Assembly: GCA_951406725.2 (NCBI GenBank)
Contig: OX597824.1
Span: 61,194,001 to 61,258,000, forward strand
Length of the DNA stretch: 64,000 nt
Origin: Octopus vulgaris
Taxonomy: Eukaryota
Reading direction: 5' to 3'
Translations under genes and position numbers: made by a program
The notes under the pieces: model-generated
What the model was told of the DNA's origin: nothing
Database searches by the model: none
The model's input: only the letters and a program-made list of their open reading frames with translations
Part shown: positions 1 through 64,000 of the stretch, piece by piece
How the letters are laid out: the number at the start of each line of letters is the position of its first letter
How positions within the stretch are numbered: the stretch's first letter is position 1

Positions 1-59
1 TAAATCTGTTTCATTCATCATGAGATCTCTCTTTCACTTTGCAAGTTACAAGGCACCCT

Positions 60-330
60 AAACAGTGCTGGTGCCGCATAATGTACCCAATACACTCTGT
101 AAGTGATTGGTAATGGATTTGAGCAGTGACAACAAACTGCATGAGAGGGCTCTTTGGTCTTGCTGATAACAAGGCAAACTCTATGGTGTTGGTGTCATAA
201 AAAATGCACCCTGTACAGTGGCTAGTAAGGGCATCCAGCCATAGAAACCATAGCAATAATGAGATACTGATCCTCTGATCTTTTGAATACTATCAAAACT
301 GTCCAAAGTAAACCATTATGGGGAATGTAT
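60..330 (+). mobile_element. Decayed short retroposon fragment (GGCATCCAGCC-type tail)
   Basis: Contains AAGGGCATCCAGCCATAGAAACC followed by an (ATG)n-like tail. The reverse-complement motif recurs at ~2990-3035 and ~5035-5065. Confidence 0.5.
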
Positions 331-645
331 TTAAAATGATGATAGTGAAGAAGATGATGATGGTGGTGATGATGACAGTGCTGCTGCTGCTGATTGTTGT
401 TGTTGTTGTTGTTAAGCAACAAGACAGATAAGGGTGATTAGGTGATGGTCTAGGGTTTAGGGGCGGGAGACCCCAGACATTGTAAAAAATAAAACTTTGG
501 TCATCTTGTTGTAGTCGAGGGCTCTTCGTTGATGCCCGACACTACTGGGAGGTGGCCCTCAAAGTCGCTGGAAATGGAGATCTCCAGGTCCAAATTCTTG
601 AACGGCTGCTACTGCTGGTGATGATGATAACCATATCAGTAATAC

Positions 646-859
646 AGGTTTCAAATTTTGGCATAAGGCCAGCAATTTCAGGGGAGGAGTAAGTCAATTA
701 GATCAACCCCAGTGCTCAACTGGTACTTATTTTATCGACCCCGAAAGGATGACAGGCAGAGTTGACATTGGCGGAATTTAAACTCAGGATTTGAAAACAA
801 ACAAAATGTTGCTAAGCATTTCACCTGGCATGCTAACAATTCTGCCAGCTTGCTACCTT
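646..859 (-). mobile_element. tRNA-derived SINE, family A
   Basis: Minus strand reads AGCTGGCAGAATTGTTAGC (A box)...GAGTTTAAATTCC (B box)...CATCCTTTCGGGGTCGATAAAATAAGTACCAG...GCCAAAATTTGAAACC. Many copies in the window. Confidence 0.85.
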
Positions 860-1424
860 AAACTTTATCATTAATATTGGCTTGTATCTGACATGGTTGA
901 GATGATCTCTTAAAAAAATCACCATTAAACATTTTCCCACCAACATTAATTAAAACTAGATTAATAACATTAATAATTTCATAAGTTTCTGTTTCCTGGT
1001 CACATCCTCATCAAATCCAAATCATGTTTTCATTTTATTCTGTTAACTTTCTGCTTTGTCTCTCCAAATGACTTCATTAAGTTAATTATTTTCTCATGCA
1101 GAAATGAGTTCCCAGTAACAGCAACAGTTCTCATCTAATTTTGGCTTGCCTCTTTGGATGTCTGCCTGCCTGCCTGTGTGTGTGTGTCTCTCTCTCTCTT
1201 CTCTCTCTTTCCTCTCTCTCTCTCTTGCTTTCTCACCAATTTCATATCCCACTGTGTCACATGTGAATCATACTGGGCAAGATTCAATTGTTATGTTTTT
1301 ATCAATTTCATCATATGAGATGATCATCTCGTTAACATAGTGTTTCATTAACATATATAATAACACATGAAACATAGAATACTTTTACAGAAGAATCACG
1401 AAAACTTCATTGTAGAACTTTAAT

Positions 1425-1457
<33 letters not shown>

Positions 1458-3096
1458 TGCTTCTTGCTATGATTCTTGTTTTCATTTTACTATTCCTATT
1501 TTGGTAAAGATGGAATGGATTCTAATTATTAGGACAAGTTACTCATATGCTTCTTCACTACTTTACAATGACAGCGAGTCTTTAAAAATTCATCATCATC
1601 TAACGTCCATTTTTTGTGCTGGTTTGGGTTGGTTGACTTGACAGGACGTGAGGACTTTGAAGACGGCATTGTGCACCAATGCCATCATAGAAGACAAATC
1701 TTAAATAATGATGTTGATGATGATGACACATATTTATGAGGAACAATGATGATTTTCTTCTGTCTTTTTCTAATATATCTTGGCTCATTAGTGTAAGCAT
1801 AGAACAGTTATTAAATAACAAATAAATACATTACATCTTCCACATATCTATAACTAATTTTGCTAAAACAAAAAATTCTGTATTTTCCTCATAAATTCCA
1901 ATAAAAAATGCATTCCCCTTAAATATTTTCTGTTAATTGGTATTTTCCACTTATTAATTAATTCATTCAGGTATGTGTGCTCTTTGGCAAGGCATAGCAC
2001 CCATTCAGCTACCCTGTCAGGGATAAGGCGAAGTCTTGGAACTGCAGCATGGTGCATTGTGAAGAGGTAGTGGAAGAGCTCAACTGAGACAATGGTGCTT
2101 CTTATATTGATACCGAATGGAGGAAGCCTAGAAGATCAACAATCAGGATCAGCAAGCTCTATCAAGAGAGTAACTGCAATACATCCATAGTGGTGGCATC
2201 TATGATTGTGTTAACAGCTAATGAAAGATTCACTATGAATCAAACTCCCAATTTAAATTCAAAACAATGGAATTAGAAGACAGCAGAGACATGGAAATCC
2301 ATGAAAGTAGCAGGAAAAAAAAATGCAAAATTAATTCAAAAGATATGTAGTTTTGATTTTTCATGTTCATAGTTCAAATCCTGTTGCAGTTAATGTTTTG
2401 ATATTCATTGTTCTTGGGTTAGTAAAATAAATATCAGTCATACACTAGACTTGGTTGAAATGACTAAACTGCTCAACAAAAAAAGGTGGCTTTGTAATTA
2501 ATCAATATTCCTTAAGTTAGCTGTCACCACGAATAAGTATGGCAAGGCTAATATATATCATGCATTTTCTAATTGTTTTAGGAGCCTATGCAGTTGCTAG
2601 CAGACATAAACAACCTCTTGATTTGTCCCATCCATTGATCCAGCAGTTCATCAAGAGTGTGACAGATGGAAGAAGAGAAAGCTGCATTAGTACTTGATTG
2701 GTACTCATTTTCTGTTGAATATAGTGGAACAATGTGAAATGAAGTGCCTTACTTAAGGACACAATGTACTGCTCTGTTCTGGAGTTGAACCCATGACATT
2801 ATAATTATGATCCTAACACCCTTACCACTAGGCTACATACCTTCACATAATTAATCCTTGTCATCATCATCATCATCATCATCATCACCATCATTTAACA
2901 TTCATGTTCCATGCTGACATGAACTACTTGGTTTGATAGGATCCAAAGTGTGCAAGAACTGCATTGAACTCCAGTGTATACTTTGGCATGGTTTTCATGG
3001 CTGGATGCCCTCCCTAATGCCAACCACTCTACAGCATGGATTGGGTATTTTTTGTACCAACTGCACCATTGAGATCATGCATTTTACTTAACTATA

Positions 3097-3498
3097 GGCG
3101 TAGGAGTGGCTATGTGGTAAGTAGCTTGCTTAACCAACCACATAGTTCCACGTTCATTCCCACTGCATGGCACCTTGGGCAACTGTCTTCTTTCTATAGC
3201 CTCAGGCTGACCAAAGCCTTGTGAGTGGATTTGGTAGACGGAAACTGAAAGAAGCCTGTCGTATATATGTATATATATGTGTTTGTGTGTCTGTGTTTGT
3301 CCCCCCAACATCGCTTGCTAACCGATGGTGGTGGGTTTATGTCCCCGTAACTTAGCAGTTTGGCAAAAAGAGACTGATAGAATAAGTACTAGGCTTACAA
3401 AAAAATAAGTTCTGGGGTCGATTTGCTCGACTAAAGGTGGTGCTCCAGTATGGCCACAGTCAAATGACTGAAACAAGTAAAAGAGTAAAGAGTAAAAG
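3097..3498 (+). mobile_element. tRNA-derived SINE, family B (full length, ~400 bp)
   Basis: GGCGTAGGAGTGGCTATGTGGTAAGTAGC head, internal (TA/TG) tract, 3' GACTGAAACAAGTAAAAGAGTAAA tail. Homologous to 16010, 33297, 40263 and 59235. Confidence 0.9.
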
Positions 3499-4599
3499 GG
3501 TATAAACTCTGTGGGAGATGAAGTGTGGGGTTCAGCTTCATGTTAGGGGACAAGGGGATTACTATGAGAGATGGAGGAAGAGCAGGTTCATGTAGAAGGA
3601 TCTGCATGGCTACTCATATCTAGTAGGGAAAAGTGGAGGTGGGGGAAGAAAATGATCTATAGGAGTTGCAACAGGTAGATAAGGGTAATGAGGTATCTAG
3701 GTAGCCCCACAAGGCACAAGCTGAGTAGAAGTGAGTGGATGGTGGTTTGCAAGATTATATGGGAAAGAGAATGAAGGGATGGTGAAAGCAAACTGCTAAA
3801 TTGGGTAGGGTTGAAGGGTGAATGATACAAGAACCATGAGCTGGGAAAGAAACAGGGATCCAGAAGTGTGGGTAGGGGCAAGCAGCTGGCCGATGCAGTC
3901 ATCAGGAGTGGGGGACAAAAGGAAAATATGACATGGTTGGGTAGTCTGTAGGAGCCAGGGGAGGATGAAGGAAAGGCAACCATAGTGCGTGGGGTGTAGG
4001 CATCACTGTAACGAATAGAGTACCTAAAATATTGCATTTCTAACATAGCATTTCCACGTAATTAAACAATATTTCATTACTGTATCTGGTTTGCAAGGTT
4101 CTTTATGTGAATTCATGTGTTGAAACAAACTTTGTTGCGTCAGGGAGAGTCACGATGCCAATATTATTAACACACACACACGCGTTCAATTCCACTCCTT
4201 TATCATTAGTTAATTGGTTTAATATCCAATTAACTTATCGATTGTTTGTTCAAGTTAGTTAATCAGTAAGTTGCTTTTACTTATTTGTCAAAACTCAATG
4301 ACTTCTCTCTAATTCTGTTACAGTGAGTTGGCAGAAGCAATATACTGTTTTATCTCTGAGCAGTTGCTGGCCATTTATAGACTCAAAGAGTCTGAGCATC
4401 ATCCCAAACTGGCCAAAGATTTGCACTTCATCAAAAGCTCATTGATGCTCTTTATCCTCTATTTCTAGCCTCAGTCTTTATTACAATCATTCCAGCAACT
4501 TGAAATCATCAATCAGTGTTCCGAATCTATTCAAGTCTTTTGAAGTCTTTCATCCTTTTGTCACTCCCACTCTACATCACTTTCTTAATCCCTTATTAA

Positions 4600-4802
4600 T
4601 CCTTTAGTGTTTCAACCAGTTATATCTGGTCCAAATATTCTACCTATTTTATATAGCTTCTCATACCTTTCCTACAATGTCATTTTAAAAATATACAATT
4701 ACATCATCAAAAAGTTGATGCTACAAAATAAAGTATGAACAATTCAAAATGATGTGAATAGATAAGCATTACTTTTGACAGAGTAATCTGAATGCTAAAG
4801 GG
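4600..4802. mobile_element. TTAA-target MITE (piggyBac-like ends)
   Basis: TTAA|TCCTTTAGTGTT ... AATGCTAAAGGG|TTAA: imperfect TIRs flanked by TTAA at 4596-4599 and 4803-4806. Confidence 0.65.
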
Positions 4803-5574
4803 TTAAACACTTCACTCAATCCTTCTTTCTCAGAACTATAGCATCCAAGTCTCTGCATGTAATGTCAGACTCTGAGTATTCAATCTGAACATCAGTCACA
4901 TTTTCTTCACCAGTTAGGGAAGGTCTGCAAAATTTATTGGTAAGCCCCTAATTTGTAAGAACCCTCATTACTTGTTTTAATGTCCACTTTTCTGTGGTTT
5001 TTATGGATCAGAATAGAATTTGTTGAGGCACAACTTTTTACAGTCTGATGCCCTTCTTGGCACAACAGCTACTTTATTCAGAGCAGCACTGTGATAATTT
5101 AAAAGATGCTGTGTTTGCTAGAAACAACAGCCAAATCTTCCTTGAATTATACACTATCATGTTAAAAAAAGAAAAGATGAGTTAAATATAGTAATTGATT
5201 CCTCTAAAAAAAACGGGACAGTCACTGATGGAATGTCTGTGATCATATGTCTACTCAATTGTTTCTGCACACTCAGTCAATTTGCTAGTCACAACAGTCA
5301 AATTTCCCTCAAATTATCTGCCACTATCTTAAATAAGAAAAAAGATGATTTAGAAATAGTCATTGATATCCTTAAAAAAGATAGGACAGTGAAATGTCTT
5401 TCATTATATGTCTAATTAATTGTAGCTGGTAACAAACTAAAAAACAACAAAAGATGCTATGAAGACTTTCTTGCAACAACAGGTATGTGAATTACTCCTT
5501 TAATTAATAATTCTTAGATGGATAATCAGCTTTGATCATAGCTAATTATCAATCCAAGGATCGATAATCATAGC

Positions 5575-6175
5575 TGTTAGGTAAAATCAACCTCAGCAGA
5601 ATTTGAACTCAGAAATGTAATGAGTGAGAAGGAATGCCACTCAGCATTTTCTCTGGTATGGTAACAATACTGCCTGATTGGCACCTTGGAATTTAGATAA
5701 AATATTTGCCTCAAACTTTGACCCAAGGCCAGTAATTCTAAGGACAGGAATAAGTCAATTACATCAACCCCGGTTTTCAACTGATATTTATTTTATCAAC
5801 CCTGATGAAACACAGTCAACCTTGGCAGAGTGCTAGCCAATGTACTAACCATTCTACCAGCTCACAGCTCTATTTAGATAAACAATTGGTTTCAAATTTT
5901 GGCACAAGGACAGTAGTCTTTTAGAGGAAGTGAAAGTTGATTACATTGACTCCAGTAATTGACAGATACTTATTTGATCGACCTATTCAAAAAAAGATAT
6001 TGATTTCAAATTTTGACACAAGGCCAGCAATTCCAGGAGAGGGCTAAGATGTTTATCGACCCCAGTGTTCAACTGGTTCTTACTTTATCAACCCCGAAAG
6101 GATGAAAAACAAAATGGATCTCAGCAGAATTTGAGCCCAAAACGTGCGCTAACGATTCTTCCAGCTCACCGCCTC
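5575..6175 (-). mobile_element. Cluster of ~4 degraded family A SINEs, head-to-tail
   Basis: Repeated TTTCAAATTTTGGCACAAGG / ATCGACCCC..AAGGATGA / GAATTTGAACTCAG blocks. Confidence 0.75.
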
Positions 6176-6260
6176 TTATTACAATAAATATATTGAAAGG
6201 ATTCCTGATGTGAAACCGTCTATTGAAACATATTGTTATATTTCAGGACTGTAATTTTTC

Positions 6261-6427
6261 TTTTTCTTGCCAAAAAACATGCGCACTATATATTCATTCT
6301 TTACTCGTTTATTATTGTCCTTATTTTATCTTTTGTCCATTGTCTGGATATTAGATAAAACAAGAACAATAATAAACGAGTGAAGAACGAATATATAGCC
6401 TGTGTGTTTTTTTTTTGGCAAGAAAAA
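6261..6427. repeat. Imperfect ~70-bp inverted repeat (foldback)
   Basis: Arms 6261-6331 and 6353-6427 are reverse complements. Sequence is related to the foldback at 42790-42989. Confidence 0.8.
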
Positions 6428-7297
6428 TAATGTTTTCCTGGGGTTAAAAGTAGTAACATAGTCCTAGTCAGGACTACTACGTTATGTTGGCAAATAAATT
6501 TTACTATCCAGTACTGTTACTACATAGATCTCAATCAGAGATTTGAAACTAGTTGTTTTTCTCCTTAAAAAAGCAAATGACTGTCCCAAAATATAACAAC
6601 AGTAAAAGAATTAAGTCAGAATAGTTAATAAAGGGGTGTAACTCTTCTATAAGTTATCTCCCTCTATTAACTTAATAGCACGTAAATTCTCTTTTTTTTT
6701 AAACGAAAGTAGACCGACAAAAGGTGTCAGTAAAAGGACTACATCAACGGTTCACAAAGTGGGCGGTATTCACCCCTGGGAGGCGTGGATACTAGGGACA
6801 AAGGTGTTGGTAGGAGTGATAGCTAAGTCAGAACAATTTAATTTTAGTCTCCTACATTTAAAATAGATATGACAAACTGTTTGTTTACCACAATTAGAAC
6901 AGCAATGTCAACATCAACAGTAATTATATACTTCGAAATGTGAATAACTAAATACACAGAATCGACTACATCTTACTTATATATGGTTATAATGCATTTG
7001 AGTACTGTATACAATACCATCACCATCATCATCAGCATCATCGTTATCTTCGTCCTCATCACCCTCACCATTAACGTCACCACCGACATGGTCATCATCA
7101 TCAGCACCACCACCGTCATCGTCATGGTCATCCTTCATCATCATCGTCGTCGTTGTTTTCTAATACATAGATCTTTTATGAATGTAATTATTCCTCATCT
7201 CCTGCCCGCAGCTCAGAGGTGCAACACCTTCCTCAGCACAGGAGTCAAAGAATCTGAATGCAATATCTGAGATCATGGGCATACTACTGGTCTCGCT

Positions 7298-7432
7298 GCT
7301 TGGAACGGCAAGATCGTTAGCATGCCGGACAACATGCTTAGCAGCATTTCTTCGGCTTTACGATCAGAGTTCAAATTCAACCGAGATTAACTCTGCCTTT
7401 CATCCTTTCAGGGTCAATGAAATAAGCACTAG
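7298..7432 (+). mobile_element. Family A SINE fragment
   Basis: GATCGTTAGCATGCCGG...GAGTTCAAATTC...GCCTTTCATCCTTTCAGGGTC. Confidence 0.75.
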
Positions 7433-7439
7433 TCATTTT

Positions 7440-7920
7440 TGAGCGTCCACTAATTATATGTCTAACTGCCTCAGATGATTTTCCCACATAGTCTACACAA
7501 AGGTGATGCTGCTGTTTTATCAATGCTACACTTGATTGAATTAGTATGTAAAGCTTGTTCTTGGCCAGCAAGAATCAGTTCTGTCTCCTTAAAAAAAAAA
7601 TTAATAAAAGCGAAGCATGTCTTAACCATGTCCAGGATTCTTCATCAGCTTCATCCACTATTTGTTGAAAAAACTTTTCGTGAAGGACTTTTTCTTTCCA
7701 CTTGATGGTCTTTTCTCTATTAGTTTTCATATTGTTGTTGTTATATAATTATTCAACATTTGGTAGTTTGAAACAAATTTCTATTGCATCACCTGCTACA
7801 CTTCCAATGTATGCAGTATTGAGTTCTTTTCTGTTGTTGGGAGTGTGCAAGCTCTTCCTGGTATTGTATTGCGTTAGTTTTTTTTTTCTCGAGGTGTGGT
7901 GCAGTCTTTTGTTGTATTAC
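7440..7920 (-). mobile_element. R4/Dong/NeSL-type non-LTR retrotransposon fragment (post-RT CCHC region), frameshifted
   Basis: Minus strand gives KWKEKVLH, then ETELILAGQEQALHTNSIKCSIDKTAASPLCRLCG, then (frameshift) SSEAVRHIISG, typical of RLE-type elements. Confidence 0.75.
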
Positions 7921-7979
7921 TGCTTGTATTGTGTGTTGAGTGTGTAATGATGTTGGTTATTTGGATTGCTGGTGGAAGT

Positions 7980-7997
7980 ATTATTATTATTATTATG

Positions 7998-8039
<42 letters not shown>

Positions 8040-8250
8040 GAGTGAGAGAGCAGTGCATGCCATCAAAGTGACACTGGGGTAAAATATACGAAACCCAGTA
8101 TACCCATCGTGACTACTCGCCTGATAAAGGCACATGCATCACAACCATACGTGCACGACATGGTGATCTCATATCAAGATAAACAGTGCATGACCTTGCA
8201 GGTGGGGCCCAGTTAGAATTTTCTTCAGGTCGAGTAGCCCATCTCGCTCA
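7980..8250 (-). mobile_element. Probable retroposon 3' end with (AAT)n tail
   Basis: (ATT)n at 7980-8039 abuts a ~210 bp complex segment, consistent with the tail of a minus-strand non-LTR element. Confidence 0.45.
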
Positions 8251-8251
8251 A

Positions 8252-8460
8252 AACGTTTGGACCCGTTGAGCTATGGCCCCGGTTGTTCTAAGATCCTCAG
8301 TTGAATTATGTATGACGTACTCACCAGTTTCAAACGCCATACGTAGCTAGCCTGTGACGTGAGGTAACGCATCTTTGCTATCTGAAAGGAAGACCCGTGG
8401 TTGCTCAGACGATGCTTGAACAAGCTGCCAGTAGATCCGACATATTTCCGTGTCTATGCT
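8252..8460 (-). mobile_element. Penelope-like element GIY-YIG endonuclease fragment
   Basis: Minus strand: KYVGSTGSLFKHRLSNHGSSF...SYVWRLK...RILEQPGP*LNGSKR, matching the PLE YIG..F..R..NH..SF...W.LK...NGSKRC pattern. Confidence 0.75.
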
Positions 8461-10674
8461 CTTGTCCTGGTGGTGTTACAGCCGCTGTTGTTATCGCTGC
8501 TGATGCTGCTGTCTGTCGGGCCCGTTGCCGCCGCTTATGCTGTGGCTAGTGTCGCTGTCAGTGATGCTGCTATTGCTGGATGCGATCTTGGTGTCGCGGT
8601 TGCTGTCAAGAAAGTCGTAGTTGCTGCCCTGCCGGACACATTGCCGGTACTATTGAAGCTGTTGGTATTGTCGTCGTAGTCACCGTTGCTGCTTGATGCT
8701 CTGCTCGTGTGACTGCTGCCATTGCTGTCGCTGCTGTTGTTATCATCTAATATGCTGTTGCTGCTCCAATTGCCCGTGCCGGTCACCACCTCAGTCTCAG
8801 ATATTACACTTTCGGAATTGCATCGACTCCCAACCCACTGGACACTCATTGCTAACTCAGTATGAGTATCCTGACACTGCTCGTGGTTTAGGAGTGCTCA
8901 CCAATATTATTTTAACGCTGGGCGCACAACTGAAAGCTACCCTTAAGTTATGTCAATTAAACAATGTTCTACGTGTAATATTTATGATAATACCGTGGAT
9001 TTTTTTGAAAAGCGATACTGATATTTTGTTGTTATTTTTAGCAATGCAATCGTCCATGTGGAAACTCGCATGTTTACAAGATATGAACTCAGTTCTGTTG
9101 GATAACGAACACTCGCTAATTAAGATCCATATTTAGCAAGAATTAAGAACAATGTAAGACAGTAGACGAAGTAACTAAAAACTACGAGGGGTTGTATACA
9201 TGGGCAAGATTTCTTCATTTAGGCTTTCATTGTCCATATATCTAGAAAGTTAGTTTGAGTACCGCTCCTCTTACTTCAACATATTACTGAGCTAACTGGA
9301 ATCAGCGGTTGGTGTAAGGCATTGTGCTTGCAGTTAGGTTTCTAAAATAGCAACAACCATGTCTATGTAGCTCTAAATAGGTACTGCCAAATAATATAAT
9401 TCTTCACCGCAAGCTGTAGCTGCATAGTGAAACTGATGAGTGATTCATTGGTTTGTACGACTGGTTTCAATCCCTTCCGTGGGAAAGTTATTGGGTTATA
9501 TAAAAGGTGAAATTGGTTTCTTATCTGAAGTATAATATAGGACTGTTATTATTGTCGTTTAGGTCCGGGTCAGCCATGCAAAAGCAAACTATGACCATAT
9601 CGGGCCGATATTGGGTGATCAGCGGAATATCGGTAATTTTTTGCCGATATCGGCCTGTCATCAATACGACATCAAAACGGTGTTATTTTATGTTTTAAAT
9701 TTTTCATTGTCAGTTCCATTTACTACTATCATCGTCCATGGAGAAAAAATTGTATTTGTAGCAGTATTGTGATTTTTTTTAACAGTACTCCACATCGGAA
9801 TATTCTTGTCATAAGCAGGGACAGGGGAAGCAACTCATAATGCAATCCTTTCATTTTCCATATCGATACCAGGGAAATTCAATATCTTTGTCGAAAGTTA
9901 GGATATTAAAATTTAAAAAAAAAGAAAAGAAAAATACATGATTTACCTAGTGTCGTAAATAAGACTAAAAATGCTTTTCAAAACTTGGATCCAAACTTCT
10001 AATTTACGTTAAATTATGATGAAAAAAAGTTGTTAAAATCGTTGTTTTGAAGCATCAACAAACATTATGACGTTTACATTTAAAGCTAATAATTGAATGG
10101 TTATCAACATTTGACAGATTATTCGTTTTGGTGCGCGTAGCCAAAAACAAACAGAAAATAAACCAACGTAAACCTACCACGGCTCAAAATATATTTCAAA
10201 TTTCTCAATGAAATCCTACAGAAATGGATATCATTAGGAGGGCTACAGATAGCTTGTCTACAGATTTCAGACAAACAGTTCTTTAATAATTAGTATAATT
10301 AGTGAATCCCTTTTAGATATTCATTTATTTTTTTATGTCTTGGGGTTTATCAACATATCTGACAGTGAGGATCACTCTATGTTTGCTGAATTTATTATTT
10401 GCATTGGAAATGGGGCCGAATATCAGTTCCTGAGGACACCCATGTAAAACTTTGAGTCCCCACTCACCATCCACCTTTCCTTTTACATGAAAGTGTGGAT
10501 AGGCTGTCAGACATTTCCATAGATAGCACTACAGGTTTGAGGCTTATTATAAACATTTGTACGAGTTGCAATGTGTTCTAAGGTTATGTTTTGACAAACA
10601 TATATCCATGTTATTTACTGTGTGAAAGGAAGTACATGTAATTCCCTGTTTATTTTTCATTTTATTTTCTATAG

Positions 10675-10898
10675 GGCACCAGTTTTCTCAAATGATGATT
10701 CTGAGTATCAAAGACGGATGCTTCCAAAGCCACCTCCTGTCGTTCAGCTTCCAAAAGAGAGAGTATCTCAACCTCGCATGTCTTCTCCAGAGCCAAGCAG
10801 ATATCCACAGCCAACTGACATTCACTATACGCCAAAAGAAAGAAGTGCAAATGTAGCTCCTCCCAACTTGTTGGGAAAATCTGAACAGTTGTTGCATG
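10675..10898 (+). pseudogene. DUF4806-like gene, exon a (APVFSNDDSEYQRRMLPKPPPV...LLH)
   Basis: Polypyrimidine/TAG acceptor, GTAAGT donor at 10899, open frame, phase compatible with the next exon. Confidence 0.7.
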
Positions 10899-11692
10899 GT
10901 AAGTCAATATTATATCGTTGGTATACTTTAGGGTGTGAGGAAAGTGGTTTCAAATTTATTTATAAACAGAAAAATAAAACATTCTGTGTTTGAAAGCAGC
11001 TCTTGGGGTCATTTCATGGAGAGCTGTGTTTGAAATGTTTGCTTTCACCCTGATACATAATTACATTGCTTAAGAAATATTTGGCAGGTAAATGAGGGTA
11101 GAGTCAAAAGACAAAACACATTTTCAAGAATTTTACCAATTTAACCTATCTTGTTTCTAAAGGATTACTTAAAAACAATAAATTGTATTACTCATCCTAA
11201 TTGATCTGTTGATATTTGTGTGAGGATATAACTTTTAGCTTCAGCTAGCCACAACATCTCCATGTTGGACCTTTTCTCTTTTGGGTGAAGAGGTATAAAA
11301 ACTTTGCTTGTATTAGCATGAGGAATATAATACTGTAATATTAACTTTGGTGTCTTTTACTATTCTAGAGGCCCCTGGGGCACTGAAACAAGGTTCCACT
11401 TCCCTGTTAAATAGATATCATAACTCCCATTTCTGAAATATGAGACCCTTACCCCTAACCATGGCAAACTAGAAAGGACAAATAAATATTAGTGCTATAC
11501 TAGACCTTATATAAGGCTACAGATAATTGATTGTTGGTTTAGTGATGTCTCTGATTCCGGAAAGCAAATGTGAAATGAGATTATTATTGATTATGTGTTA
11601 TTCTCAGTATATCTGTAAACTACTAATGTCATGAAGTATACTCAGCAAGTATATCATAACTCTACCTTTTTTTTTTCTATTTTCTGTTTCAG

Positions 11693-11919
11693 TTCGGGAT
11701 CAGCTGCTATTCACCACAGTTGAAAAAAATTGAGAGGAGCAGTCCTAGCAGAGGGAAATGCTGCAGTCTATACTGCAGCTAATTCCACATATTCCATCCT
11801 CATCCTCAATTTCGGAGACAAGAAATCTCCCCAACACAATTCATTACCCTTATGAGAGTCAAGAGGATGTTGAGGCTTTGGAAGCTAAGTTAAGTGATTG
11901 TGCAGTTCAAAATAACATG
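11693..11919 (+). pseudogene. DUF4806-like gene, exon b
   Basis: TTTCAG acceptor, GTAAGT donor. VRDQLLFTTVEKN*EEQS*QREMLQSILQLI...LPNTIHYPYESQEDVEALEAKL...; in-frame stops at 11731 and 11746. Confidence 0.75.
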
Positions 11920-12680
11920 GTAAGTTGTATATTTTACATTTTCATGGTTTTTTCCTGCTGGTTCATTAATAACTTCTCTGTCCCTCTCTAACTGATCTGT
12001 CCACTTACATGTGACGATTGCTTCCTTCATTCTTCACATGCATGTGTTTCCATATCCCCCCCACACACCAAAGAAACTCACACCCATCATTGTGTGCTCA
12101 TCTCAGTACTCATGACTTCAGATTTGATTTGTTGTGAATGTATGGTAATTAAAAATATTTAAGCGCATCAACCTGTTATTCAGTTGAAAAGATTATTTGA
12201 TTAAGGTACCAGCGGGAACTCTAGAAAGTAACATGGTGCTTGTGTACTGTGGTTTACAAGTTCTGTTTTACTGGTAAAATAAAGTAAGTCAGCGAATGGC
12301 AGAGGGTTTAAATCCTCTGACAAGTGGACATCATATGCATACACAATTTGCAAACCTTGATCCTATTTGTATGTTGTCACTATTTGCTGCAAACTAGCCT
12401 AGATTCTGAAATTAACTTTGTGCACCATATATAATTTAATGATGAGATATCTTTCTGGGCCCTTATATTTACCAACCCAAATTTATCACTCTGTCATTAA
12501 AACAAAATTGTTGAAGCCCTTACATCTAATTTATAATTCAAATATGTTTGAAATGATTGACAAATTTTCTATACTCTTAGCTGTGCTTTTTTGTGTTCTC
12601 CTAATATAAAGTGTGAATGTATTATCAGTCATTTAGCTTGTAGAGTGTAAAGCTTTGTAACAGAATCCATCCATTTTCAG

Positions 12681-12840
12681 GTTAATTACTTTGTTGTGCT
12701 TGGGGGTAAAAATATTAGTGACACAGTATGAAGGATACTATGCCACATCCTGACCAGAAAGTTAAGCAAGCTAGATAACTGGTATGGCAAAAAAGGCAAA
12801 CCTTCATTTGGCCAGTTGAAACTTTCATCAGTAATTCACA
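12681..12840 (+). pseudogene. DUF4806-like gene, exon c (core domain)
   Basis: TTTTCAG acceptor, GTAAGT donor. VNYFVVLGGKNISDTV*RILCHILTRKLSKLDNWYGKKGKPSFGQLKLSSVIH fits the GG...RIL...NW.G.KGK..F..L motif. Confidence 0.8.
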
Positions 12841-13812
12841 GTAAGTATCGAAGTTATCAGCCTTTGTATACCCAATTCCCCAAATTGAATAACCATCTAG
12901 TGATGAGCCGATATGTGTATTATCAGTATGTGCTGATATCCAATAACTCAATTCAATATCTACCAAACCAAAATTGATATCTGTGCTCTAATTACACAGG
13001 TGTGATAATGCCACTCAGGTAAGGAAGTTCATCTTACTGGATGAAGTGCTGTTGACATAGCCATCGGCAGCACTACATTTTCTAAGCTGAACTATTAGAT
13101 ATCACAGACAAGAGGTGAGGCTGTCCAACAGTTAGCATGACTCAACAGATCATCCCAGGTGGAACTGTATTTGCAGGTGTATCAGTTCAGAAACAGAAAC
13201 CTGCTTTTGAACATTTTTCAAGATGAGCTATCATCATTACATATGCTGTGCAGCCGACAGCCAATCATATATTGGTTGTCAATATTAGCAGAATTGTGAC
13301 CTTTTGCTGATAATCCACATATTTTTAAAACCACAACAGTTGCTTCCAACACTCAATCAGTTAACAAAGCAGTTGTATTGACATTAATGTTATGGGGTTT
13401 ATGCATTCTGGAGGTGAAACGAGCAATTTTTCTATTATATCTTTTTGAAAGAGCTCAGATCTATGTTTACCATTTACCCAAATCATCAATCAAACCGGCC
13501 CACAGCTTGAAATTTCTTGGGACTCTCTCGGTAAAACCATACAGATATGGATATCTTTAGAACTGGCACATCAAGCCACTTCTTACAATATCTGTATCTG
13601 TATGGTTTTGCTGAAAAAATGCAAGAATTATCTTTGAAAAATGGACATATGCTAGTTTGGCTTCCAGTGTATTGAGATTAACCACTATGTTGAGATACCA
13701 AATGTTATATATGAGAGGATAATTGCTGGCAGATCCTTTTGCAGGTAAGCCTGTGCCCACATATATAACCCTAAAAATGAAAATCATGTTGCAACCTTAC
13801 TAATTTCTTAAT

Positions 13813-14283
13813 CAAGGTTCCTGCAGGTCCTTGAATTCCTTGAATACCCTTGAATTTCAAAAGTAAAATTTCAGGCCTGGAAAGCCCTTGAAAATTCTTC
13901 AGACACACAGCAATCCTTGAAAACTTTGGATTTTTATTTAAAAGTTTTATATTCAGTCCACTCTCCGTACTACAGAAGAAAAGTGTTCTATTTTAACCAA
14001 TCATCTGAATTCATATTTGCAATGTTTCCTTATCAGTGTTGGCTGCCTGTACAAGCAGCCAACACTGGCATGGAAACATTGCTACACATTAGTCAACAAT
14101 TGGGTGATATTTAAACAATATGATTTGAGAACCTAAGCAATGTAAGTAGTTATGTTTTATCAGAAGGATGTCCTTGGAAACTCTTGAATTTTTTGTGGAG
14201 TGGTCGTGATGGTCCTTGAATCTAGCTTGAAAATACCCTTGAAAAACCTTCAATTTTCTTTTTAAAAACCTGCAGGAACCCTG
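13813..14283. mobile_element. MITE with CA(G)GGTTCCTGCAGG TIRs, nested in the EnSpm-like element
   Basis: CAAGGTTCCTGCAGGT...ACCTGCAGGAACCCTG, internal CCTTGAA repeats, flanking TTAAT direct repeat (13808-13812 / 14284-14288). Confidence 0.8.
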
Positions 14284-14714
14284 TTAATTGCTTTTGATGT
14301 TTGACAAAAAGGCCATTATTCTACATTTTGCTTTACATTTGAGCATATATTTTATTCTTTGCTCATAGTGTATGGAAAATGACTACATTTAAAAAATTTT
14401 GATTTGCGGTCATTGGACTGAAAATGGCCCTGGGTTGGGCATATGATGATATTAATATTCACTTTGAGTACTGTTTTAGCCAGACTGTGGGGGTGGGGAG
14501 TGGATGTACTAGCTTTGGTAGCTTCTGACATAAAACAGTAGTGAATGTTTATGAGTATTTGTATCTGTTTTCAACTGTAGAATTAGTCAAATCCATGTAA
14601 TTTATGCTAGTAGAGTTTTGCCTTTGTGAATAGCACATGAGTAAATGGATGTGAGCACGTTTGTTATTCTCACATTAAGAACTCTTTTTAAGTAGCATAA
14701 TTAATTAATTTCAG

Positions 14715-14800
14715 GGGCTGTTCACAAGACTATGAAAAATGCAACAGAAGCAGAGGTTAAGTTGGTGACTTGAGAATGGCTTTAGACTGCCAGTGACCAA
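14715..14800 (+). pseudogene. DUF4806-like gene, exon d (C-terminal helix)
   Basis: TTTCAG acceptor, phase matches exon c. RAVHKTMKNATEAEVKLVT*EWL*TASDQ fits the AV...T..EV..I..WLR.A.DR pattern; stops at 14771 and 14783. Confidence 0.75.
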
Positions 14801-14989
14801 CTATATCAGCCCAACATTGGGGAATATGTTGGCCCGATGTTGCGCCATGTTGCAAAATGAGATTGGGCTGAAATCAAAGCGACACAGTTTCTGATGTTGG
14901 ACAGATATAGGCGGTTTGATATTGGCCTGATATGGTTTTGCTGGCTGGGAAGGTTGTATACCCATATATGGAGTGGGTATGCATAAATA

Positions 14990-15210
14990 AGAGGGCAATG
15001 ATTCAGTTGTATATAGGGATATGGGGTAGTGCTATAGGAATATATATATACAAATGGAGTGATGATACAGAAGTTACGGAGTGGTAATGTTGTAATATAC
15101 ACTGATAGGGATGGTGATACGTTGGTATATACAAATATAGAGTAGTGCTGTAATAATATACACACATATGGGACGGTGCTGTAGTGATGTACACGAATAT
15201 GTGCTGGAAA
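14990..15210. repeat. Degenerate ~28-30 bp minisatellite
   Basis: Recurrent ATATACA..ATATGGGA.GGTGCTGTA-like units. Confidence 0.5.
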
Positions 15211-16009
15211 TAATAGCCAAATTTCTATGACATTACGTCCTACAATATACATAAAAAAATGGTACAATGGATAATGTGGTTCTCGATGATATGTTCTAAA
15301 AGTACACGGTGTTCACAAATAGAATGTCTTTGATCATAGATGTATTCGAGTGTGGCTGATCCAATACTGAACAATGACAACACACACGCACACATTTGTA
15401 TACATCTTATAGAAAAGTATATTGAAGTGCATAGTGGAACGTACGTGGATACTGAACACGTTGGAGAATGTGATCGGAACAGCTTCAACCAGAAACATCA
15501 GACATATTGCAGAGTATAGTAAAGATCTTAAACTATGTCCAAATATTTCGAATAATCTCTGTCGACGCTAGCATATTTAGTATTAAGAGAGAACGTAATG
15601 AGATTATCAGGTTCTGTAAACTCAAAATAGCAATTTAACGTTTATATAAAGTTATGAAAGCAAGGGAGGCAACTTGCACAAATTCGAACTCATGGGAAAT
15701 AACTTCTACTAAGGGAAATAAGTAAGTTCGAAATTATTTGACCATTTTGTATTTTATTGTATCGTTCCTACATCGTCTTGACAAATTTTAAACTAGCCAT
15801 AGTTGTATAGCGATACAGAAGATGAATGATAAAATAATTATAGTAAGGAAAGTAATTATCGATTAGGTAGATGGACGCTCTCTTTCTTCGAACTGAATCT
15901 AATTTCTGAATTTCAATCTAGTTATCATTTTAGTCTTTTGTCATCCCTGTCCTAGCTGCACCCACAATCATAGGAATTTCAGCTGTGACAATTTCATCAT
16001 TCAGGCATA

Positions 16010-16247
16010 CTCTTTTGCTCTTTTACTTGTTTCAGTCATTTGACTGCGGCCATGCTGGAGCACCGCCTTTAGTCGAGCAAATCGACCCCAGGACTTATTC
16101 TTTGTAAGCCTAGTACTTATTCTATCAGTGTCTTTTGCCGAATCTCTAAGTTACCTGGACGTAAACGCACCAGTATCGGTTGTCAAGCGATGTTGGGGGT
16201 ACAAACACAGACATACAAACATATACATACATACATACATACATACA

Positions 16248-16279
<32 letters not shown>

Positions 16280-16432
16280 CGACGTGCTGCTTTCAGTGTC
16301 CGTCTATCAAGTCCACTCACAAGGTTTTGGTTTGCCTGAGGCTATGTTAGAAGACACTTGCCCAAGGTGCCACGCAGTGGGATGAAGCTGGAACCATGTT
16401 GTTGGTAAGAAAGTTACTTACCTCACAGCCAG
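16010..16432 (-). mobile_element. Family B SINE
   Basis: Reverse complement of 3097-3498, with an (ACAT)n expansion. Confidence 0.9.
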
Positions 16433-16656
16433 ATCCTCTTTACTTCTTTTTCTAAGACAGTAGGGTATAATTTTAAGGAGATCAAACAAAAGCTCTTGCC
16501 TAAAAACAGAATATAAAAGTACATGCCCAATCCAACGAAAGATTGCCTCTACGTGAACCCTAGACCAGTGAGAAATAGTTGCTAAATCTGTCACAATTGT
16601 ACCTTATAGTTTTAAAAATATAACTAGAATATATTCAAGTTTAATCCTGCTTATGT

Positions 16657-16955
16657 AGAAGCACATGGCCTAGTGGTGAGAGCAGCGGACTCGCGGTCGA
16701 GGGATCGTGGGTTCGAATCTCAGACCGGGCGATGTGTGTGTTTATGAGCGAAACACCTAAGCTCCACATGGCTCCGGTAGACGGAAATGACGAACTTCTG
16801 CTGACTCTTTCGCCACAACTTTCTCTCACTCTTTCCTCCCGCATCTTGCAGCTCACCTGCGACGGACCGGCGTCCCGTCCAGGTGGGGAACCTGTACGCC
16901 AAGGAAACCGGGAAACCAGCCCTAATGAGCCAGGGATGGCTCGGGAAGGAACAAA
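16657..16955 (+). mobile_element. tRNA-derived SINE, family C
   Basis: TGGCCTAGTGG (A box)...GGTTCGAATCTC (B box), followed by a body shared with 55495 and 57525. Confidence 0.85.
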
Positions 16956-17249
16956 CAATCCTACTTATACATAGAGACTTGATGGTTATAGCTGGAACGC
17001 TTTTGATGATAGCCGTGCTCGATCAGCGCTGACTTGTTCCTAAGCAGTAGTTGTTTCTGTTATTATCATTATTGTGATCTCTTGTTTCATCCATTGTAGT
17101 TTGTTGCTGATGTACCAGTTTCTGGTGTTGTTTACATATAGGTAAGTCACAGCAAATAACATAGTGAAAAGAATCCTCCTCCCAAAGCATTAGGATGTTG
17201 TTTATTTTACGAAATAGGATCCATTTTCCTATTTTCACAGTGGCTAATC

Positions 17250-17575
17250 TCTTTTCTTTTATCTTTTATCTTTTACTTGTTTCAGTCATTAGACTGTGGC
17301 CATGCTGGAGCACCACCTTGAAGAAATTTTTAGCCGAATGAATCGACCCCAGTACTTTTTTTTAAAACCTGGTTCTTACTCTATCGGGTTTTTTTTTGCC
17401 GAACCAACCACTGAGTTACGGCGACTTAAATACATCAATACTAGTTGTCAAGCGGTGGGTGGGGGGACAAACATAGACACAAAGGCACACACACATACAC
17501 GACAGGCTTCTTTCAGTTTCCTTCTGCCACATCCACTCAAAAGGTTTTGGTCGCGGCTATCGTAGAAGACACTCT
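17250..17575 (-). mobile_element. Family B SINE, 5'-truncated
   Basis: TTTTACTTGTTTCAGTCATT..GGCCATGCTGGAGCACC signature. Confidence 0.8.
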
Positions 17576-18149
17576 CCCTTCGTGGTATTGTGAATTTTAA
17601 TTCCTTGTTTTGGTGCTTTGTGAGTTTGAGTTTATGATGTTTCCTCTCGATTATCATGAACTTATTAATAGAGACATCACTGAATGTCTGCCACTGCACC
17701 ACTGGCGACCCCACTTGCAGATTCAGAGACTACAGGTATTCCTGCAATCTCACAGATTGCATTATAAGTAGCATGGCTATAGTTGGATCCATTTGTAAAT
17801 ATTGATTATACAATGGAGAAATTTGAGGAGATGATTTGCGGGAGTGATCTTGTGTATAACAATATCGATACCGATGAACCGGAACTATGCATTAAAAAAT
17901 TAAATAGATACTTAACCACGTTATAGCGCAAAAAGTTCCCCCACCAGATTAGAGCAGGTCGATCACCCAGCTTCATTACGGCTGTCAAAAAGAACCCCTC
18001 CTTGAGCGCTGGAAGGTTAAAGTAAACTTGCGCAAATTCCTATGAGCCACAACCAAATAAAACATGATAGCGCATACTATTACTGCTAGCATAAAACGAA
18101 GGGCCATAGTATATAAATTTGATAATAAATTATGCATTCAGGAGAAGAC

Positions 18150-18598
18150 TGCGGGAACCTTTTCAATCTGAAGCACAGATGTTTTAATTAATTTTTTTTT
18201 AACTAAACACTTTGAAATTTCGTATACTGATGGAATGCGTCGCGTAGAACACGGTTTACTCTTAACGTTTTTGACAAAATTTTGTATTTTAGAAGTTATT
18301 TCGTGTTAAAGTTGTTGTATTTGGGTAACTTTAACCAATCAATGACGTGTATTCAGCTGAAGAAAGTTACTGCTGCTGTTTGCGAATAACAACTTTCGGC
18401 CCGTTTTTACAAAATTATTACTGAGACAGACCAACAACGGAGCCTATATGTAGTTGCATGACCTGATAGAAAAAGTAGCCAAACTTTTTCATTTACAGAA
18501 TAGAAAAACCTCTGACACATTCAGCCAGTAGCTGAAGTTTCAAACTGTTAAGTTAAAAAAATTAATTAAAAAATCTGATTCTGATTGACATGATCCGT
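18150..18598. mobile_element. MITE with ~50-70 bp imperfect TIRs (Tc1/mariner-like)
   Basis: CAGATGTTTTAATTAATTTTTTTTTAACTAAACACTTTGAAATTTC versus GAAGTTTCAAACTGTTAAGTTAAAAAAATTAATTAAAAAATCTG. Confidence 0.65.
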
Positions 18599-20587
18599 GA
18601 AACTACTCACGTACAACACTGGATTTAGCTATAATATGTACCGAGTTCCCATAATATTTTCTATTTATTTCATACGAAAATCTGAATGAATTACGGTAGT
18701 CAAGGGAATCCCAATATTTGAAATATGGATACTTGCTATCTTTTATTCTTTCAACTTTTCTTTAACTTTAGATGGTACATCATTCTTTTCCTCGCATGAC
18801 CTAGGAATAGAGGCAATTCAATTCTGGTTAGAGAATTACGCCAACAAACTCTCACATCGCATCGAAAAAATAATTCGTGATGAAAGGGCTAAAATTCAAC
18901 TTGGAGAATAACTTCTTCGTTTTCAAAGACAACTTCTATCGACAAAAATCGGGGATTGCGATGGGTGGGAGAATGTTCCCCTCCTTTGACAACCTAGTCA
19001 TGGGATATCTAGAAATTAGTCTTTATCGTAAGGTTCTAGAAAAATACGGCAGCCCATTCTCCCTCTACATAGAAAATAACTGGAAGAAATACCTGGATGA
19101 CTGTTTCATTCTTTGACATGAAAAGGTAGAGAAACTTAAAGAATTCCAAGCGCTTTTAAATGGACTTGACGTAAACATCCAATTCACGATGGAATATAAC
19201 CATCATTAACTTCCCTTTCTCAACATCCTCATTAAGAAATCTGACAACGTAACAGAAACAGATATATACTATAAGCCCACGGACTCCAAGCAATATCTAC
19301 CGTTCAACTCATGCCACCCCAGACACACCAGAATGAATATCCCCTTCAACCTAGCAAAAAGGATATGTACTATAGTTTCTAATGCAAGCACCAGAAATAC
19401 ACGACTACATGAACTGGAGGATACACTCATCACCAGGAACTACCCATGTTCACTATTTGACATATACTTTCAACATGCCCTACAACTCAACATCCACGAA
19501 CTCAGACGTCTCAAATTAAAGAAGTATTTACAAACAAAAGCCCCACCATACATCTCCACACACAACCCTCTTAGCAATGAAGCCTTCGACACCATCCTTC
19601 AAAACACTCCCTTACTAAAAAAAAAAAGGACCACAGAATGAACTTAATCCTCCAAACACACACCATCATAAAAAGCAAATCTATGAAAAGTCTCCTAACA
19701 CAAGCCCGAATATGCTCAGCAACAACAGAGGAGCCGTCAGTAAAAAAATGCGGAAGACACAACTGTGGGATATGCGTCAATTTAATTGAGGGATCAGAGT
19801 TCTCCTTCAAGCAGGGACAACGTCTCACAGTGAAAAGCAGCTTCACATGTGCTTCGGAGAACCTGATATACTCACTAACCTGCTCTGGGTGTCAAGAGCA
19901 ATACACATGCCAAAAACAAACAAACAAAAAAAAACAGTCTACGTCAAAGGAAGGTTCTGCACAGATCCCAAATCAAAATTCGCTAAAACAGAAAAATAGC
20001 ATTCAGCCAACACATCGACATTTGCGCCAATAACAAAAATTCAAGCTTCAGAATTTTTCCCCTCTACCAATTCAGGGACAATACAACCTGTACCCAACGA
20101 ATTAGTAAAAAGACTCTCTTTATTACAAAATACAGACCCCTTTTGAACGCATCTACAACAAACGACATTTCCATCACTGCCTTAGATTAACACAAACGCA
20201 CAAGCAAATATTAAAAATGATACGTTCAAGAGATACCCAAAAATTCATTAAAAACAGTCCCAATCACTGCTGTAATTCACATCAAGTCACTTTTAGGTCA
20301 TTTGACCATTTAACATCCTACTACTATCATACCGTCCCGCATTCTCTTATTATTCTTTCTTTCTCTTTCTCCTTCTTCTTCTTCTCCCTTTCCGCCACCA
20401 CCTTCCTTTCTTTACTACTACTTCTGTTTAGAATAACACCTATGCAAATATTATAAACAATACATTCAAAAGAGATATCTCAAGAATTCAATCACTACTA
20501 CCATCTACAAAAAGTCACTTTCAGGGCACTTGACCAATTAACATCCTACTACACCCGCATTCTCCTTTCCCCCTTCTCCTCCTCGTC

Positions 20588-20687
20588 CTTCTTCTTCTTC
20601 TTCTTCTTCTTCTTCTTCTTCTTCTTCTTCTTCTTCTTCTTCTTCTTCTTCTTCTTCTTCTTCTTCTTCTTCTTCTTCTTCTTCTTC
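20588..20687. repeat. (CTT)n microsatellite
   Basis: Long pure CTT tract; source of the poly-Arg ORF. Confidence 0.95.
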
Positions 20688-20881
20688 TTTTTCTTTTTCT
20701 TCTACTTCTCCTTCTTCTCCCCTGCCAAGAATTCACAATGACCTTGAGCCCACAAGAGTAAATAAGAGAGACAGAGACTGGCAGAAACAAGGAAAATGCC
20801 CCTTGTATAATACTATGCAAATATTCTTTTAAAAAACTTTTCTTTTAATTTTTCCAAAATTTTTTGGGTTTTCCATACTTA

Positions 20882-20916
20882 CAGTTGAAAAAGTCTCAGT
20901 GACTGAAACCGGACTG
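20882..20916 (+). ncRNA. Minimal type I hammerhead motif (U3-A8 core), cleavage-site U missing
   Basis: CAG-TTGAAAA-AGTC tcagt GACT-GAAA-CCGG(-)A-CTG at the 3' end of PLE1. Confidence 0.55.
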
Positions 20917-21103
20917 AAATGTTTTTTATAAAATTATTTTAGCATTTTCTACCTTCATTTTTTTCCACGTATATAAACTCGTGTGTTCCTTTTCAACCTT
21001 CTACATATATATAATAACTAACTATGGAAAACAATTAAATTTTGGAAAAATTAAAAGAAAAGTTTTTAAAGAGAATATTTGCATAGTATTCAAATACAAG
21101 GGG

Positions 21104-21105
<2 letters not shown>

Positions 21106-21141
<36 letters not shown>

Positions 21142-21275
21142 ATATATATATATATGCATATATATATATGCATATATATATATGCATATATATATATATG
21201 CATATATATATATATATATATGCATATATATATATGCATATATATATATGCATATATATACATACATATATATAC

Positions 21276-21337
<62 letters not shown>

Positions 21338-21364
21338 GTATGTATGTGTTTGTGTGTGTGTGTG
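21106..21364. repeat. Compound (CA)n/(TA)n/(TG)n microsatellite
   Basis: Direct observation. Confidence 0.95.
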
Positions 21365-21384
21365 TTTATTTTTCCCTTGTTAAT

Positions 21385-21653
21385 AAATAACATGGAAAAA
21401 ATAGATAAATAGATAAATAGTCACCAGGGTAGCAAAAAAACCACACAAGGTAAAAGGTTGTAACTCCTTGTTTTTAAAGGTAGAAATTTCGGTTTTATGT
21501 GAAATTTTTTTGTATAATACATAAAAATAAATAAATGGAGTTAAACGCGGTTGTTATTCAAATTCTTTTACTTCCGACACATGTTTCAAAGATATCACTA
21601 ATATTATTCCAAAGGAATAAAATGGTGTAAAACAATGTAATCTTCTCTTCAGG
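21385..21653 (-). mobile_element. Inverted pLTR copy of PLE2, including a truncated hammerhead
   Basis: 21531-21653 is the reverse complement of ~23414-23536. Confidence 0.85.
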
Positions 21654-21809
21654 ATCACAACATATGGGTACACTGCGACACAATTTCTTTTCCTCAACAG
21701 GCCCTGCCCTGTTTAGCATTGTCCCAAAACTGGTCAAAGAGGAAAAGGATTCTATCACCTTTAAACGTGTTCGGGACAGATTTCTTCAAGGGATACCAGA
21801 TAAGCCACC
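21648..21809 (+). mobile_element. L2/CR1-like LINE fragment embedded in PLE2
   Basis: Reverse complement (with scattered substitutions) of ~23703-23865. Confidence 0.85.
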
Positions 21810-21810
21810 T

Positions 21811-23536
21811 TGAAATGACAGAACAGCTCCAAAACATTAATGGAGGTCTATATCGTGATGATTGTTTACTTTACCTCCAAAATGTTTCCAACCAAAAGGT
21901 ACAAAAAGTTAAGAATAATTTAGTTAAAATTTTCCGAAGAATGGGTTTAAGCTTCGTTTTTGATGATGATATGACGAAAGCCAACTTTTTAGACATTACA
22001 CTTAACTTACACAATAACTCTTACTTCCCATACCATAAACCATCGACCAATCTTAAGTATATTAGCAAATTCAGTAATCATTCTAGGGTAATTACTAGGA
22101 ACTTAGTTAAGAATATTTCATTGAGATTGTCTAAGTTATCTGCTAATGTTGACATTTTCAATGATAAAGCCGAATTTTATAATTCTGCCTTACTTAAAGC
22201 ATGTTATACAGAGAAAGTTACCTACATTGATTCCATTCAATCTTATTCTAACTTTACTAATGTAGATATGAAATCTAGTTGTAAAGAAATTATAGATATC
22301 AATTTTAATTTATACACCAAAACAAAACGGACGAAGGGAGATAACCCTTATTCAATCCCCTGTTTTCATTCTAAAGGTAAATTTAAGTCTTTCAAAAATA
22401 ATTACACTAAAAATAAGATAACTAGTAGTAAAACGATTTGGTTAATTATTCCATACGTGAGGTAAATTAAATATAATCTTCCATTGCAGTTTCGTGAAGC
22501 TATTAATAGGAATTTTCCAAAGAATTCTAGGCATTACTTTATTATCAACTCATATACGGTTAGGATTGGTTTTTCAAACACTAAAAATCCCTTACAAATT
22601 ATCTCTTCATATAATATCAACCTGTTAAATATTAATACATAAACTAATACTAACGTTAATTTAGCTAATACCATCCATCCCTCTAGAAATATTAATAATA
22701 AAGTTATTGTATCAGAAGTCAATTACAACAGAATCACGTTTATGTCAAGTAACTGTAAAATTTAAAATTTTATATAGCAGTGTAAAATTACTACTTGTAA
22801 TCAAGTATATTTTTATATAGGAAGAACTTCTTCCCAGTTATCTAAAAGAATTTCTAATCATTACTCTTCATTTAGGGATAGAAATAAACGTAACAGTACA
22901 GGGCTTAGTAAATTAATTTGGGATCTAAAGGCCACAATAAACAATTTAATTTAGATTGGTTGATTCTCAATCTAGATACCTTATGGATAAAGACTAGGAA
23001 TTCTGTCTTCTCTGTAATTCTGAACTATTTTTTATTTTTTCTAAAACTCTTCTTTTAAACACGGTTATAGAGCGTGCATACCAATGTAAACATTGGCAAA
23101 AACACACCCTTAGTTCATATAAGTGATCTCTATCATTATATATAATCTATACATTAATTTTCTTTTTATATTTCACATTCACTAAATATATATTTTCCTA
23201 GTATATAAGGTTTTATTTAATATACATATAGTCATATACTTCTCATTTATTTAGTTTTTCTCTACTTTATCCCTCTCCTTTCCATAGGCTACATCTGACG
23301 TTTTATCCTATAAAGTTTTTTTGAAACAATATTAATAGCGTCCAATTAATCATTATACATATCCATCATTTTCTGTTAAAATGTCTTATTGACGAGTTTC
23401 ATTTCTACACTTCCCTGAAGAGAAGATTACATTGTTTCACACCATTTTATTCCTTTGGAATAATACTAGTGATATCTTCGAAACATGTGTCGGAAGTAAA
23501 AGAATTTGAATAACACCTGCGTTTAACTCCATTTAT
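21811..23536 (+). mobile_element. Penelope-like element 2 (GLYRDD-type RT C-terminus, GIY-YIG, pLTR)
   Basis: GGLYRDDCL; ANFLDITLNL; PYHKP..YISKFSNH; FYIGRTSSQLSKRISNHYSSF..STGLSKLIWDLK; CLLC; CKHWQKHTL* at ~23126. Confidence 0.92.
23409..23497 (+). ncRNA. Type I hammerhead ribozyme, canonical core
   Basis: ACTTCC-CTGAAGA-GAAGAT...ATCTTC-GAAA-CATGTGTC-GGAAGT: 6-bp stem I, 6-bp stem II, GUC cleavage triplet. Confidence 0.85.
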
Positions 23537-23544
23537 ATATATAT

Positions 23545-24050
23545 ACATAAAACTTAAATATGTTTCGACCAAAGGTTGGTCCAGGCCATGTCTAACTTAA
23601 TAGCACCATCTGATAGGATTATCTAAATCCTTTGTAAGTTTTTGTGGTATTATGTTCCATTCAAGTAGTGAGTTCTTGTTGGGTGAGTTGTATCCAGGTA
23701 TGGGTGGCTTATCTGGTATTCCTTGAAGAAATCTGTCCCGACCACGTTTAAAGGTGACGGGATCCTTTTCCTCTTTGATCAGTTTTGGGACAACGTTAAA
23801 CAGGGCAGGGCCTGTTGAGGAAAAGAAATTGTGTCGCAGGGTACCTATGTGTTGTGATCCTGAATTGGGCAGGGGACGTATAGCCCGTATTCCCAGCCTT
23901 GGATGAACCTTGAAACTAATGTTCAGGTCATTTGGGCAATGCTGGCAGTATATTCTCCACATCGTACAAATGATGTACCGCTTGCGGCGGCGCTGGAGAG
24001 AGTAGAGTTTCAAGGCTTTAAGGCGGTCCCAATAATCGACCTTGTTACAT
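23545..24050 (-). mobile_element. L2/CR1-group LINE 3' end
   Basis: DYWDRLKALKLYSLQRRR...FKVHPRLG...NFFSSTGPALFNVVP...FKRGRDRFLQGIPDKP...NSLLEW (ORF 23597-24157). Confidence 0.85.
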
Positions 24051-24499
24051 AGCAGTTCAGTATCACCTTCGAAAAGACAACAGAAATGTGGGAAACTTAA
24101 ATTAAATCCTGGGGTTCCGTTTGTTTCGGCCAACCCTACAAGTTGGTGCCCCAACATGACGAAGTCCTTTTACTGAAACAAATAAAAGAATAAAGAAAAA
24201 AAAATGTATGCGATCAGTTGAAATATACTGCGACAACAATTCGTGCCCCTCACATGTCCTTTTAAGTGTTCCTTCATTTTAACTTAGTTTATGCTTCATT
24301 ATCTGGCATTTCTTTGTAATTTATCGTGGTTTGTAGAGGAGAGATTAAGGGTTCAGAATAGGATTGACACAGTTCATGTTGTTGTTGTTGGTGGTGGTGG
24401 TATCGTCGTCGACACCGTTGTTGTTGTTATGCGGAGAGTAGTTAGGGTTAGTAATGTTGTTTATTTACAATCACTCTTTGAAACTTTAATGGCGCCTAG

Positions 24500-24850
24500 T
24501 AACGCACGCATGCACACACAAACGAACATCCATAATACACAAAACCACACACATACGCGTATAACGCACACAAAACCACAAACACAAACCATACACACAA
24601 GGTCACACGCACAAAGCCACACACACACAAAACCACAAACACTCATGCATAGTACACACTCACACATGCATGATACACACATTCACAAAACCACACACAA
24701 ACATGTATAACACACATAAACACACACGAAACACTACACGCACATAAGTATAATACACACTTAATACACACTTATACACACACGCGAATACACACAAACT
24801 CCCACATACATACATACGCAATCCTACACTCACATCCACATCCACGAATG
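24500..24850. repeat. Degenerate CA-rich low-complexity tract
   Basis: Direct observation. Confidence 0.85.
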
Positions 24851-25087
24851 AATGACTATGTGGACCTTTTAAATATTTAATCAAATAGCTGGTCACGAAA
24901 GAAATGGTTATCTTAGTTTTGTTTTTTTCCTTCTTCTTTGTTTCTGAAGCTTAATGCTCCATCACATTTGATATAACTGGTTCCAACACATTTTATAACG
25001 CCTCTTCTCTATATTAACACACTATCACCACAACAGGTCATGCTTCAAGAAACCTATTGTTTCAACGAACAAATACTTGCACAGATA

Positions 25088-25660
25088 TTGATCTGAAATT
25101 TTAGCACAAGGTCAGCAGTTTTGGAGGAGGAATCGATTACGTTGATCCTCAGTTCTCCACTGGTACCTATTTTATCGATTCCGAAGGATGAAAGGCGAAG
25201 TCGACCTCGGTTGCATTTGAATTTAGAACATAAAGACGGACGAAATGCCTCTAAGCATTTTGCCCTGAGCGGTATCGATTCTATTAGTTTCCGCCTTAAT
25301 GTTTGCATAGATATTGGTTTCAAATTTTGGCTCAAGGCCAGCAATTTTGGGGGCGGGGACAAGTCAATTACATCATCCCCAGTGCTTAACTGGTAGTTAT
25401 TTTATTGACCCCGGAAGAATAAAAGGTAAAATCGACCTCGGCGAAACATGAAGACAAACGAAATGTAGCTATGCATTTTTGGTCTGGCGTCCTAACGTTT
25501 CTTATTTCTTTACTGCCCACAAGGGGCTACACATAGAGGGGACAAACAAGGTCAGACAAACGGATTAAGTCGATTATATCGATCCCAACGTGTAACTGGT
25601 ACTTAATTTATCGACCCCGAAAGGATAAAAGGCCAAATCGACCTCGGCGGAATTTGAATA
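25088..25660 (-). mobile_element. Three tandem or nested family A SINEs
   Basis: Copies at ~25088-25297, 25312-25500 and 25501-25660; the last has the TATTTCTTTACTGCCCACAAGGGG subfamily tail. Confidence 0.85.
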
Positions 25661-26746
25661 GATATTAAAAGCTGTTCAGTTTAGGCTGTAGCACAAACTT
25701 CTAGACCCAGCATCCACCGATGGAAACCAGTAGAAACTTGTGTTAAATACCTGAAAGTGTTTGAATTTATCTCTCGTTAATAATTCCGGACTTGCTTATC
25801 TTTACTCAGCTATCACTGACAACATGATAATTATACCAAGTTGTTTAGATCGATCATAGATTTATTCTATCATTTTATTTCTTTGTGCCAATGTACAGGA
25901 CGCTAAGTATCGCGATAAGATTTTAACATTTATTGGTTGAGGTGGTTTTGTGGTAGACACTGTCGTGATGTTGTAATTTCCGGTTGTTGACAATATATCA
26001 ATATCAATATCAGTCCACACACACTCACATTAGAAAAAAAACACCTTTTTTTAGAACATTGAAGTTTCAAAGATAGGACTCTATTTGCGTTTAATCTATT
26101 TATTAATGGTTTTCATATTTTTTTATTATCCTTTTAGCTTATTTTGGAGTAATAACATTCCTAGATATATCAATGTTTCTAGTACTCCTCTCTCTTACTT
26201 TCGGATTGTATTTGGTTTTAATGTTCTATTTTGAACTGCGTTTTATTGTAGACTGTAAGGGCCATAGGTAGAATGCTATTAGTGATGATATTATCATCGC
26301 CAGATATACAATTCTTTAGCCGTTAATTCTAAGATATTTATTTCGGTGTGAAGGTACTGTAAAAAGAAATAACCACAACGAAAAAATAATACCTTTAGCC
26401 TGAATATCAAACAAGCTCTACAGGATATGTTGAACGACTATAAAATCGTAATATGTAAAAGTAATATGAGAAATATGTTCGTTACAATCAACATTCACAA
26501 ATGCATTACAAAAATAAACAATATACTATATTATACAAGGAAATCTATAAAGATTAAGAAATAAACACTGCGCAATTGAATAATGAACTTGATAAATTAA
26601 TTACCGATGCAAAACACTTAAATGAGTTGCATTCCGTTTTACGTTAAGGGCGCGTTTGCAAGTACATATCTATGGTGTCGTAAAAACTCACAAATAAAAT
26701 AACCCATTCTGATCGAAAATTTGACTGGATCGCTAAACAGCTAGAA

Positions 26747-27004
26747 CAATGGTTCTCGACCAGAGTCCTCATGACATTTGGGGCTCCACATAAGATTTTA
26801 CTGTTAAAATTTATCTGCAATAAATTGGTTAAACTTCTACAATACGCAAAACATATTTTAACAATTTTTTTGATACCATTCTTAATAATGATAAATCATA
26901 AAAATATAATGGGACTTTTAAAATCATCCAATGTTTATTAGAGTCCAGTAGAATAAAACAGGTATCAAAGGTGTCCATAGGTAAAAAATGGTTTGGAACC
27001 ACTG
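26747..27004. mobile_element. hAT/Charlie-like MITE
   Basis: CAATGGTTCTCGACC ... GGTTTGGAACCACTG TIRs; degenerate flanks AGCTAGAA / ATCTTGAT. Confidence 0.65.
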
Positions 27005-27214
27005 ATCTTGATGTAAGAAATTTACAGGAGAAGGATAGAGTATACTACACTCATCAGACAGACTCGTAGAAAACATACGGGAGAGTGACAAAGTTGGCCA
27101 TATTTTCTGTATGGAAGTAGAAAGCCTCTTTATGAACACTCTTGTAATACAACTAATATTAGACATGTTGCTGGCCTTGTGCCAAAATTTGAAATCAGTA
27201 TTAGACATGTTGTA

Positions 27215-27415
27215 AAGGCGTCGAGCTGGCAGAATCGTTTGCATGTCGGGCAAAATTGCTTAGTAGCATTTCGCCGTCTTTACGATCTGAATTCAAATTC
27301 CTTCGAGGTCGACTTTGCCTTTCATCCTTTCAAGGTCAATAAAATAAGTACCAGTTTGAAGACTTGGTTCAATATAATTGACTTACACCCTCTTGGGCTT
27401 TAGTAAATTTGAAAA
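27215..27415 (+). mobile_element. Family A SINE
   Basis: AAGGCGTCGAGCTGGCAGAATCGTT...GTCGACTTTGCCTTTCATCC. Confidence 0.85.
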
Positions 27416-29040
27416 TTGGATACACACCCAACAAGAACATCTAATATTTATCGGCACATATTTACTGCTTGTTGTCTTGCATAACTGATATTACAAAAGG
27501 AGTGCTAACTTCAGTTGCACATGAAGCAATCTGTACACTCATAGGTAAGAATATGTATGGATTCTTCAGTGGGGCCTATACTTGCAAAGTCCTCTAAGGC
27601 TAGTGCAGTGTGGGAAGTGGTTTGTATAAAGTGGGAGGTGTAGGTGTGTTGTGCGGTGGGTGGAGTGTGTAGTTGTGTTGTTTAGTGGTGTGAGTAGTGT
27701 AGGAGTTGTACTATGCGGGAAGAAGCAAAATGTGGGAGATATCTGCTCATAATTGCAAGATTTTTCATCTTCGAACTATCAATTATTTAGTTTTATTTTT
27801 CTCTTACGAGCTTTTATTTATTCATTGCTTAGAACCATTATTGCCGGGTCACTCACTCTTCGTTTTATCGAGTAATGTGCTTTTGTTTTTATCCTCCTCA
27901 CCTTGCTCAACCCTCTCTCACTTATCTCTTCTAAGATAAGAGAGAGAGAGAGAAGGTATCTTACAACTACTTTGATCACCTTTTCACCATATTTTCCATT
28001 CACCTACATTGTTTAACCTCTTCATTACTCATCACCATCCACACAACTCATTAGCTCACCCTAACTTTCTCATTTACTTTCCGCATATCGCTATCGAGAC
28101 ATTTTCTCAACCTCATTTTCTCATCTACAATTTATACAGCTTAGCGAAAAGATTTGTATTTCTCTCTATCTCTTTTCGATAAATGACAAATGTCCGAAAC
28201 GTTAGACCTATCTTTTTCTCCACGACATAAGACACAATAATGAATACATTAACCGAATGATAAGGATCCATTGAAAGCTCATTTCACAGACTTAAATTCG
28301 GCTTCAAAGCTTTTCTTAACTCTCACTATTTTCTCTATCTCTCTCGCCACCATCACCACCACCTCCGCCGCTGCCGCCACCACCGCCTTCGCCGCCTTCG
28401 CCGCCTTCGCCGCCTTCGCCGCCTTCGCCGCCGCCACCACCACCTCCACCACCTCCACACCACCTATGCGCATCATCATATTCATCATCATCATCATCTC
28501 TTCCTCTTCTTTTTCTTTCCCTTCTCTTCCTCCTACTCCACTTCCACCACTCCCTCTCTGTCTTGTCTGTCTGTCTGTTTCTGATTACTCTTTTTACCTC
28601 CCCAAACCAATTGCCCCCCCACTCACCCACTATTCAATCTTTGATCACATTTAAACAACACATTTATCATTTCATCGAAATTAACAGTTCATTAAAGAGT
28701 CAATGAAGTGGACACATGCATTAATCCGAGTGAGGAACAGAGCAGCGAGTGGCAGGGCTTTGGCTAGGGAAAGGAGTCGAATGAAACGAGAACATCTACC
28801 AAATGGCAGGTGTGTGGTGTGCATCAAGGAAGCGGGGAAAGAGTCTGCAGGGATCTCGTATTAAGAACATAAAAAAGAAAATAAGAGAAAGAAAAACTTA
28901 GTATTTAATGAGGAAATGAATAATTTATGATACAGCGTTTAGAACGGTTTGTGGTTAATGTGGCAAGAGTTGCATATATTACAGATTGGCCATGGGGAGA
29001 AACAGTGTGGCCGAATGGAAGCGTGAGAGGGGAAGAGGAA

Positions 29041-29310
29041 GAGAGACACAAATGGAAAGATAGAGGGGAGACGATGAAAAGGGAAAGAAAGAGGGAGAGA
29101 GAAAGAGAGAGACACAAATGGAAAGATAGAGAAGAGATAATGGAAAGATAGAGAGAGAAAGAGAGATACAAATGGAAAGATAGAGGAGAGACGATGAAAA
29201 GGGAAAGAAAGAGGGAGAGAGAAAGAGAGAGAGACACAAATGGAAAGATAGAGAAGAGATAATGGAAAGATAGAGAAAGAAAGAGAGATACAAATGGAAA
29301 GATAAAGAAA
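29041..29310. repeat. GA-rich minisatellite, ~120-bp period with two subunits
   Basis: GAGAGA(C/T)ACAAATGGAAAGATAGA recurs five times with alternating spacers. Confidence 0.85.
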
Positions 29311-29317
29311 GAGGCAC

Positions 29318-29348
<31 letters not shown>

Positions 29349-30537
29349 AGGAAAATAGAGAAGAGAGAAAAAGAGAAAGAGGAAGCGATAGATAGTTACA
29401 TAGCTGGAAAGATAGAGAATGGTGAGGGCGAGGAGAGAGAGAATGAAAGGGAAAATGTAGTGTAGTATTTGAAAGAGAGACTAGAAAGGAAATCGGAGGT
29501 GGGGGAAGCATAAGAGATAAAGTGGACATGAGCACACATACACAAAGAATATAGTGAATAAACCAAACCATTGCACACGCGCACATGCACCGCCACCAAA
29601 CCCACCCACCCAGCTACATCTGTCGAAAGATAATGAAATGGGGGAGGAGAAGAGAGAAGCAACAGACGGGTGGATTTGAGATAAAACAAATGAAATATGA
29701 CTGTGTAGTTATTTTCTCTTGGATGAGAAGAAACAAACAGATACAAAACATACACGCACACACAAACATGTCTACGCATACACACACATATTTTCGTACA
29801 CGCGCACGCACATGTATATACATATACATACATACGTACATACATATATACATACAGCCAAAAAAAAAAAAAAAAACAGAGTGACGGAAGCTGAGAGTAG
29901 GAGAGGAATGAAACTGAAAATAGTTCTACATGAAACACAGACTCGGTTGGGAGGTTAATTAGACAGTTGCTATGGCAAAAGATGATAAATATATAAACAG
30001 GGAGAGGGAAAACGATGAAGGAAGAGAGGGGGAGGGGAGAGAGAAAGAAAGTGAGAAAGAGAGAGAAAGAAAAAGAGAGAATGAGAGAATGAGAGAGAGA
30101 GGGAGACGGACACCTGCAAAGTTTGTGAAGAAACTCTCTTTTCTCATCAATATCGAGCGATATCATCACAAGATGTCACGGAGTACACACACACACATGT
30201 ACAGACACACGAGGAGAAAGAAGAAAGCAACACAGGCACTGAGCACACGGTGCCACTTGTAAGTTTGTGAAAAAAAAAATTTCTACCTCTTAGTACAAAA
30301 TATTATTCGAAAGGTGGAAGGAAATAAAACAATTTCTTGCAAACCAAGCCACTGGCAAATTCTGTTTTCCATTACAAGATTGTAAAAAGTGAACAAGGAA
30401 AAAGAGAGAAAAAACACCCAACAGCAACAACAACACAAAAAAACTTAACCCAACAAACAGGGAAGCAAGAAAGAAAGGAAAAGAATTGCAATAAAAAGCT
30501 CCCCGGAAAATAAACATCACTGCCATTTTGATTGAAG

Positions 30538-30797
30538 ATGGCTGACACAGAAAGTTTGGTAACAGATACTACGTCAAGCCCTTTATTAGATAAAAAAACG
30601 GAAGAACATGGTTTAGTAACAGAAAGCTCTCAAGATGCTCAATTAGGTCGTAGTTCGGTGGAAAATAATGTTGAAGGGGAAAATAATAAAATTGCCAGTG
30701 AACTTCAAGTTCCTGAAGCGCTGGATTGTAAATCGCCATCTGTCGTTTCTGAAAAACCATCTTTGAATTTATGGACAACAAACAAAGAAGTTATCAG
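30538..30797 (+). CDS. Probable first coding exon of an unidentified host gene (MADTESLVTDTTSSPLLDKK...LNLWTTNKEVIR)
   Basis: AAGATGG Kozak-like start, 86 stop-free codons of non-repetitive acidic/Ser-rich sequence, strong CAG|GTAAGT donor (phase 2). No downstream exon recognised in the window. Confidence 0.65.
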
Positions 30798-30984
30798 GTA
30801 AGTGTTCTGTGATGGGTTGCTGTTTGGATGATATATTCTGATTCGAATTTGTTTTGTTCTTGACCGGCTCTGATTATATGTAATATTTACATTCATAAAA
30901 ATTGAAGCAGAAATATAAACATTATGAAAATATGCTTTTTTTATTTACTGTTTATAATTTACGTTTCTAGACAAGAAAGTAAAC

Positions 30985-32065
30985 AGGCAGAATTGTTACC
31001 ACGCTGGATAATCTGCTTTGTAACATTTCATCTGACTTTATCTTCTGAGTTTAAATCACGCTGAGGTCGACTTTACCTTTCATCTGTTCGGAGTCGATAA
31101 AATAAGTACCAGTCAAGTACTGGGTCAGTGTAATGGACTTACCCCTCCCTTCAAAAATTACTGGGCTTGTGTTTAAAATTTGAAAGAAATTTACATTCAC
31201 GTGTAGTTTATTTACTTTTTCCCATTTCGAAGCCAATTATAATTGTTGACGTTGTAAGTGTTGTCGTAGCAGTTATTTATAATATTAAATTTATTCGTTT
31301 TCAAGCTTATTCGATTTCAAATTTTGGCACAAGGCCAGCAATTTCGTGGGAAAGGGTAAGTCAATTACATAAACCCCAGTGCTCCGAAAGAATGAAAGGT
31401 GAAGACGACCTCGGCGGAATTTGATCTCAGAACGCGAAGACGGACGAAATGCCGCTAAGGGTTTTTGTTCAACGTGCTAACGATTCTGTCAGCTCATTGT
31501 CTTCGGAAAATGATATTAACAAACTCAATTTGTTCTATTTTGTTTACCTAATAATTATTAATATTTGGACGTTCTTTCTTCAAAAACTTCTGAAATACTT
31601 GTGGCCACCACTCAAAATTATTTCAACTTCCTTGCTTCAGAACAGTGCTTCTCTTAATGGCCGGTGAAGACTTTTATATGGTACTGTGAACAAAGAGATA
31701 GGAGGGGGACTATAGATGCACCTAAACAGTTCTTTTAGTATTTGTCTCCCAGTTAATATTGGTTTCAAATTTTGGCACAAGGCTAGTAACTTCGGATAGG
31801 AAGATAAGTCGATTATATCGACCTCACTGCTCAACTGGTACTTGTTTTATTGCCCCCGCAAGAATGAAATGTAAAGTCGATCTTTGTGCGATTTTAACTC
31901 AGAATATGAAGACGGACGAGATGCTGCGAAGCATTTTGGCCAGCGTGCCAACGATTCTGCCCCCTCACCGCATTGTGACTTTCATTTGATATTGGTTTCA
32001 AATTTTGGCGCAAGGCCAGCAATTTCGGGGAAGAGAGTTAGTCATTTACATCGATCCCAGTGCGA
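30985..32065. mobile_element. Family A SINE cluster (one + copy ~30985-31186; - copies ~31312-31503, 31758-31970, 31990-32065)
   Basis: Family A signatures on both strands. Confidence 0.8.
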
Positions 32066-32181
32066 AAGGTCTCCCATTGTCCTTCTTCATTTATCGTTTC
32101 GTACTGTGCGTTTCCGTAAAAAAATATGCAAGTACGACTACTTTCAGTAGCGAGTGAGTCAGAAGCTGGCGTCAAAATATT

Positions 32182-32330
<149 letters not shown>

Positions 32331-32388
32331 TATTTGCATATGTATCTTTTTTTTCTTTTACTTGTTTCAGTAATTTGGCTGCGGCACG

Positions 32389-32450
<62 letters not shown>

Positions 32451-32606
32451 TGACGGTTTTCTTTCAGTTTCCGTTTTGTCGGCACGAGGCAACTTGTCCA
32501 AGATGGCACGCAGTGGGACTAAACTCGGAACCGTGTGGTTGGGAAGCAAGCTCCTTACTACACAGCTACGCCTGCGTCTATATATGTACATACATACATA
32601 CATACA

Positions 32607-32637
<31 letters not shown>

Positions 32638-32679
32638 GTATATATACGGGTGTGTGTGATTGTGTATAGAAGAATATAT

Positions 32680-33120
32680 TAATAAAAGGAATTCCAACCT
32701 TGTCTGATTTTCACGTTTTATTTACAATCTTATAATGATATAATATAAGATAATATAATATAATAAAATAAAATAATATAATAGAATGTTAAATGTTCAT
32801 TCAGATTGAACTAGTATTTTCATGCATTAAATTCTGCAATCTTCAGGTTCATGCTTCACAATTTTTGACTGTAGCGAGATGATTAAATCTGTGCCTTAAA
32901 TACAGCTGTGTAGGCTCCAGATTGCTATGTTTTGCAAACTGTATTCTGACCAATCAGTGTGTAGTATCACTCAGTTACTTAAGCTGATTGGTTGGTTGAG
33001 CTGATTGGTTTAGGCGTCACGCTTTGTTGAACATGTCAAGAGTCCTGTATCTTAACCCCGGCCGAGGCAGCAATTGTTGGGCTATTTTTAGAAATGTAGT
33101 AAATAGCCTTTGTCAGGGAT
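32680..33120 (-). mobile_element. Putative solo PLE pLTR with hammerhead (32807-32851)
   Basis: Minus strand: CCAATCAG boxes, TATTTAA, then TGAAC-CTGAAGA-TTGCA..TGCAT-GAAA-ATACTA-GTTCA, then AATAAA. Confidence 0.55.
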
Positions 33121-33232
33121 TTTTTATATTTTAATTGTCATCATCATCATTGTCAGCACCTTAATTATTGTTGCTAGTGGTGATGGTGGTGGCAATAGAA
33201 CTTTTAACCCTAAATAAGATAATATATATGTA

Positions 33233-33296
<64 letters not shown>

Positions 33297-33297
<1 letters not shown>

Positions 33298-33696
33298 TTA
33301 CTTGTTTCAGTCATGTGACTGTGGCCATGCTGGAGCACCGCCTTTAGTTGAGTAAATCGATCCCAGGACTTATTCTTTGTAAGCCTAGTACTTATTCTAT
33401 TGGTCTCTTTTGCCGAACCGCTAAGTTACGGGGACGTAAACACACCAGCATCGGTTGTCAAGCGATGTTGGTGGGGACAAACACAGACACACGAACATAT
33501 ATACACACATACACATATATATTTATATACATATATATGACGGGCTTCTTTCAGTTTTCATCCACCAAATCCACTCACAAGGCTTTGGTCAGCCCGAGGC
33601 TCTAGTAGGAGACACTTGCCCAAGGTGCCACGGAATGGGACTGAACCCGGAACCATGTGGTTCGTAAGCAAGCTACTTACCACACAGCCACTCCTA
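33297..33696 (-). mobile_element. Family B SINE (full length)
   Basis: Reverse complement of 3097-3498. Confidence 0.9.
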
Positions 33697-34418
33697 CGAG
33701 TGTATGAGATTCGGCGGAGAGAGTGAGAAAGGAAGGATGTATAAGAAGGGACTGAGAGTCAAGGTTATATCGATACAGAAACAGAACCACGTTAGATCGT
33801 ACGTGTTACATGAAGGTGGCTGTAGTGTAATTTCGACTACTGGCTCTGTCCTTGCTTTATCATAGTAAATATAAAGTGACAACTGTTGTAATGACGGTGA
33901 AGTATTTATATGCAGTGTGAAAGAATTGCAATTCTGAAGCTGAAGACGCCTTACTGCTGCCATTTTGTGTATTATTTCTCTGCAGGAATACGTAACACTG
34001 AAGAAGACAAGAAATGTTGCGAAGATAATTGGTCAGTTTGGTGGTAGTTAATAAATCGGTTTTCCGAGAAATGAGGTGCGAAGCTATTTATTTTATACTC
34101 ATAAGGAATTCTTCCCAGAAAAATCAGCGTAACTTTTAGCGCTGTTGATGAAGCAAGATCAAAATGGCATTCATTAGTACATGACCATATGGCATATAGT
34201 TTAAACTGTAAGGAAGTAAAAAACTAATATCTTACCCGCCTAATCCTATCAAAAATAAGGAGAATTCCAGAATTTATTGTATTATCTAAACCAATTACTT
34301 TAATGCTGTGTGTGTGTATGTATACATACTCACTCTTTGTATGTCCCTTCCTCTCTATCTCTGTCTGTCTGTCTGTCACCGTCTGTCTGTCTGTCTCTGT
34401 CTGTCTGTCTGTTTCTGC

Positions 34419-34527
<109 letters not shown>

Positions 34528-35657
34528 TTTTGGTATGTTTGCGTCCCTGTAACTTAGCGGTTCGGGAAAAGAAGCTGATAGAATAAATACTAAGTTTTAA
34601 AAAAATATGAGTCGATTCGTTCAACTAAAATTCGTTAAGGTGTTGTCCCAGCATGGCCGCAGATTGATGACTAAAACAAGTAAAAGAATAAAAATATATA
34701 ATGCATATGTGTGTGTGTATGTGTGCATGTGTGTGTGCGTGTGTGTGTGTGCATGTGTGTTTGTGTGTTACACATTCATGGAGTGTCATGTCGGTTGTTG
34801 TTGCTGTTTAGCCCGAAGCTATACCTGATCGAGTAGATCCACGATCAAATGAATTCCAAACATGACTGTCCCGTACTTTTGTATATCCAGTAATACATTC
34901 ACCAATGTATATTCTGATCTTTTAAACGAAACAGTATCTAAAGAGGTTGCAGCTGTTATTTCTAGCAGCTCGATAGCCATTTAAATGCTTACTCCTTGGT
35001 CGTCAGATAAATCAACATTCTCAATTAGACCCTCACTCAAAATATGGGTGAAGCTTTACAAGATCTTCATCTCTTAACAAGAAGATGAATTATAATTTGG
35101 ATTCCATATAATTCATATTTCTTTGTCATGGTGTTGTCCAAACAAGTTTAAAACTATCACAATTTTATTAAAAATAACAAACTCTGTTCCCTTTTCAATG
35201 TACACAACCTCATCTCTTTGGAAATTATTGGCATACGTTATATAGGGAGGATATGTTAGATGGCAGGATTTTGTTGGTATTAGGTAAATGACTGATCTTG
35301 AGTGATAAGATCAGGAATCGGAGGACACTTGGTGGTGGTCTCTGTTAAAAAATTTAATTCACAAAAGTTTGTAGTTGATTATTACGAAGTATGAAAAGTT
35401 TAAAAATCTAACGTTTTGGACAATTCTTCTTCAAAAAGAGATAATATAGAAGCTAATTCTACGGTCGATCGCATTATTAAATGCTATATTCATTCGATTC
35501 ATTGTAATATGCTTTTTTGCTACACATTTTTATGACAGTATATGCGTTGGAACAGTCGCTATCTATGACATCCATTCTCACGGAGAAACATTATTATTTA
35601 TGACACTGTTCGATTAGGAATACGTATATACATGCATACACACGCACACACACATAT

Positions 35658-35885
35658 GGAGAGGTTCGTGGCTTAGTGGTTAGGCTGTTGCACACGTGAT
35701 CGCAAGATTCTGGTTTCGATTCCTGGACGGGGTGATGTGTTGTTTTCTTGAGCAAAACACTTAATTTCACATTGTTCCAGCAATGCACCGGCATCCCGTC
35801 CGGTAGTGAGGGTGGTGGTTAATGTGTAAACTGCAGATTCCGGGAACCGGTCTTCCGAGCCAATGGTTGGGGAAGAACCTTTGAT
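35658..35885 (+). mobile_element. Family C-related SINE
   Basis: TGGCTTAGTGGTTAGG...GGTTTCGATTCC...TTCTTGAGCAAAACACTT. Confidence 0.7.
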
Positions 35886-35991
35886 TCTTCTATGCATCTA
35901 TGTATATATATGTGTGCGTGTGTGTGTGTATGTGTGTGTGTGTATATATATATACATACACACACATGTCTATATATATATATGTGTATAC

Positions 35992-36074
<83 letters not shown>

Positions 36075-36285
36075 TCTATTACGTATGTGGGAAATTTTGT
36101 CTGTGGGTGTGTTTGTGGAGTTGGTAGCTAACTCCTCATACATCGTTTTATCAATTTTGATGTGAAACTTGACACGTGAGTAGAACCCATGTCTAGAAAC
36201 CTCATGGCATACTCAGATTGCTGAAAAAAGTCGATAATAGGGCCCCTGGAAGGGATCCTTATATATATATATACATATATATATA

Positions 36286-36335
<50 letters not shown>

Positions 36336-37040
36336 ATTTCTTTTAACAGCCAAAGGAAATAACCTATTCGCCCCTAGAAGGGATCCTTAAGTATATAGCT
36401 AAGGGAAATAACTCATTCATTTTCCTAAATTATTTGGTATAACTCAAATTGAGTATGCTTATTTCTTTGTATTTGAACTGTTAGAGATATGTTCGCAATT
36501 TGTCCAGTACAACCCTTAAACAAGTAAATAGTATTTTCCTAAACAATAAATCCACTTATTTCGGTTACTGACTTATTCATGAATATACCAGCACTAACAC
36601 CGCTGAGGGTAATATTCTCTGGGAACGCATAAAAGCCTTCTTCAGAGTTATTTACTTTGAATTGTTATTATCTCATATCTAATTAGCCTGTTATTACGTA
36701 GCATATTTCACGATTTTAGTATACATACCTTATTAGTATTTCCTCCTAAATTCTATATAATCTAGGAACGCATTAAAACTCTTTTCAGGGCTACTTTATT
36801 TGAATTCTTACAATCGGGTAACTAATGTCATGTTATTACAAATTGTGTATTCATAACTTATTGGGAATTCCTAAAAAGAAGATCCTGTGTAAGACAGTTC
36901 GATATTCTCTGTAAATGCACAAAAAACGTTTTAAGGTCTACATACTTTGTATTGCTGTTATTGGAATAGTGAAACAATTATGAGAACGGAACCAAGGGAT
37001 AAGCCTCGCTTTGCCGGAAATTACCGGGTACGTCAGCTAG
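36075..37040 (+). mobile_element. Non-autonomous Helitron
   Basis: A|TC 5' end; CCGG-AAATTA-CCGG hairpin at 37014-37027; CTAG|T 3' end; no TSD. The 5' part recurs inverted at ~44055-44225. Confidence 0.7.
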
Positions 37041-37257
37041 TATATAAATGTTTCAAAATAGTTAGATAGAAAGAAAAAGTCATACTTTCATGCTTTTTCG
37101 TTCACTATTCAACATGCTTCTAACTTGCCGGGTCGAAGACAGCAAATTATGTATGTATGTATGCATGTATATGTATGCATGTATGTATGTATGTATGTAT
37201 GTATGTATGTATGTATGTATGTATGTATGTATGTATGTATGTATATATGTATGTATG

Positions 37258-37294
<37 letters not shown>

Positions 37295-37308
37295 ATATCT
37301 ATATTATG

Positions 37309-37354
<46 letters not shown>

Positions 37355-37357
<3 letters not shown>

Positions 37358-37503
37358 AGAGAGGAGAGGAGTTAAAAAAACTAAGCTTCCATGCGTGTTG
37401 AATAATCGGTGTTTAAATAAACATCAACAATTTACCTTGATACGAAATAAACTGTAAGAGCGGAGAAGCTTAGTTTTTTAACTGTTCTCCCCCCTCTCTC
37501 TCT

Positions 37504-37505
<2 letters not shown>
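37355..37505. mobile_element. Small TIR element inside a (TA)n tract
   Basis: GGAGAGAG..AGTTAAAAAAACTAAGCTT ... AAGCTTAGTTTTTTAACT..CTCTCTCC. Confidence 0.55.
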
Positions 37506-37582
<77 letters not shown>

Positions 37583-37584
37583 GA

Positions 37585-37785
37585 GAGATGTACTTGCATA
37601 GCAAGTGACTTGATCCGAGATCGTGTGCCGCAACAAAAACAATTGCAGTATGGAAGATGTTTGTAAGCCATTTAAGAACACACAATAACCGTTAGTTTCA
37701 CTTGAACATTTAAATTTAGCTTGTGTCAAAATATTTTCGTGGCTTTGAAACTGCGGCCTATTCACTGACAAAAAATTGTGCTCCA
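37585..37785 (-). mobile_element. Short dispersed repeat with hammerhead-like motif (37724-37770)
   Basis: Reverse-complement homologue of 62945-63140. Core reads TGTCA-GTGAATA-GG..GC..GC.AC-GAAA-ATATTT-TGACA. Confidence 0.7.
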
Positions 37786-37789
37786 TCTC

Positions 37790-39115
37790 GGTTTTTGTTC
37801 TCCTACAATGGGTAGGTAAGGCAATAAGGGATTACGAAGCGGGGGCAGGAGCAAAAATTAACCGGGATAAGTCCGTCGGCTTGTAACTCGGCACCCGGAG
37901 GAGCAAGTCGATGTCGCCCAATAACGTCGTGAGACGTTGGACGGTTGACCGGTTAAAATGCTAGGAGTTTGGTTTGGTCCAGACCTCCAGATAGAGAAGA
38001 ACTGGATCGAGGTGGGGAGCAGGGTGGCTCTCCTAACCGAGACCTGGTGTGAGCGGAAGATATCCCTGAAAAGGAGAGCGGAGGTTGCAGGTGAACAGGT
38101 GTGTTTATCGCATCTGTAATTACCTACCGTCTGACCGTCGAGCCTTGCCCAGATTCGTGGTTGAACAAGCTGGAACGCATACTCTTCATCTTTTTACGGA
38201 GGAGCAGGGGACCTCTTGTAAGGTGCTCTATTGGCTGCCAACAACCGCTGAAGGATGGGATGGGGGTGCCATGGCTAAAAAAAGCGCAGGAATGCGTTGA
38301 AACTGAGGGATCTTGGGCTTTACCTGGACGGTAAGCAAGTGTGGTCTCCGTTCGTCTGACTGTTGCTTTCGCGGTTCACCTCTTTAGTGAACTGAACCCA
38401 TGGATTAAGCGTAGACCGAAGTTGGGTGCTTGGAAAGCAGAGTGCCGTCAGGCACTCTTGCTCCTCTTCCAGGCGGGCAACGCAGGCGGCGGGAGTTCTA
38501 CCTGGTCGTTTTATGGAGGGTTGGTAGAGTTCAAGTGTGACGATGCTCTAGGAGAAACTCTGGGCTTCGATGACGGTCAACGTACCGACCTGTACCGGAG
38601 AACATTCGGCCCTATGGATAATTACCAGAAGTCCCTGGCATGGCAATATTAGCGAGGAGTCTTACCTGTTCAGGATAAACTCTACAGGCATGATTCTTCA
38701 TCTACGCCAACATGCCCAAGATGAAGGCAGGGCAGTGAAATTGTTCTGCACTCACTTGTGCATTGTCCGAAGATTTCGGAGCTATGGGTTTATGTTGAGC
38801 AACTGCTGTCACGTCTGTCACCCGAGTCTATAATTAAGAGTGTTCAGCCGGCTTCTCTGAACAGGGAATAGCAGGCTTGTTTCCTCTAAGTAGTGGCTAT
38901 CGCGAAGGAAGGTGTATGGAAGACGCGAGTGAAAGGGATTGTGACGGGCATCTTCATCTTCAGCCTAGGGTTGGTTAACTTTTACCTTTTCCACCAGAAA
39001 ACGAAAATAAAGCTGGAGAGGAGATGCTTGTCGCAAAGGGCATTCGAGAAAAGATGGAAGATTGTTGCACGTTCTTTGCGTTTCGTCCTTTCGGAGCACT
39101 GGAGGTCAATGTAAT
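37790..39115 (+). mobile_element. Tx1/L1-like LINE 3' region, degraded
   Basis: GC-richer block; DNYQKSLAWQY; AIAKEGVWKTR...KIKLERRCLSQRAFEKRWKIV; remnant Cys/His knuckle near 38705-38770. Confidence 0.65.
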
Positions 39116-39637
39116 CGTCTAGCCACTCTATCAAAATTTTAAGCCTTGTATATATATTAGAAAGTGTATCTGTCTGTCTGACTATCTATCTATTTAGATG
39201 CTAACAAACATATATACATATCTATCCCTTTCTCTAATTGCTTTTACTTCTATCTGCTTAGATATAACAATGTCTAAGTCTTGTATATAAGGTAATGCAT
39301 TACTGATGTTGTTATTCTTCCGCAAATATTATTGGCAAAATTTATTCTATACTCAAATAAATACTGTCATTCTTGACGAGATCTACGTTGCAAAAATATG
39401 ATATAGTGTAATATAGTACAGTGCGCAATAAAATAGATTTGTGTGTGTGTGTGTGTGTCTGTATGCGTATGTAAGTATTTAGGTAGGAATGTCAGTTAAT
39501 GTGTGACGATCTTAGGAACCAATAAAGTCAAATACAACTATTCATATAACAGCCTAAAACGTAACAAAAGGCACGGTTTCAAACTGTGTTATCATCCCAG
39601 ATAAAGGAACAATAGAGCAGCAGCAACAAGAGTATAT

Positions 39638-39722
<85 letters not shown>

Positions 39723-39731
39723 GTATATATG

Positions 39732-39804
<73 letters not shown>

Positions 39805-40227
39805 GTATGTATGTATATGTATATGTATATTTATATGTATGTATATTTTTGTCCATATTCACAGAATCGACTACCTACACAGCTATGTATGTATATGTAA
39901 ATACTCAAACACACACACACATATACACACACATACACACATGCGTGGGCGCGCTCACACACAGTCTCTCTCTTTATCACACACACTTTAACTTTTACCA
40001 AGGAAAAGATTAAATACTGATTTCGAAGTTTCGGTTTCTTCGCCTGCTTCAGATTATTGTTGAGGTGGAGCAAGTCAAAAGTGAGAAGAATGAGTAATCG
40101 TTCAGTTCAATGTCGAATCGTTTTATATTATAACTTAATATAAAACAAGCATTTACGTGTGTGTGTGTGGATCGCCTTGAAAACGTTATGTTAACATATA
40201 TTTTCTGAAAAAATTAATTTCAATGAA

Positions 40228-40260
<33 letters not shown>

Positions 40261-40262
40261 TA

Positions 40263-40622
40263 TTCTTTTATTCTTTTACTTGTTTCAGTAATTTGACTGC
40301 AGCCATGCTGGAGCACCGTTTTTAGTCGAATAAATTGACCCAGGACTTATTCTTTCTGGGCCTATCGGTCCATTTTGCCGAACCGTTAAGTTACGGGGAC
40401 GTAAATACACCAACTTCGGGCGTCAAGCGATGGTGAGGGGACAAACACAGTAACACACACAGTTACACACACACACACACACACACAGATATAGGATGGG
40501 ATTCTTTTAGTTTCCGTCTACAAATCCACTCACAAGGCATTGGTCAGATGCTGTAGTAATAGACATTTGACCAAAGTGCCACTTAGCGGGACTGAACCCA
40601 GAACCATGTGGTTGGGAAGCAA
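40263..40622 (-). mobile_element. Family B SINE
   Basis: Family B signatures. Confidence 0.88.
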
Positions 40623-40703
40623 GCTTCTTACCACACAGCCATGCTAATGTATACATACACACGAACATACATACATACATACATACAAGCATACATACAT
40701 ACA

Positions 40704-40735
<32 letters not shown>

Positions 40736-41015
40736 CACATACACACACGCATATTAACACAATAGTCCGTTTTGTAAGGTGAATTCTACAATAAAGATGT
40801 AATTTTCTCTATTCGCATTTTTGTTGTCAAATACACTGCATTTCTCGAAACACTTCTAAACGATATTTGCATCTACTTGCCATACACGAGGAATTACCTT
40901 GAAAGTATATTCTACTTACATTTACTGGTGTCTAATTGTTGGATACTATTAACAAAATTATTTTGAAACTGTGTGCTTTGTTGATACATGCCTGAATTTT
41001 TAAATCCTTTTCTTC

Positions 41016-41080
41016 CTACGTACCATGGTTTCGCTTGTTAATATTTACGAATGTAAATATCTGCAAGCTCATCAGCGTAG
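41016..41080 (-). ncRNA. Type I hammerhead ribozyme, perfect core
   Basis: rc: CTACG-CTGATGA-GCTTG..ATATTTAC attc GTAAATAT..CAAGC-GAAA-CCATGGTA-CGTAG. Confidence 0.9.
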
Positions 41081-41666
41081 TTTGTCGCTTACAAAACACA
41101 ATTTCCAGAACTAGACACAGAACGCTCACTCGAAAGAGAGCATGCATAAAGTTCTGCAAATTATATTTGAGGTTAGTTTTGAAATGTCTTCATTTTGGCG
41201 CACTGAGGCCGGAAATAATTCTGCAGTTACGGTTAGAGAACACATATAGTAGAAATAGATACGACTCCTATCAAAAGGCTCTGGTTAAGCTTAAGAGCAA
41301 AACGTCAATTATCTGACGAGAAACCAAGTTATATATGAACTGAAGAGATGCCTCTGCACGATGAGGTACTTTGGAATTCATTGTATAGTTTCCCACCCGC
41401 ACGAGAGATGCGCAGGGTGTGTCGAAACGACCGCTGCAATAGTTTAAGTTTCTAGTATATTCTGTTTTCCGTATCAAACGTTTCTACTATACTGAACATG
41501 TGATGTGGAATCCTTAACGTAGATCCAGCGACGATTCTGCAATTACTGTGGATGACGCCAAGTAGCCATAAGCAGTGAACGTGCTTTGCCGGTATACCAC
41601 TGTGGCTAAACCCAAAATGCAGTTTAAATTTATAATTAAAAATTAAAAATTAAAATCCAAACTCTA

Positions 41667-41718
<52 letters not shown>

Positions 41719-41863
41719 CATGTGTGTGTATTTATATGTACGTATGTATACATGTATATACATATATATTCTCTCTCTCTATGTGTGTGTGTGTACGTAT
41801 GTGTATGCGTGTGTGAGTGTGTGAGTGTGTGAGTGTGTGTATATAGGGCAGTGTGTGTATATA

Positions 41864-42093
41864 GGCGGCGAGCTGGTAGAAACGTTAGCACGCCGGACGA
41901 AATTCGTAGCCGTATTTCATCTGTCGTTACGTTCCGAGTTCAAATTCCGCCGAGGTCGACTTTGCCTTTCATCCTTTCGGGGTCGATAAATTAAGTACCA
42001 GTTACGCACTGGGGTCGATGTAATCGACTTAATCCCTTTGTCTGTCCTTGTTTGTCCCCTCTGTGTTTAGCCCCTTGTGGGTAGTAAAGAAAT
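41864..42093 (+). mobile_element. Family A SINE, young full-length copy
   Basis: GGCGGCGAGCTGGTAGAAACGTTAGC...GAGTTCAAATTCC...GTGGGTAGTAAAGAAATA; ATATAGGGCAGTG occurs on both flanks. Confidence 0.92.
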
Positions 42094-42647
42094 ATATATA
42101 GGGCAGTGACTTTACAAGTGTTTGTATGCACACATGCACATATAAATAATGAATGCGAAAGCAAAAGCAATAATTAAATGTATACACGCACGAATGCGCA
42201 ATGACACTTATTAGTGTAAACATACACACTTGCACACACACACACGCGCGCGCGCGCGCACACACACACACACAAACACACACACAGAATCGCAAAAAGA
42301 CACTCACACAAATAGATGCAAGACAAATGAAAACACTGATTATCACAGAAAAAATCGTTGAAAAGGCCACAGATGTGTTCTGAAAGAGTTTTGCAAATGA
42401 ATTAATTGCATAATTAATTGACAGTTATAATTAAAAATGTGAACTACAAGCGGTGCGTGTAATTTCACTGGTACAAAGATTCATTTAAAATAGAAATGTA
42501 TCTTATTTCAACACACGGTTGCTCACCAAGAATTTTGCGAAATAAATAGAAAAAATACAGAAAATGCAGAAATACACTTACGCGTATTTATGAATGTGTG
42601 GTTGTAATTACGCCTGCGTGTGTGCATAAATTTATGTATATGAGTAA

Positions 42648-42679
<32 letters not shown>

Positions 42680-42789
42680 ATACATATATATATGAATATA
42701 TATATGTGTGTGTGTATATATATATATATACATATACATATACATGTAAGTGTATATATATATATGTATACATATATATGTATGTATAT

Positions 42790-42989
42790 ATATTGTTATA
42801 TTTCGGAATGGTCATTTTGCCAGTTAAGCCAATAAAAACACACGCACTATATATTTGGTGTTATTTTGAAATTAGATTAAGATTAATGTAAAAAATAAAT
42901 AACACTGAAGCAAAATAACACCAAATATATAGTGCGTGTGTTTTTATTGGCTTAACTGGCAAAATGACCATTCCGAAATATAACAATAT
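42790..42989. repeat. Perfect 79-bp inverted repeat with 42-nt spacer
   Basis: Arms 42790-42868 and 42911-42989. Confidence 0.92.
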
Positions 42990-43046
42990 CTGTTTCAACA
43001 CACGACTTCACATAAAAAACCTTGAACAACAAATATATAAACGTAC

Positions 43047-43107
<61 letters not shown>

Positions 43108-43779
43108 GTATATATAATTACAAAGTGAGATAGGGATTATGAGCGTAACCCACTATGGGATATCATTTATCCAATATACTGCCAGTGAAGTACCCAGAAA
43201 GGCTAATACATAAATGCTAAGAATTGCAATGCAATTAATTCATTTATTGTATTATATGGGCGAAGGTAAAATGTTTTACCTCAAATTCATAATACAAAAT
43301 AAGAAAATGGAGGAATAGATTTCTTTCAATCATCAACTACTAGATAATACCAATTCATATAATTTATTAACTAATTATTTAGGAACATCCAGATCAAACA
43401 GAATAATATAGAATAAAACAGTACACATAAACTCGTTTATTCTGTAAATTAGCTCTTTGGTGTAGTGGTTCTTAGTTGGAATGGGTACATCTTTCATTGA
43501 TGAATTGATCTATATCTTCTCCATTTTACTACAAATACGTTGTGGAATAAAAAAAAAATACTGCCAAGGAAAAAGTCATACTGTAAAAATGCAGTAATGG
43601 GCATGAAAATGTATGTAATGTATAGAAGTGTATGAATGAAATCTTTAAGGTTTAAAATTCAAATTAAGGAAGTACAATAATAATGTTTAGCAGTTCAAAA
43701 CTGTGAGTAGTGAAATGCAGAATTAGGTCGGCTGATCGTGAGAATCAAATATTGATCGCTTCGCTAAAACCTGCAGGTG

Positions 43780-44225
43780 GCATGAATGATTTCCCTTGGG
43801 TTGTTTAAATAAAATATTTGTAATATGTAGTAGATAGAAAGATCTATTGGAGGGGCCATATTATCGATTTTTTCAACAATCTAAGTATGTTATGAGGTTT
43901 CTAGATATGAGTTCTACTTACGTGTCAAATAATGTGATATTGTTTGCAAAAATTAGAAATTGGACACTCAAAAATCAATATTCAAAGTAATCAAACATAA
44001 ACAATGAAATGGATTATTTCCCTTGGGTGTTAAAAAATAATTATATAAGGCAGTTATAAAGGTCCCTTTCAGGGGTCATATCATCGATTTTTTAACAATC
44101 TAAGTATGTCATGAGGCTTCCAGACATGAGGTCTACTCACGTGTCAAGTTTCATCAAAATCAATAACACGATGTAAGAGGAGTTAGCTAACAACGCCACA
44201 AACAAATACACCGATTTTCCACATA
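43780..44225 (-). mobile_element. Helitron-family fragment with internal tandem duplication
   Basis: Homologous (rc) to 36085-36260; the block ~43845-43930 is repeated at ~44060-44148. Confidence 0.7.
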
Positions 44226-44231
44226 TGTATC

Positions 44232-44263
<32 letters not shown>

Positions 44264-44441
44264 TGTATGTATGTATGTATGTATGTATGTATGTATGTAT
44301 GTATGTATGTATGTATGTATGTATGTATATATATAAACTAAATAACTAACTTCAAATATAATTTGCAGAACTTTATGCATGCTCTCTTTCGAATGAGCGT
44401 TCTGTGTCTAGTTCTGGAAATTGTGTTTTGTAAGCGACAGA

Positions 44442-44506
44442 CTACGCTGATGAGCTTGCAGATATTTACATTCGTAAATATTAACAATCGAAACCATGGT
44501 ACGTAG
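44442..44506 (+). ncRNA. Type I hammerhead ribozyme
   Basis: CTACG-CTGATGA-GCTTG...CAATC-GAAA-CCATGGTA-CGTAG; one stem II mismatch relative to the 41016 copy. Confidence 0.88.
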
Positions 44507-44667
44507 GTAATCGTTTTTTATTTCGTATATTTTCATTTGTCTTGCTCATTTTTACATTCTGGTGTTTTGCTGAAATTTTTCTTGAGAACTCTCTTCGTGG
44601 TAATGGTGATTTGACGTCTATATTTACCATATTAGGAGTCCATTTTGATGGCCACTCCTCTTAATTT

Positions 44668-44724
<57 letters not shown>

Positions 44725-45831
44725 TGCCATCTAATAGTGTTATATCAAAAGACTATTTACCATAAGTGAAATATCTTCTTGTAGGCGGGGAAGGTGTGTC
44801 GGCTTGATCGAATCAAACTGAAATATACAATTAAATTTGTGACTGACATCACGAATTGATACTTACTCTGTTGTCATGGTGAAAGAGATTATGTCAATTA
44901 TACAGTCTGTGCGCGCGCGCGTGTGCACACACGTATGTCTGTATATACATACACACACACATACATACATACATAAATACATACATACATACATACATAT
45001 ATATATATATATACCTATATATGTATATATATAATTATTTATTTATGTGAATACATTCAAACATTCACATAAACTTACGTATATCTACACAGATTTACAT
45101 AGATACATACAACAAATGTGCATCGAAACAAGTAGATTTACACAAAAGGATAACTCAAACATACACACTTAAATACAAACATATACACTTACACAGAAAC
45201 CTACACGCAAACTTACACTTAAAAGTGCACACAAAATACACAACCACACACACACACATAACATTACATACAAACATTCACACCAAATATACAAACGCCC
45301 ACACACTTGCAGATAAACACAATAATACATAAAAAAACTTATTGACATACACATTTGATATAATATAGTACACACACACACACAAAATATAATAATAGCT
45401 TTTTCACTAACAGTCATTCAGTCAGTCAGTCAATCAATTAATCAATCGATCAATCAAACAAGTCCATCAGCCAACAAACAAGAGCAACAACGTTATTTGA
45501 GAGGTTGTTGTTATCAAATGGATATTATTGATATTAAAAAATAAACTCCATACATCAATGTAAAGTAAAAGCCTTGATAATCTTTCATTCTGGGCAAAAA
45601 TCTTTCAGCTTATGTTTTTCATCTCAATCATTATCGTAAAATTCTTTTCAAAACGTTTAAACATTTTTCTTTAACAAACCGAATTATTGTTGCGGATGTT
45701 TTGCTTATCGTCGTCATCGCCGTCGTCGTTGCCCTCCTCGTCGTTATTATCATCATCATCATCATCATCATCATCACCATCATCATCATCGTCGTCGTCG
45801 TCGTCATCATCATCGTCATCATCATCATCAA

Positions 45832-46059
45832 AACGGTAAGCTGGCAGAATCGTTAGCACGCCGGGCAAAATGCTTAGCGACATTTTGTCTGTCTTTATGT
45901 TCTGAGTTCAAATTCCGCCGAGGTCGACTTTGCCTTGTATCCTTTCGGGATCGATGAATTAAGTACCAGTGCAACACTACGGTCGATTTGCACCCCACCT
46001 AAAGTTCAAACTTTTTGCCTTTAGTAGAAAAGATTATTATTATTATTGTTATTATTATT

Positions 46060-46098
<39 letters not shown>

Positions 46099-47637
46099 AT
46101 TATCATCATCATCATAAAGGCGGCAAGGTGGTAGAATCGTTAGCACACCGGCAATAAAATGCTTAGTAGCATTTCGTCTGCCTTCATGTTCTGATTTCGA
46201 ATTCCGTCAAGGCCGACTTTACATTTCATCATTTCAGGGTCGACATAATAAGTACCAGTCGAGCACTGTAACCAATTAGTTCCCTCCTCCAAATTTTAAG
46301 CCTTGAACATATAGTAGAAAGGAGTATTATGATCATCATCGTCTTCAGAATGGTGAATTTGTTACAGCGTCTTTCAAGACATTTTCTGATTCTTTACGTT
46401 CTGTGTTCAAATACATCCAAATTCAGTGCTGCCGTTCATCTTTCCGGGGGCAATGAAATAAAGTTCTGGTTAGACACTGGGGTCGATGGTATAGCTTACT
46501 TCCCTCTCCTCAAAAATTACAGACATTGTGCTGGTGCTCCAGCACAATTATTATTATAGAAACAATTATTATTATCATTAACTATTATTATAAGAAACAA
46601 TTATTATTATCATTAACTACAGTGGATTGACAAAATCATCGGAGTGTCGGACAAAACTTCCTGGGGTATGTGTTCCAGTCCCTTACGTTCTGAGTTCAAA
46701 TCTCTCCGAGGTCGACTTTGCCGTTTATCTTTCCGGGAGCGACAAAATAAAATAACAATCAAGTACTTTGGAATCGACATTACATTTCATTCCTATCCGC
46801 TAAATTTCTGTTCTTGTACCTTCGTCATCAGAGCAGTGGAATGGCAGAATGGTTTGAGCATCAGAAAATTTTTTGTGAAATTTAATTACAGTTATGTTTA
46901 ACCAGTCGAGTTCTGCTTTGTTTTTCATCCTTCCGGGATCGATAAAATAAAGTGCTGGTGAAGTAATTGCGGCCCGATAGAATCGACTATTTTCCTTGCC
47001 TTGTGCTTATGTAGTAAATTACCACCTTTCTCATCCATACAGTCTATAGGCAGAAGAGATGAGAGACATCACATAGTTGTAATACTGGCTTGTGTGTGGT
47101 TATAGCTGCAACAGATGAGGATCACCGCATTATTGCAATATTGGTTTCTGTACTGAGACAAGGGAACACCAGCACAAATTTTTATAATATTGATCTCAAA
47201 TTTTGGCACAAGGCCAGTAATTTCGCGGGAGGGTGTAAGTCGTTTACACCAGTTCCAATACTCAACTGGTAGTTATTTTATTGAACCTCGAAAGGTTAAA
47301 AGGCAAAGTCGGTGTTGCTAGGATTTGAACTCGGAACATAAAGCATGGCGAAATACCTATTTCTTTACTACCCACAAGGGACTAAACACAGAGAGGACAA
47401 ACAAGGACAGACAAACGGATTAAGTCGATTATATCGACCCCAGTGCGTAACTGGTACTTAACTTATCGACCCCGAAAAGATGGACCCCAGTGCGTAACTG
47501 GTACTTATTTAATCGACTCCGAAAGGATGAAAGGCAAAGTCGACCTCGGCGGAATTTGAACTCAGAACGTAGCGGCAACCGAAATATCGCTAAGCATTTC
47601 GCCCGGCGTGCTAACGATTCTGTCAGCTCGCCGCCTT
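45832..47637. mobile_element. Array of ~7 family A SINEs (five +, then two -)
   Basis: + copies at ~45832, 46117, 46345, 46620 and 46835; - copies at ~47190-47350 and 47356-47637. Confidence 0.8.
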
Positions 47638-48164
47638 ACATTGTTATAATTAATATTGACTTCAGAATTGTGATGGATATAAGGACGTCCACATCATTAT
47701 AACATTGACTTCTGTAGTGTGATTGAGGCAACAAATGTTGGGTACCATATGATTATAATATCGATGTATTTGTATCGCCGCAAGGACAATATAAATAGAA
47801 AACATTGAAAGAATTTCTGTACAATTGTTGTAGTGTTTTTGTCTAAAACTGAAATTCTTCTCGCGTCAGACACTTGACAAAAACACTTCAGCTATAAAAC
47901 ATAATTAAGTTTCATATTCAATAGGGTACTCACAGTCTCTCTGTCTCTGTCTCTGTCTGTCTGTCTTCTCTCTCTCTCTCTCTAAACTCATTGATATATT
48001 TTCGTCTTCATTGAATGTGTGTCTGTATGTTTTGTATGTGTACGCAGTGCGAATATAGGGAAATCTATGCGACGTGAAAGTTTGTGTACGCGTCTATCCA
48101 TACATAAGTACGCACATACATGCATTCATACGCACACACATACACGTGCGCGCAGGTGCGTGTG

Positions 48165-48229
<65 letters not shown>

Positions 48230-48358
48230 ATGTGTTGTGTGTAACTATGCATGATAGCGTGCGGGCAAAGACACACATGCAATGCTCGTGCTCGCACGCA
48301 CGCACACACACACATACACACATTTATTACATACATAGTACATATGCATACACATGCG

Positions 48359-48391
<33 letters not shown>

Positions 48392-48859
48392 CACGTATAT
48401 GTGTATAGTTTGTGTGTGCAAAAGCATATGCAGAAAACAAGAAAACAGAAGTTCGACGATGAAATCAATTAAAATGCTTGATTTAGTTCTTTATTTTTAT
48501 TCCTTTAACCTTCTATTCTACCATTCTTTCATTCGATCATTCGTTCATCCATTCCTTCCTTCATTATTTTTCCCCACCTCCCTCTCTATTTACAGAGGCA
48601 AAACACTTTAGTATAATTACTTGCAATGTAAACAAATAGATGTTCTCTGTATTTTGTTTTTGTAGCAGCCAAATTTATCACCCGAAATAGAACCAAGTAA
48701 TCAATTTATCTGAAGACATTAGCAAGGTATCTCATCTACACGTTCTTACCGAAATAAATACGAATTAGTGAAAGAATGAGCGGTCAATGATTTAGGCTGT
48801 CGTAAATTGAAAATATTTATGCCTTATATACATACCTAAATACATATATACGTCCAGCC

Positions 48860-49645
48860 ACAAGTAGATACATAATGGAAAGCACCTGGAAGGGAACAAA
48901 TAGCTGGATACTGGTACAAAAGACTGATATTTTACGGGAAACAACTAATATGTATATTCAGAAGCACTATGGATGATCAGATTGTCCGAAGAAATTGTCT
49001 TGCTACAGCACGGACAAATCTTGTAGCAAAGAATGAAACCACCGAGCTGGCTGAAAACTACAGGCTCATTGCTTGCGTAAGCATTACGTATAGACTGTTT
49101 ACACGCTGCCTCAACCTATTTCTCTGAGTCCAACAACATAGTGACTGATGAGCAGGTCGGTGAAAAGAAGGGAGTATAGAGATGTACCGAACAGCTTTTG
49201 ATATACAAAGGTGTACTGTCTTATGTGGAAAAAAAAATCACAGGACCCTTACAACAGTACGACTTGATTATAGGAAAGCACTTGACCCCATTCCTCACGC
49301 ATAGCTGCCGAAGTGTCTCCATTTGACAAAAGTGCCTGCTATCTTAATTGTTGCCAGTGACAGGCTCACAAAGATCTGGGAAACAATTCTTACACTTAGA
49401 ATTGAGAGCGGATCGATCGTCTCCAATGTTATAAATATCTTAAAGGGAATATTCCAAGGAGAGTCAGATACGTCTCTCTGTAATGCTGCTCATTTTGATA
49501 TTAAATCTATTATCATTCCTGCTACAAAAATGAAATGGCTACATGTTTCGGTCTGCAGCTGTTAGATATATCAACGTAACCCATAGTTTCTTCGTAAATG
49601 ACCTCAAGGTGTATGCTAAAAATGTTAACAATGCCAATTCGCACG
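48860..49645 (+). mobile_element. R4/Dong-like non-LTR reverse transcriptase fragment
   Basis: WKAPGREQIAGYWYK; NYRLIACVSITYRLFT; EQVG; EQLLI; LDYRKALDPIPH; KGIFQG; THSFFVNDLKVYAKN; frameshifted. Confidence 0.85.
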
Positions 49646-49693
49646 TTAATTTGTTGTTATTGTCTAGCGATTTGTTGTTATTGTTGTTATTGT

Positions 49694-50030
49694 GAAGGCG
49701 CATGGCTTAGTGGTTAGAGTGTCGAGCTTACGATCGTGAGGTTGTGAGCTCGAATCCCGAATCGGGCTGCGTGTTGTGTTCTTGAGCAAGACACTTTATT
49801 TCACGTTGCTCCAGTTCACTCAGCTGTAGCAATGAGTTGCGACGTCACAGGTGCCAAGCTGTATCGGCCTTTGCCTTTCCCTTGGATAACATCAGTGGTG
49901 TGGAGAGGAGAGGCCGGTGTGCATGGGCGACTGCTGGTCTTCCATATACAGCCTTGCCCGGACTTGTGCCTGGGAGGGTAACTTTCTAGGTGCCATCCCA
50001 TGGTCTGTATTGTGACCGAAGGGGGTCTCA
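49694..50030 (+). mobile_element. Family C-related tRNA SINE
   Basis: GGCGCATGGCTTAGTGGTTAGAG...GAGCTCGAATCCC...TGTGTTCTTGAGCAAGACACT. Confidence 0.85.
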
Positions 50031-50409
50031 GATTGTCTAGCAGCAAGTCAGTTTTGATGGAGCAGAGCTATAACGAGAGACTTTCCAGGGACAACCAGCT
50101 CGGTGTTTTATTTATATACCAGGGACTACATTGTCCAATGTATGTGTATTCAATTTTTTTGTAGATGATAATGTGTGACTTGACAGAGATTTGCTTCTAT
50201 TTCTTGAAGAGCAAACGGCCACATACCTCGGGTTTCCAAGGACGTTGCCATAGATGTTGGATATTTTCCAATGCTCCATAACCACTTTGCAATAATAAAT
50301 CATGCTGATAAATACATATAAGGAGCGAAAACGAAATGAATCAATCAGACAAGATCAGACAAGAGAGGAGAAAAGTGTGTGTGTGTGTGTTTGTGTGTGC
50401 GTGTGTGTA

Positions 50410-50442
<33 letters not shown>

Positions 50443-50559
50443 AAGAGAGAGAGAGTAAGGGAAAGAGAGAGGGAGAGAGAGGTGGAGAGAAATTAAATAC
50501 ATATCTGACTCATTGAAAAAATACACGCACATATACATGTATATGATATATATATATAC

Positions 50560-50592
<33 letters not shown>

Positions 50593-51496
50593 TGTATGTA
50601 TGTATGTATGTATGTGTGAGTGTCTACATACAAAATACAATAAAGTACAATATCGGAATGAAATATGATGAATTACAATGAACGCATCCGATAGTTCAGA
50701 ATCATTACATAGAATAAAAAATAAACAAAGAAACTAAGCAACTAAAACAACAGGAAACAGCAAAACAAGCAGGTAAGATGCTGGTGATCGACAGTTTGGC
50801 AGTAACATAATTTCGTGAGAGGAATGTTAAAACATCTATATAATATATTGGGAAACACGTTAATTGACCTCTCATATACTATGCCAAAGTAAAACGCAGG
50901 CAGAGAGACTAGGGAAAAAGCAGACGGATTACTTAGAGACCGTTAAAAGGAGATGCACTATTAGAAACAGTAGGAAAGTATGAAGGAATCCAAAAGGCTA
51001 CACACTCCAGTAAAGGCACAATATTGAACTGAATAAGGAACAGAAGTCAATGTCAACTCTTTATAAATGGGGCACTCGGCAAAAAAGTATTGAATGATCC
51101 TTCAATGTAAGGTTCATATGTTACTATATATAACTTTACGTCAATACAAACATTAATAACGCACACACGCACACACACACACACACAGAGACACACACAC
51201 ACATTCATACACGCACACATACAGTGGCAGAGAGTAATTTGTGATGTGAATTCTGGTTGAATAAATGATGAATTTCCTTAGCATGAAACCCTAAGTGAAA
51301 CCAGAATGTTAACGTAAAATCTATTGAAAGATTTGTTTATCCATATTCCCGCTGATAATTGCTCATTCTTCCAGTTCGTTACGAGCGTATACCTATGTAT
51401 GTATGTATGTATGTATGTATGTATGTATGTATGTATGTATGTATGTATGTATGTATGTATGTATCTATCTATCTATCTATCTACCTATCTATCTAT

Positions 51497-51533
<37 letters not shown>

Positions 51534-51544
51534 TGTCTGTCTAG

Positions 51545-51995
51545 TGGATGTGACCGTTGTAAAAAATTAATTGATCATCCGGGTTCGTATACTAATGGCA
51601 GTGGCCGTTGCAAGATCTGCATCGTGGGGAGAGCCTATATTCTTAATGACAATAAGAAATCTGGCGCATTAAGCAGCCGTAAAGAAGTGTTTTCTAAATG
51701 TATCCGCTTCAAGTACTACTTACTGGAAAATTGGATCTCCCCATTTGTTAGTTAGGCCTCTTCGGGTCTATAAGGGTTCCCACCCACTTTGATTGAGGGA
51801 GATAACCCGTCTTCATTATCGGTTTTTTGTTAAGACGTATTCCTCAAGTTCTGAGTGTTTCCTCACGTCTGCGACGTAGATATTTTAAATCTTGTATTTA
51901 TATAGTCTGACGCTGACGAGCTGTCCACAAGGCTTTGCTTTGTGGATGCGAAACCATGGGTAACTCTATGTCCAAGGTATAAACTTTTTGTTGTA
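51545..51995 (+). mobile_element. PLE 3' end (endonuclease C-terminus + pLTR with hammerhead 51904-51965)
   Basis: LIDHPGSYTNGSGRCKIC...LSSRKEVFSKC..KYYLL*; then AGT-(CTGACG)CTGACGA-GC..TCCACAA..TTGTGGA.GC-GAAA-CCATGGGTA-ACT. Confidence 0.8.
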
Positions 51996-52149
51996 ATATA
52001 TATATATATAATAATGTGTGTGTGTTTGTATGCGTGTGTATCAATGAACTTACGAAAACAAAAAAAAACAAAAGAAAGAAGAAGTGTCAGCCTTCAATCC
52101 CAGGAACACCGAAATATAGAAAATCTTAGAAAAACAAGAAATCATCAAA

Positions 52150-53500
52150 AGCAAAAGGCAGTCCATAACATTAAAACTCATTCTCATTGGAGCAAAATCA
52201 CACAAAGAAACCCCAAACTCAACGGTCACAAAATGCGGGAGAACAAATTGCGGTACATGCCTTTACCTAATTGATGGACCAGAATTTAAATTCAAAGATA
52301 GCCAAACCTTCAAAGTCAAAGTCCAATTTCACCTGCAACACGGAAATCCTGATCTACGTAATCACATGCAATGGTTGCCAACATAATTACATAGGTCAGA
52401 CGGGTGGATCGTTACGCAACAGAATGACGACCCATCGTCAGCAGATCCGAGACAAAACCACAAGGAAAATTCCTTTAAGTAACCACATTGCAACATGTAC
52501 AGGAATGGCTTTACCTAATTTCAAAATATTTCCCCTCTACAAGTGCTCAGATTCCTTCAATCAACAACAAAGACTAAACCACAATTAAATATAGACCCAA
52601 CCACAACTAATATATAAGAACAGACACTTAATTCTAAACAATTTTCAACAATTTATACATATAATTTTATAAAAATACTTCCCATCATCTCCTAAGTCTT
52701 TTTTCCATATACATATATGCCAGCACACACACATAAACGCACACACACACACAAACACACTCATACAAGCACACACGCACAGGCAAACATCCACACATAC
52801 ACAAAAAAGAAAACATCACAAAAAATACACACAAGTACACGCACACACACAACTTTATATATACACAAACATACACACAAACACACATATATACACACAT
52901 TCACAAAAAAAATCACAAAAACACACATACACACAGCTCGTGACCACACATTTACAGGTGGAACCACCCCAAAGAATGCATCTAATCCAAAGAAAAATCC
53001 TAATTCTTTTTTTCAACAAGAGAAATTCTTCACAACATACACACCCATCAACTCACAGCTGGCCATTTTCCAAAATATATTGAAAGACATTCAATAGAAT
53101 ACACACACACAAGTGGACATAAAACCCATTCAATTCATGCTTTTTAGCCACTACCTTGACAGGAACGCACAAAGATTTCTTTTAGGTAATAGACATCTCT
53201 TCTCTCACTCTCTAACACTTTGAACTCTACACCAAACTATATTTAAAGAAATCTTCAGCGAAAAATCTCCAGACATGTTCTTGACCACCAGACAGAAGAT
53301 AGACTGTTTTTACTTCAAAGTTTTCAAATTTTTTATAAATTTTTAATAATATTTGATAAGATGAAAAACATCGAAACCGGTAACATTAGTATTTTTATTT
53401 ATATAATCTTTTATTAAATTCTCTCTTATACTGAAATGTCTATTTCCACCTCCATCTTTTTTATATATAAAAATTTGATTTGTATAGATCTCTAATATTT
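52150..53500 (+). mobile_element. Penelope-like element 3 (GIY-YIG + 3' UTR)
   Basis: KCGRTNCGTC; FTCNTEILIYVITCNGCQHNYIGQTGGSLRNRMTTHRQQI...LSNHI; same architecture as PLE1. Confidence 0.88.
53347..53388 (+). ncRNA. Minimal type I hammerhead, U3-A8 variant
   Basis: TAATAT-TTGATAA-GATG aaaaa CATC-GAAA-CCGGTA-ACATTA. Confidence 0.7.
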
Positions 53501-53504
53501 TTTC

Positions 53505-53596
<92 letters not shown>

Positions 53597-55494
53597 ACTT
53601 TTAAACGCTCTAAATATATAAATGTAATTCAGGATACTGTACAGAAAAGAACGAAAGGCAACAAAAAAATGCTAGTAGAATTATAGCTACTTTTTTTCAA
53701 TTCAGGTTGGTCTACAACCACAAAACAGCCAATAGTTATACTCTCCGCCCAAACGTTCCCTTTACTACTGTTTCAATTTTGAATTGGGTTTAGACGTCTC
53801 CTACATTAGTTATATCTGTCGTAAGCTGCAAAGCATCTAATTCTCAAGTTATCACATCTAGCAACCCTGAGTCAATCGTTCAACTTCTGTATCTTGAAAT
53901 TTACCGTCTTTTTCCTACTGTTCCAATAGTTTCTTTTTTTTTGCTTAGCAGTAAATAACCTCATTCGAGCAGAGTTATAACTATCTTGGCCTTTTCCCAC
54001 CCACATATCAACAAGTATATCGTGTTTTTTTTTCTTGTTTCAAGATAGCAGAGTATGATATGAATGAGATTGGCTACTATTCCTAGCTAGAGGAATGACT
54101 ACTTGTGAAGTTCTTTGTAATCAACATTGTTCCAACTTTTATTGTCGTCGCTCTACTTTTGATTTTCTTGTGTGTACATATGCCGTGTACTGTAGAACTT
54201 GTACAATTGATCATCATACTTCTACAGCTGATTCCATTGCAAAACTTATTTTGTGAATCATGTTACATTACCTGTTCTTGTGCATTCCAATTCAGAGCTT
54301 GTGCGATCAACTGTAGAATTTGTGCAGTCCATTTCAGAACTGGTGCAGTTATTGCAGAATATGTGCATTCCATTGCAGATTGCGTGCTGTAGATTCTGTG
54401 ACCTATATGATACTGGATGTGTGCAGCTTTTCCTGTTACCTGCACTTGTGCAGTTTCACTATTGTCTTTCATTCTTACCTAATCAAGAATAACACACCTG
54501 CCTATAGCGCTCTCCATTATTGCTGTTGTTGTTATCATTGCTGCTGTTGTCACTGTTTTGCTGTTGCTTTTGTTGTTGTTGCTGTTGCTTTTGTTGTTGT
54601 TGCTGTTGTTGTTATTTGGTTTCAGCTCAGCTCTGACCGATCTGACCTCTGACATGTAGGTAGGTAGGTAGACGAAGCTCCTGTCTCGAGTGTCGACTTT
54701 CCATTGCTGATTTAAAGTTCCAACCGAGACCATCCGTCTTCTTCCTGCTTAATGTACCCAGAATTACAGTATTCAAATATGTTTCTTCGTTCTTTTAAAG
54801 ACGGTAGGGTGTGATTTGACTGAGTGGCCGCATAGATTCTCTCATAGGTTGTCTGCCCATTGTTATGATGTAGTTGATTTATTTTTCTCAGCCATTGTTG
54901 TGATTACTTTTACAGTTACTCTGGCAGTTAAAATGCAGTTGTTATTGCCGTCAGCAGTAGTTGTTGTTTTTGTTGACGTCGTCGTCGTTGTTGTCGTTGA
55001 CGTCAACAGCGTTGCTATAATTAGTGTGCAGACAATTGAGACTTTAAAACCAAAGTATTGTTATCATCAGGCTCTTCTCTTCTTACTGTTGTCGCTAACT
55101 CAAAGATTAATGGTTACATCGCAATAAAACAGTGAAGTGGTCAGCATTTGTTTTCTTTATGGCTCACCAACAATGTTAGCAGTCGATAATAAAATTTAGC
55201 AGAAAAAATAAAAACCAACAACGACAATCACATGCAATAACAATAACAAATAAAGAGAACAACATTCACGAATGATGGCTTTTATATTGATACAAATCTC
55301 AACTAAAGTCCTTGGATAATTATGCACAAAAACGCGGAGAATATTTTCCTGGCTTATAAGTTTTTTCCTTTTTTTTTTCTTTTCAAATTTCGCTGCATTC
55401 TCTTCACTTTCAATCCAAAGTATACGAAGTTTGAAGTGATTAGAGTTTACAATATTCAACAAGTACAAGAAAATAGCAGCGGTAGTAACAACAG

Positions 55495-55790
55495 TGGAGG
55501 CGCAATGGCCCAGTGGTTAGGGTAGTGGACTCACGGTCAGAGGATCATAGTTTCGATTTCCAGACCGGGCGTTGTGTGTGTTGATTGAGCGAAAACACCT
55601 AAAGCTCCACGAGGGTGGCGACCCCTGTTGTACTCTTTCGCCCCGACTTTCTCTCACTCTTTCTTCCTGTTTCTTGAATAACACTGCGATGGACTGGTGT
55701 CCCGTACAGCTGAGGGTGGGGGGACACATACGCCATAGAAACCGGGAAACCGGGCCCATGAGCCTGGCTAGGCTTGAAAAGGGCGTAAAA
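55495..55790 (+). mobile_element. Family C SINE
   Basis: GGAGGCGCAATGGCCCAGTGGTTAGG...TTTCGATTTCCAGACCGGGCG. Confidence 0.88.
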
Positions 55791-55924
55791 GAAAAAAAGT
55801 AACAACAGCAGCAGCAGCAGCAACAACAACAAAAGCAACAATAACAACGAAAGTAGCAGCAAAAGCAACAACAGGAACAAGAACGGTAACAAAATTAGCA
55901 GTAACAACAATAATAATCTTTTCT

Positions 55925-56660
55925 GCTTTAGAAACAAGGCCTGAAATTTCAGTAGAGGGGACAAGTCGGTTACATTGATACCAGCACTGAACCGGTACTT
56001 ATTTTATCGAACCGAAAAAATAAAAGGCGAAATCGACTTCGGCAGAATTTGTTCTCAGAATGTAAAGACGGACGAAATATCGCTTAACATTTTGCCTGGC
56101 GTGCTAACGAGTCTGTCAGCTCGCCACCTTAAAAAAAACAACAACAATAAATAATAATCCTTTCTATTATAGGCACAAGGCCCGAAGCATTAGGGGAGGA
56201 GACTAGTCGATTACATCGACTCCAGAATTTCACTGGTACTTAATTTATCAACGCCAAAAGGATCAAAGGCAAAGTCGATCTCGACGCAATTTGAACCCAG
56301 AACGTAGCGAGGAGCGAAATACTGCTAAGCATTTCGTCAAGCGTGCTAACAACTCTGCCAGTTCACTGTCTTAGCAATAACAACAATAATAATGCTTTCT
56401 ACAATAGTCACATGCCCTGAAAACAGCAATAAAAATAACGCTGTCAAATTTACGCAGGAATCCATCAATTCTGAGGGAAGGTGGCGGGGGGGGGGGGTAA
56501 TCAATACCATGGACTCCAGTAGTTCACTGGTAGTTTATTTTAACCGACCCCGAAACGATGAATGGCAAAGTTGACCTCAGTCGGATTTGAACTCTGAAAG
56601 TAAAGAGCGGGAAGAAATAATGCAAGAGATTTTCACCACTCTGACGATTCTGCCAGTATT
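55925..56660 (-). mobile_element. Three tandem family A SINEs
   Basis: Copies at ~55925-56131, 56160-56372 and 56480-56660, separated by (AAC/AAT) linkers. Confidence 0.8.
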
Positions 56661-56702
56661 CTCCTCCTCCTCCTCCTACTACTACTACTGTTGCTGCTGC
56701 TG

Positions 56703-56753
<51 letters not shown>

Positions 56754-57096
56754 CACCACCACCACCTACTCTTCTTCCTTTCTCCACCTGATCATTATTA
56801 TCATCCTTGTTGTTGTCGCCGTCGTCTTGATCACCGGCGTAACCACAACCACCAGCACCAGCAGAAGCAGCAGCAGCACCACCACCACCACCATCGCCAT
56901 AATCAAACAATAAGAAATATGAAATAAAGGCGGGGATAATGGGGATGAGGATTAGGGTTGGAAATCATAAATTATAAAACTTGGGAAGAATGAAATATGA
57001 CAAGAGATGCACCGAAGATAATTACATTTATTAATTCAGTTTGATAAAAGTAATTCTGCCATAAATAAATAAATAAAAAAAGTTAATAACAATGAA

Positions 57097-57127
<31 letters not shown>

Positions 57128-57524
57128 TAAATAAATAAAAAAGTTAATAATAATAATATATAAATAAAAAAGCTAATCATAATAAATAAATAAACGAATG
57201 AATAAATAAATAAAAATAACAATAATAGTAATAAATAAATAAATATATAAATAAATAATAAAGAAAGAAAAATACAAAAGCAATCCGAAAAAAGTGTAAA
57301 TGGTGAGAGTGAATTTTGTATGAATTTCATGTAGAAATATGTTTATTTGTTTATTTATTTTGTGTTTAAGCTGTCGTTAGTAATAATGGTTATAATAGGG
57401 AAATAGATTAATAGCAAGTTATTATTATAGCATTTTTAATCAAGAAAAGAAGCCACACCGACAACCACCATCACCATCACTATAAAGGAGTCAACGAGGG
57501 AGCCTTTACGTGGTGTCAGAAACG

Positions 57525-57876
57525 TGGAGGCACAATGGCTCAGTGGTTAGGGAAGCGGACTTGCGGTCGTTTCGATTCCCAGACCGGACGTTGTGAGTGT
57601 TTATTGAGCGAAAACACATATAACTCCACGAGGCTCCGGTAGGGGGTGGTGGCAAACCCTGCTCTACTCTTTCACTACAGCTTTCTCTCACTCTTTCTTC
57701 CTGTTTCTGTTGTACCTGTATTTTCCAAGGTCCAGCCTTGTCATACTCTGTGTCACGCTGAATCTCTCCGAGAATTACGTTAAGGGTACACATGTCTGTG
57801 GAGTACTCAGCAGCTTGCACCTTAATTTCCCGAGCAGGCTGTTCCGTTGATCGGATCAACTGGAACCCTCGACGTC
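57525..57876 (+). mobile_element. Family C SINE (long subfamily)
   Basis: GGAGGCACAATGGCTCAGTGGTTAGG head; GGTGTCAGAAA occurs on both flanks (possible TSD). Confidence 0.88.
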
Positions 57877-58538
57877 GGTGTCAGAAATAGCAGCCACCCT
57901 CTCTCAGATACCATCCAGCCGTCTTACAAAAGTTTTTCTAGAAAGTTAAATATCCTCTGAGATTCAGCACGGAAAATTACATCAACACAACAAATTAAAA
58001 AATTCTCACTCAACTTTAAAATGTCCACAGGTGTAACCAAACAAAAGATCCGAACAGTTTTTATGATCTGGGCTGCTGGGTTTCTAGCACATAAGAGAAA
58101 AGTGATGGTCACAGTCAGAATGTCTTTGGTCGCAAAAGTTCTGCTCGATCGAAGCCGGTTGAGGCTTAAACAACATATGCTACAAAATGCTATCTTCTAC
58201 CGCTATAACCTCCACTACTACTGTTGAACGTTTGACTGCAGGGGTTCATGCCAGTAGTCACGTGTTAATTTTTTTGATGTGTATGTGTTATTTGTGTACT
58301 TATTTGATCACAACAAACAAATCTAGAGATGGAAAAAGAACTCTATATGAATTCAACCGGTATATAAGAAAGAACATAAACGCAAGTATATTTAATTCGT
58401 GAAAATGAGACTGCGAAAGTCTGGAAACGTCGAATGTGAATTCAGGAAATCTATTGTTGCAAACTGACAATAAAAAACACTAAGAAAATACGCAAAGGCG
58501 AAATAAAAAAAAACAACAACATGAAACGATAAGACTTG

Positions 58539-58643
<105 letters not shown>

Positions 58644-59234
58644 GCACACATACACACATGCACACACACACACACACATTCGAATTAGAGCATATGAGGG
58701 CTATCATAAGTGTGTGGTATAAGGAAATAATTATCAGGAAATGGCAACACAATTTATTGCATTATGTGCGTGTGTGTGTATTTGTGTGTGTATGTGTGTG
58801 TGTATGTGTGTGTGTGTGTCTACGTGCGTATCGGTAGATAAAAAAATAAATAGATATTTAATACATGCAAACATGTACATATGTATGTATGCATGTATGT
58901 ATGTATGTGTGTATGTATGTATCTATCTATACGTACACACACGCACACACAATGCAATGATTTGTGTTGCCATGTCCTGATATTTATCTCCTTATACTAC
59001 TCATTTATGATCACCCTCATATTCTCTAAGTTGATGGCAGTAATTTTACAGTATACTTTGAAATTTTGGATTACTATACCCACCACCCCACATAATAATA
59101 TCTTTCATACAACGCTTTAGCAAAGAGCTCAATAAAAATGAACATATTCAAGTTTAGAGCGATACTATGAGAATATACAATGATACTTGGAAGTAAAAAA
59201 TAAGATGCACACATGTCAAAATAGATAAAGACAT

Positions 59235-59444
59235 ATTCTTTTATTCTTTTACTTGTTTCAGTCATTTGACTGCGGCCATGCTGGAGCACCGCCTTTAGTC
59301 GAGCAAATCGACCCCGGGACTTATTCTTTGTAAGCCCAGTACTTGTTCTATCGGTCTCATTTGCCGAACCGCTTGGTGACGGGGACGTAAACACACCAGC
59401 ATCGGTTGTCAAGCAATGCTAGGGGGACAAACACAGACATACAA

Positions 59445-59477
<33 letters not shown>

Positions 59478-59640
59478 CATATATACGACAGGCTTCTTTC
59501 AGTTTCCGTCTACCAAATCCACTCACAAGGCATTGGTCGGCCCGGGGCTATAGCAGAAGACACTTGCCTAAGATGCCACGCAGTGGGACTGAACCCGGAA
59601 CCATGTGGTTGGTAAGCAAGCTACTTAACACACAGCCACT
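59235..59640 (-). mobile_element. Family B SINE (full length)
   Basis: Reverse complement of 3097-3498. Confidence 0.92.
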
Positions 59641-61613
59641 CATTATATTTCCTCAGACATGAATCAAGTTTTTAGAGAACAGAAACATAGAGACTCCTTT
59701 TCGTCCTGAGATTTTTACTCAATATTTTGATCGTTTCGTTATATACCAACTTTGCTTTCTGGCAGCCTCAAGGAGGATATAATAAGAACTTTTTCTTAAT
59801 AGGCCGTCTGCTTTCCGCTGATGTCGGAGTTGTACTTTTGTATATGCTTTCAAAGAACATGATTAATCTCTGGGGGAAATACGTAGAATATATCAATATT
59901 TTTATTGAGATTTATTTACCCTGTTGTTATTTCAATAGTCATTTCGATGTTCTAACGCTTTCAATGTTTCTTTTGATTACGGGTATAATTTGAACTGAAT
60001 AAGGACTATTTTCAGCTCAACAAACTATGATAAATTATCTTACTCTTAGCTACATAAATACATCACAAAGCATGTGCATCAAAACCATTTCAGCTTCCTT
60101 CTGATATTATGTATCCCACATAATTTCCTGTATTATGTACAGTCTGTTAGAGTTGAGCGCTACATCCATTCGTTTCTTCAAAAGCTTTATTTTTAAATAA
60201 AACTTGTTATGTCTGATAATGTTATTTAACCAATTACTCTAACCTCTTTCTAACGGAATATCCATTGGCCAATGATAATTTCTGAAGTTTTCTTGTTTTT
60301 CAAGTTGTCTACACAAGAGTGTTATGGCTATTTCTCTGGAACGCGTATTACGAAAATGTAACACTGTTTATTAATCTGCTTATTTGAAAGAGTGTAAGTA
60401 AATATCCAGATAAAATACTATATATTTAATATCCAGATGCAGTACTGTCTATCAATAAGAAATGCTATTATTTAATAAGTTTCTTAATAAGCAGTATAAT
60501 AATAAAGCAAATGAAATGTATATTAATACGTCTTTGATCATAAGTCTGCTCGATGAGGGCTGACCTGGGTTAAACACGACAGCAATCTCAATAGCAGCAA
60601 TTATAACAACAATGTATTATATTCTTTTAATGCTATATAAATAGAGAAAGTCATGGACAGTTAAATTGATAAGATGTCGACTTCCAAGCTGGACAGCCTG
60701 TACTTTCTCTCGAATCGCTTGTATTTTATTCTATTTCTGGTCAAGTCATTTAAATCCCAGTTGTGTAAAAATAGCAGTCAGCAGCAGATATTTTTCAAAA
60801 GCAAAAAGAAAGGCGACATTTAAAGAAATAAACAAAAATATTTGCATAAGATAAAAAGTGAAGTTAATGTAAGCGGTGGGTGGTGGGTCTGTAGATTGAC
60901 ATGGTGCACTTACATTATCGGTTCTTGTGGCCCAAATAGATTTTAAGTTTAGTATGAGGTGAGACGATAAATGAATTAAATCAGGTAAATTAATTTAATC
61001 CTGCATCCTACTATTTCTGGCACCCACACTTCTCCACAAAAGTAATAAAAAAATATACAGTCGTCTTTTTCAAGCGATTATGACAGGAGACACGTGGGGT
61101 GGAAGAGTCGCTGAAGAGGTACTACGTACCATGTCTTCGCTAAATGTTTTAGGTGCTTATATAGTCATGGGTAGGCACAGGTTCCCTTTGAGGCGTCCCT
61201 CCTTTGAACCAGCAAAACATCAAGTCGAGGATATGAGCCAGAAAAAGAGAAAAGGCTGTACCAGCACTGAGCTGTAGCTCCTTTCACATGAGTTCCAAAG
61301 GATAAAAGGCAAAGTGAACGGCAGAAAGATTAGAACTTAGGACACATAGATCCGGAGCACATCACAACGTATGCTTTCCGATGTTCTAACGACTTTGCCA
61401 ACCGACCTCCTTTTGTTAATAGCAACTAAAACTAAATCTCCGCTTCCAACTGTGTGTTGTGCTAATTTTCATCTGTCAATAGGATATTGTAGGCGTTACA
61501 GTTAACTCAAAGCCGTGGTTGGACGCTTAAATAATGAGTTTCGTTGATATGCAATATACATACATACATACAATAAATCCACATATATACATAAAGCCAC
61601 ACATGCACACGCA

Positions 61614-61691
<78 letters not shown>

Positions 61692-62848
61692 CTATATGCT
61701 ATACGAACTGGATGCAAAGAATCAAGCGAAACTGGCTGTCAGGTCTCAAACTTTAATTGTTTTGATTGGTAAATACATGCATACATACTTACGTACATAC
61801 ATACATACATACACACATACATACATACATACATACATACACACATACATACATACATACACACATATATACATACATACATACATACATACATACATAC
61901 ATTTATATATGTATATTTACGATGAAATTTTCTTTCAGGCAAAAATGGTGGAATCATGCTTTTCAATGGTGTACATATATTTCGTATGTCATATATTTAT
62001 TGCGTTAACTGAGTTTTTGCAGCTCGGCAAACTTTCTGCGGTACCAGTGAATGTGGTATTCACCGCTTCTTATATGTCAAAGCACGAATTTCGTCTTAGC
62101 AAGTGACGAGAGCTCAGCATCGACAAGCTCCAATTAGGGTGAAACGCGTCTGTAGCTCTCGTAAGTCACAGCTGCAACGGTGTTCGCCTCACTGCAATAT
62201 AACTTGTGTTTTTAATATATGTCTATGAAGAGCTCTTCTCTCTGACAAAAACTGCAGCAACATGCCTCTCAACGGTTTTTATATATTTAGTATGATACAC
62301 AGATTGCGATTTTAATTTAATGCTGTTTCAATTGCGTCCACAGATACGTGTGTGTGTGCGCGCGTGCGTGTATGTGTGGATTTATATATATGCATGTGTG
62401 TGTGCACGTGCACGCGCGTGTGCATTGATTAACTAGCAGAAAACCATCTGTTGGGAGTTGTATCCTTATTTGTTATTTTTAATGTTGGTTCTGTTCAATA
62501 ACCAGGTGTCTCTAAAGGAAGAATTTACTAATTGAATGGAACGGTTATTTCTCTTTGTAGAATCGATCAGCTTCAAAAATTGAAGAGAATCCAGCTATAT
62601 GATTGGCCGAAGAATTGGGACTTTCTCCTTGATAAATACAAGTCTGTAAGTCATATCACTTTTACTTAACAGATAATTACTTTACAGTCAATCCCTTCCC
62701 TATACGGTAGAGTTAATCCACCTCGGTTTAACATTCCGAACAAAATCTTGGGTGTCTTTTCTAGAGTCCTCCCTGCTGTAAACATCAGGACCAGGTTTTC
62801 AATCTGAATATATCAAGATACATACATACATACATGTGTATATATATG

Positions 62849-62894
<46 letters not shown>

Positions 62895-62944
62895 CATGTA
62901 TATATACATATACATATATATATACATATATATATATATACCAG

Positions 62945-63140
62945 CACGGACTTTGTCAGTGAACAGGTCGCGGATTTTAGCGACGAAAATATTTTGACAA
63001 ATTAAACTTAAATGTTGGAGTGAATCGAACGGCTTTTGTGTGTTTCTTAAATGGCTTATAAACACCTCCCACGCTGCAATTGTTTTCGTTTCAGCACACG
63101 ATCTCAGATCAAATTACTTGCTATGCGAGTACATCTCCGT
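62945..63140 (+). mobile_element. Short dispersed repeat with G3-C8 hammerhead-like motif (62952-63001)
   Basis: TTTGTCA-GTGAACA-G-GTCGC..GCGAC-GAAA-ATATTT-TGACAAA; flanked by (TA)n; homologue at 37585-37785. Confidence 0.7.
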
Positions 63141-63155
63141 AATATATATATATAC

Positions 63156-63210
<55 letters not shown>

Positions 63211-63309
63211 CATGTATATATACATATACATATATATATACATATATATATATATATACATATACATGTATATATACATATACATATATATATACATATA
63301 TATATATAC

Positions 63310-63370
<61 letters not shown>

Positions 63371-63885
63371 CATACATACATATAAATATAAATATATACA
63401 ATCATAACATCGGTCAATGCAGCGAAAAATTGGCATCTTATCTTTATTATTCTTTTTTATTTTACATATGTTATTTTTATTTTCATTTTTATTTTTGATT
63501 TTACTTTACTCTCATTCATTCTTTCCACACCTACCTCATTCTTTACTTGTCTCTCTTTATCCTCTCTCTTCTATCCATTCATTCTCGTTCTATATACCCA
63601 TGTGGACCATTTACATACTAGCTAACCACTTAATCCATTGCTTCATCATGAACACTTCATTCAAAATACTGCCAAAATACTTCCTGGTTTTACATGGTGT
63701 TATACCCAAGGGCCTCTACTTTCATGGAAGTAAGGACTAACCTCCATACCTTCCGGAAAAAGATGACTTGTGAACTTTATTTTCTTGTCTGTATTCTTTT
63801 ATCTACTTTTACTCTTTATTCTTCTAGTTTATTTCTTATAAACTGTGAATTTCCCTGACTAGAACTTTCATACATACTCACCTTA

Positions 63886-63959
63886 TCTCTGATGAAGGAA
63901 TACTCAGTGCACAGATATGCTAGCCTATCACTTGGGATATCCAAGAAACAGGTGTAAGA
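63886..63959 (+). ncRNA. Type I hammerhead motif in a probable PLE pLTR
   Basis: TCT-CTGATGA-AGGAATACTCAGTG...CACTTGGGATATCC-AA-GAAA-CAGGTGTA-AGA, preceded by a pyrimidine-rich 3'UTR-like tract from ~63400. Confidence 0.65.
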
Positions 63960-64000
63960 CTTTAAATTCACTAAATTATTCTAAGTGACTTGAGATACTC

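Follow-up and report, generated by a model that had tools for sequence, protein, structure and literature searches.

Two nearly identical hammerhead ribozyme sequences that face each other across some 3.2 kb raise the question of whether they belong to a young mobile element still able to release circular RNA, as an initial annotation of this DNA had proposed, or are the trace of an event of another kind. They lie in what we call the window, the whole 64,000-nt stretch of Octopus vulgaris DNA that was analysed. We suggest, with a probability of roughly 0.7, that the two hammerheads are overlapping halves of one old insertion of a repeat family with a ~521-nt unit, and that this insertion was split by a later 3.3-kb inversion during which 164 bp were duplicated at a staggered break.

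The inverted arms and their repeat family

The two arms, at 41015-41178 and 44344-44507, are real: each is 164 nt long, they are inverted with 3165 nt between them, and 160 of 164 positions are identical (98% complementary), leaving four sites at which they differ. All the elements of a type I hammerhead that had been claimed for each arm were found in both, namely the CUACG/CGUAG stem I, CUGAUGA, a long stem II, GAAA, ACCAUGGU and the GUA site. Stem I has 5 bp, stem II has 14 bp and is interrupted, and stem III has 2 bp within the palindrome ACCAUGGU. The core pattern is matched four times in the 64-kb window against 0.11 matches expected by chance, and at least four matches were reached in 0 of 100 shuffles. 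The description of the two hammerheads as perfect holds for the minus copy, which folds as drawn with a z of -3.6 and a stem II of -13.0 kcal/mol, and fails for the plus copy, where a C.U mismatch sits at the base of stem II, beside G10.1-C11.1, in a stem of -7.8 kcal/mol (z -1.5). Rfam returned no hammerhead in the whole window at the gathering score, nor in a 4.1-kb region up to an E of 5, its output for both consisting of microsatellite noise only. The fourth match to the core pattern lies at 63889-63956 (+). A further core resembling a hammerhead, at 51913-51962 (+), combines a long stem II (z -2.65) with a CCAUGG stem III and lies a short way upstream of a broken fragment of Penelope-like endonuclease (52123-52579).

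Neither a monomer nor an RNA circle is predicted to be releasable from the window locus. With one ribozyme on each strand, the pair can neither enclose a monomer RNA nor release a circle. A read-through transcript would hold one sense ribozyme together with its antisense, and the pairing predicted between the sense ribozyme arm and its 164-nt antisense (-284 kcal/mol, compared with about -50 for the arm alone) would block ribozyme folding. PMC4209133 describes single minimal motifs that failed to cleave and dimers that cleaved weakly.

Both arms are parts of a dispersed repeat, family A, for which 1,335-2,237 candidates were counted in the animal's own genome at first look, the figure differing by search. 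The best 40 of these were scored each time, and the best-matching loci of the searches make up 43 distinct loci, to which the counts out of 43 refer. The consensus, built from 40 copies outside the window, measures 493 nt. Its end is joined to its start by a 28-nt spacer, conserved at the 32 junctions where it was seen, which brings the monomer to ~521 nt with 34% GC; the idea that this stretch is a TA microsatellite was rejected, its sequence being conserved. The unit contains no ORF and has stops in all six frames.

With this monomer, the ~800-nt non-coding unit outlined in the initial annotation has to be given up. The minus copy had been traced ~550 bp upstream, to ~41640, but family A stops ~65 nt upstream of the arm, at ~41244, and the 400 nt upstream of the minus copy are another family (family B) on the opposite strand. 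Family B is ~400 nt long, has 346 candidates in the genome and, in the window copy, shows 71-83% identity to other loci, which are without a family A part; its hammerhead-like motif has a stem II of ~70 nt, and several copies have inverted arms. The plus copy, as had been described, reaches a (TA)n downstream, continuing for ~170 nt to the microsatellite at 44670-44718. Coordinates of all features are collected in Table 1.

Table 1. Features of the window locus and the related sister subfamily (window positions unless a locus is named)
Feature	Position	Strand	Remarks
Family C repeat	40759..41014	+	TA-rich 3' end missing; left breakpoint 41014/41015
Inferred inverted segment, 3.3 kb	41015..44343		41015-41178 and 44344-44507 are the breakpoint duplication
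5' half of one family A copy	41015..41244	-	unit 73-85, small internal deletion, 108-323; ends 6 nt beyond predicted cut
Type I hammerhead motif, fully paired	41016..41080	-	predicted cut between 41021 and 41020
Family B, older dispersed non-coding repeat	41256..41654	+	own decayed hammerhead-like motif; separate from family A
Broken 44-codon remnant like N-terminus of 778-aa Penelope-like ORF	43393..43524	-	43% identity, E 2e-6
Likely displaced family C end and its microsatellite	44234..44343	-	reversed beside plus half
3' half of same family A copy	44344..44676	+	unit 159-493; stops at family's usual 3' end
Type I hammerhead motif, C.U mismatch in stem II	44442..44506	+	G>T at 44488; predicted cut between 44501 and 44502
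(TA)n target microsatellite	44670..44718		at element 3' end
Sister subfamily	L167-L181, e.g. G000:C13:70339917-70340219		4-bp stem III variant, compensatory stem changes

Across the genome, family A copies share a recognisable layout. The 3' end is retained in 37 of the 43 other main copies, and the family alignment places (TA)n, a microsatellite target, at the 3' ends. An extra direct piece, giving the partial tandem of a pseudo-LTR, is present at 24/43 loci, and an inverted arm, that is, an adjacent inverted 5'-truncated copy, at 22/43. Of the inverted pieces at other loci, nearly all are at most 500 bp away from their main copy (30/33), and as many (30/33) include the 3' end or the tail. 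One-sided tails of ~90-97 nt are composed of the spacer plus unit 1-58/68 (e.g. L002, L010, L049, L059, and L060).

Origin of the inverted pair

Projected onto the unit, the window halves cover positions 73-323 and 159-493 and jointly make up one 5'-truncated copy. They are 97.6% identical, compared with a mean of 88.0% (sd 2.4; 378 pairs of 28 copies) and with 94.2% for the best other pair, and each half lies 4.3-6.0% from the consensus of 40 other copies, both within and outside the overlap. The two halves have six non-consensus sites in common, of which three never occur among the 38-40 other copies. A single event may account for three of the six, which lie close together in a variable A/C run at the junction; one of the six is frequent elsewhere (16/40 copies), and another is found in 5/40. 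The pair is also unlike the family's inverted arms, being 3.2 kb apart with a minus half that is without the 3' end. Under the calibration of PMC13282606, in which a distance of 0.065 is equated with 18 million years, the insertion would very roughly be ~12-17 million years old and the duplication ~3 million years old.

Re-inverting 41015-44343 restores one whole family A copy together with the lost TA-rich end of the neighbouring family C repeat, and both breakpoints are thereby mended. An inverted duplicate at both breakpoints, with sequences that re-inversion repairs, is the pattern of a staggered break. Family C copies close with a run rich in T, and a TA/CA microsatellite follows at 14 of the 18 ends listed, two of the 18 being mis-anchored. 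At the present junction of the window copy such a microsatellite is missing; the re-inverted junction has one. The reverse of 44343-44314 resembles the family C ending with a score of 14.7, versus 6.8 for the present junction, and 14.7 is reached by 2.3% of 3000 random window 16-mers (p about 0.02); in this TA-repeat-rich genome, the restored end is a resemblance and no exact match. The inversion would have begun with two nicks 164 nt apart within the family A copy and a break at the family C repeat end, and the present layout would have arisen through fill-in followed by end joining, or through an equivalent template switch in replication. A 7-mer at the right junction (44334-44350) is repeated on both sides, which hints at microhomology during joining.

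Reads from four of the 24 runs listed covered the left breakpoint region. An assembly artefact is unlikely, as a contig of organism B crosses the left junction 41014/41015 (with 97 and 40 nt). Contigs of organisms A, B, and D bridge the junction between family A and family B and break either at 41171, where the copies first differ, or at 41179, where they part; the 30-mer before 41171 is present in both window copies and absent from every other fetched locus. A two-copy state that predates the split of organisms A, B, and D fits these contigs, if indirectly. Organisms B and D appear from their read contigs to carry the derived state in the left region, no informative contig came from organism E, and the ancestral un-inverted junction was not seen there in any of the four runs.

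We consider it unlikely that two independent family A insertions, placed 3.2 kb apart, had their overlap homogenised by gene conversion while the minus copy lost its 3' part to a deletion. Nearby inverted repeats can undergo conversion, the genome has more than 1,300 family A candidates, and 4/43 main copies reach no further than unit position 376, all of which would be in keeping with such a history. However, both the element 3' end and that of family C would have to be removed by a separate deletion, and neither the family-C-like end found reversed at 44343 nor the exact complementarity of the two halves is accounted for.

It seems quite improbable that the ribozyme repeat itself templated the inversion, with a Penelope-like enzyme cutting the TA-rich family C end, reverse-transcribing 164 nt of RNA of the neighbouring copy, and the product being resolved against the parent copy so as to flip 3.3 kb. 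The left break does fall where a repeat end meets a TA microsatellite, which is the family's type of target, the duplicate stops at the 3' edge of stem I and contains exactly one whole ribozyme, and rearrangements caused by LINE-1 are reported in 10.1101/2024.12.14.628481. Yet the duplicate runs 6 nt beyond the cut site, so that a self-cleaved RNA cannot have been the template, and it is without the family's fixed 3' end and tail; the coincidence, moreover, concerns a single locus and was noticed post hoc. If true, RNA-templated inversion would raise the importance of the locus, since such repeats would then template inversions of host DNA.

Penelope-like partners, classification and age of family A

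That an autonomous Penelope-like element (PLE) supplied the repeats, as its solo pLTRs or its 3' ends, has a slim probability. Their hammerhead type and insertion architecture match those of the PLE pLTRs treated in PMC4209133 and PMC8557442, and PLE ORF fragments occur within 1.5 kb of family A at four distinct places among 70 partly overlapping loci. Against this reading, 25/43 main copies start at unit position 1 and the 3' end rejoins the start via the conserved spacer; a unit that closes on itself in this way without an ORF counts against a pLTR. At L014, the one of these four places looked at in detail, the ORF fragment is separated from family A by a pLTR-like sequence of its own that comes after it. 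The initial annotation had allowed that the copies might always be attached to a PLE ORF, but the 62 loci of the two PLE families that were tested proved to be free of family A sequence; an RT plus GIY-YIG ORF between repeats was likewise found neither in family A nor through a link with these two families.

Intact Penelope-like ORFs of 784 and 778 aa are present in the genome, so helpers would be available to family A. A family A master would give rise to head-to-tail or circular RNA processed by its own hammerhead, probably as a dimer via the palindromic stem III, and an autonomous Penelope-like RT/GIY-YIG protein acting in trans would insert copies of this RNA into (TA)n.

Pfam assigned 0 families to four window ORFs, which by their motifs, and beside the intact 784-aa and 778-aa relatives in the genome, we take to be Penelope-like. 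A broken Penelope-like RT/endonuclease ORF at 18762-20166 (+) has over 100 relatives with equal scores, and in many of them a 784-aa frame is open; these suggest that its family was recently active. The second broken Penelope-like ORF, at 21641-23415, has intact 778-aa relatives; on either side of it, at 21652 (-) and 23415 (+), lie hammerhead-like motifs in inverted orientation. The remnant between the two family A halves (43393-43524) is a nested neighbour, with no link to family A shown. At ~10675-10900 (+), an exon-like Pro/Ser-rich frame follows a pyrimidine tract and AG, and the window region may therefore sit within or near a plus-strand gene.

Non-LTR retrozymes consist of at least two head-to-tail units with complete hammerheads. 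The window copies are on opposite strands, and two same-strand hammerhead spans, ~530 nt apart, are present at 2/43 loci (L163, 4937-5676; L164, 3733-4621), with at least one core broken in both. The tandem arrays that were to be looked for are thus not seen among the 43 best-matching loci, none of which has two intact tandem ribozymes (0/43) or three same-strand hammerhead spans (0/43). The family A motif also departs from the canonical hammerhead, which has a helix I of 6 bp, a helix II of 4 bp, and a loop-loop contact. Family A does have the short, low-GC, non-coding unit of non-LTR retrozymes, its ~521 nt falling inside the 51-972 bp given by Li et al. and exceeding the 150-450 bp given in PMC7229834. 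Since two intact tandem ribozymes are missing from this sample, we file family A, on the features of its sequence, as an apparently non-autonomous, protein-less hammerhead repeat family of Penelope type that is retrozyme-like. Of the earlier view of a retrozyme-like, non-coding, PLE-mobilised element, the protein-less Penelope-type repeat is retained, as is its separateness from a pLTR with an attached ORF at this locus; the unit size, the age and the reason why two near-identical copies face each other are not.

Nor does the family look young, as had been supposed: its best copies diverge by 6-9% from the consensus, which argues that family A is ageing. Among 43 other hammerhead spans the core is kept in 14, and a 46-nt stretch of the ribozyme is matched exactly only three times in the genome. 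The sister subfamily shares 77% identity with family A; its best copies are 95-97% alike and it is hence younger, for which reason the reading of a 75%-identical copy in L005 as an older subfamily was rejected. Its stem I is CCAUG/CAUGG and its stem II base GAUUA/UAAUC or GAUUG/CAAUC, meaning that, relative to family A, 2/5 stem I pairs and 1-2/5 pairs of the stem II base are swapped and none is broken. Compensatory swaps without broken pairs indicate, as far as sequence comparison can, that the ribozyme fold is probably under selection in the source elements.

A young ~800-nt retrozyme yielding circular RNA from the window locus is hardly credible: it would suit the two nearly intact hammerheads and the two of the three exact 46-nt matches that the window holds, but not the upstream 400 nt, which are family B on the other strand, the unit of ~521 nt, the placement of the ribozymes on opposite strands, or the mere 2/43 other hammerhead spans that are strictly intact.

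Comparison with known systems

Among the papers listed for hammerheads, Penelope, and octopus together, titles and opening lines of abstracts mention nothing of family A, and the main text of the octopus repeat paper contains neither 'ribozyme' nor 'retrozyme'; its supplements or repeat library may hold the family. On the best reading, family A is one more ageing, protein-less hammerhead family of Penelope type, with little wider significance. The near-identical facing pair is best read as a single insertion split by inversion, a warning that inverted ribozyme copies this alike may be the scar of an inversion and then tell of neither youth nor function.

The closest counterparts of family A are EN-bearing PLEs and their non-autonomous derivatives, such as MRC1 of Chlamydomonas, as described in PMC8557442. 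That source sets out the Penelope insertion pattern of partial tandems and inverted arms, and family A shares with these elements the partial head-to-tail tandem and the adjacent inverted 5'-truncated copy, and with the PLE derivatives presented there the one-sided tail, the microsatellite target, and the hammerhead within the repeat. It differs from the PLEs of that account in having no ORF and a tail of ~90-97 nt instead of 30-40 bp, and the window pair differs from the usual PLE inverted arm in its spacing of 3.2 kb and in being without the 3' end.

The ribozyme resembles the PLE hammerhead variants described in PMC4209133, having a helix I of 5 bp, a long helix II, G10.1-C11.1, and a palindromic helix III suited to cleavage as a dimer, whereas its helix II exceeds theirs in length (14 bp, interrupted by an internal loop) and no unpaired base precedes stem II. 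Opposite-strand hammerhead pairs 100-700 bp apart are noted in the same source. With the animal non-LTR retrozymes presented in PMC7229834 and 10.64898/2026.07.22.740005, family A has in common that it is protein-less and low in GC (34% here), carries a type I hammerhead, closes head to tail, and coexists with intact PLEs; unlike them, it is found at the 43 best-matching loci mostly as monomers, without arrays of three, and with a non-canonical hammerhead.

The rearrangement has its own parallel in the staggered-break inversions of PMC1885836. Relative to the cases described there, the window inversion is small (only 3.3 kb), its duplicate is part of a repeat, and its ancestral order is a reconstruction. 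Like them, it would have left one breakpoint region present twice, as inverted copies at the two ends of the segment, and the 164-bp duplicate falls within the 46 bp-1.9 kb range given for those inversions.
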